Assembly (NCBI GenBank): GCA_964016885.1
Contig: OZ024742.1
Coordinates: 65,844,001 to 65,908,000 of the forward strand
Direction of reading: 5' to 3'
Origin: Eledone cirrhosa
Taxonomy: Eukaryota
Length of the DNA stretch: 64,000 nt
Shown here piece after piece: positions 1-64,000 of the stretch. Numbering within the stretch: the first letter of the stretch is position 1; each line of letters starts with the position of its first letter. The translations under genes were made by a program, and so were the position numbers. The notes under the pieces were generated by a model. It made no database searches and was not told where the DNA came from. It worked only from the letters and a program-made list of their open reading frames with translations.

Positions 1-238
1 TCAACGACAGCATCCTCAAAGACATCAACATCAAAAACAAACATATCGTGGGCAGCAATACTAACACCATCAACACCACCAAAACCATTATCACCATTAA
101 CACTATTCACAACATTAACATCATTAACAACATCAACAGTAATATCACCATCAACAACATAACAACAACATCAACATCAACAACGACAGCAACAACTTTA
201 ACAACATCAACACCACCACCAACAATAACATCAACAAA
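1..238. repeat. Cryptic (ACA/ACC/ATC)n low-complexity tract
   Basis: Degenerate trinucleotide repeat; explains the N/T/I-rich ORF 48-317. Confidence 0.8.
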
Positions 239-239
239 T

Positions 240-425
240 AATTGTTTCTACTTTTGGCACAAGGCCAGCAATTACCCCAGTGTATTACTGGTACTTTATT
301 TTATCGACCCCCCGTGAGGAGGAAAGGCAAAGTTAACCTCGGCGGGATTTGAACTCAGACCACAAAGGGCCGTAACTCTATGCGTCAAAGCATAGCGTCC
401 GACCCTCTACCGATACTGCCAATCC
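240..425 (-). mobile_element. tRNA-derived SINE, family A
   Basis: Minus strand: A box TGGCAGTATCGG, B box GAGTTCAAATCC, body GCCTTTC..CCT..GGGGTCGATAAAATAAAGTACCAG, A/T-rich tail; many copies in window. Confidence 0.85.
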
Positions 426-436
426 ACCGTCAATAA

Positions 437-620
437 TAATTGTTTCTACTTTAGGTACAAGGCCAGCAATTACCAAGTACATTACTGGTACTTTATTTTA
501 TCGATCCCGTAAGGATGAGAGGCAAAGTTAACCTCGGCGGGATTTGAACTCAGATGATAAAGGGACTTAACTCTATGCTTTAACGCATGGTGTCCGACTC
601 TCTACCGATACTGCCAATCC
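437..620 (-). mobile_element. SINE family A, tandem second copy
   Basis: Near-identical to 240-425, separated by (AAT)n. Confidence 0.85.
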
Positions 621-829
621 AACGAGCTGCTTCGACAGCAACAACAATAACGACAACTATTTTGACATCAACTTCAACACAAACATCACCAACAAGGACA
701 TGAACAATAAAAACATTAGCTACAACAACCATAGCTACTGCAACCACATTTCTAAACAAGCATTGGTAAGTTTAAAGAGATAAGAAATAGCAGCTGGATC
801 TCCTCCAAATCCTGTGTTTCAATGAAAAG

Positions 830-872
830 AACACACACACACACATATATATATGTATATATATATAAACAC

Positions 873-911
<39 letters not shown>

Positions 912-1013
912 AACGTTATATATATATATATATATATATATATAATGTATTATATATATATATATAAATAAACGTTATATATATATATATAACGTTATAT
1001 ATATATATAAACG

Positions 1014-1067
<54 letters not shown>

Positions 1068-1068
1068 C

Positions 1069-1101
<33 letters not shown>
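830..1101. repeat. (TA)n microsatellite with interspersed AACGTTA units
   Basis: Direct reading. Confidence 0.9.
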
Positions 1102-1105
<4 letters not shown>

Positions 1106-1188
1106 GTTAAGACTGCTATACCAAGCGTTAACCTAATATATATCTTCCATATACTGTACTGATGGTGTTTTTATTTCTCTTTACCTTT

Positions 1189-1255
<67 letters not shown>

Positions 1256-1569
1256 AACAGAAATAAGAACACCATCAGTACAGTATGTGGAAGATATATA
1301 TTAGGTTAACGCTTGATATAGCAGTCTTAACGTTTCGGACGCTAGTCCTTCATCAGAAGAAGGAATGAGAAATAAAATAGATTAAGGTGTCGGGCGGGAT
1401 GGAATTGAAAAAAATGTCTTTAGATAAAAATAATAGGGCCATTCCAGGTGACAGGAAAACTAAAAGAGGATGAGACAACGAATGAAAATAAGGCAAAAAG
1501 GAAAAGATTTCTTAAGGGATCCTTAAGAAAAAAAAAGAAAAGAATCGAAAGACACATAACTTCCGCGTT

Positions 1570-1570
<1 letters not shown>
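1102..1570 (-). mobile_element. Short PLE-terminal-repeat-like element with partial inverted duplication
   Basis: 1102-1188 is the reverse complement of 1250-1335; carries an HHR; flanked by (TA)n. Confidence 0.65.
1325..1360 (-). ncRNA. Minimal type I hammerhead ribozyme
   Basis: UCUU-CUGAUGA-A-GGAC(UAGC)GUCC-GAAAC-GUU-AAGA. Confidence 0.8.
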
Positions 1571-1666
<96 letters not shown>

Positions 1667-1700
1667 CATAAGATCAAAGGATGGTTAAAGGAGTTCCATG

Positions 1701-1771
1701 TATTTTATTATGCGCATTTCAAAAACAAACATCATCATGCAATAATATTTGTGTTTTCATCAGATAAAACA
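1701..1771 (-). ncRNA. Hammerhead ribozyme (inverted copy of 1840-1910)
   Basis: Reverse complement of 1840-1910. Confidence 0.7.
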
Positions 1772-1839
1772 GGAGAATATATGTTGATTTAAAACTGCAC
1801 TATCCACAAGTGTTTTTTAGCCTTCATATCATGTTCTCC

Positions 1840-1910
1840 TGTTTTATCTGATGAAAACACAAATATTATTGCATGATGATGTTTGTTTTTGAAATGCGCA
1901 TAATAAAATA
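1840..1910 (+). ncRNA. Type I hammerhead ribozyme with extended stem II
   Basis: UGUUUUAU-CUGAUGA-AAAC...GUUUUU-GAAAU(GCGC)AUA-AUAAAAUA; 8-bp stem I. Confidence 0.75.
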
Positions 1911-2033
1911 CATGGAACTCCTTTAACCATCTTTTGATCTTATATATTATGTATACTCCAGTCCTACAAACTGTAGAGTGCTTCTTATCCGATATCTGCA
2001 TTGCTTTATTGTACTACAATAAAACTCACCTCC

Positions 2034-2093
<60 letters not shown>

Positions 2094-2252
2094 CTGTGTA
2101 GGTGTATGTGTGTGTGTATGTGTGTGAAGAATATATACACACGTGGTACATTGGTACAAATACTTCTCAGTTCACCTGAATGAGAAGTAATTATCTCGGA
2201 ATGTGCTCATAACGAATTCCAAATTCATTCCTAATTGACTCTATGAGTCAGG

Positions 2253-2321
<69 letters not shown>

Positions 2322-2576
2322 ACAGATGCATACACGCATATACATTCATACATCTTCAGCTACATATAGATAGTTATACACACATATAGGTACATGTACA
2401 TATGCACATACACATATGCACATACATATATATATCACACACATTATAAATATATATATATATATATAGTAATAATAATAATAATTGTGTAGTCTAAAAT
2501 GCGAAGAAGGCTCGAGTTTCAGAAGATCCCGTTAAGGGTGGAAGCAGCGATTCTTTGCTCAAACTTTAATCTGTTA

Positions 2577-2668
<92 letters not shown>

Positions 2669-2669
2669 C

Positions 2670-2772
<103 letters not shown>

Positions 2773-2773
2773 T

Positions 2774-3157
<384 letters not shown>

Positions 3158-3476
3158 CATGTGTACACACACACATGTATATATATATATATATACACAC
3201 ACACATAACAGTATTTTGTTAAATTAACTTCACACGGAAGAAAATGTGAATGTATCAAATATATCGAAGTACCAGTCAATGGTCGAGGGAATGTATTATA
3301 ATGCTTCTCCGAAATACTTTTCACTCTCCCATTTATCTTATACATCAATAATTAGGGCATTATGGTCAGTTTAGAATACTCTTATCCTTTTCTATGGGAT
3401 TAATGGCAACGATACCAGAAAACAATACAAGGCAATGCTGAGACCGTCTGATATGCAAATAGAAAGGGTCCTAACT

Positions 3477-3523
3477 GAGGGAGTGGCAGTTCGATATAAT
3501 GTATATCGAACTGCCACTCCCTC
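3477..3523. repeat. Perfect 22-bp hairpin
   Basis: GAGGGAGTGGCAGTTCGATATA-atg-TATATCGAACTGCCACTCCCTC. Confidence 0.9.
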
Positions 3524-3534
3524 CTACAAATAAC

Positions 3535-4280
3535 GGTTTCTTATTTAGGCATAAGGCCAACAATTTTTGGGAAATGAAAAGTCAATTAAATCAATCCCAG
3601 TGAATTACTGGTACTATATTTTATCGACTCCCACTAGATGAAAGGCAAAGCTAACCTCGGTGGGATTTGAACTCACAAATAATTGTTTCTAATTCCGGCA
3701 CAAGGCCAGCAATTATCCCGTGCATTACTGGTACTTAATTTTATCGATCCCGTAAGGATGAAAGGCAAAGTTAACCTCGGTGGGATTTGAACTCAAAATG
3801 GCAAGGGCCGTAACTCTATGCGTCAAAGCATGGCGTCCAACCCTCTACCGATACTGCCAATCCAGAATAATATATCATTCTCAGCATCTCTAACCAAGCT
3901 TTGTAATTTAGGAATCAGAAATTACAGGTAAAGTTGGTGGAGTAGAAACAAGTCAGTTATACCGACTCCAGTATTTTACTGGTACTGTACATTATCAACT
4001 TCAAAAGGATTAAAGGCAAAGTTACCGTTGGGATTTGAAATCAAACGTAAAGAGGTGGAACAAATACTACACAACTTTTGGCCGCTACTATAACGACTCA
4101 GCCAATAATATATTCTAAGTTAGGCATCAGGCAGGCAAGTAATTTTGGCGGGAGAGGAAAACCGATTATATCGATCCAGTACTTGACTGTTTTTTTATTT
4201 TAGTTTACATGAATCCTAAATGGATGAAAGGCAAATGTTACTTCTTGGGGTTCGAACTCAGAAAGTAAACAATCGGAAAA
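3535..4280 (-). mobile_element. Cluster of SINE family A copies (3680-3862 best preserved, others degenerate)
   Basis: Repeated GGATGAAAGGCAAAG..GGATTTGAACTC motifs. Confidence 0.75.
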
Positions 4281-4468
4281 TATATGACAAACGGTAAAAT
4301 GAAAGCTTGTTAAATTTGTAAAATGAATTGTTGTTTCGTATGAATTTAAAAAAGTTAACAGAGACTCCACTCATAGACATTCATACACAATATTAAATTC
4401 TTTCTTAAAACAGCAATACAGACACACACACACACATACAACATATACACACGCATGCATATTTTGTT

Positions 4469-4558
<90 letters not shown>

Positions 4559-4601
4559 AATATATATAAATATATCGGATTTTAGTCTTCACATTTATTA
4601 T

Positions 4602-4665
<64 letters not shown>

Positions 4666-5148
4666 ATAAATATATGTATGCTTGTGTTCATGTGTGTGTA
4701 TATATATACATTCAAGTATATATACATGTATGTAACAAAATTTAAGTTTTACAAATTCTGATAAAATTAAAATAGGAATTAGCATGAAATAAATCAATAA
4801 ACAAATATGAACTTAAAAAAACAATAATTCGACGTTTCTTTCATGAATGTATGTTAGTGTTTATGTGTGCAAGTCCCATCTCTTGTTTATTAATTGTAAT
4901 ATGCGTGTGTATACTAAAAAAATGCTTGTATGTATAAAAGTAAATGTGTTATATGTATGAGGTGAGTGAGTGTACGAACAGAATAAATGTTGTGTTGTGG
5001 AAAGAGATTGTAAATAAAGAGAAACTATACACACCATTAATATACGCGAAAAACCATCAATTTTTCACATGGTAAATTATTAAACGGATGAATATATACA
5101 CACATATATACATACATACATATATATATATATATGTATGTATGTATT

Positions 5149-5180
<32 letters not shown>

Positions 5181-5945
5181 TGTATTATCTGTGCAAATAT
5201 ATATTTATAAACCTTAACTAAATCAGTATGAAAGTCTTAGTAGAACTTAATACTGTATCTGAATCTATCTGTTGAATGTAAACACGTGTATAAAAAGGTT
5301 GTTCTGAAGCAACCGAATAACATCCAATGTTATTTTATTGCGGCAAGGTTATCACATGAATGCAATTTATGGTTGTTGCTTGTTTGTATTTTATCTAGTT
5401 GCTTCATTCCTCCGTTTGTATATAGAACTATATATTTATATATATAAATACACGCACATATATATATTTGTAATATTTGTAAACAATTTTTGTTTGTTTC
5501 ACGTTGATGCATTAAATGTAAATAAATCCTGGCGGAAGTAACAAGTGATAGAAACAACGTAAATAGTCCTGGAACTATTTACAGCAGATTGCAAACATTC
5601 CATACACCAGCCGGTTGGTTAGATGGGTGAAATCCGATAACTGTATACGTAGTTTAAGTATTGTGTAGTGATTTTCTCCTTTAGCTGTTGTCTGTATATA
5701 TGCATATCATTGTTTATGTGTAAGAGTTCGTCAGTAAGCGTTAGGCTATATATGTATGTACATATCTATGCCAGTGCGTAACAGTATATACGTGTGAGTA
5801 TGTATATGAATATAAATATATATATATATGCGTGTGAATAAAGATGAACATGCTTGAGATATATATATGCATATATATGTTTAGGTATATATATATGCAT
5901 GTGTATACACACACACACACACATACACACACACACACATATATA

Positions 5946-6017
<72 letters not shown>

Positions 6018-6021
<4 letters not shown>

Positions 6022-6112
6022 ATGTATGACCCACTCTACTACCCTAAGTATTGAGTACTCTGGTGCGTTATGGTCCATCTGGTTCCTTACTCCTTTGTTA
6101 TATATATATATA

Positions 6113-6152
<40 letters not shown>

Positions 6153-6439
6153 TATATACGCATACATGTATGCATATAAATGGGAGAAAGACGGATGCTT
6201 CCAGGTTCAATTGCCTACGGTGTATGCTATGATACATATACGTAAAAGTACACACACACACGCACATATATACATGTATATATATATATATGTATACACA
6301 CACACACACACATATAAAAATATATATGTATATATATATATATAAACAAGTATGACCCCGGCGGCAGACCTTAAGCCGTTTCGACGGCTATTTCTTTGGT
6401 GCGTTATGGTCCATCTGGTTCCTTACCACAAATCCTTCG

Positions 6440-6488
<49 letters not shown>

Positions 6489-6625
6489 AACGAGTAGAAC
6501 CCCGACGGCTGAGCTCAAGCCGTTTCGACGGGGTCCTACTCGTTCGCATTACCCACTCTACTACCCTAAGTATTGAGTATTTTGGTGCGTTATGGTCCAC
6601 CTGGTTCCTTACCACATTTCCTCCG

Positions 6626-6628
<3 letters not shown>
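6018..6628. mobile_element. Three partial direct copies of a short TA-embedded element
   Basis: TGGTGCGTTATGGTCCA.CTGGTTCCTTAC recurs at about 6061, 6397 and 6583. Confidence 0.6.
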
Positions 6629-6671
<43 letters not shown>

Positions 6672-6944
6672 ATATAGCTATGATAACTGTAATAAAGAAC
6701 TTCAACAACACTAGGTGCTGGATTTGTAGATTTTTGCTTTCTCTTAGAATGATGTCTTAGGACGGACTAGGGTTCTCTGTATTCTGGTCGGCCAAGGAAG
6801 CGCTCGGGTTCCAATCACAGAATTTCCACGACGCCGAGCGCGTGCACGCACACACACACTCACTCACATACATACACACATACACACAGAGACACACACA
6901 CATACAGACACACACATACACACCCATATATATACATACATTTA

Positions 6945-7090
6945 TAGAAGTATGCGAGTGGCCAATGGTTAGGATGTTTGACGTAATGTCGTCGGTTCGA
7001 TATCTGGACAGGCTACTGTGTTGTGTTGTTGAGGAAAACACTTTAATTCACAACGCTCCAATACATTCAGCTGAGAGTGAACACCAGTCC
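6945..7090 (+). mobile_element. tRNA-derived SINE, family B (degenerate)
   Basis: TGGCCAATGGTTAG..GGTTCGATATC..GTGTTGTTGAGGAAAACACT; similar to 27925-28185. Confidence 0.55.
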
Positions 7091-7139
7091 GGCATACAGT
7101 GCACGAAGGGTCGTGTATTTTCAGGCGCTTAAGTCCTTA

Positions 7140-7740
7140 CGTTATGAACTTTAAGGTTGTGACGATTGTCACATAATTTGCTTCAGTAAAATCAAGCGAA
7201 AGTCATCGGCGATGCCCCCGTTTCTCTTTATTAGCGGTTATCAATGCAGTATTGGTAGAGCGTTGGGCAATGTTATGTTTTGTGGCATCGAGCTATGACC
7301 CTTTACGTTCTGACTTCAAATCCCGCTGAGGTTAGCTGTGCTTTCATCCTTACGGGATCGATAGAATAAAGCATCAATAATGCACTGGGGTTGATTCAAT
7401 CGACTTCCCCTTCCCCCAAATCTACTGGCCTTGTTTGTGTCTATGGCAGAAATCATTATCAAATATACAATACGTACATTTATATGTATATCGCTAGCTC
7501 GGAGAAACAATACAAATTTCTAATTTATGCCGGACCGTTAACCATTCCGTATGTTTCATGAGCTCATAAACATAAGCGGAATTCTATGAGAATTTAGCAT
7601 ATTTCTACTTCAACAAAGGCAGGGAGATATATTATCTTCATAACCGATAATAAGTAAGAAACGCTTCGCCGATTACTTCCTCCTGTTTTTGTTGAAGCTA
7701 GGTATGTGACGATCGTCACAACTTTACAATTCATAGAGAA
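7140..7740. mobile_element. MITE-like element with ~80-bp imperfect terminal inverted repeats, interrupted by a SINE
   Basis: TATGAACTTTAAGGTTGTGACGATTGTCACATA.. matches the reverse complement of 7655-7740. Confidence 0.55.
7244..7455 (+). mobile_element. SINE family A (degenerate)
   Basis: TTCAAATCCCGCTGAGGTTAGC..CTTTCATCCTTACGGGATCGATA. Confidence 0.7.
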
Positions 7741-7954
7741 ACGCCTCCCAAATGTTTTTCAAACTATTGAATATACAATACGTACATTTATATGTATAAC
7801 CCTATGTCGGAGCACCAATAACAAAAAAAAATATATATTGACTTATGTACGTCAACACTCATCGTTTTCCATTTCTTAGAGGCTTCTAATCCCTACTATC
7901 AAGTTAAAATTTCTAAATTTCCTTTAGTAAAATATACGGCGAAAGGTATTTCTA

Positions 7955-7996
<42 letters not shown>

Positions 7997-8042
7997 AATG
8001 AATAATAACAGGTAGACATCATAAAAAGGTAATTTATTCTGT

Positions 8043-8162
8043 ATGCTTACAAATGTTTCCACGGTGGTTATACAGCCTAGATATGCTATGTGCAGTTAGC
8101 CTAGTTATAACTATTTGCAAAACTCAATTATCAAATGTTGTGACCACTGTATCCTCAGAGCA
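8043..8162 (-). ncRNA. Hammerhead ribozyme with large stem II insertion (sense to ORF)
   Basis: UGCU-CUGAGGA-UACAGUGGU...ACCACCGUG-GAAAC(AUUU)GUA-AGCA. Confidence 0.7.
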
Positions 8163-8248
8163 GAATGGTTAAAATGTAAAATGTAAATACCCTTAAGTGA
8201 GGTTATTGGGAAGATAGAGTAGAAAAGGAATGGAAGAGAGAAAAGAAG

Positions 8249-8286
<38 letters not shown>

Positions 8287-8462
8287 GGGGTTAGAGAAAT
8301 GGGAGAGAGTGGTTTGTAGAATACAGATATCTTAATCAAAATCTTGTGGTAGGGGTTTTATTATACTGGTTACTCTTAAAGCGACCACCTTAAGCGATAC
8401 GTTGATAGTTAAGGTTGGAATTATTTATTGCTACAGAGGGCAGGTTCATAGATGTGGGGAGG

Positions 8463-8548
<86 letters not shown>

Positions 8549-8723
8549 AAGATAGAGAGGGGACAGACGAAAGCTATGGGATGGGTCTACATTGAGTTCA
8601 TAGTTGTAGGCTACAAATTGCACTAAGTTTCCATTTATAGTGATAAGCAGGGTATTGTCTTGTAGTGTGGGGGAAGAGAAAGTGGTTAGCTAGAAAGCAA
8701 TGTTATAGTTACGGGATCGAATG

Positions 8724-9052
8724 TTAAGTTATTTTATAGTGAGAGAATTTAGCCTTCGGTTTGTGGTTGCAGTATAATGATCGTTCGATTCTATCATTTA
8801 GTAATTTATTTTTGGAATTTAAGATGTAAAAGAGTTCAAGGTTACATAACCTACAGTACTTCAATCCACTCCGATATGCACTTGCGCTGGAAAGTATATC
8901 CCATTTCAAGGTGAACTGTTGGTTGCGTTCACGGAGTTGCCAGGTCTTGTTGGCGAGCGTCGTCACAAAACGGTGATTAGGATGTTTAATTGAGAATCGA
9001 TGACGATACCAGCGAGATTTAAGGGAGATAGTGGTAAACCCGATGTAATACC
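8724..9052 (-). pseudogene. PLE GIY-YIG endonuclease C-terminal fragment
   Basis: YIGFT..LKSRWYRH..KWDIL..CRLCNLE..LLN..CNH. Confidence 0.8.
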
Positions 9053-9056
9053 ATTC

Positions 9057-9168
9057 TGCTCTGATGATACAGTGGTCACAGCATTTGATAATTGAGTTTT
9101 GCAAATAGTTATAAATTTGCACATAGCATAACTAGGCTGTATAACCACCGTGGAAACATTTGTAAGCA
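9057..9168 (+). ncRNA. Hammerhead ribozyme with large stem II insertion (inverted pLTR copy)
   Basis: UGCU-CUGAUGA-UACAGUGGU...ACCACCGUG-GAAAC(AUUU)GUA-AGCA. Confidence 0.7.
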
Positions 9169-9437
9169 CACAGACTAAATTACCTTTTTATGATGTCTAC
9201 CTGTTATTATTCATTCTTTATCTACAATCCAGAATACCGAAGGGTGAGGAACTGAGTTTCTTCAACTATTCTTCCATAACTGGTTGAGTAACCTCTCACT
9301 GTACGCCAACTCTATCCAGTGTAGTCATTAACCATTACTGCATCCAGGATAATCCTATACCTAATATATATATATATATATAACCAAGACTGGAATTGAA
9401 CCATCAGCACAGTTGAGTTACGTCATACATCAATTTA

Positions 9438-9507
9438 TATATTTTATCTGATGAGGACGTACTGAGGAAACAGCACAGTACCTCCGAAATATATATAATA
9501 AAATATA
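9438..9507 (+). ncRNA. Type I hammerhead ribozyme
   Basis: 10-bp stem I UAUAUUUUAU/AUAAAAUAUA; CUGAUGA-GGAcGUACUG..CAGUACcUCC-GAAAU(AUAU)AUA; lies in a TA-flanked element 9382-9548. Confidence 0.85.
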
Positions 9508-9571
9508 TTTGATTACATGAATGTCTATATTTATTAATATTTTGAATTAATATATATATATATATATATAT

Positions 9572-10200
9572 CACCAGGGCGTGTAACTTGGAGTTACTGT
9601 TAGTTAACCCGGGTGAGCACTCGATGTTTAGGTTCACTTCAGTGTCGAGGTGTAGAGCTAGACAGAATGTATTATAGTGAAATAAAATAACGAGGACGAT
9701 TGGTTACTCCTTCATTACGTTTATTGGTTGGTGACGCGCGTTTCGCCAGTGATCAGCTCAAGGTTCGATCTGTATCGATCCGACCCGACTTTGTAATCCG
9801 TAACTCGTCAGAACCCTTGTAATGGTATGGATAAATGAATATACATGCCGTATGATAAAGTCTGATGTTACTATGGTGGTCAGTGAAGTTTGTTTTGATT
9901 GGTGGATTAATTCATAGGGATGCTTTTGCCTGTAGGTATGTGGGGAAGGTGGGTATGGCGATAGGTTGGTGGTGCCGGCCGTAGGTTGAAGTGGGTGGCG
10001 GTGTGGGGGTGGTGGCTTTCGGTAGACAGTTTGGCATGTAGATATGGCTGATTTTCGTGTGTGGACTGGGTGTGGCGGTGTAGTGGTTTATGATAAGGAT
10101 GAAATGTGGCAGTGATTAGTGTGGGGTGTTATGTGTGGTAGTGGATTGTTAAGGGGGCTCATGCTATAAGGAGTTAATGTGCTGAGTGTATATAAAAGCA
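9572..10200 (-). mobile_element. PLE 3' fragment (C-rich spacer plus pLTR)
   Basis: Strand-biased G/T-rich spacer followed on the minus strand by an HHR and AATAAA. Confidence 0.5.
9726..9816 (-). ncRNA. Hammerhead ribozyme with long stem II region
   Basis: CUGACGA-GUUA...UGGC-GAAAC(GCGC)GUC; stem I imperfect. Confidence 0.6.
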
Positions 10201-10384
10201 TATAGATACATATTTACACTCAGTCTGACAAATATATTATATACATACACATGTGTATATATATATTTCTAATAAAGCCAGTGGGGAGGGCGATGCACAA
10301 ACACACGTACACGCAGACGCACACACATGCGTTGTTTAGGGTGGGGTTGTATGTGTTGGTGATATATATATTATATATATCACC

Positions 10385-10424
<40 letters not shown>

Positions 10425-10435
10425 TATATATATCA

Positions 10436-10501
<66 letters not shown>

Positions 10502-10508
10502 CAACTCA

Positions 10509-10546
10509 CCTTTTGAAAAGCAGAAGAACTGCAAAACCGGTAAAGG
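10509..10546 (+). ncRNA. U3-A8 hammerhead variant, GAAA mutated to AAAA
   Basis: CCUU-UUGAAAA-GCAG(AAGAA)CUGC-AAAAC(CG)GUA-AAGG. Confidence 0.45.
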
Positions 10547-10778
10547 AACCAAATAAATATATATATTTAAAAAAAAAATAAGACTCCAGTTGCATTTTCG
10601 ATTTCATCTCTTTTTCTTTATATATATATATATATATCTATTCTAAAGTGAGGTTTTTTTTACACAATGAAAAATAACCGAGGTGTCCTACACGAGTGAA
10701 AGTATAAAGAAAAAAAGATGAAATCGAAAATGCAACTGGAGTCTTATTTTTATAAAAATATATATATTTATTTGGTTC

Positions 10779-10814
10779 CATTACCGGTTTCGCAGTTCTT
10801 CTGCTTTTCAAAAG
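10779..10814 (-). ncRNA. U3-A8 hammerhead variant
   Basis: UUGAAAA-GCAG(AAGAA)CUGC-GAAAC(CG)GUA. Confidence 0.6.
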
Positions 10815-10922
10815 TAGAGTTGAGATGGAGGGTCTATGGTTTTTCTCACATCTGATGTGAGAAAAAGCCACAGACCCCCCCCCATCTCAACTCCAGTTGC
10901 ATTTTCGATTTCATCTTTTTTT

Positions 10923-11007
<85 letters not shown>

Positions 11008-11371
11008 TAAGTTATGCATGCATGCAGTGGCGGATTGGGTCTAAAAATATTGGTTGCCAGGAGATGAAGAGGGTCCACCTACATATAGAATGCTATCATT
11101 TACTTTTTATAATGAATAAATAACATTTTCGAAAAATACATAAGTGGAAACAAAACAGTGCAAATCAAAATTTTGCATAAAAATATTTCACCTTCTCCAA
11201 TAAAAAATATTATGTATTTTGCGAAATCCAGGTCTTTCAATAATGACCAGAAGTTGACCCTAAATATTACTAATAGCCCTAGGAAAGCCATGAATGACTC
11301 ATATTTTAAACTTTGATTTTGAAAGTAGGTTTATAATTATCAATTTTCATTTTCATTGAACTTTTGTGGCT

Positions 11372-11570
11372 GTTTCTGTGGCCCAGTTGGAGGAATCATA
11401 GACGGTGGTGATCCTGGTCTGAAGTTCGATCCTGATCGGGAGTAGGGTTCTCAGTAAAACCTCTTCAGTTATTTCTATGGGTTGTAAAATAAAAACTGAA
11501 CTTCACCAGGAATGAACCCAAGGCCAGGATCTTCACCGTCTCTAGTACCTACCGCTAGGCCACAGAGACA
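11372..11570. other. Inverted pair of tRNA-like Pol III heads
   Basis: CTGTGGCCCAGTTGG..AGTTCGATCC on plus; CTGTGGCCTAGCGGT..GGGTTCATTCC on minus. Confidence 0.5.
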
Positions 11571-11655
11571 ACTATGAAATTCTTATAAAAATTTATTCTT
11601 ATAAATTTATTCTTATAAAACAAATTGTTGTGTTGTCGTTCATGTCTTTCTTTGA

Positions 11656-11835
11656 ATTGGCAGTATCGGTAGAGAGTCGGACGCCATACTTTGCAGCATA
11701 GTTACGTCTCTTTACGGTCTGAGTTCAAATCCCGCCAAGGTTAACTTTGTCTTTCATCCTTACGGGGTCGATAAAATAAAGTACCAGTAATGTACTGGAT
11801 ATTTGCTGGCCTTGTGCCAAAAGTAGAAACAATTA
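11656..11835 (+). mobile_element. SINE family A
   Basis: TTGGCAGTATCGGTAGAG..GAGTTCAAATCCCGCC..GGGGTCGATAAAATAAAGTACCAG. Confidence 0.9.
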
Positions 11836-12365
11836 TTGCTACTACTTAAGGTCGACTTTTAAATCATTTGGGTTGTTCCATAAATTACATCCTCGTTTTG
11901 TTTCTCATCTATCTAGACTATATTTCAGCCTGTAATCTATGTTTCAATTTTGTTACACCTCATTTCTCCCCCACTCTCTCTCTTTCTCTCTGTGATATTT
12001 GAATCTACAATGATTTGGGCTTACCTTATTCCTATATATATGTTTTTGAATGTCAGTTAGATTCAAACTTACAATGATTGGCATTATATATATAGAATAG
12101 AATGAAACGAAATTTCATTTCTCACTCTTAGTACGGCACTTACTTAAATGTAAGTATGTATACGTACATACATATATGTATACATACGTACAGTAGTATG
12201 TATATATATATACATACATGCACACATATATATATGCACGTATCGGTTTACCGAACATTTATTATAATGCTCGGTTTGTTTGTTTGTAAACAAACAAACA
12301 GCCCGAATTACGCCGTACAGTGTTTAGGCAACCACGTCACTTTTTTGTTCATCACTGACACAGGA

Positions 12366-12408
12366 ACGATGTACTAGTTTCAAGCTTATTAGCTATCGTC
12401 AGCATCGT
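12366..12408 (-). ncRNA. Type I hammerhead ribozyme
   Basis: ACGAUG-CUGACGA-U-AGCU(AAUA)AGCU-U-GAAAC(UA)GUA-CAUCGU. Confidence 0.8.
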
Positions 12409-12817
12409 ATACCTTCCTGTGTCAGTGTTGAACAAAAAGGTGACGTGGTTGTCTAAACACTGTACGGCGTAATTCGGGCTGTTTGTTTGTTTACAAACAA
12501 ACAAACCGAGCATTATAATAAATGTTCGGTAAATCGATACGTGCATATATATATGTGTGCATGTATGTATATATATACATACTACTGTACGTCTCTATAC
12601 ATATATGTATGTACGTATACATACATACATACTTATATTTAAGTAAGTGCCGTCCTAAGAGTGAGAAATGAAATTTCGTTTCATTCTATTCCATTTATCG
12701 TTTTCGGTGTGCCCGACCGACTGAACTCACTCGATATGCAAATTAGGCTGCTCAGCCGTTAATATGCATAAGGAAAGTATATACTTTCAGACGTTCAACT
12801 ATCTGGCAGGAAGGTAT

Positions 12818-12858
12818 ACGATGCTGACGATAGCTAATAAACTTGAAACTAGTACAAT
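12818..12858 (+). ncRNA. Hammerhead ribozyme with damaged 3' stem I
   Basis: ACGAUG-CUGACGA..GAAAC(UA)GUA-CA followed by a deletion. Confidence 0.6.
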
Positions 12859-13683
12859 GGTTGTTAAACACTGTACGGCCTAATACGGGATGTTTGTTTA
12901 CAAACACACCGAGCATTATAATAAATGTTCGGTAAACCGATACGTGCATATATATATATATATGTGTGCATGTATGTATATATATACATACTACTGTAGG
13001 TCTGTATACATATATGTATGTACGTATTGATACATACATACATACTTATATATATATATATTGGAAAATGTGTGAGATCCTTTGTACAGTTAGGTATATT
13101 TGAAAAAAAGGAAAAGAATGACTTCACTAATAATTTGATTTAATTTTATATTATAATATTATGAGTTGGTAGATCTAGTAAGTTCTTTGTTAACTTTGGT
13201 GGGAAGAATTTTAAAGATTCCTGGTTAACTTTGATTGAGAACTTTCTCGCATACGTCGGTGGCGATTGTCAAACTGAGATCAGGTTGTGTTAAGATGTAT
13301 GACTCTATATATAAGAGAGATTTGGATGTGACTGGGGTGTGGGGTGTGGTGTTAACGAGTGTTGATGAAGATTTGGAGTAATTAAAGCATACACACATAC
13401 ACACACACACACATACACTCAGAAAATGGTGAGGTTGCAAGATAAGGGTGTTTGAGAAGGTGGTTGTAAACATCCCCTCCTGCTGGTTTTATTTCATTAG
13501 CTGACCTTTGATGGGTATATAATGGCAGGGTTAGGGTTAGGGTTGTATATATATATATGTATATATGTATATTAATAAAAGGAATTCCAACTTTTTCTGA
13601 TTTACTCATTTTATTTACAATCCTTTAAAATGTATAATGGTATTAGAAATAGTATGGTAGAATATTAAATGTTAAGTGTTAAT

Positions 13684-13722
13684 TGAACAAATACTTTCAT
13701 GCTTTCGCAATCTTCAGGTTCA
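13684..13722 (-). ncRNA. Hammerhead ribozyme
   Basis: UGAAC-CUGAAGA-U-UGC(GAAA)GCA-U-GAAAG(UA)UUU-GUUCA. Confidence 0.7.
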
Positions 13723-13953
13723 TATTTCGACCTATCGGTGTGTAGTTTCACTGGATTACTAAAGCTGATTGGTCTAGGTGTTACGATTGGTTGAGCAATC
13801 AGCTTTAGTAATCCAGTGAAACTACACACCAATTGGTCGAAATACAGTTTGCAAAATTTAGCATCTTGTAGCCGCTTTTCACTGTATATAAGGCACAAAA
13901 TTACCCATCTCATTACAGTTGAAAATTGCAAACTTGACTGTCACCACAGAATA

Positions 13954-13992
13954 TGAACCTGAAGATTGCAAAAGCATGAAAGTACTTGTTCA
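13954..13992 (+). ncRNA. Minimal type I hammerhead ribozyme
   Basis: UGAAC-CUGAAGA-U-UGC(AAAA)GCA-U-GAAAG(UA)CUU-GUUCA. Confidence 0.8.
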
Positions 13993-14143
13993 ATTAACAC
14001 TTAACATTTAATATTCCACCATACTATTTCATTCTAATACCATTATACATTTTAAAGGATTGTAAATAAAACGAGTAAATCAGACAAAGTTGGAATTCCT
14101 TTTATTAATATAATCTTCTATACACAATCATACACACCCGTGA

Positions 14144-14660
<517 letters not shown>

Positions 14661-14713
14661 TAACTCGTGTGCTTCCTCTCCACATTTTATTATTATTATT
14701 ATAATTATTATAG

Positions 14714-14775
<62 letters not shown>

Positions 14776-14789
14776 TTGTTTTGCCCCCA

Positions 14790-15869
14790 CAAAAGAGTGC
14801 TAACAAGTATGATTTAGAATGTAGCACAATGGAAAGCATCCAGCAGATAGCTAATTCCATACACCAGAGTATAACTGTAACTATCGACTACCCTTCCAAA
14901 CACCCTAACAGTAGACCACCTGTATTAGACACGGAACTCTGGATTAACACTATAGACGAGAGGGCCCAAATTCTCCACTCACACTACGCTAAATCCATGG
15001 CCTCCAAATACCTGATACTCAAAAACCCAGCAATGTCCAGTAGTGCTAAGTTTAATATTCTGATCGCAGACTTGGTACGAGTGATGAAGAGCGTGTCCCG
15101 CATGTGCGACCCAACTGAAATGGAAAGACACATCCAACACTTCCTCAACCGCATGCAGTTCTCTGGCTACAACCAGAGACAGAATCAGAGTATACGAATG
15201 AGCCACGGAGAAGTATAAGACCCTCATAGAACTGGACATGAAAGGAATTTGCCCATTATACAGGAGCAAATCATGGAATAGCTTAGATAGGACTAAACAT
15301 AAGATAGGGAAAACAACCTCATGGTACGACAACCAGAGATTCCAGAGTGTCATGTTCGTGGACGCTACCCCTGGAGGGAAATTATCTAACCAGTGTAGAA
15401 AGGCCCTGAGAAAGACCTACTTAAAGATTAAAGTCGTAGAAAAGCCAAGAACTACCAAAAATTCCTGATCAGCAAAACCCACTGTACTAATAGGAAATGT
15501 ATTATATGTAAAGTAAATCCCCGGATAAACTGTAAAACTAGAAACGTAGTATATAGCATAAGATGTACAGAGGGTACTTGCAGAAACATGACAACAACAT
15601 ACATAGGCGAGACAGCCCGTAGCATAGGTGAAAAGATAGACCAACACTGGGGGGAACTAAAAGAACGAAAAAACGGTTCAGTACTATACGAACACGCAAG
15701 ACAACAACATGACGGTAACATAGACAACATAGAAATTAAAATAATATCTAAACATAGAAATGACCCAGCAGATAGGCAAATCAGAGAAGCAAATGAAATA
15801 GAACTTAGAAGGCCAAAGCTAAACAGAAAAAATGAATGGAATAACAACACCCAAACAAACAATACTTAA
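14790..15869 (+). pseudogene. PLE RT C-terminus plus GIY-YIG endonuclease, disrupted
   Basis: ORFs 14667-15218, 15238-15468 and 15588-15869 are successive pieces. Confidence 0.75.
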
Positions 15870-16097
15870 GAGCAATATAAATAAATAAATACACAAGCAC
15901 AATAACAACAAACACATATAAGCACACACTAGTAAACCAAGATAGAGTACAATAACCAAAACACAGTCACCCAAACACACCAACACTATACACACACGCA
16001 CACGCATGCGCAGAGAAGAAGACAAAAATAAATAAATAAATAAATAAACCGATTAAATAAAGATGGCGTAAATATACAATACAACAGGAGGAACATA

Positions 16098-16151
16098 ATA
16101 GCATCACTGACGATGTTGCAGATGTGCAACGAAAGGACTTTGTTAGACTAT
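16098..16151 (+). ncRNA. Hammerhead ribozyme of PLE pLTR
   Basis: CUGACGA-U-GUUGCA(GAUG)UGCAAC-GAAAG(GA)CUU; stem I degraded. Confidence 0.6.
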
Positions 16152-16184
16152 ATATATATGTTTATATCTATATTATATGTGTAT

Positions 16185-16333
16185 TTTTGACTGTGGTCTG
16201 TCAATGGTAAACATTGAGGACCGAATGAATTAACTGATATAAAAGATACAGAAGTGAAAACTAACCAAACAGTGAGTGTGTTCTGTTATTAATTCTGGCA
16301 ATATTATTACAACAATATGACCCTCCCCAAGTA

Positions 16334-16335
<2 letters not shown>
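16185..16335. mobile_element. Short TA-embedded repeat family (also 34375-34508, 41980-42135)
   Basis: Shared GATATAAAAGA..AAACAGTG.GTGTGTTCTGTTATT..TTCTGGCAATATT..ATATGA.CCTCCC. Confidence 0.65.
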
Positions 16336-16377
<42 letters not shown>

Positions 16378-16839
16378 TATATCATATGTGACTTTGATAA
16401 CTTCGGTAGCTTTCGGTCACATCTGACTCAGGTCATATATATTTATACATTACTGGGCATAACCAATTAAAGTTATATAACTATTCAATTTCACACAATA
16501 TGCAAATCTCAAGCCAATGTTTTATATGAAAAACCATAGACAAAAATAGCCTTTTTTGTCTCAGTAGCGAATGAGTAAATGTCACTATTGAAGGTTAATG
16601 ACCCACAAACAGCTGTTTCACATTCTCACTGTCATTGGGATAGATTTGATATGATCACAGCTTGTAAAATCATTCATAGCGAGACTCGCGAATGTACATT
16701 ATGCATAGATATGTCGTATATCGTATAAACCTTTTATATCCACCCCTATTATATATGCATACATACACATATGCACATACATATATACACAAGCACACAC
16801 AAATTGATATACACATTTACATAAATATATATATGTATA

Positions 16840-16962
<123 letters not shown>

Positions 16963-17051
16963 ATAATAATAAATTTGAAGACTAAAATCCAAAGAGGGCT
17001 CGATAAGGATAAATATATATCAAATATATAAGAACCGTAGAGCAAATATTT

Positions 17052-17174
17052 ATTAAAATAACAGAGAAAAGTTTAAGCAAAGAATCGCTGCTTTCACCCT
17101 TAACGAGATCTGAGTTTCAGAAGATCCCGTTAAAGGTGAAAGCAGCGATTCTTTGCTTAAACTTTAATCTGTTA

Positions 17175-17180
<6 letters not shown>
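17052..17180. repeat. Fold-back copy of a short element also present at 2485-2582
   Basis: AAGAATCGCTGCTTTCACC..GGTGAAAGCAGCGATTCTT inverted arms. Confidence 0.75.
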
Positions 17181-17221
<41 letters not shown>

Positions 17222-17550
17222 TATAATAAGGTTATATCCATACATATATATAATGTCTTACTTCTTCCTATTTCACACCTACGGTTATTTCTACATACAG
17301 ACATGTATATTCATGTTTATATACGTTATATATCCACATAAATAGCTGTGCTTATTCATAATTGTCCAATTATTTTGGATCTTTCTGAATAGAAGTGTTG
17401 TAATCCCAACATATATGCATATATGCATATATTTACTGTAATATGGATACATCATGTCATATACCCTCGATTATATGGTCAATTGAAATTAACAGTAGCA
17501 GCAATAATATAAATAATAACTGAAAAAATTATACACAAAATAAATAAAAT

Positions 17551-17930
17551 AATTGTTTCTACTTTAGGCACAAGGCCAGCAATTACCCAGTGCATTACTG
17601 GTACTTTATTTTATCTACCCCGTAAGGATGAAAGGCAAAGTCAACCTCGGCGGGATTTGAACTCAGATCGTAAAAGGACGTAACTATGCTGGAAAGCATG
17701 GCGTCCGACCCTCTACCAATACTGCCAATACACTGGTTTCTGATTTAGCCACAAGGGCAGTAATTTCGGGGGAAAATCGATTAAATCGACCCTAGTGCGT
17801 TTCTGGTACTTTATATTATCGACCCCGTAAGGATGAATGGCAAAGCTAACCTCGGCAGGATTTGAACTCGGAACGTATAAGGCCATAGTTCTATGTTGCA
17901 ATGCATAGTGTCTGGCGCTCTACCGATACT
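17551..17930 (-). mobile_element. Two tandem SINE family A copies
   Basis: 17551-17728 and 17735-17930 match the consensus. Confidence 0.85.
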
Positions 17931-18236
17931 ACAGAGCAGACTATATTTCTTGCAAGCTCTGTCTCATGAACTGTAAAGAGAGACAATATGGTGGTAGTTA
18001 TCAGTTGCTATATCGTGTTAAGATAGCCACAACATCGGTCGTAGCGCCTGTCAGTGTCTACTCATTTATCTATACAAGAAAAATATGGCGTCTCTTCGAT
18101 CCATTATGGGAACAATGTACCAATTAGTCGCCATACCCTTACACTTACACGTCCCCCCCCCTATAAATTTACATATACATCTAACTTGTTTATTCATACG
18201 CATATATCTACATGAATTACATCGTTATAGATCAAT

Positions 18237-18641
<405 letters not shown>

Positions 18642-18833
18642 AATTCCAATGTTCTCGCTCCCCATCCCTGCCCCACGCTCCCTCACTCCTGTAAGGTTTA
18701 TCGTTTATCAATTGTGTATAATATGATCTATACCTTTAAGTAGAATTCAAAATATGATTGATTTTACATTTGATATGTAAAGTCGTATAACGGTAGTAGA
18801 TTACTTATTTATTGTATTGCTTTCTTCCTTGTG

Positions 18834-18895
<62 letters not shown>

Positions 18896-19229
18896 CATAT
18901 ATTTATATACGCCCACATTGTGGGACAATTTTCTCGTCGGTTATCAAAGTAAGGACACAGGCATACACGCAGAGGAAAATGTATGATGCACTGCGAACAT
19001 AGAGAGACAATACAAGCATAAATACCCTTTGTTAGATTCCGACTATCGACTAATTTTTCGGGTATTCATTGGATGTCCTTGCCAGTTTTCTTCATGTATC
19101 TAGCTCCCAGAAGAAAAACAACTACCACAAGTTACAAATGAATCGTTCAACCGAAGTATGCTGATATATGTAAGCATGATTACATAAATATATCTAGCAT
19201 TAGTTCCAGTAAATAACGGATGGTATCGA

Positions 19230-19440
19230 CAGTCGATCGACTTTCGTCAAATTGGGCCGAGGAAACAATATCTCCATTGGTCTTTCCAATTATTGATACT
19301 ATTTGTCGGTCGCAAACCCAGGTAGAAGGAGCAATGTGAAATAAAGTGTCTTGCTCTAGGACATAACGCATCGTCCGGTCCGGGAATCGAACTCAAAGCC
19401 TCACAATTGCGAATCCAGTTCTCTAACCACTCAGCCACGG
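19230..19440 (-). mobile_element. SINE family B
   Basis: Minus strand TGGCTGAGTGGTTAGAG..GAGTTCGATTCCC..GTCCTAGAGCAAGACACTTTATTTCAC. Confidence 0.75.
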
Positions 19441-19509
19441 AGGTTATGCTGGAGCATAATTAAAAGAAGAACAAAAGACAACAATTTTGCACATTCTCTG
19501 TATATATCA

Positions 19510-19930
19510 TTATCATCATCATCATGTTCCCGCAACTGGTTCAGCCAATCATTCGGCTACCACTCTAAACTCTTAAGCAGGCAGTGTTGGTCATTGGTCT
19601 CTATTCTCCAACATGCGCAGAAGGGTCTAGGTATTTTGATCAGACCAGTCTTTAATGTCGCACCAGGATATTTTCTTTGTCTGCCATCACTCGACTGTAC
19701 CCTGAAGGGACAATGTGTTGTGGCGGGATATAACCTTCCTACTTTTTACTATCGCAAGGTGTGGCTCCTGTCTGTCAGCATATTTGTTAACTTGCTTCCT
19801 GACAAAGCTGTTTGTTTTGTAGTCAGTGTACGGGATGTGCAGCAACATTCTGAAGCACTTGTGCTCAAATGATTGGATTCTTGGTTCCATCAGCTGTAAG
19901 AGTTCAGCTTTCACACCCATACAAATGGAT
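19510..19930 (-). mobile_element. RTE-clade LINE 3' remnant
   Basis: IQSFEHKCFRMLLHIPYTD.KTN..V..LAIVK..RHNTLS..LQGTVE; (ATG)n tail. Confidence 0.7.
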
Positions 19931-20937
19931 CGAAGTCACCAAGGATTTATATTGTTTGAGCTTCGTTGGAAAAATGAAGGAGTTGCTTTCCCTATGACAT
20001 TCAACTTTACCCTGGCAGAAGTGGCCAGTGGGTGTCTTGTTAGTCTCTACTTTTTAGATCTGTCATCTCTCGTTGGCTCCATATCTGATGTTGAATTTTG
20101 AAACTATGAGTTATGCAACGTCAGATAGCTGGCGTAACCTTTAATTTAAATATATGTATTTAATGGCTTATTAAGAAGAGGATGGATCGAACAGCGCTTG
20201 GTTTTCATGGTCTCCGTGATTATGTAGGGTAAGTGAGGCAATTGTCTTCTGATAAAAAATGTGTGCAATGCTTACAATAAAGCGAAATCCTATACAGAAC
20301 TCCAAGAGCCAGGTGATGTTAAATCGGGTGATAGATTAAGTCTAACATTCAAGAAGCTCCTGCAACCGCCTTCCACACAGATTTTGTCTATTTAATTTCC
20401 CACCCAGGAGTATGCTAGAAGGTACTGCCCTATGCAACGCATAGTGAGCTTGGATCCAGAATCACGAATTTGTAATTTGAGCTTCTTAACCACACTAACA
20501 TATTTCTGCATAACTGCACCGGAGGTAAAATAGATTGATTAAAACCGCCCCTGTCTCCTATGAACAGATAATATTTAGTGACTTTAAATAATTTCAGTTA
20601 ACCAAATGATTTGCAGATTTTTTTCTTTTATAATTATTCGGTCTGTTCGGTCTGGACTCAATTCTTAATACATTTTCTTTTATATATGTTGTTCAGTGGA
20701 TGGAAAAAATGGGTGAGACCGGACAAAAACAGTGTGGTGTATGTATTTACATTCATTTACTCTTTGAGTCAACTTTAAAATTTACTGCGCCCTTTCGACT
20801 TTTGGGGATTATTAATATAAGTGTGCTTCAATTATTGGCTTCGATTTAATTGATTATATCTTGAATGTAGTGCTCCAGTATGACCAAAATCTAATTTCCT
20901 ATTGCTTAATATGGAGGACTGGCAGTGTTCATGACCT

Positions 20938-20990
20938 AAGAGCCTCCGTGATTGGAGGGAAAGAAAGAGCCTCCGTGATTGGAGGGAAAG
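20938..20990. repeat. Short tandem duplication
   Basis: AAGAGCCTCCGTGATTGGAGGGAAAG twice. Confidence 0.9.
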
Positions 20991-22740
20991 ATGTTTGAAA
21001 CAGAGTGGGATGTTGGTGATTTTAAATTGGGTGATGAATTATGTCTATCACCCAAACAGACCACTTTGAAATATGAATTTAGAACGCAAAGAGACAGAAC
21101 ATATAATCTCCAGACATACCGTCAGAAACGTTAACGATTTGTCTGTCCAACGTACTTGATTTGTACATTCGATTCAAAGGAAACTTGGTGGAGTGAAAAG
21201 TTGAAAAGGAGCGTACTGTGGGATTAGTAAGAAAGTTGATCTCTACTGATGAGATTGTTGCGGCTGATAACTATCTCGAATATATCTGTGTCAATGATTG
21301 CACGTAAAACCTGGCCGCTGCGGGAACCAAGTATTTGTTTCCAATAATTGGAAGGGAGTAAAATTTGCTAAAGTTATCAAAGAGCCATCTCAGTATGCTA
21401 AACTGGGTGGTGTTTTAAGTTTGATAATTATTCTGAACATAGTCGGGGCTAAGTAAATTACCAGTCCCGTCGATACTTGCTGTGTCACTAGTACGGCTAT
21501 ATCAGGAGCTGAGGCAGGCCCACATCTCTCTCTCCTCTCTCTCTCTGTATATATATATAATAGTGCTGAATGTATTTAAGTTTTGGAATGCAGGATTGGC
21601 ATGTCATATTTACCAGGATATACGAGCAATCATCAAACAAGGTAATTTACTGTTTACATATGGGAAATATAATAGTTTGAGTTGATTAGTGAGACGTGAG
21701 AATGAGTGAAGATAACATGATATTTTAATAATTTATTCCAAGAATATAGTTACATAAATGTTCAGCAAGTCTGTACAAATGACAAACAGGATTAAATGTT
21801 TGAATAACTTTAGAGAAATAACTAATATTAGGACACACTTCTTACTGAAGTTGCATGAGTGATATAGGAAATGCATTGTGTGTATGCGTGTGTATGTTTG
21901 TATGTATAAATCTTAACTCGTTACAGACCAAGATATACATAATCATACAAATAAATGTGGCATATTATTATAGTTGATATGTATAACAAAACCCTGTTGA
22001 ATTGTATCTTTGTGAATCAAGTCTTGTTATAAAAAGGCTTAATATCGCATCAATTTCACAGTAAAAATACAACCTCAAAACATTCTCTTTGCCTGACTGT
22101 ATCTGGAATATCACACTTACATTTGAACTGCCTTATAAGGGGGTATGCTGTTACTTTATTAGCTCGTAAAACGATATCTGTGAGTCATCTTGGTTTGCTT
22201 TTCCCTTCTGGAATTTTACTCATGCTATATTGCTCACTTCTACAGAAATTTCTTAATTTTGGAAAGCACAAAAGGTTTAAATTTTATTTAACAATTGAAA
22301 ATATCCATCGTGTCATAGCACGTTAGATACAAACTTAAAATTCATAAAATGAGTAGAATGAGAGGAAAAGCAAAACGTTGCTTCAGAATCATTAGAACTT
22401 GCATTTGTAATTTTAAAAACGATGAATAACCAATCAGGTAAAGTAAAATTATCCACCTCCCTTGCAAATTTCATGTGAGTGCAAAGCTTTCTAAAATGAC
22501 ACACGCACGTAATAAAACAGGGTAGATATAGAGAATATATATATAATTAGTTCAGTTTAAAGTAAAGTGAAATTGGTTATCAGCACCTATGTTAAATTAC
22601 AACTACAGAAACAAACACGTGATTAAATGTTTGTTCCACCGTGAAATTGTTGATACAAATACGTCAACGTGCATCATGAAAACGATCGTACTGAACTGCA
22701 TTCATAAATACACTCACACGCATACACTCACACCATCAGG

Positions 22741-22772
<32 letters not shown>

Positions 22773-22854
22773 GTATATGTATCCACTTCCACCAAGGCTG
22801 AGCCTAATACAACTGTGTACAATTGCCTCCTGCGTTTTGTTTGTTGTTTTCAAC

Positions 22855-22956
<102 letters not shown>

Positions 22957-23184
22957 TGTGTGTGTGTGCGTGCTTGTGTGTTTGTGTGTGTATGTGAGTC
23001 TAGACACAGCTATATAAATGGCTCTATGTATGTATATATGTATGTATGTTTGTGGGGTTGAGAGTATGTATCAGTAAGTGTGTTTACACCCTTCCCTATA
23101 CATAGTTATCTACGTACCTAAGTGCTTACTAAATGAAGCTGAAGAATTACAAACATCAATGTTAAATTTGGCTCTACATGTGGA

Positions 23185-23700
23185 TCTGGGGGTGGCGAAG
23201 TTAATACTCATTGTGGTAGCTGTTGTAGTCATGGTGTTAGTGGCGATGTTGGTGGTTCGTGACGGTTTAGATGTAGTATTAGTACTGAGGGTTGTGCCAA
23301 TGTTGGTGTTGGTGGTTGTGAGATGCTTTGGGAAGGGATTGGCAGGGTTATTAGGAATTGTAGTAATGCTAGGGATGGTAGTGGTGCTGCTGAAGGCAGT
23401 ATAATGAACGTATAAAGTAATGACGTCGGCAGTGGTGGCATGTTTATGGCTTTGCAATAAGCGTGATAATGATGGAAGAGACGCTGATTACGAGATCGTG
23501 GTACGTAGTATATATGAATAATCATTTTGTTTTATGTTGGTACACTGATAATAATTTCATTAGTTCTTAGTGTATATTTGTAGGATGCTTAGGGTATATA
23601 CTGTTAGTTGTGGCGATGGTATGAAATGATGTTGGTGGTAGAGGTAGAAGTGTTGCAGCAGTCGTGTGCAGGTAATAGAGTTAGTCATTTTAGTGGTGGT
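23185..23700. repeat. Cryptic (GGT/GTT/GTA)n low-complexity tract
   Basis: Degenerate trinucleotide; explains V-rich and T-rich ORFs. Confidence 0.6.
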
Positions 23701-24226
23701 TGCCTTTCTGTTTTGTCACAAGTTATCTCTACGATTTCAAAGATTTCTAAGCCATCTTTTCAAGATTTCCCTGCCATCTGTCTTCCAGGCATAGTATATC
23801 AAAGACTGGCTAATGCAACAGACTTCTTTTCAACGTCTCACCTCATTTAGTAGGGTGTAAATGTAATAACAGGATATAACTTAAGAGAGATACAGCAAGT
23901 ATTTCCACAGCACAACAGACATACATAGACACACAGAGGCACACAGCCATATATTTACATAAACACACACACACACACACATACACACACATACACACAC
24001 ACAGACACACATATATACATATATAATAAATTGTGTGTGTGTGTGTGTGTGTTGGTACATACGCATTCACACATATATTCGTACATACATAAGCATATAT
24101 ATAGATGCCGCAGTATGTATGAAAACATGTACAGACAAATTTGTGTATAATACATATCAATGTTGATATATATTAATGTAACTTCATATAGCAGATAGAG
24201 GGAGAGGAAAAATACTAGGAATGTCT

Positions 24227-24371
<145 letters not shown>

Positions 24372-24459
24372 AGCATGTATGTAAGTAAGTGCCGTCTTAA
24401 GCGTGAGAAATGAAATTTTGTTTCATTCTATTCCATTTATATATATATATGTATATATT

Positions 24460-24510
<51 letters not shown>

Positions 24511-24518
24511 TCACACAT

Positions 24519-24550
<32 letters not shown>

Positions 24551-25046
24551 GTGTGTATGTGTGTGTGTGTGTGTGTGTTCCCTTAACAACCTTACACTTC
24601 AAATTGGCATTCTATGCAAATCTCACATTCTCAAACATCTTTCTACACATTAATGTACATACGCACACACATATAAAAACAAACACACAGGCATATACAC
24701 ACATACATACATATACTCAAGCACACATACCTCTATATCAACCCCCTTTACTCTCAATCTGTGTAACCCACTCCCCCCCCTCCCCCACTAGAAAATGCCA
24801 CACGGAGAAGATCATTTGAGGGAGTGGGCAATATGCCAAAAATAATTTCAACGCAAGAAGTGTATGTTCACCCCCACGGCAGTGGAAACTGCCAGACCGA
24901 AGATGTTGTCACCTTGGCACATTATCAAGTCTACCCTGACATATCTCAGGAAGGATGGTGTGACAGAATTAGAGAGAGGGAAAGAGAGAGAGAGAGAGAG
25001 AGAGATGTCTATGGGAGAGAGAGGGAGAGATACTATCACTCACTCA

Positions 25047-25584
<538 letters not shown>

Positions 25585-25585
<1 letters not shown>

Positions 25586-25840
25586 TAAGTATGGGTTATA
25601 TCGAACATTAATAATAATGTTCGATTCGTTTTTAAACAAACGGCCTGATTTGCAGCTGTGCCTTATCGGTGACCGATCGTCACCTGTTTGTTCAACACTG
25701 GCTTTGAGGAACAATCAATATGTTTCTGGGTCATTACCCTTCATCAGGACTGTATACCTCTGCCAGTCTGTTGAATGGTTGAAAATATATAATATTTTCT
25801 TAAGCACACATGGGCCGAGTAGCCTAATTTGCATATATGT
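25585..25840 (-). mobile_element. Diverged relative of the 12 kb/41 kb HHR element
   Basis: Shares CGAACATT.ATAATAATG.TCG, TGTTCAACACTG, TATACC..TGCCAG and GCCTAATTTGCATAT. Confidence 0.65.
25711..25753 (-). ncRNA. Hammerhead ribozyme
   Basis: ACAGUC-CUGAUGA-A-GGGU(AAUG)ACCC-A-GAAAC(AU)AUU-GAUUGU. Confidence 0.7.
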
Positions 25841-26319
25841 ATATGTATATATATATTTGTTGACGAAGTAAATTACTTGTTCTATCTTCCAAAAACCATT
25901 AACCTGCAGACCCCTGGAAGTGGATTTTGTCGATTTCGGATTTACAGAAACCTAGCGGAGATATTATATATTATATGTGATGTATATTATATGGTATATA
26001 TCACGTGTTGTATATGATGTCGACGCGATGGTCCAGGTTAGTCAAATTTTTATCCTGAGTTCAGTTTTTTTCGTCGCTATGGCCACTGCGGCCCGTCTAT
26101 CGGTCGCTGTCTTCAATTTGCAAAGCTGTCTAAACGTAATGTTATAACTCTAGGGTAATATACCCTATTGAGTGCTTAGCTGCACACCGAGATTGCATTC
26201 GTTAGCTTGGCTGCAACCAGAGCTTCGATGATGCTGTACTAAATTTGTATATATATATATATACATTTAGGTTTGTTGGTTCACCACTGTGTCTATTATA
26301 TTCCTTTGTTAAATTTCTG

Positions 26320-26365
26320 AATACCTGATGATGTTACTGGATCCATACTGAAACCGGTCATTGTG
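26320..26365 (+). ncRNA. Degenerate hammerhead-like motif
   Basis: CUGAUGA...GAAAC(CG)GUC in a TA-flanked ~170-bp insert; stems weak. Confidence 0.4.
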
Positions 26366-26433
26366 ATGTTCATAGTATAATAAACCCTTAAGGAATTACA
26401 CCAGTCAGGCATCCTGATATTTTATAATTATTA

Positions 26434-27345
26434 TCTATATATATAAAACTGAGGATGTCTGTCTGTGTGTGTGTGTTTGAATCCCTAAAACTCGAGAAAC
26501 ACCCAACCGACTGTTTTCAAACTTTTACACATGTAATACTTATGTGTCAGGGAGTGTTCTGAGCAAAAAGAATATCAAATTTTCAATGCCCTGGGGACCG
26601 CATTAGGCGATTTCTCTATAATTCTTAGTCTTTCTCTTTTTAGGTAGATACATACATATAATGTCGCGTCCTTATAATATCTGTCTGTATGTCTGGCTGT
26701 CTGCATTACGTCACTTCCCTGAGGATGTCTCTGTGTGTGTGTGGGTGTGTGTCTGTGAATTTGAATCCCTAAAACTCGAGAAATACCCAACTGACTTTTT
26801 TCAAACTTTACATGTGTATTACTTATGTTTCAGGGAGTGTTATGCACATAAATAATTAAACTTTTTGATCCCCTAGGGACCGCATTAGGTGAAAAACTGC
26901 GTTTTTTCAGCTTTTTAGGTTTTTTTAGGCGTTACGTCAAAACCGATTTCTTTGAAATTGTAACTATGTATTAGTCAGTCTCTTCTTCATATCGTGAGCA
27001 AAGAAAATCCAACTTTTTTATGGCCTCGGGCCTGCATTAGGTGAAAAACTTCAGTTTTTTCAGCTTTTTAGGGCTTTTTTCAGGTGTTACGTCTAAGTGA
27101 TTTTCCCGAAATTTTCAAGGCATATTATGCACATAAAAAAAATTTATTTTCTTGATCCTCATTAGGCAAAAACTTGCATTTTTCCTGCTTCATCGAGTAA
27201 AATCTTAAAGAATATCCAGCCATCAGAGTATTCGGTTTATTTTCTTTACATATTGTCCAGGCATGCAATTTTTCCACGATTAAGTCTGTTGGCGGCCCGC
27301 GTTCCAAAATACCTTATCCCGTGTAACGCTAGGTACTACTGCTAG
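26434..27345 (+). mobile_element. Non-autonomous Helitron
   Basis: A^TC 5' end (TCTATATATATAAAACTGAGGATGTCTGTCTGTG), internal tandem duplications, degenerate 3' hairpin then CTAG^T. Confidence 0.7.
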
Positions 27346-27351
27346 TAATAT

Positions 27352-27835
<484 letters not shown>

Positions 27836-27924
27836 TATATATATATAAAAGCGAGGATGTGTGTGTGTCTGTGTACAACTTTGCGTACTTAAGGCTTTTA
27901 CAATTACCAACTGAATATATATAG

Positions 27925-28185
27925 TGAAGGCGCATGGCTTAGTGGTTAGAGCATTGGGCTTGTAATTGAAAGGTTGTGAGTTCAATTCTTGGACCGGATG
28001 ATGAGTTGTTTCCTTGAGCAAGACACTTTATTTCACGTTGCTCCAGTTTACTCAGCTGCAGAAATGAGTACCGGCCTGCTCGCTCAGGATGGCGTTATCT
28101 TATGGCTAAAACAGCACGACGGCCTGTGACCAGCGGCGCCGATTGGCGCCCGACAGACTGGTCGGTCAGGGTGACCAAGGTGATA
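27925..28185 (+). mobile_element. SINE family B
   Basis: GGCGCATGGCTTAGTGGTTAGAGC..GAGTTCAATTC..TCCTTGAGCAAGACACTTTATTTCAC. Confidence 0.8.
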
Positions 28186-28783
28186 TATACCTATATATCA
28201 ACACACGTGTACAACCAAACACATAACTGAAAGTAAAGGAACGCACTCACTCGATGCAACACAACTGCACACACATATAAGCCCCACATATAGGTTCTGA
28301 TGTTGGCCACAGGTACTGTATACACACACTCGTGCACCATTATATACACCTACATGCCCTTCCACTTCAACCCTCCTGATAAGCTGCCCTTCTTTGCTAT
28401 TCCAGCCTATTCTTTCATTTAACGTTTGAAAAATTATACAAATGCTTGTGTATATATAAAGTACCATTTACATCGTATATGATTGTATGTATCTATACAT
28501 ATATGCATAAATGTACAAACACATACGCATATATACATACACTTATATGTTTCTTTGCTTTCGGAGTTCAAATCCCGCCGAGGTCAACTTTGTATTTCAT
28601 CCTTTCGTGGTCAATAAAAAAGTACCAGTCTAGTATTGGGTCGATTCTTCCTGTATATCTCTTTCGCATTTCCTCTCTCTCACTTTCTATCTTTCTCTGG
28701 AAGAAATCTGGTGTACTGGAGAGGGTTGGGTTCCGCCAGGCTTAGAATGCACAAGAAATACGACTCTCCCAGAAGTTACGGGA

Positions 28784-28916
<133 letters not shown>

Positions 28917-29044
28917 AAAGTTTTATTTAAGATTGTTCGGTTACAACGAGTAAATATTTTATAACTGATATAAAAGCACTCAACAGTTTCTGGAGTAGGT
29001 TTACGATATTAAACAAATGGAAACTATATTTATAAAACCATATT

Positions 29045-29110
29045 TATTTCGTTATATATATTTCTGGGATATCATATTAAAAATATGGTATGCCTTCCTC
29101 AGACAAAATA
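29045..29110 (-). ncRNA. Hammerhead ribozyme
   Basis: UAUUUUGU-CUGAGGA-AGG...CCC-A-GAAAU(AUAU)AUA-ACGAAAUA. Confidence 0.7.
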
Positions 29111-30324
29111 CAATACATAAGCTGTTTTATAAATAATTAGTGACATACCTTGTAATAATGCAACTTCCTTTTAAAAAGTTGATTTGGTAGTGAAACTGTT
29201 ATGATAGTTATATAGAAAGAAAACGAAGATGAGAAGAAGAAGATGAAGAGATGTATGTAAATAAAAAAAAGAAGATGCAGAGATGTATACAAAGAAAAAT
29301 AACGGAGCAAGACAGAGATACAAGGAGAGAGAAAAATACATTGATGGGGAAAAACATAGTAGGCTGCTTTTTGACAGATGATCATCGTATATGTGAGAGG
29401 TTAAGGGAAGGGATACAGTTAAATTAGTGTATAGGAGAAAAAGAAAGAAAGATGATATATTTAAAATATATTAAAAATATATTATGGCTCATCCATTTGA
29501 ATTATCAATTTTTATGAATTAGGTATTATAATGTAAATATCAGTATTCATGAATGAGACACATATCCATAATGTGTGAAAAAATGACCACATGCTCAGTT
29601 TAAAAATTCTTAGGTCTATAAGCAAAATCTGAGATAAAACTTCAAACATAAGTATATATGCATTCTCGTGAAAAAAGAGAAGAGAGAAGGTTATCTCAAA
29701 TTCAGGTTGATAAATATAGACGCACATGTGAACCTACGTGATACGCTGCACTGATTCTTATATTTCATGAAAAACTTCAATGCGTTAGAAAAGATTCCAC
29801 CCTACATACTTTTACATACATATATACATATATATAGACACAAAACATATAAGATATACATTAAACATCTAAAATAACATTCAGCCTCACTTGCATGATC
29901 ATCGATCAAGCATAGAGTAGACAACAGATATCAATATTAAAATTAAAATTAAAAACGCCAAGAATATCTTCATCACTCCACAGAGTATCTAGGGACGCAA
30001 GAGAACATAGTATGCCACGCATATCGGTCATAGAATCAGAGTTAAAAGTAAACAAAACCAAAATTGTTCAGCAAGCCTTATTTAGCAGAAATCATTCAAA
30101 ACTTATTCTACAAATGCTCTTATATTTATTATAGAAGTTTATCCAGCTTAAAAATGTATTCAAAAGATTGGAAACAACGCCAATTATAGGGTAGTTTATT
30201 TAATCTCATTAATTATATATTCATGCAGAAAGGTAACAGTCTCACTACCAAATCAACTTTTTAAAAGGAAGTTGCATTATTACAAGGTATGTCACTAATT
30301 ATTTATAAAACAGCTTATGTATTG

Positions 30325-30390
30325 TATTTTGTCTGAGGAAGGCATACCATATTTTTAATATGATATCCCAGAAATATATATAACGAAATA
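30325..30390 (+). ncRNA. Hammerhead ribozyme (inverted copy)
   Basis: Reverse complement of 29045-29110. Confidence 0.7.
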
Positions 30391-30431
30391 AATATGGTTT
30401 TATAAATATAGTTTCCATTTGTTTAATATCG

Positions 30432-30463
<32 letters not shown>

Positions 30464-30807
30464 GATGTATGTATTCTGGGATTGTTTCAGTCAGTATGGA
30501 AGTATCCAATGTGAGTCTGGGCCATATTCTACTGTGGTGATTAACTGTCCTTTTGTGTTTAAGTGGCTATTGTCATACCAGTGAGGCGTGGCAGTCACGC
30601 CATCGTAAACATTGTAATCTTTCTTTGAGACGTTTATATGCAGTATTTTGTGTAAAGGAACATGTATGCGTGACATGTAAAAGAGTATAGTACGTGACAT
30701 GTATTCACGTAGGCCAGTCTTTCCACTTTCATTTGGCGTTTGTATTATTTAAGTTTATTACCTGGTTACTCCATATACTCTATCGTTTCACTTTTAAGGG
30801 TAGTTAG

Positions 30808-32445
30808 TTGTCAGAACTGGTAGAGTGTCAGATAAAATGCAATTGTGGTAGTTGTTCTTTACATTCTGAGATCAAATCCTGCAAATGTAAACTCTGCCTT
30901 TCCCCCTTCGGAGGTCGATAAGATAAGGTATCAATCAAATATTGTGGTTGGTTTAATATGTTGACCCTTTGCCTAAATTAGAAATTTGTAGATTTCAATA
31001 TCTAATTTAAAAGGGCGGTGTATTGACATTTTCATTACAGCGTCTACAAAATGCTTTGTAGTATTTGTTTTCTGAGTTTAAATCCCACTGATACCAGCTT
31101 CACCTTTCCCGTATACTTGCTGGCTTTGTGTTTAAGTGAGAAATCCTATCTCGGTTTATAATATACAAAATGAAAAGAAGTCTCATATATGTATTATGCA
31201 AAAGTTCAGATAATTGAATATACTGTCTTATGCTTCTATTAAAAAATACAATAAATGGTAGCAGGTGTGTGTCCTGTTAGCTTAGTTTACTTTAACTTAC
31301 AGGTGATGTTGTCACAGCATACTTTGTATTCACAGAGACACAAATTCGTATACATATAAACATACTTTGAAATTATATACACCTGTGCCTGTGTCATTGA
31401 TTTTCTCTCTACATTTGAAACCATGTCTCACAACAGGAACTGTCTATTCAACAAATAGGTGTTACAAAAAATGTATACACACTTTGATTATATTTATGTT
31501 GAAGTATGTATACATTTTGGGGGTGGGGGTGGGGACACCCTGTATATTAATCATAACTATATGACGTACTGTCTCTAAATGCCTCACTCCACTGGCAACT
31601 CTCTGTCGCAAGCAATTTCTTTCCCTTGAAGCATGCTGTTTGTGAGAGGCAAATACGTCATTGTCTATTATAATCTCCAACTTTATGTTCTAAGGTCAAG
31701 GATCGTGGATTGGCAGAACGGTTAGGGTATCAAGAAACTGTTTTCAACTATTTATTCCGGGCCTTTGTATTTTCAACTCAAATCCCAGTAAGGTCAACTT
31801 TGCCTTTCCTCCAGCCAGGAGTTAATACAATAAAGTACCTCTGAAGTACTGTATTCGATAACATTGACTTTTCTATTCTCAAAATTGCTAGCCTTGTGCC
31901 AAATATAGAAACCCTCATATTTCACGTGAGAGGATACTAGCAGGCCGCACTCATTTGTAGAGGCAAATTAGCGTGGTCTGAGAATTGAGATACAGTGAGT
32001 CACGGTAACATTCATAAGAAGAAAGAGGTGACTGGATCGAATGACGCAATGTAGAGACTGCACTCTGCTAGCTGATTCAGAAATGTTGATCTTGTTAAAT
32101 GAAACCGCTTAGAGGTGAACTTGGGTCAATTTGTGAATTGCTGCAGAACGTTGCCATACACACATATATAATACTCCAATATAATCTCAATTGAACCATT
32201 TAGATATTAGCAACTATTGGGGGCTGAATTCGTTTCTAGTGCTGAATATAAATTGTAGTCTTTTTGTAATTGTTGATACTATATTTCGGTTCAGATCATT
32301 TCTGATCGAGGTAGCAAATTGGCAAATTCGGTAGAACGTCGGATAGAATGTCTTGCAGTATTTGTTCAGGTTCTCTGTGATCTGATTTCAAATCCCGCCG
32401 AGATCAACTTAACATTTCAGGCTTTAGAGGTCGATAAAATATAGC
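30808..32445 (+). mobile_element. Several old degenerate SINE family A copies (about 30808-30985, 31705-31910, 32310-32445)
   Basis: TCAAATCC..AACT.TGCCTTTC..GTCGATAA motifs. Confidence 0.55.
31455..31545. mobile_element. Tc1/mariner-type MITE
   Basis: CAAAAAATGTATACACACT..GTATACATTTTG..GGACACCCTGTA; same family at 44114-44218. Confidence 0.55.
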
Positions 32446-33344
32446 AGTCTCCAACTGATTACTCACATAGTTTCAAGACCGGCAATTGTTTCTGTTTTGA
32501 AATGATACAAAAGAATTATATATAAGATCAGATCGCTGAGTGCCTGTTCTGTGTTCTATTATAATACACTTTTCAGCCTAAGCTCACCACAGTTTTCCTT
32601 CATATTACATTGAGCAACACGGTTTCTTTTTTACTAAGGAGCTTTGGAAACGAAAAAGCTTCGAAAAACTTGTCATGTCTTTCACATAGGGACTGAACAA
32701 CAATTTATATTTCTTCGCCACTACTACTTCAGGAAACCAACTAAAATGTACATTGACACATGCTACTAGGCTCATCTCTTCAAACTCCCAGAAAGGTATA
32801 CTGATATCTCCATACGTGCAAATACGTACATAAGCAGAAACTAACACAATTTCAGATCACGTCTCCGATAGTGCATTTCCAACATTTCTGACCTGCACAC
32901 ACATGCACTATCCTTTACTCAGAAATCATATCTATCCATTACATTCAATCCTTCCACATTTCTATTATAGATACTGTATAACTCTCTTCCGCCGATATTT
33001 CTCATTCCCTTACAGGAACTATATTCCTAATTACAATATTTCCGTGAGAATGATTGTTTTGTTTCACCCCATTCACAAGTACTGGTCAGTACAGATGTCA
33101 AAAGGTTGAAAGACAGTATGGATTTATAAATTGAAACGTAAACGAAGATAACCAGCTGCTGTTTTAAAGTAAGATGATATACGTGTAAACGCTCGATATG
33201 TAAACCACAGGTGATAACAATTCATAAAAATATTATAATGATGTGTACTAGAAGAATATAAAAAAATGAAACTGAGCAAATTAGATTATATGAATTTAAA
33301 AACAACGGTAACAGCAGTAACAATAAAAAATAATAATAATGATT

Positions 33345-33480
33345 CGTTTTAGCATTGGCACAAAGACAGCAATTTAAGGGAAGTGAAAAGTCGATTATAT
33401 CGAGCGTGGAACGTAGAACGTAAAGAGCCGGAAAAAATACTGCTAAGCATTTGTGCGATGGTCTATCGACTCTGCCAACC
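33345..33480 (-). mobile_element. SINE family A, internally deleted
   Basis: GGCACAAAGACAGCAATTT..GACTCTGCCAA. Confidence 0.5.
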
Positions 33481-35214
33481 ATCACCATAATCACAACAAC
33501 AATAATTATAATAATTATTTATATTTATAGTTACAATGGTATATTATAAAGCCGAAATCGAAAAGGTAAGAGTGACTGGGAACTGATTTTCATCGAAAAA
33601 AAAATTGAGAAATAGATAACAATAAATATCAATAAAAATATATAATGGTCCAAATAGTGAGCCGCGAGATTTAAATATGTGTGCCGCGAAACAGCAAGAT
33701 TTCATTTCAGAAAGTGAAAAATATAAATTGAAATTACTAATAAAATTCATACGTAAAAGTAGGGAATCGACTAAATTATGAATGGAAAGTGGCGAAAAAA
33801 TATTAAGCCCATCTCCCAAATATTTCATTTATTGACTAGAGATGGAATTAGAAATACATTTTTCTGTATTTCTAATTATCTATATTACTACATTATGCTA
33901 CGATAATATGTATAAAGTCCGCTTTTGAAGACATATTCGAATTTCGGTAAAAATGCGCAGTGAGTAAAGAACTTCGGTAAACATGAAATCACAAGACAGG
34001 ATCCCGATGAAAAAGGAAACATCATAGAGTGATTCGGTGCACTTCTGTTACAACTAGAGATAACAACTGACGTGGAATACTTAAGTCTGATTACACAGAG
34101 CTAGTTGTCCGTAGTGATAAAATGTGCTATAGTGACAATCAACTGGCATTGAATTTAAAACAAATATACATAGAAATATAAAACATTGTGTAAACGTAGC
34201 CGATGGCAACTTCTTTTTCCTTTTTTTATGGGCCCTCACCATATTCTGTATGCTATTTTCTAGAATCTTCTAGAATCGTGAGCACATCATTATTTATGCA
34301 TATATACACACAGATACATACACATACACAAACACACACACACACGCACACACACATACACACATATGTATATATGGCAACATTGAGGACCGAGTAAGTT
34401 AGATCGCAGATATAAAAGACAGCGAGAAGCGAAAACCAACAAAACAGTGAGTGTGTTCTGTTATTAATTCTGGCAATATTACGCAAATATGACCCTCCCC
34501 AAGTATATAAATATATATATATATATATAAATAGTATTAATTATACTATTTATGGTTATGTAAATACAAAAACCTTTTGCAGTTATATATATTTTTTTAT
34601 ACAAACCCTAAATAGTGGTAGGTAGTAATATATTACTACCTTATTACCAGTAAGTTAAGTAGCTCAATGTAAAAACATCAGATGATTTACAGAGCAGGTA
34701 TATGAAATATAAGAATCAAAGAACTGTTCAAAACATTTTTGTGCTTACAATCATATAAAGAATTTGCCACCAGATCAACCAACCTAACACCCTTGTTTAC
34801 CTACCTAAGTTCTTCTACTACACGTAACTCTCTGCCACACTATATAAACAAGACGCACGTGCTTGCCACACATATAACATTTGCACTATATACCCGCTTA
34901 TTTTCATGTTGTATTTTAACCTGTATTTTTGATTGTACCTTTTAATATGAATGTAATCTCTAAGTGTGTACTGCCACTCTAAATGCTGTAATGAATGTTG
35001 ACCCACAATATTTGCATATGTATCGATATGTCTCTTGGCTGAAAAGGAGGTCATATAACTGTCCATTCATTAATAAATTGCTCCGAAGAATCCAAACCTC
35101 GGTTTGGAGGAAACAGTTGTAAGCACAAATATGTTTTGAACAGTTCTTTGATTCTTATATTTCATATATATATATAAATATATATATGTAAATATATATA
35201 TACATATACATATA

Positions 35215-35270
35215 CAGAGAGAAAGAAAGAGAGAGAGAGAAATAGAGATATAAAGAGAGAGAGAGAGAGG

Positions 35271-35352
<82 letters not shown>
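35215..35352. repeat. (GA)n microsatellite
   Basis: Direct reading. Confidence 0.95.
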
Positions 35353-35357
<5 letters not shown>

Positions 35358-35597
35358 AAGAGTCGAAGTCAATGTTGCAGCATATGTACAAACTTTATTT
35401 GCATATTACAATTGTCTTGATATCGATCAGCTCACAGTACAATCAAGGTGACGGGACCCGACTCTTTTTCAACATCTCACATATCTGACACTCTGCACAC
35501 TACAGCTGTAACACTGGAATACAACCCTATCGAAACGGACCTCATAACAGTATCTCTTGCTTCGATCGGTGCGCCGCGCCTGTTCCTGTTGTTAACT

Positions 35598-35969
<372 letters not shown>

Positions 35970-36256
35970 TATACATATATTCACGAAATTTTAATGCCAG
36001 AAGCTTTACATTGCTTGCTCCAGCTATTTGCACACTTAGCGCAACTCCATCGATGAAATGCCAATGTGTTAAAAGTATTCACACAATTTGTTTTAAGACT
36101 AGCATCAGGTGATAGTTAGTATCTAATTGAGGCCACTGTGTTGCAGATAGGCGCGGCATTATTTCTGTTTAAAAATACTTTTACCGACCCCAATTAGATT
36201 TTGGAGCAATGAAATGTTCATCGGCACTACACATTCCTCGCTAACTAAACGCTATA

Positions 36257-36389
<133 letters not shown>

Positions 36390-36544
36390 AGCGTGCACGT
36401 GTGATTATACGCGTATATATATGCATAGCTCTCAGAGCACTCAGTCCGAGGGAGGAGTTGTAATATAAAATCTTGAGTTAAATTCATCACATTTGTATGC
36501 GTAATACGCGCATTTCGATGAGGAATTTTGTTATTCCGCAGGTA

Positions 36545-36698
36545 GTCAGTTCGACATCTTTGTTATGGATATCAAGTAAGAGTTACTCCCGCCCCTTAAC
36601 AAACTGACAATCGAATCCCCTAAGTTATCTGCCCTTTCATAAGAACTCTCTATTAGAATTTTAATCCTGATATCCATAACAAAGATGTGGAACTGACT
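36545..36698. repeat. Inverted repeat, MITE-like
   Basis: AGTCAGTTCGACATCTTTGTTATGGATATCA vs TGATATCCATAACAAAGATGTGGAACTGACT. Confidence 0.7.
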
Positions 36699-36789
36699 TT
36701 TTGCAACGATCGTAAATGCACGTATTCGATATTGTAACAGATGGAATAATAATGATTATCAAGTAAAATCCGTAACTAGCAATTTTAAT

Positions 36790-37030
36790 ATTTAGGAGGT
36801 TATATCCCATAAATTAAGGAGGGTTTTAATGTAAGGAAAGGAATGGCATAGGCTGCAATAAATCTGTTAGACAAAAGAAGGAAGTTTAACATGGATAGAA
36901 AACTGAAACGTAGATTTTTCTGATCAATTGTAGAAAGTATTCTGCTATATAACTCAGAATCTTGGGCCCTAAGAGAAAACCTAGAAATTAAAACAGATTG
37001 ATTTTATAATAGGCTATTGAGAAGATTGTT
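36790..37030 (+). mobile_element. RTE-like LINE RT C-terminal remnant
   Basis: RKGMA*AA..KLKRRFF*SIVESILLYNSESWAL. Confidence 0.6.
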
Positions 37031-37660
37031 TAACATAGACTAGAAATATAGTCTATAGCATAAGATGTACAGAGGGTACTTGCAGAAATATGACAACGAC
37101 ATACATAGGTGAGACAGCTCGAAGAATAGGAGAAAGAATAGACCAGCACTGGGGAACAAAAAGCACAAAAAACAAAATACAAAAACAAAAACCAAAAACG
37201 GTTCAGTACTATATGACATGACGCTAATATAGAAAACATAGAAATTAGAATAATATCTAAGCATAGAAATGACTCAACAGGTAGGCAAATCAGAGAAGCA
37301 ACTGAGATAGAACTAAGAAGACCGAAGTTGAACAGAACGAACGAATAGAATAAGAACAACCATACCCTAACAAACAATACTGACTTAAGGGAAATAGAAA
37401 TAAATAAATAATTAAATATATACACAAGTACAATAACAACAAACACATATAAACAGACACTAGTGGTCAAAGATAGAATACAAAGACAAAAACACATACA
37501 CTCAAACGCGAACACACACACCAAACATTATACAAACACGCAAACGCATGCGCAGAGACAGAGACACGTACAAAAAATGGCGTAGACATTATAGTACAAT
37601 GGGAGGAAACATAATAGTACCACTGATGATGTCGCAGATATGCGACGAAAGAACTTTGGT

Positions 37661-37667
<7 letters not shown>
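37030..37667 (+). mobile_element. PLE 3' fragment, same family as 14775-16151
   Basis: TRNIVYSIRCTEGTCRNMTTTYIGETARRIGERIDQHW; HHR at end. Confidence 0.8.
37614..37667 (+). ncRNA. Hammerhead ribozyme of PLE pLTR
   Basis: AUAG-UACCA-CUGAUGA-U-GUCGCA(GAUA)UGCGAC-GAAAG(AA)CUU-UGGUA-ga-CUAU. Confidence 0.75.
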
Positions 37668-37696
<29 letters not shown>

Positions 37697-37698
<2 letters not shown>

Positions 37699-38945
37699 CT
37701 CCATCCCCCACCCTCCTTCGCCTCGCCGAGCTGGTCCTCACCCTCAACTGTTTCTCCTTCTCGGGACGAGTTTTACCAACAGGTCACGGGCGTAGCCATG
37801 GGTACAAGAATGGGCCCAAACTATGCCAACCTTTTTGTTGGCCATGTTGAGGCCCAAATCTTTGCCCAGTACACCGGCCCCACGCCCGAACTGTACGGTC
37901 GTTACATCGACGACTGGATCGGAGCCACGACCCTCACCCGAGAACAGCTCGACTCCTTTCTCTCCTTCTTCTTCTCCTTCCACGCCTCCCTCCACTTCAC
38001 CACCTCTATCTCCACCACTCACGTCCACTTCTTAGACATCTCCGTCGCCTTCAACCCCTCCCACCGCTCCCTCGTCACCTCCACCTTCTTCAAACCCACC
38101 GACTCCCACTCCTACCTCACACTCTATTCCCTACTCCCAACTCCTCAGGATCCGCCGCCTCTGTAGCCGAGATGCTGACTTTGAGTCCCAGGCCCTTTCC
38201 CTAGTCAGCCATTTCATCCGCAGAGGTTACCCCCCTCCCCCCCTCTCGTCCACACCGCTCTCACCAGCGCCCATGCTATCCACGGCTCCACCACCCTCAC
38301 CCCACGCCACCGCACACCCACCCACCGTCTCCCCTTCCCCATCAACTACCACCCCTCCACCATATCTCTCCACCGCACCATCCTCCGCCTCTTCCTCCGC
38401 CACCAATCCGACCCCTCCACCTCCCACATCTTCCCAGCCCCACCACTCCCCTCCTTCAAACGCGCACGCAATCTCCGCACTCTCCTCGTCCACAGCTCCC
38501 TACCCCCCAACCCACGCTCTCCTTCCCCCCCGGTTCCCTTCCCTGTTCCAGGCCCCGCTGCAACATCTGTCCCCACATCACCAACACCACCACCTTCCAG
38601 GGTCCCAACGGCCACTCTCTCTCTGTCCGGCATGCCTTCCGCTGCACCTCCTACAACCTAGTCTACGGACTTCGCTGCACGGAGTGCATCGCGACCTACG
38701 TCGGACAGATTGGACGTCGCCTGGCGGACAGGTTTACTGAACACCTCCGAGATATTCGTCTCGGTGGTAGTTCCCCCATCGCCCGCCACTTTGGTGCCCC
38801 TGGACATTCCGCACACCCCCTCACAGTCTGTGGCCTACTCCAATGCCACGGAACACCCGCCACTCTCCTCAGGGTCGAACAACGAACCATCTTCCCCCTA
38901 CAGACCCACACTCCCCCCGGCATGAACTCCCCACCCTTATTCCTT
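37697..38945 (+). pseudogene. PLE reverse transcriptase plus GIY-YIG endonuclease, frameshifted
   Basis: RT motifs incl. YIDD in ORF 37798-38166; GIY-YIG pieces at about 38630-38930. Confidence 0.85.
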
Positions 38946-40431
38946 TAGCCTTCGACCGCCCCCTCCCCCCACACATATCCCCCACTAACACACCCCTCCT
39001 TTCACCGCCCACCCCACAACTAACAATACTAACACCTCCACCCCACACCCGACCACCCTTCCTCAACTAACATACTAACATCCCTCCCTTCTTCTCCCCC
39101 TCCTTATCACACGCACACACCCACCGGTACATATATACACGCGCTCACACTAAACACACAACCTACTACCACCACTGACCCTCACCCCCACACATCCACC
39201 CCACCACCCGGCAACTAACATCACTAACACCCCCGACCCCAAGCACACGAACACACACCCACTTACGCCACCCACTCTACACGCAACTAACATCACTAAC
39301 ACCCCCAACCCTACGCACACGAACATACACACCCTCTTACACCACCCACTCTACACACCCTACCACCACTGACCCCCACTCACACCCGCATTCAACCCTT
39401 TCCCCACCTCAGTATACTAACAACCACTAACACCCCCTTCACCACACACACCCTCATCCAAACACGCACACACACACCAGTACACTACACTCTCTGCATC
39501 GGCCCCCACACCCTTCTCTCCCCGCTCCACCCACACCCTTTCTCACACACACACACATCCCACTAACACCTCTACTAATACACCTCCCTCACTCCAACTT
39601 TCACACCTACCCATCCTCTCCCCTGTCCACCGCACCTCCGCACACACTGACACACCGACTTTCTTCACTTACCATTCTACCCGACTGCTGCTATGCCCTT
39701 ATCTCTGACCACCTCCCCGCACACACAGACACACAACCCTCCCCCTGCCTTGACCCTCTGACCACTTCCTGTTGCGCGCGCACCCCACATCTCCCCTCTA
39801 CCGACCAATCTCTTCACGGATTACACATATGTGAACATCGATCCCTAGAATCCACCACATCCCAAGGATATTACTCAGCATTCCACCACATCCTCTACGG
39901 AACTACCTTAAGGACTCACCCACTGACATACACTCCAAAAAAAAATATTCCCCACACGCCACCTACATCCACAACACGCATAAACACCACACACACACGT
40001 GCGTACCACCACATATTTACACACTCAGTCTCCGGAATCCTCTCCCCCCACCCTTCTGACCCCTCCCCAACCGCACACGCACACACACTCCGACCTACAC
40101 CCCACCCCACACACACCTCTTCCTGAACATGCAATCCCGTTCTTCCCCCAACTCTTACTTTCACACACACACACGTACACCTACACACACACACCACCTT
40201 CAGCCCTCCCCGCTCGGACACCCCGCCTCCGTCTCCCCACTCCACCCGCCACCACCCCTACACGCCCTACACCCTTCCACCACCTGTTTTACTTCATGTG
40301 TATTTTTATTTTTATTTTTATCATGTTTTTATATTTAATTCATTTGTACCGTTTCCTCTCACCCCTTTTTTTCTATATGTCTCTCCACCACTCCGCTACA
40401 CACCCTTGGAACTCTCTTCCCACACACTTTT

Positions 40432-40463
40432 CACCTGAAGAAGGGCTTTGCCCGAAACGTCGT
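40432..40463 (+). ncRNA. Minimal PLE-type hammerhead ribozyme
   Basis: AC-CUGAAGA-A-GGGC(UUU)GCCC-GAAAC-GUC-GU. Confidence 0.75.
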
Positions 40464-40549
40464 TCCCCACCACCACCCTACTCTCAAGAGCGTGAAACTA
40501 ATAAACCTTTGTTCGTACTGCCTCCCTGTTTTGTTCCCGTTCAATTTTT

Positions 40550-40583
<34 letters not shown>

Positions 40584-40617
40584 AGATTTGAATGGATACA
40601 GTTTAGTTGAAAGGAAT

Positions 40618-40737
40618 TTATTGACACGTGTTTCTATAACAGTTACATAACCTAAAACAGCTGCTATCTACAAACTTTTAGTTATGCAGACATTCAATAT
40701 TTCAATGTTATTATTTACTGTCATTTCATCAGAATAA
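40618..40737 (-). ncRNA. Hammerhead with very long stem II (inverted copy)
   Basis: Reverse complement of 40813-40932. Confidence 0.7.
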
Positions 40738-40812
40738 TATTACTGAGGACCTATTTAGTTTTTATATTCTCTTTAATATTCTCTATAAAAACTAAATAGG
40801 TCCTCAGTAATA

Positions 40813-40932
40813 TTATTCTGATGAAATGACAGTAAATAATAACATTGAAATATTGAATGTCTGCATAACTAAAAGTTTGTAGATAGCAGCTGTTTTAGGT
40901 TATGTAACTGTTATAGAAACACGTGTCAATAA
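40813..40932 (+). ncRNA. Hammerhead with very long stem II
   Basis: UUAUU-CUGAUGA-A-AUGACAGU...ACUGUUAU-A-GAAAC(ACGU)GUC-AAUAA. Confidence 0.75.
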
Positions 40933-41079
40933 ATTCCTTTCAACTAAACTGTATCCATTCAAATCTTTCTATTTTTCTCCGGATTACTTTTGGAACTACA
41001 ACTGGAACCGTCGAGCAAACTCTACGTGAGCTGATAATCTACTGTGTGTAATATTTATATTACAACACAACGGAAAATA

Positions 41080-41120
<41 letters not shown>

Positions 41121-41325
41121 TATGTATATTTACATACATATATGTATACAGACGTACAGTAGTATGTATATATATATATATACATACATGCACACATATA
41201 TATGTACGTATGGATTTACCGAACATTTATTATAACGCTCGGTGTGTTTGTAAATAAACATCCCGTATTAGGCCGTACAGTGTTTAACAACCATTGTTGC
41301 TCATTTGTTCAACACTGACAAAGGA

Positions 41326-41368
41326 ACGATGTACTAGTTTCAAGCTTATTAGCTATCGTCAGCACCGT
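41326..41368 (-). ncRNA. Type I hammerhead ribozyme
   Basis: ACGGUG-CUGACGA-U-AGCU(AAUA)AGCU-U-GAAAC(UA)GUA-CAUCGU. Confidence 0.8.
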
Positions 41369-41643
41369 ATACCTTCCTGCCAGATGATTGAACGTCTGAA
41401 AGTATCTACTTTCCTTATGCATATTAACGGCTGAGCAGCCTAATTTGCATATCAAGTGAGTTAATCGGTCGGGCGCACCGAAAACGATAAACGAAATGAA
41501 ATTTCGTTTCATTCTCTCCGTTTATCGTTTTCGGTGCGCCCGGCCGATTAACTCACTCGATATGCAAATTAGGCTGCTCAGCCGTTAATATGCATAAGGA
41601 AAGTATAAACTTTCAGACGTTCAATCATCTGGCAGGAAGGTTT

Positions 41644-41686
41644 ACGGTGCTGACGATAGCTAATAAGCCTGAAACTAGTACATCGT
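41644..41686 (+). ncRNA. Type I hammerhead ribozyme
   Basis: ACGGUG-CUGACGA-UA-GCU(AAUA)AGC-CU-GAAAC(UA)GUA-CAUCGU. Confidence 0.75.
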
Positions 41687-41910
41687 CCCACTGTACGGCT
41701 TTAATTCGGGATGTTTGTTTACAAACACACCGAGCATTATAATAAATGTTCGGTAAATCCATACGTACATATATGTATGTGTGCATGTATGTATATATAT
41801 ATACATACTACTGTACGTCTGTATACATATATGTATGTACGTATACATACTTATATTTAAGTAACAGCTGTACTAAGAGTGAGAAATGAAATTTCGTTTC
41901 ATTTTTTCCG

Positions 41911-41975
<65 letters not shown>

Positions 41976-42391
41976 CTTTTAACCGCTGATCAATCAATGA
42001 TAAAGATTGATTGCCAAATAAATTAACTATGGATATATAAAAGATACAGAAGCGAAAACCAACCCAAACCAAACAGTGGGTGTGTTCTGTTATTATTTCT
42101 GGCAATATTATAACAATATGAACCTCCCATAGTATAACAATATTTGTTTCCACATATGATTTGCAAAACAAATTCATATATATATACATATTTAGCTTGA
42201 CTTGTTTTCTGGCTTAGTTGGTTAATGCCTTCTTGACAACTTTTTCAGTTTGTATGGCGTTTTATCTTATGTTTAGCTCTGTTTTTTTAACTATTGAGCG
42301 CTTGCCAGCATAAGTCTGATTTTGCGTTTCGTTTCGCTTTTTCTACCCGCCGAAATGCGATTCTCGCTGAATTTATATTTATATATATATA

Positions 42392-42442
<51 letters not shown>

Positions 42443-42448
42443 ATACAC

Positions 42449-42572
<124 letters not shown>

Positions 42573-42655
42573 AGAGAGAGAGAGTGAGAGGGAGAGAGAG
42601 AGAGAGCGAGCGAAAGAGAGAGAGAGTGAGAGAGAGAGAGAGAGAGGGAGAGAGA

Positions 42656-42693
<38 letters not shown>

Positions 42694-43012
42694 TATAAAT
42701 GCATATAGATATACAATTATGTTTGCAAATATGTTTGGGAAGGTAAGGCATGTGAATTTGCATCATAATTAAATAGCGTTATTAAGAATAATAGGACACG
42801 ATCTTTTCATCATGCGATTTATGTTGAGCCACACAGCTACGTAGAACTAAGTCAACATTATAGACAGAACCCATATTCAAAGATATATTCAAGGTAAACT
42901 GTTATTGGTTAGCTTAGATCAGTCGTGACCAAGTACATGTAAGCGCACAAGTGTTCTACACACGAAAATTCTCTCATTTGTAAGATAAGTTTACATACAT
43001 AAATGTATACGA

Positions 43013-43065
<53 letters not shown>

Positions 43066-43069
<4 letters not shown>

Positions 43070-43218
43070 GAATGTATATATAGTGTATTTGATAATACAA
43101 TGTATGCTTAATTAAAAGCATTTTGAAGACCTTACGCTATCAACAGCGTAAGGTCTTCAAAATGCTTTTAATTAAGCATACATTGTATTACCAAATACAC
43201 TATATATACATTCATATA
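43066..43218. repeat. ~70-bp-arm palindrome in TA tract
   Basis: ..TTTTGAAGACCTTACGCT-atcaac-AGCGTAAGGTCTTCAAAA.. Confidence 0.85.
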
Positions 43219-43242
43219 TACATCGCTATTTCAGAGCACCAA

Positions 43243-43280
<38 letters not shown>

Positions 43281-43344
43281 TCCCCATTATAATCATGCCA
43301 TACTTTGCAGCAAAGAGTTACGGCCCTTTATTATCTGAGTTCAT

Positions 43345-44065
43345 GATCATCGTCATCATTTTACATCATTTCCTCAGAGAGATTTAGCGATTTGAGATCA
43401 ACTCTCACCATTTCCATTCAGGTTTTCCTTGGTCTTCTCCTACTGCGGCTTCCTTCCACAGCGATTACTTGGCAATTCTTCGCCCACCTAGCATCATCCA
43501 TTTGTATCACATGCCTATACCAACGCAGTCTTCTTTCTTGCATACTATATCGTTTTTCTTTTATATCTAGATTCTACCTCAATACTTCCATGTTTCGTCG
43601 TTCTTGCACATTAGCATTGCACATCTATCGAAACATGCTTGCCTCATTTCTCTCCATCCTCCGCATACCCGTTGTGTTTACTGTCCATGTCTCACTACCA
43701 TTCACCATGCCACTTCGCACATAGGCGTCATGCAGCTGACGTTTCATTCGTAGGGAGAAACCTTTTATTGTTAAGAGGGGTAGCAGTACCATAAACTTCT
43801 TAATTCCTTATCCGAGTACCATACTCCACTACTAATTATACCACCAAGGTGACAGATACTATCAATCACTTCTAGGAATCCTTCCTGGAATTGAAAAAGG
43901 TTTCTATTATTTATTTTATTATTAGCACCCTACTATCAAATGACCGTGACCATCTCCTACATAGAACGTCTTCCTTTCTTGTTAGCCTGGTTATTATCCC
44001 ACTACACCTCTTGTGTACCCAATATTTGCATTGAGCACATCGCACAGAGTCTACGTCTAATTCTT

Positions 44066-44068
<3 letters not shown>
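43345..44068 (-). mobile_element. RTE-clade LINE 3' remnant
   Basis: Minus strand CAQCKYWVHKRCSGI and SRRRPRKT-like C-terminus, many stops. Confidence 0.65.
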
Positions 44069-44113
<45 letters not shown>

Positions 44114-44117
<4 letters not shown>

Positions 44118-44217
44118 GGGTGTCCCCAAAAATGTATACGCACTTCAACAGCAATCTAATAAATGCTGTCTGTACAGGTAATCAAAGTGTGTATACACTT
44201 TTTTGGGACAACCTGTT

Positions 44218-44218
<1 letters not shown>
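44114..44218. mobile_element. Tc1/mariner-type MITE
   Basis: TIRs GGGTGTCCCCAAAAATGTATAC / GTATACACTTTTTTGGGACAACCTG in TA context. Confidence 0.6.
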
Positions 44219-44262
<44 letters not shown>

Positions 44263-44612
44263 TGTGAGAGAAGGAGATGGTTGCAAAGCTACAACATCGG
44301 CCACGCGTATAAATATGCTTACAGTTTGCCAATTGTTAAACCTCTGGCATCATGTTTGGTTAAATATATAATATGATCTATAAAACAATTCTATCACCAT
44401 ATCGAAAGGTCTCGAACTTAGTCTGGTGTGAAAAAGGATTTACCGATTTCTCATAAAATGTAGAGTTGTGTGAATTGCTTAAGTTGTTATTAACCTATCT
44501 ATTTACCTATCTGCCTATTTACCTTATTCTCATATAGATAGTTGCATTATATATATAGGTTATATGTGTGTATATATATATATATGAATAACCAGTGTTG
44601 TCTGCTCTAGCG

Positions 44613-44643
<31 letters not shown>

Positions 44644-44737
44644 TTACAGATACCTATGTATATATGTATTTTATAACACAGAGAAACACAATTTGACGTA
44701 TATTAATGGGCTTATACGTCACACACACACACACACA

Positions 44738-44873
<136 letters not shown>

Positions 44874-45099
44874 AAGGTGAATATATGTGTATGCGTTTGT
44901 GCGTGTGGTTATCTAAATGATATATTGTTGCATGAATAATGAAAGGGAAAATCGAATCAGACGCCAAGCACACACATTCCTTGCATACACAATACACATA
45001 CATAAATATTTCACGCACATACAAACAATGTTGAATATCAATAACTAACTCATGTATATATATACATACATACAAGCATGCATACATACATATATATAT

Positions 45100-45202
<103 letters not shown>

Positions 45203-46634
45203 CATATATATACATATATACATGCATAAAGACATACATACATACAAACAAACATAGATACAAACATTCATTCATAAATACATACATTCATTTATACATA
45301 CATACAAACATTCATTCATACATACACTCATTTATACATACATACCTGCATACATATATGCATGCTTACATAGATACATAAATAGATACATACATAAAAC
45401 ATACAAACAGACAGAATGATTAACACATACAAAAGCACACCCATTATCAATTATTAACAGATACACACTTATCATAACAACTCAATATTTATAGAATTAC
45501 ACACAAATACATACTCATACAAGCTTACACGAACCAAGACGCAAAGCTCTTCTTAAATGCTTATATTCCTAAAAATGCTTATACTCCCAAAAGAGCAGAA
45601 CAGCATTGGGAAAACTTTCGAAGAAATATTTCGGTTGAGCAACTTTTAAAGAACACAACCTTCATTGAAGCTGGCTCTGGGGAGCCGATTATTTTGGAAA
45701 GTTCTAGAGAAATCTTTTGAAAGCATCGGGAATGACCTGCATTTAATTCTTAAACATGACCTATTCTTTATACTTCATACAAGTAGCTTCACTCACACAG
45801 ATAGACACACAAACCCATAAACAGACAGACAGACACACACACACACATACCCCCCTCCCCCCACTCACACATATATATATATGTGTATGTGTGTCTAAAT
45901 ATATATCTACGCTTATACATACAAGTAAATATCGTATTTGCAATGAAACTACAATCTACCAAATGTATCCACACAATTTCAAGACCGAAACACCTTTTAG
46001 CGGCCTTCTGGCGAAGAATAGCAAGCACGTGCGAAAGCTATTATAGCCTCGGCTGGTGCAAGAAGTTTGGACCAATTTGCGGCAATGCGTCTTTAAGCCA
46101 AATTGGCGAAAGTAAGTTTGCTAGAGTGAAATACGTCCAGATATAAAGGTAATTGGAAAGAAAACATGCACTGATTGTGTGCGGTAACAAAGGGTAATGT
46201 TTTAAAAGCTTCTGGAGAACGTTCTCAATGTAGTGTATATATACAAGTAGAGTTTCCCAATCTGGATACGGCAAATAGGAAAACATATTAATCAAATAAG
46301 ACTGTCCAGACAATTTCAAAATGGCAAAATACCCATACAGTCAAAAGCATGAGGTAGGTAGACCTTACAAATAATCGAACATCGTATCTCTCCAATACTG
46401 TGAATGCGTTATCTTTATGTCAAGGAACGACTGACACTTTTCCCATTTAATACAAGGATGCTACATTATATTTTGGGCTCAGTTTAGCCAACAGTAAACA
46501 AACGTAATTAATTATCGATGAGCGGGGAGATGTGAGATTTGAAATTTGAAAATGTGAGACTTCGTAAAGTGCAAACAAACGCGCGCACACACACACATAC
46601 ACACATATATATATAAACGTATGAAATATAAACG

Positions 46635-46672
<38 letters not shown>

Positions 46673-46800
46673 AGCGTATATTATATATATATATATAATA
46701 TAAAAACATATGTATAAACACACACACACACAGACACACACATATATATATAAACGTATATATATATATATATATATATGTGTGTAAATATATATACATT

Positions 46801-46849
<49 letters not shown>

Positions 46850-46980
46850 GTATATATATATAAACGTAACTACCTTCAATTTTGATCGCTCTGCACATTA
46901 TTATACACCTGTCGTCTTTCATGCGCATCAGGTGGTCATACCAACTTAGTCTTCTCTCAAGTAAACAGCATCTGATCCCT

Positions 46981-47029
<49 letters not shown>

Positions 47030-47158
47030 AAAGTTATATTTAAAATTGTTGGGTTACAACTAGTAAATATTTATAACTGGTATAAAAGCACTCGACAAAT
47101 ATTTGGAGTATATTTACAATATTAAATAAATGGAAAATTATATTTATAAAACCATATT

Positions 47159-47224
47159 TATTTCATTATATATATTTCGGGGATATCATATTAACAATAT
47201 GCTATGCCTTCATCAGACAAAATA
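47159..47224 (-). ncRNA. Hammerhead ribozyme
   Basis: Reverse complement of 47406-47471. Confidence 0.7.
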
Positions 47225-47405
47225 CAATATAATATAAACAGTTTTATAGACAAATAGGTTCGACATACCGTTATAACACCGACTTCATTTGAAGAGGTTT
47301 AAGCGTATATTATATATATATAATATAATAGCGTAAACCTCTTCAAATGAAGTCGGTGTTATAACGGTATGTCGAACCTATTTGTCTATAAAACTGTTTA
47401 TATTG

Positions 47406-47471
47406 TATTTTGTCTGATGAAGGCATAGCATATTGTTAATATGATATCCCCGAAATATATATAATGAAATA
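47406..47471 (+). ncRNA. Hammerhead ribozyme
   Basis: UAUUUUGU-CUGAUGA-AGG...CCCC-GAAAU(AUAU)AUA-AUGAAAUA. Confidence 0.75.
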
Positions 47472-47513
47472 AATATGGTTTTATAAATATAGTTTTCCAT
47501 TTATTTAATATTG

Positions 47514-47606
<93 letters not shown>

Positions 47607-47619
47607 GAGAGAGATAGAG

Positions 47620-48313
47620 AAGTGGTTACACAAAATTAGTTCACCATACCGAGAACAGTTGTTTCACCTTAGCGGATCCTCAGCTCGTAATGGACATGGT
47701 TATACGGAACAGGTAGGACAACCGTACGAACACGCATGCGCAGAAACGATTACTTCCCACAGGCAATATTAAATTGCGTGCGAGAGGTGTAAGGGTGATA
47801 ACTGCGAAAGTCCGAAAGTTTATAGTTGATAAGAAAATGAGGATGTTGTTGCAATTCAATCCGGAGCTTTGTAGTTATATAAGAGGTGTTTCGAGACGTG
47901 TGGACAAATTGTGAATAATTCATTCCTTGAGTTTAGGCAATCACTATTGCGTAATCTCTTTAGAATTTTTATTCGTTCATCAATATTTAGTCCACACGAC
48001 GAATTGCCCCTTGCGTATGGCTTGGACTTAGTGATGGCTTTCCATTGAATGGAGTAGTCTATACTTGAGTCCTTGAGGGACCATACGTGGATGAACGTCT
48101 GTCCGGGTAAATAAAGGTCGACTCGTGGTTCAGCAAGCGTTCCTCAAATCGGCTCTCCGCCATACCCACATAGGATTTGACCTCCTGTGGTTGATTTGGT
48201 GGGTTGGAAGTGACCGCAGCTTCATAAATTACAACGAGTGTGTTGCATTGCTGTTGAAGAGGACAAGTTTCGGGCTTACGGCAAGAGCACCCTGGTGGGG
48301 TGCTCTTGCGGTA
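47620..48313 (-). mobile_element. PLE 3' fragment (GIY-YIG plus HHR)
   Basis: [52 protein letters not shown]; HHR downstream on the same strand. Confidence 0.8.
47644..47693 (-). ncRNA. Hammerhead ribozyme
   Basis: CCAU-ua-CGAG-CUGAGGA-U-CC(GCUAA)GG-U-GAAAC(AACU)GUU-CUCG-gu-AUGG. Confidence 0.7.
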
Positions 48314-48314
48314 G

Positions 48315-48350
<36 letters not shown>

Positions 48351-48355
48351 CACAA

Positions 48356-48435
<80 letters not shown>

Positions 48436-48534
48436 ATATATATATATAAATATATATATATAAAGAAAAAAAGATGAAATCGAAAATGCAACTGGAGTCT
48501 TATTTTTTTTTTTAAATATATATTTATTTGGTTC

Positions 48535-48570
48535 CTTTACCGGTTTCGCAGTTCTTCTGCTTTTCAAAAG
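48535..48570 (-). ncRNA. U3-A8 hammerhead variant
   Basis: CUU-UUGAAAA-GCAG(AAGAA)CUGC-GAAAC(CG)GUA-AAG. Confidence 0.65.
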
Positions 48571-48656
48571 TAGAGTTGAGATGGAGGGTCTGTTGTTTTT
48601 CTGTGGTTTTTCTCACCAGATGTGAGAAAAACCACAGACCCTCCATCTCAACTCTA

Positions 48657-48692
48657 CTTTTGAAAAGCAGAAGAACTGCGAAACCGGTAAAG
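48657..48692 (+). ncRNA. U3-A8 hammerhead variant
   Basis: CUU-UUGAAAA-GCAG(AAGAA)CUGC-GAAAC(CG)GUA-AAG. Confidence 0.65.
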
Positions 48693-48753
48693 GAACCAAA
48701 TAAATATATATTTAAAAAAAAAAATAAGACCCCAGTTGCATTTTCGATTTCAT

Positions 48754-48994
<241 letters not shown>

Positions 48995-49206
48995 TATATA
49001 TATATATATATCCGACTGAAAGAAATGATGTTAAAGCCAACGAAACGTCAGTATCTGCGTACTGTCACTGTTGTAACAGCTTGCGTATATATAATATGAA
49101 TATTGCATTGAAAAAATAATTGCTTACGTAATACAAGGATATACATAATTGATAGTCTCCTACAGTGAACTAATAGTAGTATCACTGATGCTACAGCTAC
49201 TAATAA

Positions 49207-49325
49207 TAATTGTTTCTACATTTGGCACAAGGCCAGCAAATATCCAGTACATTACTGGTAATTCATTTCATCGACCACGTAAGGGTGAAAGGCAAAGTTA
49301 ACCTCAGCGGGATTTGAACTCAGAC
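49207..49325 (-). mobile_element. SINE family A, truncated
   Basis: Matches the 3' two-thirds of the consensus. Confidence 0.8.
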
Positions 49326-50171
49326 AGTTACTAATAATAATGAAAATATTAATGTTTAATTTATTGGTAAAAAATGTTGCAAATACGTTTGAATCTGTAT
49401 AACAGATGGGGTTAACACATGAGTTGGGTATATACTTAAAGTCGTGTAATAAGTGATAACTAAAACAACAAAATTATTAAGAAATTATAGCTAGACGGAA
49501 ATCTTATCTTTTTCTCACATTCTCTATAATCATAGCCACCGTGACAATAGCATCCTCCATATTAATTGAAGCATTGCTATATCATTATGATATATATGTG
49601 TATATCTATATAATACTAAAACTCTGTGATTCCTTGCTTTCTTGTCTGTAATGTAATGCAGCCAAAAGAGCGCATAATGGGAAAATACTTTGAAAGGAAG
49701 TTGCCCTGAAATCGGAATACAAATGGAATAAAATAAGTTTCGCATAAATCAGACCAGGAGTTCCCGAGATATGGGGGTTTTCTGGGTACCTTCATAAACA
49801 AAGAGAGAAACGGTAGAGAGGAAAAGATAGTGGTTATGACAGAGTAGATTGAAAGAGAGACATAGAGAGAGGGAGAGGAGACAGAGAAGAATGGAAGAAG
49901 GCTGGTGGTGTTATTGTGTATATATGTGAGTGTGTGTATATATATATATGTGTATTTATATATATGTGTGTATATATATATATATATACACACACATATA
50001 TACATATATATATATATATGTATACAAACACACACGTTTATATATGTACATACACACACGTATGTATATAGGCCTTCCAGTTTCATTTCACATTATATAC
50101 ATGTGTATATTTTAATTATTTAAAAATTATTTTCAAGTGAACATGATTTAAAAAAAATATTATGAAGTGAA

Positions 50172-50201
50172 CGTGACCCAACGGGTCACGGGTGGTTTAG
50201 T
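50172..50201 (+). other. Possible Helitron 3' hairpin
   Basis: CGTGACCC(AAC)GGGTCACG followed closely by TTAG^T. Confidence 0.35.
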
Positions 50202-50454
50202 ATGTATTAAATGTTCGAGCGTTGGTTAGATTTGAAATTCTTCGAAAATATAAAAATCGTAAATGCTGCAAATAACTGTAATTGTGATAAACAATAGCTT
50301 CTAAAATCAGGTAATATACCCCGAGAGAAAGAATGTGGTGTGCAGCCGCTACGAACAATTGAATTCCGTACCTCTCAAATTCCGGCCACCACTTTTTTTC
50401 TGTCCATAAGTTTATTTTAGGTGGTTTCTTAGTATTCATAGCAATCAACAATCA

Positions 50455-50502
<48 letters not shown>

Positions 50503-50503
50503 G

Positions 50504-50591
<88 letters not shown>

Positions 50592-51885
50592 CATATTAAT
50601 AAATATATATGTATATATATTATATATATATATATATGTATATATATATTTCATGACCACAATAACTATATAGGACACACCCAAACACGCATCATTATAA
50701 CCATATACTCCATCGCACCACTTTCATCGAAATTTACACTACTACCATAATGTCGAACACAGAACTTGTCGATACCTATAACAGAATATATTGAGGTAGC
50801 TTTCCTTTCACAGTTTATCCTTTAATGGTCAACAAAATAAAGTACAAGTGTGATGTATTATTTGAGTGATTCCTTGCGGTATTTATTCCAACACTTTGGA
50901 ATCTGTGGTCTTGGGTATCCGTCGTCCAGTTTAACACCACCACCTGATCCTCAACAGTTTTTCATAGATTTCATTCTGTTTTAAGTTTTCGGGCCAAATA
51001 TCCAGTTTGCGGATCATTTTCTCTGTTGTTCCCTTCAATTTCAAGGTCCTGAAAAAGTAAAGGGCAATAGGTGCTGTCCTTCCATTTCTGACTATACGAT
51101 AGAAAAATAAATATAAATTTTCGATAACAACAACATTATCAAAGCAGCAAATAAAAACGAACCGGAACATGAAATATCTATATTCACCATAATAACCAAC
51201 TTAATCACCATTACAATCACAACCAGCAGCAATGCTATCAATACAAACACCAACACCTCAAATACAAACCAACAATCAGAGACAAAAGACAACAACAGTA
51301 ACAATTTGCACAATAGATAACTGCAACCATATAAACATCTTCACAAAAACAAGGAAAGCAATAACAGAAAACACTTCTTTTACCACACTTTCGTCTAGAG
51401 TAAACTAGAAAAACAAAAGTCAATATTAACGACAGTTTGACAGACAATTCAATTAAACTCCGTCCGCCACCTAATAATCACAAATCCTCTAGGATGTATT
51501 GAGAAGTAAGATAGATAACCTCCCTTGATTTCGTACTCGCAGCTATATCAATTCAATCCCAATCTTGATCTATGCTGACGTGAACTCAAGTTTGAACATT
51601 TCACTGTATGTCAACTACTGTTTGTATGTAGATGATCTATTTTTCTTCCGTTGATTAGTTCAAGTCGACCCATCACCGCTACCAATAAGGTCACCATTCG
51701 TTGTAGTATTCTAAATTATTGGAAATGGTCCATCAAGGTTTGAAATGGTACGTGTGAGGTGTTAATTTGATGACCGTGATATTGAAGACGATGTGGGTTA
51801 TAGTGTACTTCTAATGGAAGTGGTGATGTTTACAATGATGGTGAAGATTTCTCTGATGACATGATAAATATATGCATAGTATAAG

Positions 51886-51968
<83 letters not shown>

Positions 51969-51986
51969 CATATATATATGTATGTA

Positions 51987-52061
<75 letters not shown>

Positions 52062-52334
52062 CGGTATGTAGACATTTCTTCTAAGTTTGAATTTACACCT
52101 AATTGTGTATGGTTGATGGTATATTTAGACAGTTTCTACATGCTGTTGAAATGTTGGATAAATACTCTATTGGGGCCACCGCGAAGAGGCCGCATTCGGT
52201 TATTTGTCGAAAGTTTCTTCATAGGAGCCTTTATTCTTAAAGCTTGGTCTAATTGATTTTTTATATGGTTAATTATAATAATTGGGAGAGGAAATGGTAT
52301 ATATTTTATCTAATAATTCTAAGGACATGATTTA

Positions 52335-52379
<45 letters not shown>

Positions 52380-52594
52380 AATATAGTTAATAAATGAAAC
52401 AAACATAACACAGGAGGTAAGAATACAGTTATATCAGGGTCACACACACCCAGATACAAGTTGAGGAATACAATATAAGTTTCACATTGCTTATCAGGCA
52501 TAAATGAGGTGTGTATATACATTCGTACACAGGCGTGCGTATAGAAATATATAATCGATATACGCATGTGTGCGTATCGTTTTTTCTTGAATTG

Positions 52595-52668
<74 letters not shown>

Positions 52669-52819
52669 TCTCTCTCTCTCTCTTATATATATATATATAT
52701 ATATATACAAATCTTAGTACAGCATTAACGAAGCTTTAGGCTACGGCTAAGCTAACGAATGCAAATTCGGAATGTAGCTCTAGCACTCGATGGAGAATAA
52801 TACCACATAGTAATAACAA

Positions 52820-52890
<71 letters not shown>

Positions 52891-53380
52891 TATATGTATA
52901 TATAAATATATGTATATATAAATATATGTATATATATATATATATAGTTATAGATGTATATATATATATATATACATATATATACATATATATCTCTATA
53001 TATATGTCTATATATGTCTATATATATACATATATATCTATATGTCTATATATGTGCATATATATATATATATAAATATATGTATATATAAATATATATG
53101 TATATATAAATATATGTATATATAAATATATGTATATATATATAAATATATGTATATATACACAGACATATATATACACACATGTATATACGTATATATA
53201 TATATATATATACATATATACACATTTATATATACATATATTTATATATATATGCACATATATAGATATATATATATATATAGATAGATATATAGATAGA
53301 TAGATAGATAGATACAATTCATACATTCATACATAAATACATACAGACATACATACTTACATATATACATACATATAATT
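52820..53380. repeat. Long degenerate (TA)n/(TAGA)n tract
   Basis: Direct reading. Confidence 0.9.
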
Positions 53381-53785
53381 TTATTGACAGTTCATCTTTT
53401 TCTAGTGAACTATTTGAACTACTATCGTACGTATACAGATTCGTACCTGTCAATAATATTGTACTCTACACATGTATTGACTTCTTTATTCAGTCAATCA
53501 TGTCTGTTTCTCTGAATTTAAAAGTACTTTTTTTTGGCTATAAACTTACTATATTTTCTTTACTTCACTATCCTTTCCCACTTCCCTTCCATTTCATTTC
53601 TGACTTTGTATTTATTTTTCTCTCCCACTCGTTCCAAATTCTTTTTTTCTAATCTTAGAGAAAACATACTTCTTGAAACATCGTAGCTATGTTGTAAGAA
53701 AATTGATAACTCAGTCTCTCTCTCCTTCTTTGTACACACACAGACACACACAGACACACACAGACACACACACACACACGCGCGC

Positions 53786-53868
<83 letters not shown>

Positions 53869-56412
53869 CCCTTCAAATACCTATTGTTACTGAAATTCTG
53901 CTATGTGTATGTCATCATCGTGTGCAGGAAAAAAGTAGGACTTTCCCTTATGTATTTCTAATCAAATCGACTGTCCTACGTACAACTATACGAAACTGAA
54001 ATTTAGCTATTCATAATTCCTGTTTACATCTAGATGGCATACACCATTTCGTAGTATTTAATATTATTTGGAACAGACTTGCCTCTTGCCATTCGTATAA
54101 TATGCGAGGGCAGTGCGAAAGCCCATTGGAGGTCCACACTCCAGAATTGTGAGATTGATGCGATTGATTCATTGCCTGTATATTTCTAGTGTCATATATT
54201 TTAAACTCTGTACATAAAACACGATCTATGTGGGACTTGTCGTCTGATCAGAAAACTTGTGCTAAAAGCTGAGAGAAACCAGATAGTAATACTTGTAGGT
54301 TCACCACTAATACCTAGTTCAATTTCCCTTGTAATTGTCTGTTTATATGTCTAATGGAACTAACACAATTGTTATGGTAGTTATGTTTGTTTTATAGTAA
54401 GGGGTTGAATTGGCAAATTCATTAGAGAGTCGCACAACATGCCTTGCAGTATATGGTCCGAATTTTTGCATAAAAACTCAAAACCTGCCGAAGTGAACTT
54501 TACCTTTAGTACTTCAGGGGATAATAAAATAACACTGAATTGCTGGGGTGCATTGTTTCTTCCATTTGGTGTATGGCAGAGAGCATGTATGGGTTTGCTG
54601 ACTATTACATTTGATGTATGAATATGGGGTAAGAATTGTGACGCCCTGCTTCTGAATTGAGTTCAAGGGTGCATACACGTTATAGTATTACATTCCCAAT
54701 AGGTGAAAATAACATCGTTTCCCACTCTCAGCAAAGCCATCTGTGACATCTGTGACCATCTGTGACATTTTGAATCACCACGCAAAGCTACTGGCCTCAT
54801 ATCATAGATCTGTAACTTTCGATGAGATCACTTTGTTGTAGCTTATGTTTGCAGTGCTCTCCCTCCCACACTTTATCATCTCTGGTCATCCCAATGGTTC
54901 AATTCTTTTCTAGCACGCGTTGCCTTTTTTGCCTTAATGAACTGCTCGCATTCATATCGACGAACATCCAATTTTAAGCATTCGATACCATGCTTCATTC
55001 TTTTATAACTTTCTCCAACCAAGCGCCATCTGCATTTAATTTCGTCACTTCACGTGAAGCCTCCACTGCCTCCATGAGCAGAGACCTTGAATGCAGCTTC
55101 TAAAAGACCATGTCAATCTTCACAGAAAAACAAAACAAAACAAATATTACACTTGACCCCACGTAAACATAAGAAATACGCAACTAGAACAATTGTGGTT
55201 TATTCCAAATGCTAGCTCTCACGACCACCGAGGATGTTCCATTACCAAAACACATTCTTAATGTAGCTAGTAACATATTTCAAAATAAGCCCTTATTTTC
55301 AAAGTCAGACATTGCTTCAACCGACAACTGTTAGTGGCTCTTGCTATGCCACAAGGGAGTAATGTGTTTCTCATTTAAGTGTGCTGCTATTGCAGATAAA
55401 GACATTCTAGATTACCCCTAGATAAACGTCATTCAACTAATTGGACTAAATTCACACGCAGAAACACGCCTGCCTCTGAGCCCAAAAGGTGACGTCTTCT
55501 ACTGCTATTTATAGCATTACTACAATAGCCAATGCTTCTCCGGGGCTGCTAGTCCCACACAGTATTCATTGTGACTCAATCGTATCATATTTCATCACTC
55601 ATGTTGCGTTACTCTGCTACCACTCTGTTTCTGAACTAATCACTGCGTCTAGTCATTCCCACCACTGAAACTCCTTCCATGCTTATGTATTTCCTTCGGG
55701 CGTCGATTTGCAATATATTAAGCAGATAATCAACGGAAAGCCTGTGAAAGCCATGCTTAGGTTTCAGTGAATGGAGATTGGGGTACAAAGAATGATACTT
55801 ACGTACGCTTGGTACTTCAAAGAAATCATGAAACAAATAGTAGATTAGGTGCTAACCTATTGAATGTGATTATCTAGCCCGTCCCAAATAATTTAAATTA
55901 TAGTATTATGAATGAGAAACAAATCATTAGCTGAAATTAACAAAATATCTAATGCTCTAGAGGTTCAGATTTCTCTACTTTGTATGGATGGAAATTTAGT
56001 TAAGTATAATTTCTTGGCTCACTACAGTGTGTAGGTCGGACAGTGTGTATGTATGGGCTGTTAAGCACATAAATCTGGCGGAGCTATCCATCTCCACGTC
56101 TGAACACAGCCTATTTTGTCTAGACAAGAAAAGTGTAAAAGAGGAAGATTCAACTCTAATACTGGAGAATTTATCGCCCTCTAAAGTAGTAAAGAAAAAG
56201 TTGAATCTCTCAGTATTTACATCCACGGAGCAGAAAACAGTAACGAATACCACAGAATATTGTCTACATTGTAGCACTCCTGCTAGTTCAACATCCTTAT
56301 GTATGTATACACGTACATATACACAAACACACTTATTTGCACACACTCATACACACACACACAAATTTATGTATATATATATATATATATACAGGCATAC
56401 ATATAAATATCT

Positions 56413-56443
<31 letters not shown>

Positions 56444-56484
56444 CATTTCATGCATAAGCATGTATTTATATACATATATTGTGA

Positions 56485-57255
56485 CTGAAAAAAAAAAACG
56501 GAACCATTTTTACTTTTCTCTACATTATTCATTTTTTGAACAACACTGATGAAATTCTGAATATATATATATATTTCAAACCATGAAAACTAAAATATCA
56601 CTATCTTTTGATGTTTTTGTCCAAAATTACAGCACGTGTTCCAAATGATCTCTAGTTGAATCAATGTATTCTTTGAGACGCATCGTAAAGATTAGTATAA
56701 CGTTTTTACAAACAGACTAAGGGATGGCTCTGATCCCCCTGATGTTTTCCTTTAGTTCAGTAATGGTCCAGGGTCTTTGGACCTATACAATATCCTTCAC
56801 ACAGCTCAAAAAGAAATCTAGGTAGGTTAAACTAGGGCTGTGTGGGACCCGGGAAAACTCATCACATGATTTCCAAAATTAATTTTCATCAATTCTCGCA
56901 ATTCAATGAAGGTGAGGGCTTGCTCCGTCTTACAGGAACCAGAACTTGTTACTTATAAATGAGTACATTATCTGTATCTCCATATTTAGGTCTTCTAGGA
57001 CATCCACATAACGTTCCTTTGTGACACCATTTTCTTAGAAAAAGAAGCGGCCAGTCAATTGGCACCCCAGACGGTACATTTAGCCGTGTTGGGGAAGGCA
57101 CAGGCATTTCAGTGGTTTTCTCTCACCCCAGAACACATTTTCCTTAGAGTGAAAGTGGGCTCTATCAGTGGTCCACAGCAGATTCAGAAAATTTACATTG
57201 TTTCCCATATACTCCAGTACTTTCTCAATCATAACCTTTCTCTGTGTGATCCCGT
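56485..57255 (-). mobile_element. Degraded Tc1/mariner transposase remnant
   Basis: Minus strand, correct order: LWTTDRAHFH..NVFWG (cf. WFSDEAHFH), WFL*DGA, PHSPSLTYLDFFL (cf. SPDLNPLDFFLW). Confidence 0.7.
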
Positions 57256-57658
57256 GCACACACACACACACGCACACACACATATATATATATATATTTA
57301 TACATACACATATATATGTCATATTGATATTATTTAATTGATGAAAGCTGGTTGATCAAATAATAAGCCGACTGTTTCGTAAACAAACGTAAAGCTCTCA
57401 AAGTTTTGTATTAAAAGATTTTCTCGGTAAAGTAACAATCGGAATATTAACATAATAAATACTTGAGACGGTTATTCGTACATCTTCATTTTATTAGACA
57501 ATTCCATTATACGTATTTCACAGATGTCAAAGTGGTTATATAATTACCCCCTGGCATGTTTTCGTCCGATGGTGTATTTTCCTATATATTGATACGTTAT
57601 ATACCAATAGATAGGAAAATACATACATACACACACACGCAAACACACACACACACAC

Positions 57659-57730
<72 letters not shown>

Positions 57731-58157
57731 GTCTGTATGTATCTATATCATTTAGAATATCTATAATGGTTAACCAAGTGTTAAAAAATAAGATCATAAG
57801 CCAATCAAGAATAAATTGTTGCTATTGTAAAGCCGAAAGTCATATCTATGTTCAAGGGCATTCTAGCCCTGAATTTTCTAGATACACTGTAATAATAGCT
57901 AGGATATCCATTGCTGTCACTATCAACTATTTGCAGGCTTTACAGAAAGAATTGGGATTGATTTGAATAAAGAATTCATATTATCGGAACAGATATTGCA
58001 AAGTATCCCGTCCGACTCCTTAACAATTCCGCCAATCCACTGCATATGTATATACTTTAATTATCAATCATGAAATATCAAAGGAAAAGTTGTCTCAGAG
58101 AGAGCTGGGAAAATATTACGACTCTTATTCCGACGCTGCGGCAGCTGTTATTTTTTG

Positions 58158-58342
58158 GATTGGCAGTATCGGTTGAGGGTTGGACGCCATGCTTAGCAGC
58201 AGAGATTTACGGCCCTTTCTGGTCTGAGTTCAAATCCCACCGTGGTTAACTTACCTTTCATCCTTGCGGGGTCGATAAAATAAAGTACCAGCATTACACT
58301 GGGATAATTGCTGGCCTTGTGCCAACAATAAAAAACAATTAT
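58158..58342 (+). mobile_element. SINE family A
   Basis: GGATTGGCAGTATCGG..GAGTTCAAATCCC..GGGGTCGATAAAATAAAGTACCAG. Confidence 0.9.
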
Positions 58343-58653
58343 TACATATATATATCTGTCAATAAAATAAAATTGAGGGAGAATTGGCAGCTATTTCTTT
58401 TGTATCCTTGTCACCATTGAATGCTACGTAATCCATTGACAATAGAGACATTTTTTCAAGGATGATGATGTGGTCACTCTACACTCGATCTCCAATGCGC
58501 TACGCAGTCTTTTACAAGCAATAATATTTCAAATAGAAGCCAGATATTAATCTATTGTATTGGAGATGAGACGATATACCAAATATAGCCTGGTGAGGTC
58601 ATACTGATTACAATCACACAATTAGAGATAAAGAATAGCTTTCAATAAGCTTT

Positions 58654-58733
<80 letters not shown>

Positions 58734-58742
58734 CTCTCTCTC

Positions 58743-58832
<90 letters not shown>

Positions 58833-58854
58833 TATATATATATGTATATATGTA

Positions 58855-58926
<72 letters not shown>

Positions 58927-59327
58927 TATATATATATATGAAGCTTATATATATATATATATATATATATGAAGCTTATATATATATACATGTGTGTGTG
59001 TGCGTATGTGTGTGTGTGATGTATGTATATGAATTTGACGTGTACATGCGTGGGTTATAAAATATGATATACGATCATTTAAGTATAAAAAATTCTTTGT
59101 TGCTTTGTTTTATTGATGTATTGTTAATACTTTCTTACGATATAATTAATACTGCCATACTTAAAATACCAATACTTATGGCAATAAAAATTGTCATCAT
59201 CATCATCATCATTATTATCATCATCAATAATAACGTCCGTACTTTATCTTTTAAGAACCTTAATCTTTTCTTGAATATTGTACATTTATGAGCATTTTCC
59301 TAATTGTGACGGGATAAAAATAATAAT

Positions 59328-59657
59328 ACTTGCTTCTACTTTAGGCACAAGGCCTGCAATTACCCTAATGCATTACTGGCGCTGTATTTGCTCGACTCCA
59401 TAAGGATGAAAGGCAAAGCTAACCTCAGCGGGGTTTGAACTCAGAACGTAAAGGGCCGTAATAATAATAATAATTGTTTCTAGTTTAGGCACAAGGCCAG
59501 CAATTTTGGGGGAGGAGAAAGTCAATTAAACCGAACCTAGTGCATTACTGGTGCTTTATTTCATCGACCCCGTAAGGATGAAAGTCAAAGTTAACCTCGG
59601 CGGGATTTGAACTCAAAGCATTGTCTGACGCTCTACAGATACTGCCAACCCACCGCC
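59328..59657 (-). mobile_element. Two tandem SINE family A copies
   Basis: 59328-59460 and 59472-59657 separated by (AAT)n. Confidence 0.85.
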
Positions 59658-59660
59658 CTC

Positions 59661-59713
<53 letters not shown>

Positions 59714-59714
<1 letters not shown>

Positions 59715-60570
59715 CTTTCTTTATTAACCACAAGGGTTTACATAAAGTAGACATTAAGGACAGTACAGGACAATACAGGACGGTACAAATGGGCATTTCT
59801 GCGTGTAAAAAAAAACAAAAACAGAGGATGTAACAACAAAATAACAATGAAGAATTCCCCAATAGGGGGGAGACTTCCGAGGGACATTTGTGGAGAAAGC
59901 CCAGTAAAAGGACACAGTGACCCTGACCACCAGGGCAAGTGCCCTCTCCCAGTTTTTCACCTTTAATTTACAGACACATACTCAGTGTAGGCCCATTCAC
60001 TCGGGCCATACTTGCTTCTCTCACCCATCTTTCAACAAAATGAGAGCACTTCCCTCTCTACCCTGATTTTCCTTTTCAAATGAAATTTGAAAAAGTTAAT
60101 CAGGGCATCACCGAAGAGGTAAGTGCTCGTCTTCAGCCCTTTCAAACGCGTCCACCATACTATCTCTTTCGCCATGGCCACCAGACAGATAAAAACTACC
60201 TGCCCTTCCCGGCTAAAGGAAGAGAGCGGGGCAATCCTCACGATGGACTCAGCTGATAGCCGGATCCCTCCTACACGCGACAGCAGGTGTTCGACATAAA
60301 CCCACAAGTCAGGAATTCTCGGACACTGGACTAGTGGGTGCAGGACGGTTTCGTCGCCCCGCGCGCATCTCGGACATGGCCGGCTGACGGCACTTCCACG
60401 CCTGTAGAGTTTATCCCGAATTGGCAAAGCTCCTCGGTAGCACTGCCAAGCCAGGAATTTCTGGAAGTTGTCCATAGGCCTTGGCCCGAAAGTTCTTTCG
60501 AAGAGATTGGCTAGTTGATTTTCGTCGACACCAGAGTTTCCCCATGTACGTCGTCGCTCTTCCTATCCAC
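59714..60570 (-). mobile_element. Tx1/L1-like LINE 3' fragment (zf-RVT)
   Basis: LAWQCYRGALPIRDKL..CPRC..ETVLHPLVQC; AATAAA at 3' end; (TAA)n both sides. Confidence 0.8.
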
Positions 60571-60665
<95 letters not shown>

Positions 60666-60681
60666 TTAATAATAATAATTA

Positions 60682-61698
60682 TAATCAAGCACTCGACAAT
60701 GAGGGAAAGGATAAGGAAGGAATGTTACCGCAGAGTAAGAGCAATCTTAAGAACGGAATTCAATGCAAGGAATAGGATCGATGCCATAAACACGCTTGCC
60801 ATATCAGTAGTAACCTAGTTACAATGTCATCAACTGGTGAAGCACAGAGATCCGTAGGCTCGATACAAAAATTCGAAAATTCTTAACCATGCATAGAATG
60901 CATCACCCTAAGGCAGATACAGATAGAATATATCTCCCTAGGAAAGAAGGAGGACGTGGGTTAATCCAGTTAGACATTGCGTTGAAAACTGCAACAATTG
61001 GATTATCTACATATCTAAGGGAATCACATGATTGGATGATCAAACTCGTTTTGAAACACGAAAGCATCAAAAGATCATACTCCATTACAAAAGATGCACA
61101 AAGATACAGTAATGGACTATAAATTTCAGAAGTCCCATTTACTGCTGAAATGGAAAACACAGAAAAAGCAAAGCAGGTAAAAGTAACTGCAAAGAAAGAA
61201 CTGCTACAGAAACTGGCTAAGAAATGGCAAGAAAAGCCTCTGTATGGAAAATACCCAGAACGAGCTAACAATCCTGATGTTGACAAAACTTTAACCCATC
61301 AGTGGTTGGCATCCTCTGGACTGAAATCGGAGACTGAAGGACTGATTATATCATCACAAGATCAGTGTCTGCCAACCAAAAATTACCAAGCCAACATAAT
61401 AAAAAATGGATGCAGCCCATTATGCCGTGTATGTAAAAAACAACCAGAAACCATTGACCATATAATTCCAATGTGCAGTCCTATAACTCCAACCGAATAC
61501 CTAAACAGGCATGACAGAGCTGCCCATATACTAAGGAAGATTCTGTCAATATAAGTACATCACAAGTCTAAACACCTAAAGATGCATGTATGAGTATGTA
61601 TGTTATTTCTTGAACATGGCCGACCTTGTTGTCTCTTGAGGTCACTGGTTGTGACTTGGTGATAACTCGTATGAACATAAAACAAGATAAATGCAGCT

Positions 61699-61700
<2 letters not shown>
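60682..61700 (+). mobile_element. R4/Dong-like LINE fragment (RT C-terminus plus CCHC)
   Basis: HHPKADTDRIYLPRKEGGRGL, LKSETEGLI..QDQ.L, CRVC..ETIDHII..C, RHD. Confidence 0.75.
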
Positions 61701-61775
<75 letters not shown>

Positions 61776-61776
<1 letters not shown>

Positions 61777-62677
61777 CTTTCTTTATTAACCACAAGGGTT
61801 TACACAAAGTAAGACATTAAGGACAGTACATGACAATACAGGACAATACAGGACGGTACAAATGGGCATTTCTGCGTGTAAAAAAAACAAAAACAGAGGA
61901 TGTAAAAAGAAAAGAAACAATGAAAAATTCCCCAATAGGGGGGGGGGGGGGGGAGACCTCCGAGGGCCATCGTGGAGAAAGCCCATTAAAAATGCCATGG
62001 TGACCCTGACCATCAGGGCAAGTGCCCTCTCCCAGTTTTCCACCTTCAATTTATAGGCACATACTCAGAGTAGGCCCATTCACACGGGCCATTCTTGCGT
62101 CTCTCACCCATCTTTCAACAAAATGCTGGGAAGAGAGCACCTCCCTCTCTACCCCGATTGTCCTTTTTAAATGAAATTTGAAAAAGTTAATCAGGGCATC
62201 ACCGAAGAGGAAAGTGCTCGTCTTCAGCCCTTTCAAACGCGTCCACCATACTATCTCTTTCACCATGGTCACCAGACAGATAAAAATTGCCTGCCCTTCC
62301 CGGCTAAAGGGAGAGGGCAGAGCAATCCTCACGATGGACTCAGCTGATAGCCAGATCCGTTCTACACGTGACAGCAGGTGTTCGACATAAACCCATAAGT
62401 CAGCAATGCTCGAACACTGGACGAGTGCGTGCAGGACGGTTTCGTCGCCCTGCGCGAATCTCGGACATGCCCGGCTGACGGCACCTTCATGCCTGTAGAG
62501 TTTAACCCGAACTGGTAAAGATCCTCGGTAGCACTGCCAGGCCAGGGATTTCTGGAAGTTGTCCATAGGCCCGGCCCGAAAGTTCTTCCGAAGCTAGTTG
62601 ATTTTCGTCGTTGATTTTCGTTGATTTTCGTCGACGCCTAGATTTTCCCCAAGTACGTCATCGCTCTTCCCCTCCAC
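61776..62677 (-). mobile_element. Tx1/L1-like LINE 3' fragment, second copy
   Basis: ORF 62051-62566 homologous to 60032-60475. Confidence 0.8.
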
Positions 62678-62740
<63 letters not shown>

Positions 62741-62743
<3 letters not shown>

Positions 62744-63616
62744 GGAGCCAATGCTCAGAACTGTACTGAAGGAGGGGACAATAGGCCAGGGGATGTCCAA
62801 GGAGGAAATAACATCAAGGAGAAAGAGCAGCCTTCAGGAAAAATCCCTTCTTTGAGAAAACTGAATTTAGAGATCCACAGACATGGAACTGGTTGAAAAG
62901 AGGAGACCTTAAAAAGGCTACAGAAGGAATGTTAATGGCTGCGCAGGAGCAGGCCCTCAAAACGAAGAGGTTGAAACACCACATTTACAAGGAGGAGGCT
63001 AGCCCACTGTGCAGGATCTGTGGAGAGAGAGAGGAGACTGTGGCTCACATTGTATCCGAGTGTAAACACCTAGCCCAGACTCACTATAAGGGCTGGAGAC
63101 ATGATGTGATGGGCAGGGTGATCCACTGGCACCTATGCAAAGTAAACAATTTACCACATTCTGAAAACGATCAGGTGAAGATGCTGTGGGATTTTAGGAT
63201 ACAGACGGACAAGAAACTGGAACACAATAGACCTGACCTGGTGGTTTTGGACAAAGAAAAAAGATCGTGCCTGATTGTGGATGTGGCCTGCCCATTCGAC
63301 ACGAGAGTGCAAGAGAAGGAGAGGGAGAAAATTAACCGATACCAGGACTTAAAGTGGGAGGTAAAAAGGATTTGGAACTGCCATGAAGTCAAAGGTGATC
63401 CCGATTGTCATAGGCGCACTAGGGACTATCTCAAAAAGTTTCCAGGGATGGTTAAAGAAAATTGGCCCCTTCACGCTTTTTGGAACGCTTCAAAAGGCAT
63501 ACTTGCTGGGAACAGCAAGAACCCTCCGATACGTCCTGAATATCTGAGGCTGCAGGTAGTGGCTTGATATTCATTTCAACAAACTTTCCAGTTAACTAAC
63601 ATCAATAACTGAGACT
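62741..63616 (+). mobile_element. R4/Dong-like LINE 3' fragment with restriction-like endonuclease
   Basis: TEGMLMAAQEQAL, CRIC..ETVAHIVSEC, RHD, LWDF.IQTD..HNRPDLVV..IVDVACP.D..K..Y. Confidence 0.85.
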
Positions 63617-63636
63617 AAAAAAAAAAAAAAAAAAAA

Positions 63637-63660
<24 letters not shown>

Positions 63661-63669
<9 letters not shown>

Positions 63670-64000
63670 GGTCCTCCCTGATTGTAGATGTAGCCTGCCC
63701 ATTTGACACGAGAGTGCAAGAAAAGGAGAGGGAGAAAATTAACCGACACCAGGACTTAAAGTTTGTGGTAAAAAGGATTTGGAACTGCCATGAAGTCAAA
63801 GTGGTCCCGATTGTCATAGGCGCACTAGGTACTATCTCAAAGAGTTTCCAAGTATGGTTAAAGAAAATTGGCCCCGCCCCGCTTTTTGGAACACTTCAAA
63901 AGGCATGTTTGCTGGGAACAGCAAGAACCCTCCGATACGTCCTGAATATCTGAGGCTGCAGGTAGTGGCTTGATATTCATTTCAACAAACTTTCCAGTTA
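63661..64000 (+). mobile_element. Further short 3' copy of the same Dong-like element (runs off window)
   Basis: Near-identical to 63260-63590; VVPIVIGALG. Confidence 0.85.

What the first reader, a model, noticed from the sequence alone, without database searches (positions are those of the whole stretch)
12096..13045. Head-to-tail ~400-440 nt non-coding HHR unit: candidate non-LTR retrozyme / circular RNA
Seen: the unit end (..GAAATGAAATTTCGTTTCATTCT.TTCC) is joined directly to the unit start (TTTATCGTTTTCGGTG) at about 12690 and again at about 41520. There is one HHR per unit and no ORF. The plus-strand segment begins at about 12415, just 3' of where the previous HHR would cut, and reaches the next cleavage site at 12854. 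The unit also contains an ATGCAAAT octamer and self-complementary blocks. Inference: tandem transcription and HHR cleavage would release a monomer that can circularise, as known for animal retrozymes.
Basis: partly seen in the sequence, partly recalled or inferred. Interest (0 to 1): 0.75.

Follow-up and report, generated by a model that had tools for sequence, protein, structure and literature searches.

The report
Decayed hammerhead retrozyme, Penelope-style insertion
This is one broken, back-to-back copy of a roughly 440-base non-coding repeat with a predicted self-cutting RNA (hammerhead) that occurs over 30,000 times in this animal genome and was likely pasted into TA repeats by a Penelope-type jumping-gene enzyme, possibly from a small RNA circle that has not been observed.

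Summary
Real, and a new member of a known kind: an animal non-LTR retrozyme family. The unit is 420-500 nt, non-coding, with one type I hammerhead (HHR); at least 30,376 copies, dispersed and in head-to-tail arrays up to about 49 units. The HHR fold covaries across related families (7 of 12 pairs). Its only intact HHR is on the minus strand; the plus-strand HHR at 12854 has lost stem I through a lesion unique to this locus, so this copy would not release a monomer. Family-wide, insertions carry the Penelope-like (PLE) footprint: TA targets, 5' truncation, an inverted arm in 51 of 88 loci, and two fixed 3' ends 56 nt apart, one per arm in 29 of 32 scoreable pairs. No sampled copy is the terminal repeat of a coding PLE. 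Copying reads through the cut site, but circle versus uncut multimer is unresolved, and no RNA data were found. The scan noted this same footprint before on other DNA.

The parts
12085..12094 (.). (TA)n target remnant at the left end
   Evidence: sequence
12095..12419 (-). Inverted arm: unit positions 110-444, 5'-truncated, ending at the long 3' end (unit position about 444)
   Evidence: 95.5% to natural unit L008
12366..12408 (-). Intact type I HHR: stem I ACGAUG/CAUCGU, CUGACGA, U.U then 4-bp stem II, GAAA, 1-bp stem III closed by palindromic CUAG, GUA triplet; predicted cut between 12372 and 12371
   Evidence: cutting not tested
12414..12419 (.). Inversion joint; 6-nt overlap formed by the two complementary strands of extended stem I
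12414..12697 (+). First plus-strand unit, positions 163-444 (starts 5 nt 3' of the HHR cut position; holds the AT/AC-rich hairpins and the unit-end hairpin)
   Evidence: 95.5% to L008
12698..13048 (+). Second plus-strand unit, positions 1-388 with an internal loss after the HHR; ends at the short 3' end; the part after 12854 resembles the 41-kb subfamily
12736..12743 (+). Octamer ATGCAAAT, intact in 204 of 239 unit copies scored and kept in families 60-70% identical; candidate promoter element (inferred)
12818..12854 (+). Broken HHR: core present, 3' strand of stem I missing, one stem II mismatch
13047..13061 (.). (TA)n target remnant at the right end
41111..41912 (.). Second insertion of the family: minus arm 41111-41487 (short end, intact HHR at 41362) and plus arm 41493-41912 (long end, HHR at 41650 followed by an internal deletion)
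25481..25837 (-). Older relative (about 70% identical) with different stem I and II sequences that still pair
24289..24439 (+). Fragment of an older copy (unit 3' part)

Best explanation
This is a decayed, back-to-back insertion of an abundant non-coding repeat with a predicted type I hammerhead (an animal non-LTR retrozyme), likely pasted into a TA repeat by the enzyme of a Penelope-like element (PLE), likely from a circular unit-length RNA. Steps: (1) shown: tandem arrays with intact HHR motifs exist; (2) inferred: they are transcribed, perhaps from an internal octamer-containing promoter; (3) predicted: neighbouring HHRs pair through the palindromic CUAG loop, cut, and the monomer is ligated, as measured for axolotl and mussel retrozymes; (4) inferred: a PLE RT/GIY-YIG protein cuts (TA)n and both DNA ends prime, one at unit position about 388 and one at about 444; (5) shown as a footprint: each cDNA runs across the HHR junction and often past one unit length, stops at a variable point, and the two 5'-truncated arms are joined; (6) shown: some arrays later grow by DNA-level duplication and decay. 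This locus itself is predicted to be inactive.
For: Copy number and dispersal: 30,376 exact 20-mers, control 0; 42 of the first 100 lie in head-to-tail runs of 2-7. PLE footprint: inverted arm in 51 of 88 loci; ends mixed 388/444 in 29 of 32 scoreable pairs, p 2.6e-6 (19 of 51 unscoreable); single arms 17/17/2 other; TA within 25 nt of 169 of 231 3' boundaries; the same two ends in a 60%-identical sister family, mixed in 8 of 8 scoreable of 14 insertions. This matches the PLE 'tail on one end' and inverted 5'-truncated copy (Craig 2021) and the two RT start sites of the anole PLE (Frangieh 2024). HHR fold kept across lineages: 7 of 12 pairs change on both sides, 0-1 of 500 shuffles reach it (7 rows); core mutants at C3 are 396 against 12,932 intact, mostly scattered. 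Read-through: 5' breaks at the cut site 706 of 30,376 (2.3%) against 395 of 13,211 (3.0%) at a control place, so a cut linear monomer was not the usual template. Units of one young insertion differ by 0-3 substitutions (7 of 8 arrays) against 3-20 between insertions, and private variants are shared with the inverted arm in L147 and L169. The circular monomer folds with the HHR across the joint in subfamilies a and b and in the sister family.
Against: Nothing here shows RNA, cutting or a circle. In vitro the anole PLE uses uncut RNA and does not need HHR cutting, which predicts the same read-through. Shared variants are not specific to a circle: dimer-period arrays (L194, L199), three tandem units sharing a dead core (L195) and a 49-unit array with a 9-unit higher-order period and mostly dead cores show DNA-level duplication; both arms share a dead-core change in L196 and L197 (picked for that), which fits uncut templates or arm-to-arm conversion. 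No whole-turn length peak specific to each start site (13 own/3 other of 54; 5 own/6 other of 52). Some insertions join different subfamilies (this locus, L018, L041, L104), so more than one RNA can be used. Stem III is 1 bp, stem II opens with U.U and the triplet is GUA, so monomeric cutting is expected to be weak. In the MFE circles of 2 of 6 subfamily-a monomers and of the subfamily-c monomer stem I is not fully formed. The partner PLE is not identified.
Confidence: 0.55

Rival explanations
1. Same family and same PLE machinery, but the template is an uncut multi-unit (or read-through) transcript, with template jumps; arrays are rebuilt by DNA-level duplication, and circles, if made, are by-products.
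For: Unprocessed RNA is the main substrate of the anole PLE in vitro; no pile-up of ends at the cut site; dead-core variants shared within insertions and DNA-level array growth; no whole-turn peak; 8 of 9 Xenopus dimers showed no cleavage in vitro.
Against: HHR stems covary across diverged mobile lineages; no amplified dead-core subfamily, and the dead 49-mer has left no visible dispersed brood among the first 100 of 396 C3 mutants listed; the long stem I that closes the circle is kept with changed sequence. PLEs also conserve HHRs, so this is not decisive.
Confidence: 0.3
2. The copies are only the terminal repeats (pLTRs) of a coding PLE, left by 5' truncation.
For: The architecture is that of PLE insertions; PLE coding fragments lie within 4 kb of 22 of 60 loci.
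Against: Upstream of a unit lies another unit, an inverted arm or unrelated flank: end-to-start junction in 54 of 88 loci. Of 50 non-TA 5' boundaries 2 run into PLE coding sequence, both in the opposite orientation: L033 is a nested insertion with a 9-bp duplication, L112 a divergent joint. The test used only 7 PLE fragments from the window as queries and about 150 loci of many thousands, so a rare coding carrier is not excluded.
Confidence: 0.08
3. A satellite or fold-back DNA element spread by DNA-level mechanisms; the HHR is a relic.
For: Long arrays with higher-order repeats and dead cores exist; palindromic layout.
Against: Most loci are dispersed short insertions with variable 5' and fixed 3' ends on (TA)n, and the arms are unequal; covariation of the RNA fold.
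Confidence: 0.05

Closest known systems
Animal non-LTR retrozymes (Cervera and de la Pena 2020, PMC7229834; Li, Clavereau and Pollet 2026, bioRxiv 10.64898/2026.07.22.740005)
   Same: Non-coding tandem units of a few hundred nt, one type I HHR each, low GC (36-37%), highly self-paired predicted circle, PLEs in the same genome. The 1-bp helix III with palindromic tetraloop matches axolotl HHR_Amex1 and the U.U at the base of helix II matches HHR_Amex2.
   Different: Slightly longer than the 170-400 nt circles cloned there; expression and circles untested here; inverted arms, two fixed 3' ends and a (TA)n target are not described in the parts of those papers I read; no homologous PLE pLTR found here, whereas 24 of 57 Xenopus families match known elements.
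Endonuclease-bearing Penelope-like elements (Craig et al. 2021, bioRxiv 10.1101/2021.04.23.441226; Frangieh et al. 2024, PMC11167929)
   Same: Partial tandems, 5' truncation, inverted 5'-truncated copy, a 'tail' at one end only, AT-rich or (TA)n targets, two internal RT start sites, HHR in the repeat.
   Different: No ORF; tail 55-58 nt (about 70 in the sister family) rather than 30-40; 3' ends share a few bases with the TA target, whereas the anole PLE starts at a site not homologous to the cut DNA; HHR has a long stem I rather than the minimal PLE form.
Newt satellite 2
   Same: Tandem HHR repeat with weak helix III that cuts as a dimer; reported internal snRNA-type promoter (passage in PMC2220036).
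   Different: No sequence comparison was made; that its promoter includes an octamer is recalled, the primary paper was not held.

Membership tests
Non-LTR retrozyme | Type I HHR motif in each unit | tested here: met
   Rfam gathering score not reached; plus-strand copy at this locus broken
Non-LTR retrozyme | Head-to-tail repeats of about 150-450 (up to 970) nt with at least two consecutive intact HHRs | tested here: met
   Met by the family: L008, L169, L174, L181. Not met at the finding's own locus
Non-LTR retrozyme | No protein coding, no LTR/PBS/PPT layout | tested here: met
   No ORF of 100 aa or more at the locus; in a circular young monomer longest ATG frame 48 aa sense, 112 aa antisense; no LTR layout seen; PBS/PPT not searched separately
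Non-LTR retrozyme | Stable self-paired circular fold that allows the HHR | tested here: met
   z -3.6 to -7.2 on 6 monomers; stem I fully formed in 4 of 6; prediction only
Non-LTR retrozyme | Target-site duplication larger than 4 bp when present | tested here: inconclusive
   10 of 85 against control 11 of 85; one clear 9-bp case, L033
Non-LTR retrozyme | Self-cleavage, and expression as linear and circular monomers | not testable with these tools
   No RNA holder listed; runs laid are contigs of unknown kind
Autonomous PLE | RT plus GIY-YIG ORF between pLTRs | tested here: not met
PLE-mobilised element | Partial tandem, inverted 5'-truncated copy, tail at one end, microsatellite target | tested here: met
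   against descriptions
PLE-mobilised element | Sequence homology to the pLTR of a named autonomous partner | tested here: inconclusive
   Profile search of 1.17 Mb held DNA found only further non-coding relatives; genome not searched exhaustively

The most novel reading that the evidence does not exclude
A PLE protein dimer captures one ligated 440-nt hammerhead circle, primes from both ends of the cut TA repeat at two fixed sites 56 nt apart and copies round the circle from each. Tens of thousands of insertions would then be a fossil record of rolling-circle reverse transcription, explain why the PLE 'tail' sits on one end only, and give a minimal ORF-free RNA substrate for PLE integration.
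Probability: 0.35. Interest if true: 0.72.

Novelty: new member of a known kind. Interest (0 to 1): 0.5.

Why it matters
Retrozyme papers propose, without direct evidence, that PLE enzymes mobilise animal retrozymes through circular RNA. This family shows the PLE integration footprint on an ORF-free HHR repeat at very high copy number, with near-identical young copies. That gives ready substrates to test three open points: whether HHR cutting and circles are needed, which PLE is the partner, and why PLE insertions carry a tail at one end. The single locus is ordinary decayed repeat DNA.

Tried and rejected
Rfam scan: no hit. The repeat finder was swamped by microsatellites. Expression: no RNA holder listed; five runs of unknown kind hold the sequence as contigs; four were laid and say nothing on RNA. 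Pile-up of 5' ends at the HHR cut: not found. Excess of copies ending at the cut: 36 against 23 control; 11 of 20 inspected were double substitutions, 1 of 20 ended on (TA)n, so the joint at 12854 cannot be read as a fossil of cutting. Whole-turn length peak: not specific to the start site (one search timed out). TSD search: at control level. Tandem-HHR count (10 of 88 with two or more) undercounts because it needs a perfect core. First structure count was mis-registered and is discarded; one search replaces it and shows only one pair changed on both sides among close subfamilies. L033 looked like a chimera with a PLE but is a nested insertion. Pfam did not confirm the GIY-YIG fragments used as queries (weak RVT_1 only); that label is from recalled motifs. 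Literature searches found no description of this family or of the one-arm-per-start-site pattern in a retrozyme; the library lacks most subscription papers and Repbase, and the supplement of PMC7229834 could not be read, so prior description is not excluded.

Full report
Observation. The window comes from a 3.0-Gb genome. At 12085-13061 the sequence is a fold-back: 12088-12698 aligns with its own reverse complement at 89%. Against a natural 444-nt unit (L008), the minus strand holds positions 110-444 (12419 to about 12089) and the plus strand holds 163-444 (12414-12697) followed directly by 1-388 (12698-13048); both outer ends run into (TA)n. The only intact HHR is on the minus strand (12408-12366). 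The plus-strand HHR (core at 12824, GTA ending 12854) lacks the 3' strand of stem I and does not fold; its joint is unique in the genome. So this locus would not release a monomer. The 41-kb locus is also a fold-back, with only about 30 nt of tandem overlap.

The family. The 42-nt HHR core occurs 1,686 times exactly, a 19-nt core 13,211 times and a 20-nt stretch just 3' of the cut 30,376 times; reversed controls give 0. Of the first 100 places, 42 lie in same-strand runs of 2-7 units at 400-560 nt spacing. One array reaches about 49 units. At least three subfamilies (84-87% identical to each other as sampled), an older relative at 25.5-25.8 kb (70%) and a young 466-nt sister family (60%) were found. 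The youngest copies are near-identical.

The ribozyme. Type I, with a 6-bp stem I extended by three further helices, CUGA(C/U)GA, U.U plus a 4-bp stem II, GAAA, and a single A-U pair closed by the palindromic loop CUAG, then GUA. Among close subfamilies only one pair changes on both sides (A-U, G-U, U-G). Across five lineages plus the two HHRs of this locus, 7 of 12 pairs change on both sides and the core is invariant; 0-1 of 500 shuffles reach this, and slid controls fall to 21-44% paired (seven related rows, structure drawn from these sequences). C3 mutants are 396 against 12,932 intact. A 1-bp helix III with a palindromic loop is the amphibian form that cuts poorly alone and well as a dimer (PMC7229834). 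Cutting was not tested.

Insertion footprint. I mapped loci for 97 of the 100 places listed, as 90 stretches, and dropped 2 duplicates, leaving 88; they are biased to intact subfamily-a cores. 51 of 88 have a divergent inverted arm, 54 of 88 hold the end-to-start junction, and 3' ends fall at two sites, about 388 and 444, both ending CATTTA before (TA)n. In 29 of 32 scoreable inverted pairs one arm ends at each site (p 2.6e-6; 19 pairs had one end elsewhere). The finding's locus follows the rule. The sister family does too, 8 of 8 scoreable among 14 insertions, chosen as best matches. TA lies within 25 nt of 169 of 231 3' boundaries and 33 of 83 5' boundaries. Partial tandems, an inverted 5'-truncated copy and a tail at one end are the described structure of PLE insertions (Craig 2021), and the tail is the stretch between two RT start sites (Frangieh 2024). 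PLE mobilisation is therefore inferred with high confidence (about 0.85).

Not a pLTR remnant, as far as sampled. PLE fragments are common nearby (22 of 60 loci within 4 kb), but of 50 non-TA 5' boundaries only 2 enter PLE coding sequence, both in opposite orientation: L033 is nested with a 9-bp duplication, L112 is a divergent joint to a 5'-truncated PLE of the family at window 14.8-16.3 kb, a single hint at a partner. A rare coding carrier among many thousands of loci is not excluded.

Template. If cut linear monomers were the template, 5' ends should pile up at the cut. They do not: 2.3% against 3.0% at a control place, and breaks just 3' of GUA are rare (36 against 23). So copying reads through the junction: circle or uncut multimer. 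For a circle: units within an insertion belong to one subfamily (5.8% tandem and 13.4% inverted mismatch at diagnostic sites against 29.6% between loci), young arrays are near-identical, and private variants are shared by all scored units in 3 of 5 multi-unit young insertions, inverted arm included in two; the closing stem is conserved. Against: DNA-level duplication gives the same sharing and is visible (L194, L195, L199, the 49-mer); both arms can share a dead core (L196, L197); no whole-turn peak; the anole PLE prefers uncut RNA. I put the circle at 0.55 and the uncut multimer at 0.3.

Comparison and novelty. The family meets the sequence-level definition of animal non-LTR retrozymes; expression, cutting and circles are untestable here. 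Those papers name PLEs as the likely partner from co-occurrence and pLTR homology. My searches found neither this family nor the one-arm-per-start-site pattern for a retrozyme; supplements I could not see may bear on this. Papers seen: 10.64898/2026.07.22.740005 parts 1-3 of 5; PMC7229834 parts 2-4 of 6; PMC11167929 parts 1-2 of 4; 10.1101/2021.04.23.441226, PMC6962438 and PMC2220036 passages only; others as search listings. Earlier scan notes report the same footprint for other repeat families in this and other genomes (127 notes hold the search words); none matched this sequence. They agree with a reading I had stated before seeing them and are not independent evidence.

Verdict. Real feature; new member of a known kind; this locus is a dead copy; the family is a good test bed for how PLE enzymes copy hammerhead repeats. 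Interest 0.5.

Noticed in passing
G000:C1 about 70,055,700-70,077,100 (L122, L121, L079): Array of about 49 units with a 9-unit (3,964-nt) higher-order period; nearly all HHR cores listed are mutated (C3A, G12C), plus one inverted terminal arm.
   Followed up: partly
L199:4218-4701, L201-L220: Young sister family, 466 nt, 60% identical, GUC triplet and fully paired stem II, same octamer and two fixed ends; 916 candidates in the first look; 9-unit array on C3 near 130.91 Mb. Probably the best substrate for cleavage tests.
   Followed up: partly
window 1763/1848, 9448, 13717/13959, 29102/30333, 37623, 47216/47414: Other type I HHR families, mostly as inverted pairs in fold-back insertions; the 13.7-14.0 kb family has the same U.U and palindromic-loop design (GUAC).
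   Followed up: no
window 8724-9131, 14790-16340, 37663-38948, 48059-48499: Broken RT and GIY-YIG-like coding fragments of several PLE families (labels from recalled motifs; Pfam gave only a weak RVT_1).
   Followed up: partly
L112:3782-5560: Unit arm joined back to back with a 5'-truncated coding PLE; possible joint insertion and hint at the partner.
   Followed up: partly
window 40575-40975: Near-perfect 189-bp-arm palindrome of another family, no standard HHR found by my motif scan.
   Followed up: no
L194, L199: Arrays with alternating two-unit pattern: dimer-period duplication or a dimeric template.
   Followed up: partly
unit positions about 420-444 and 1-10: 5' ends appear enriched near the unit-end hairpin for both start classes (19 of 155 arms against 14 near position 388); could mark a transcript start or a protein-bound block.
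   Followed up: partly
window 59600-63600: (AAT)n-associated repeats with zf-RVT-bearing fragments of a non-LTR retrotransposon.
   Followed up: no
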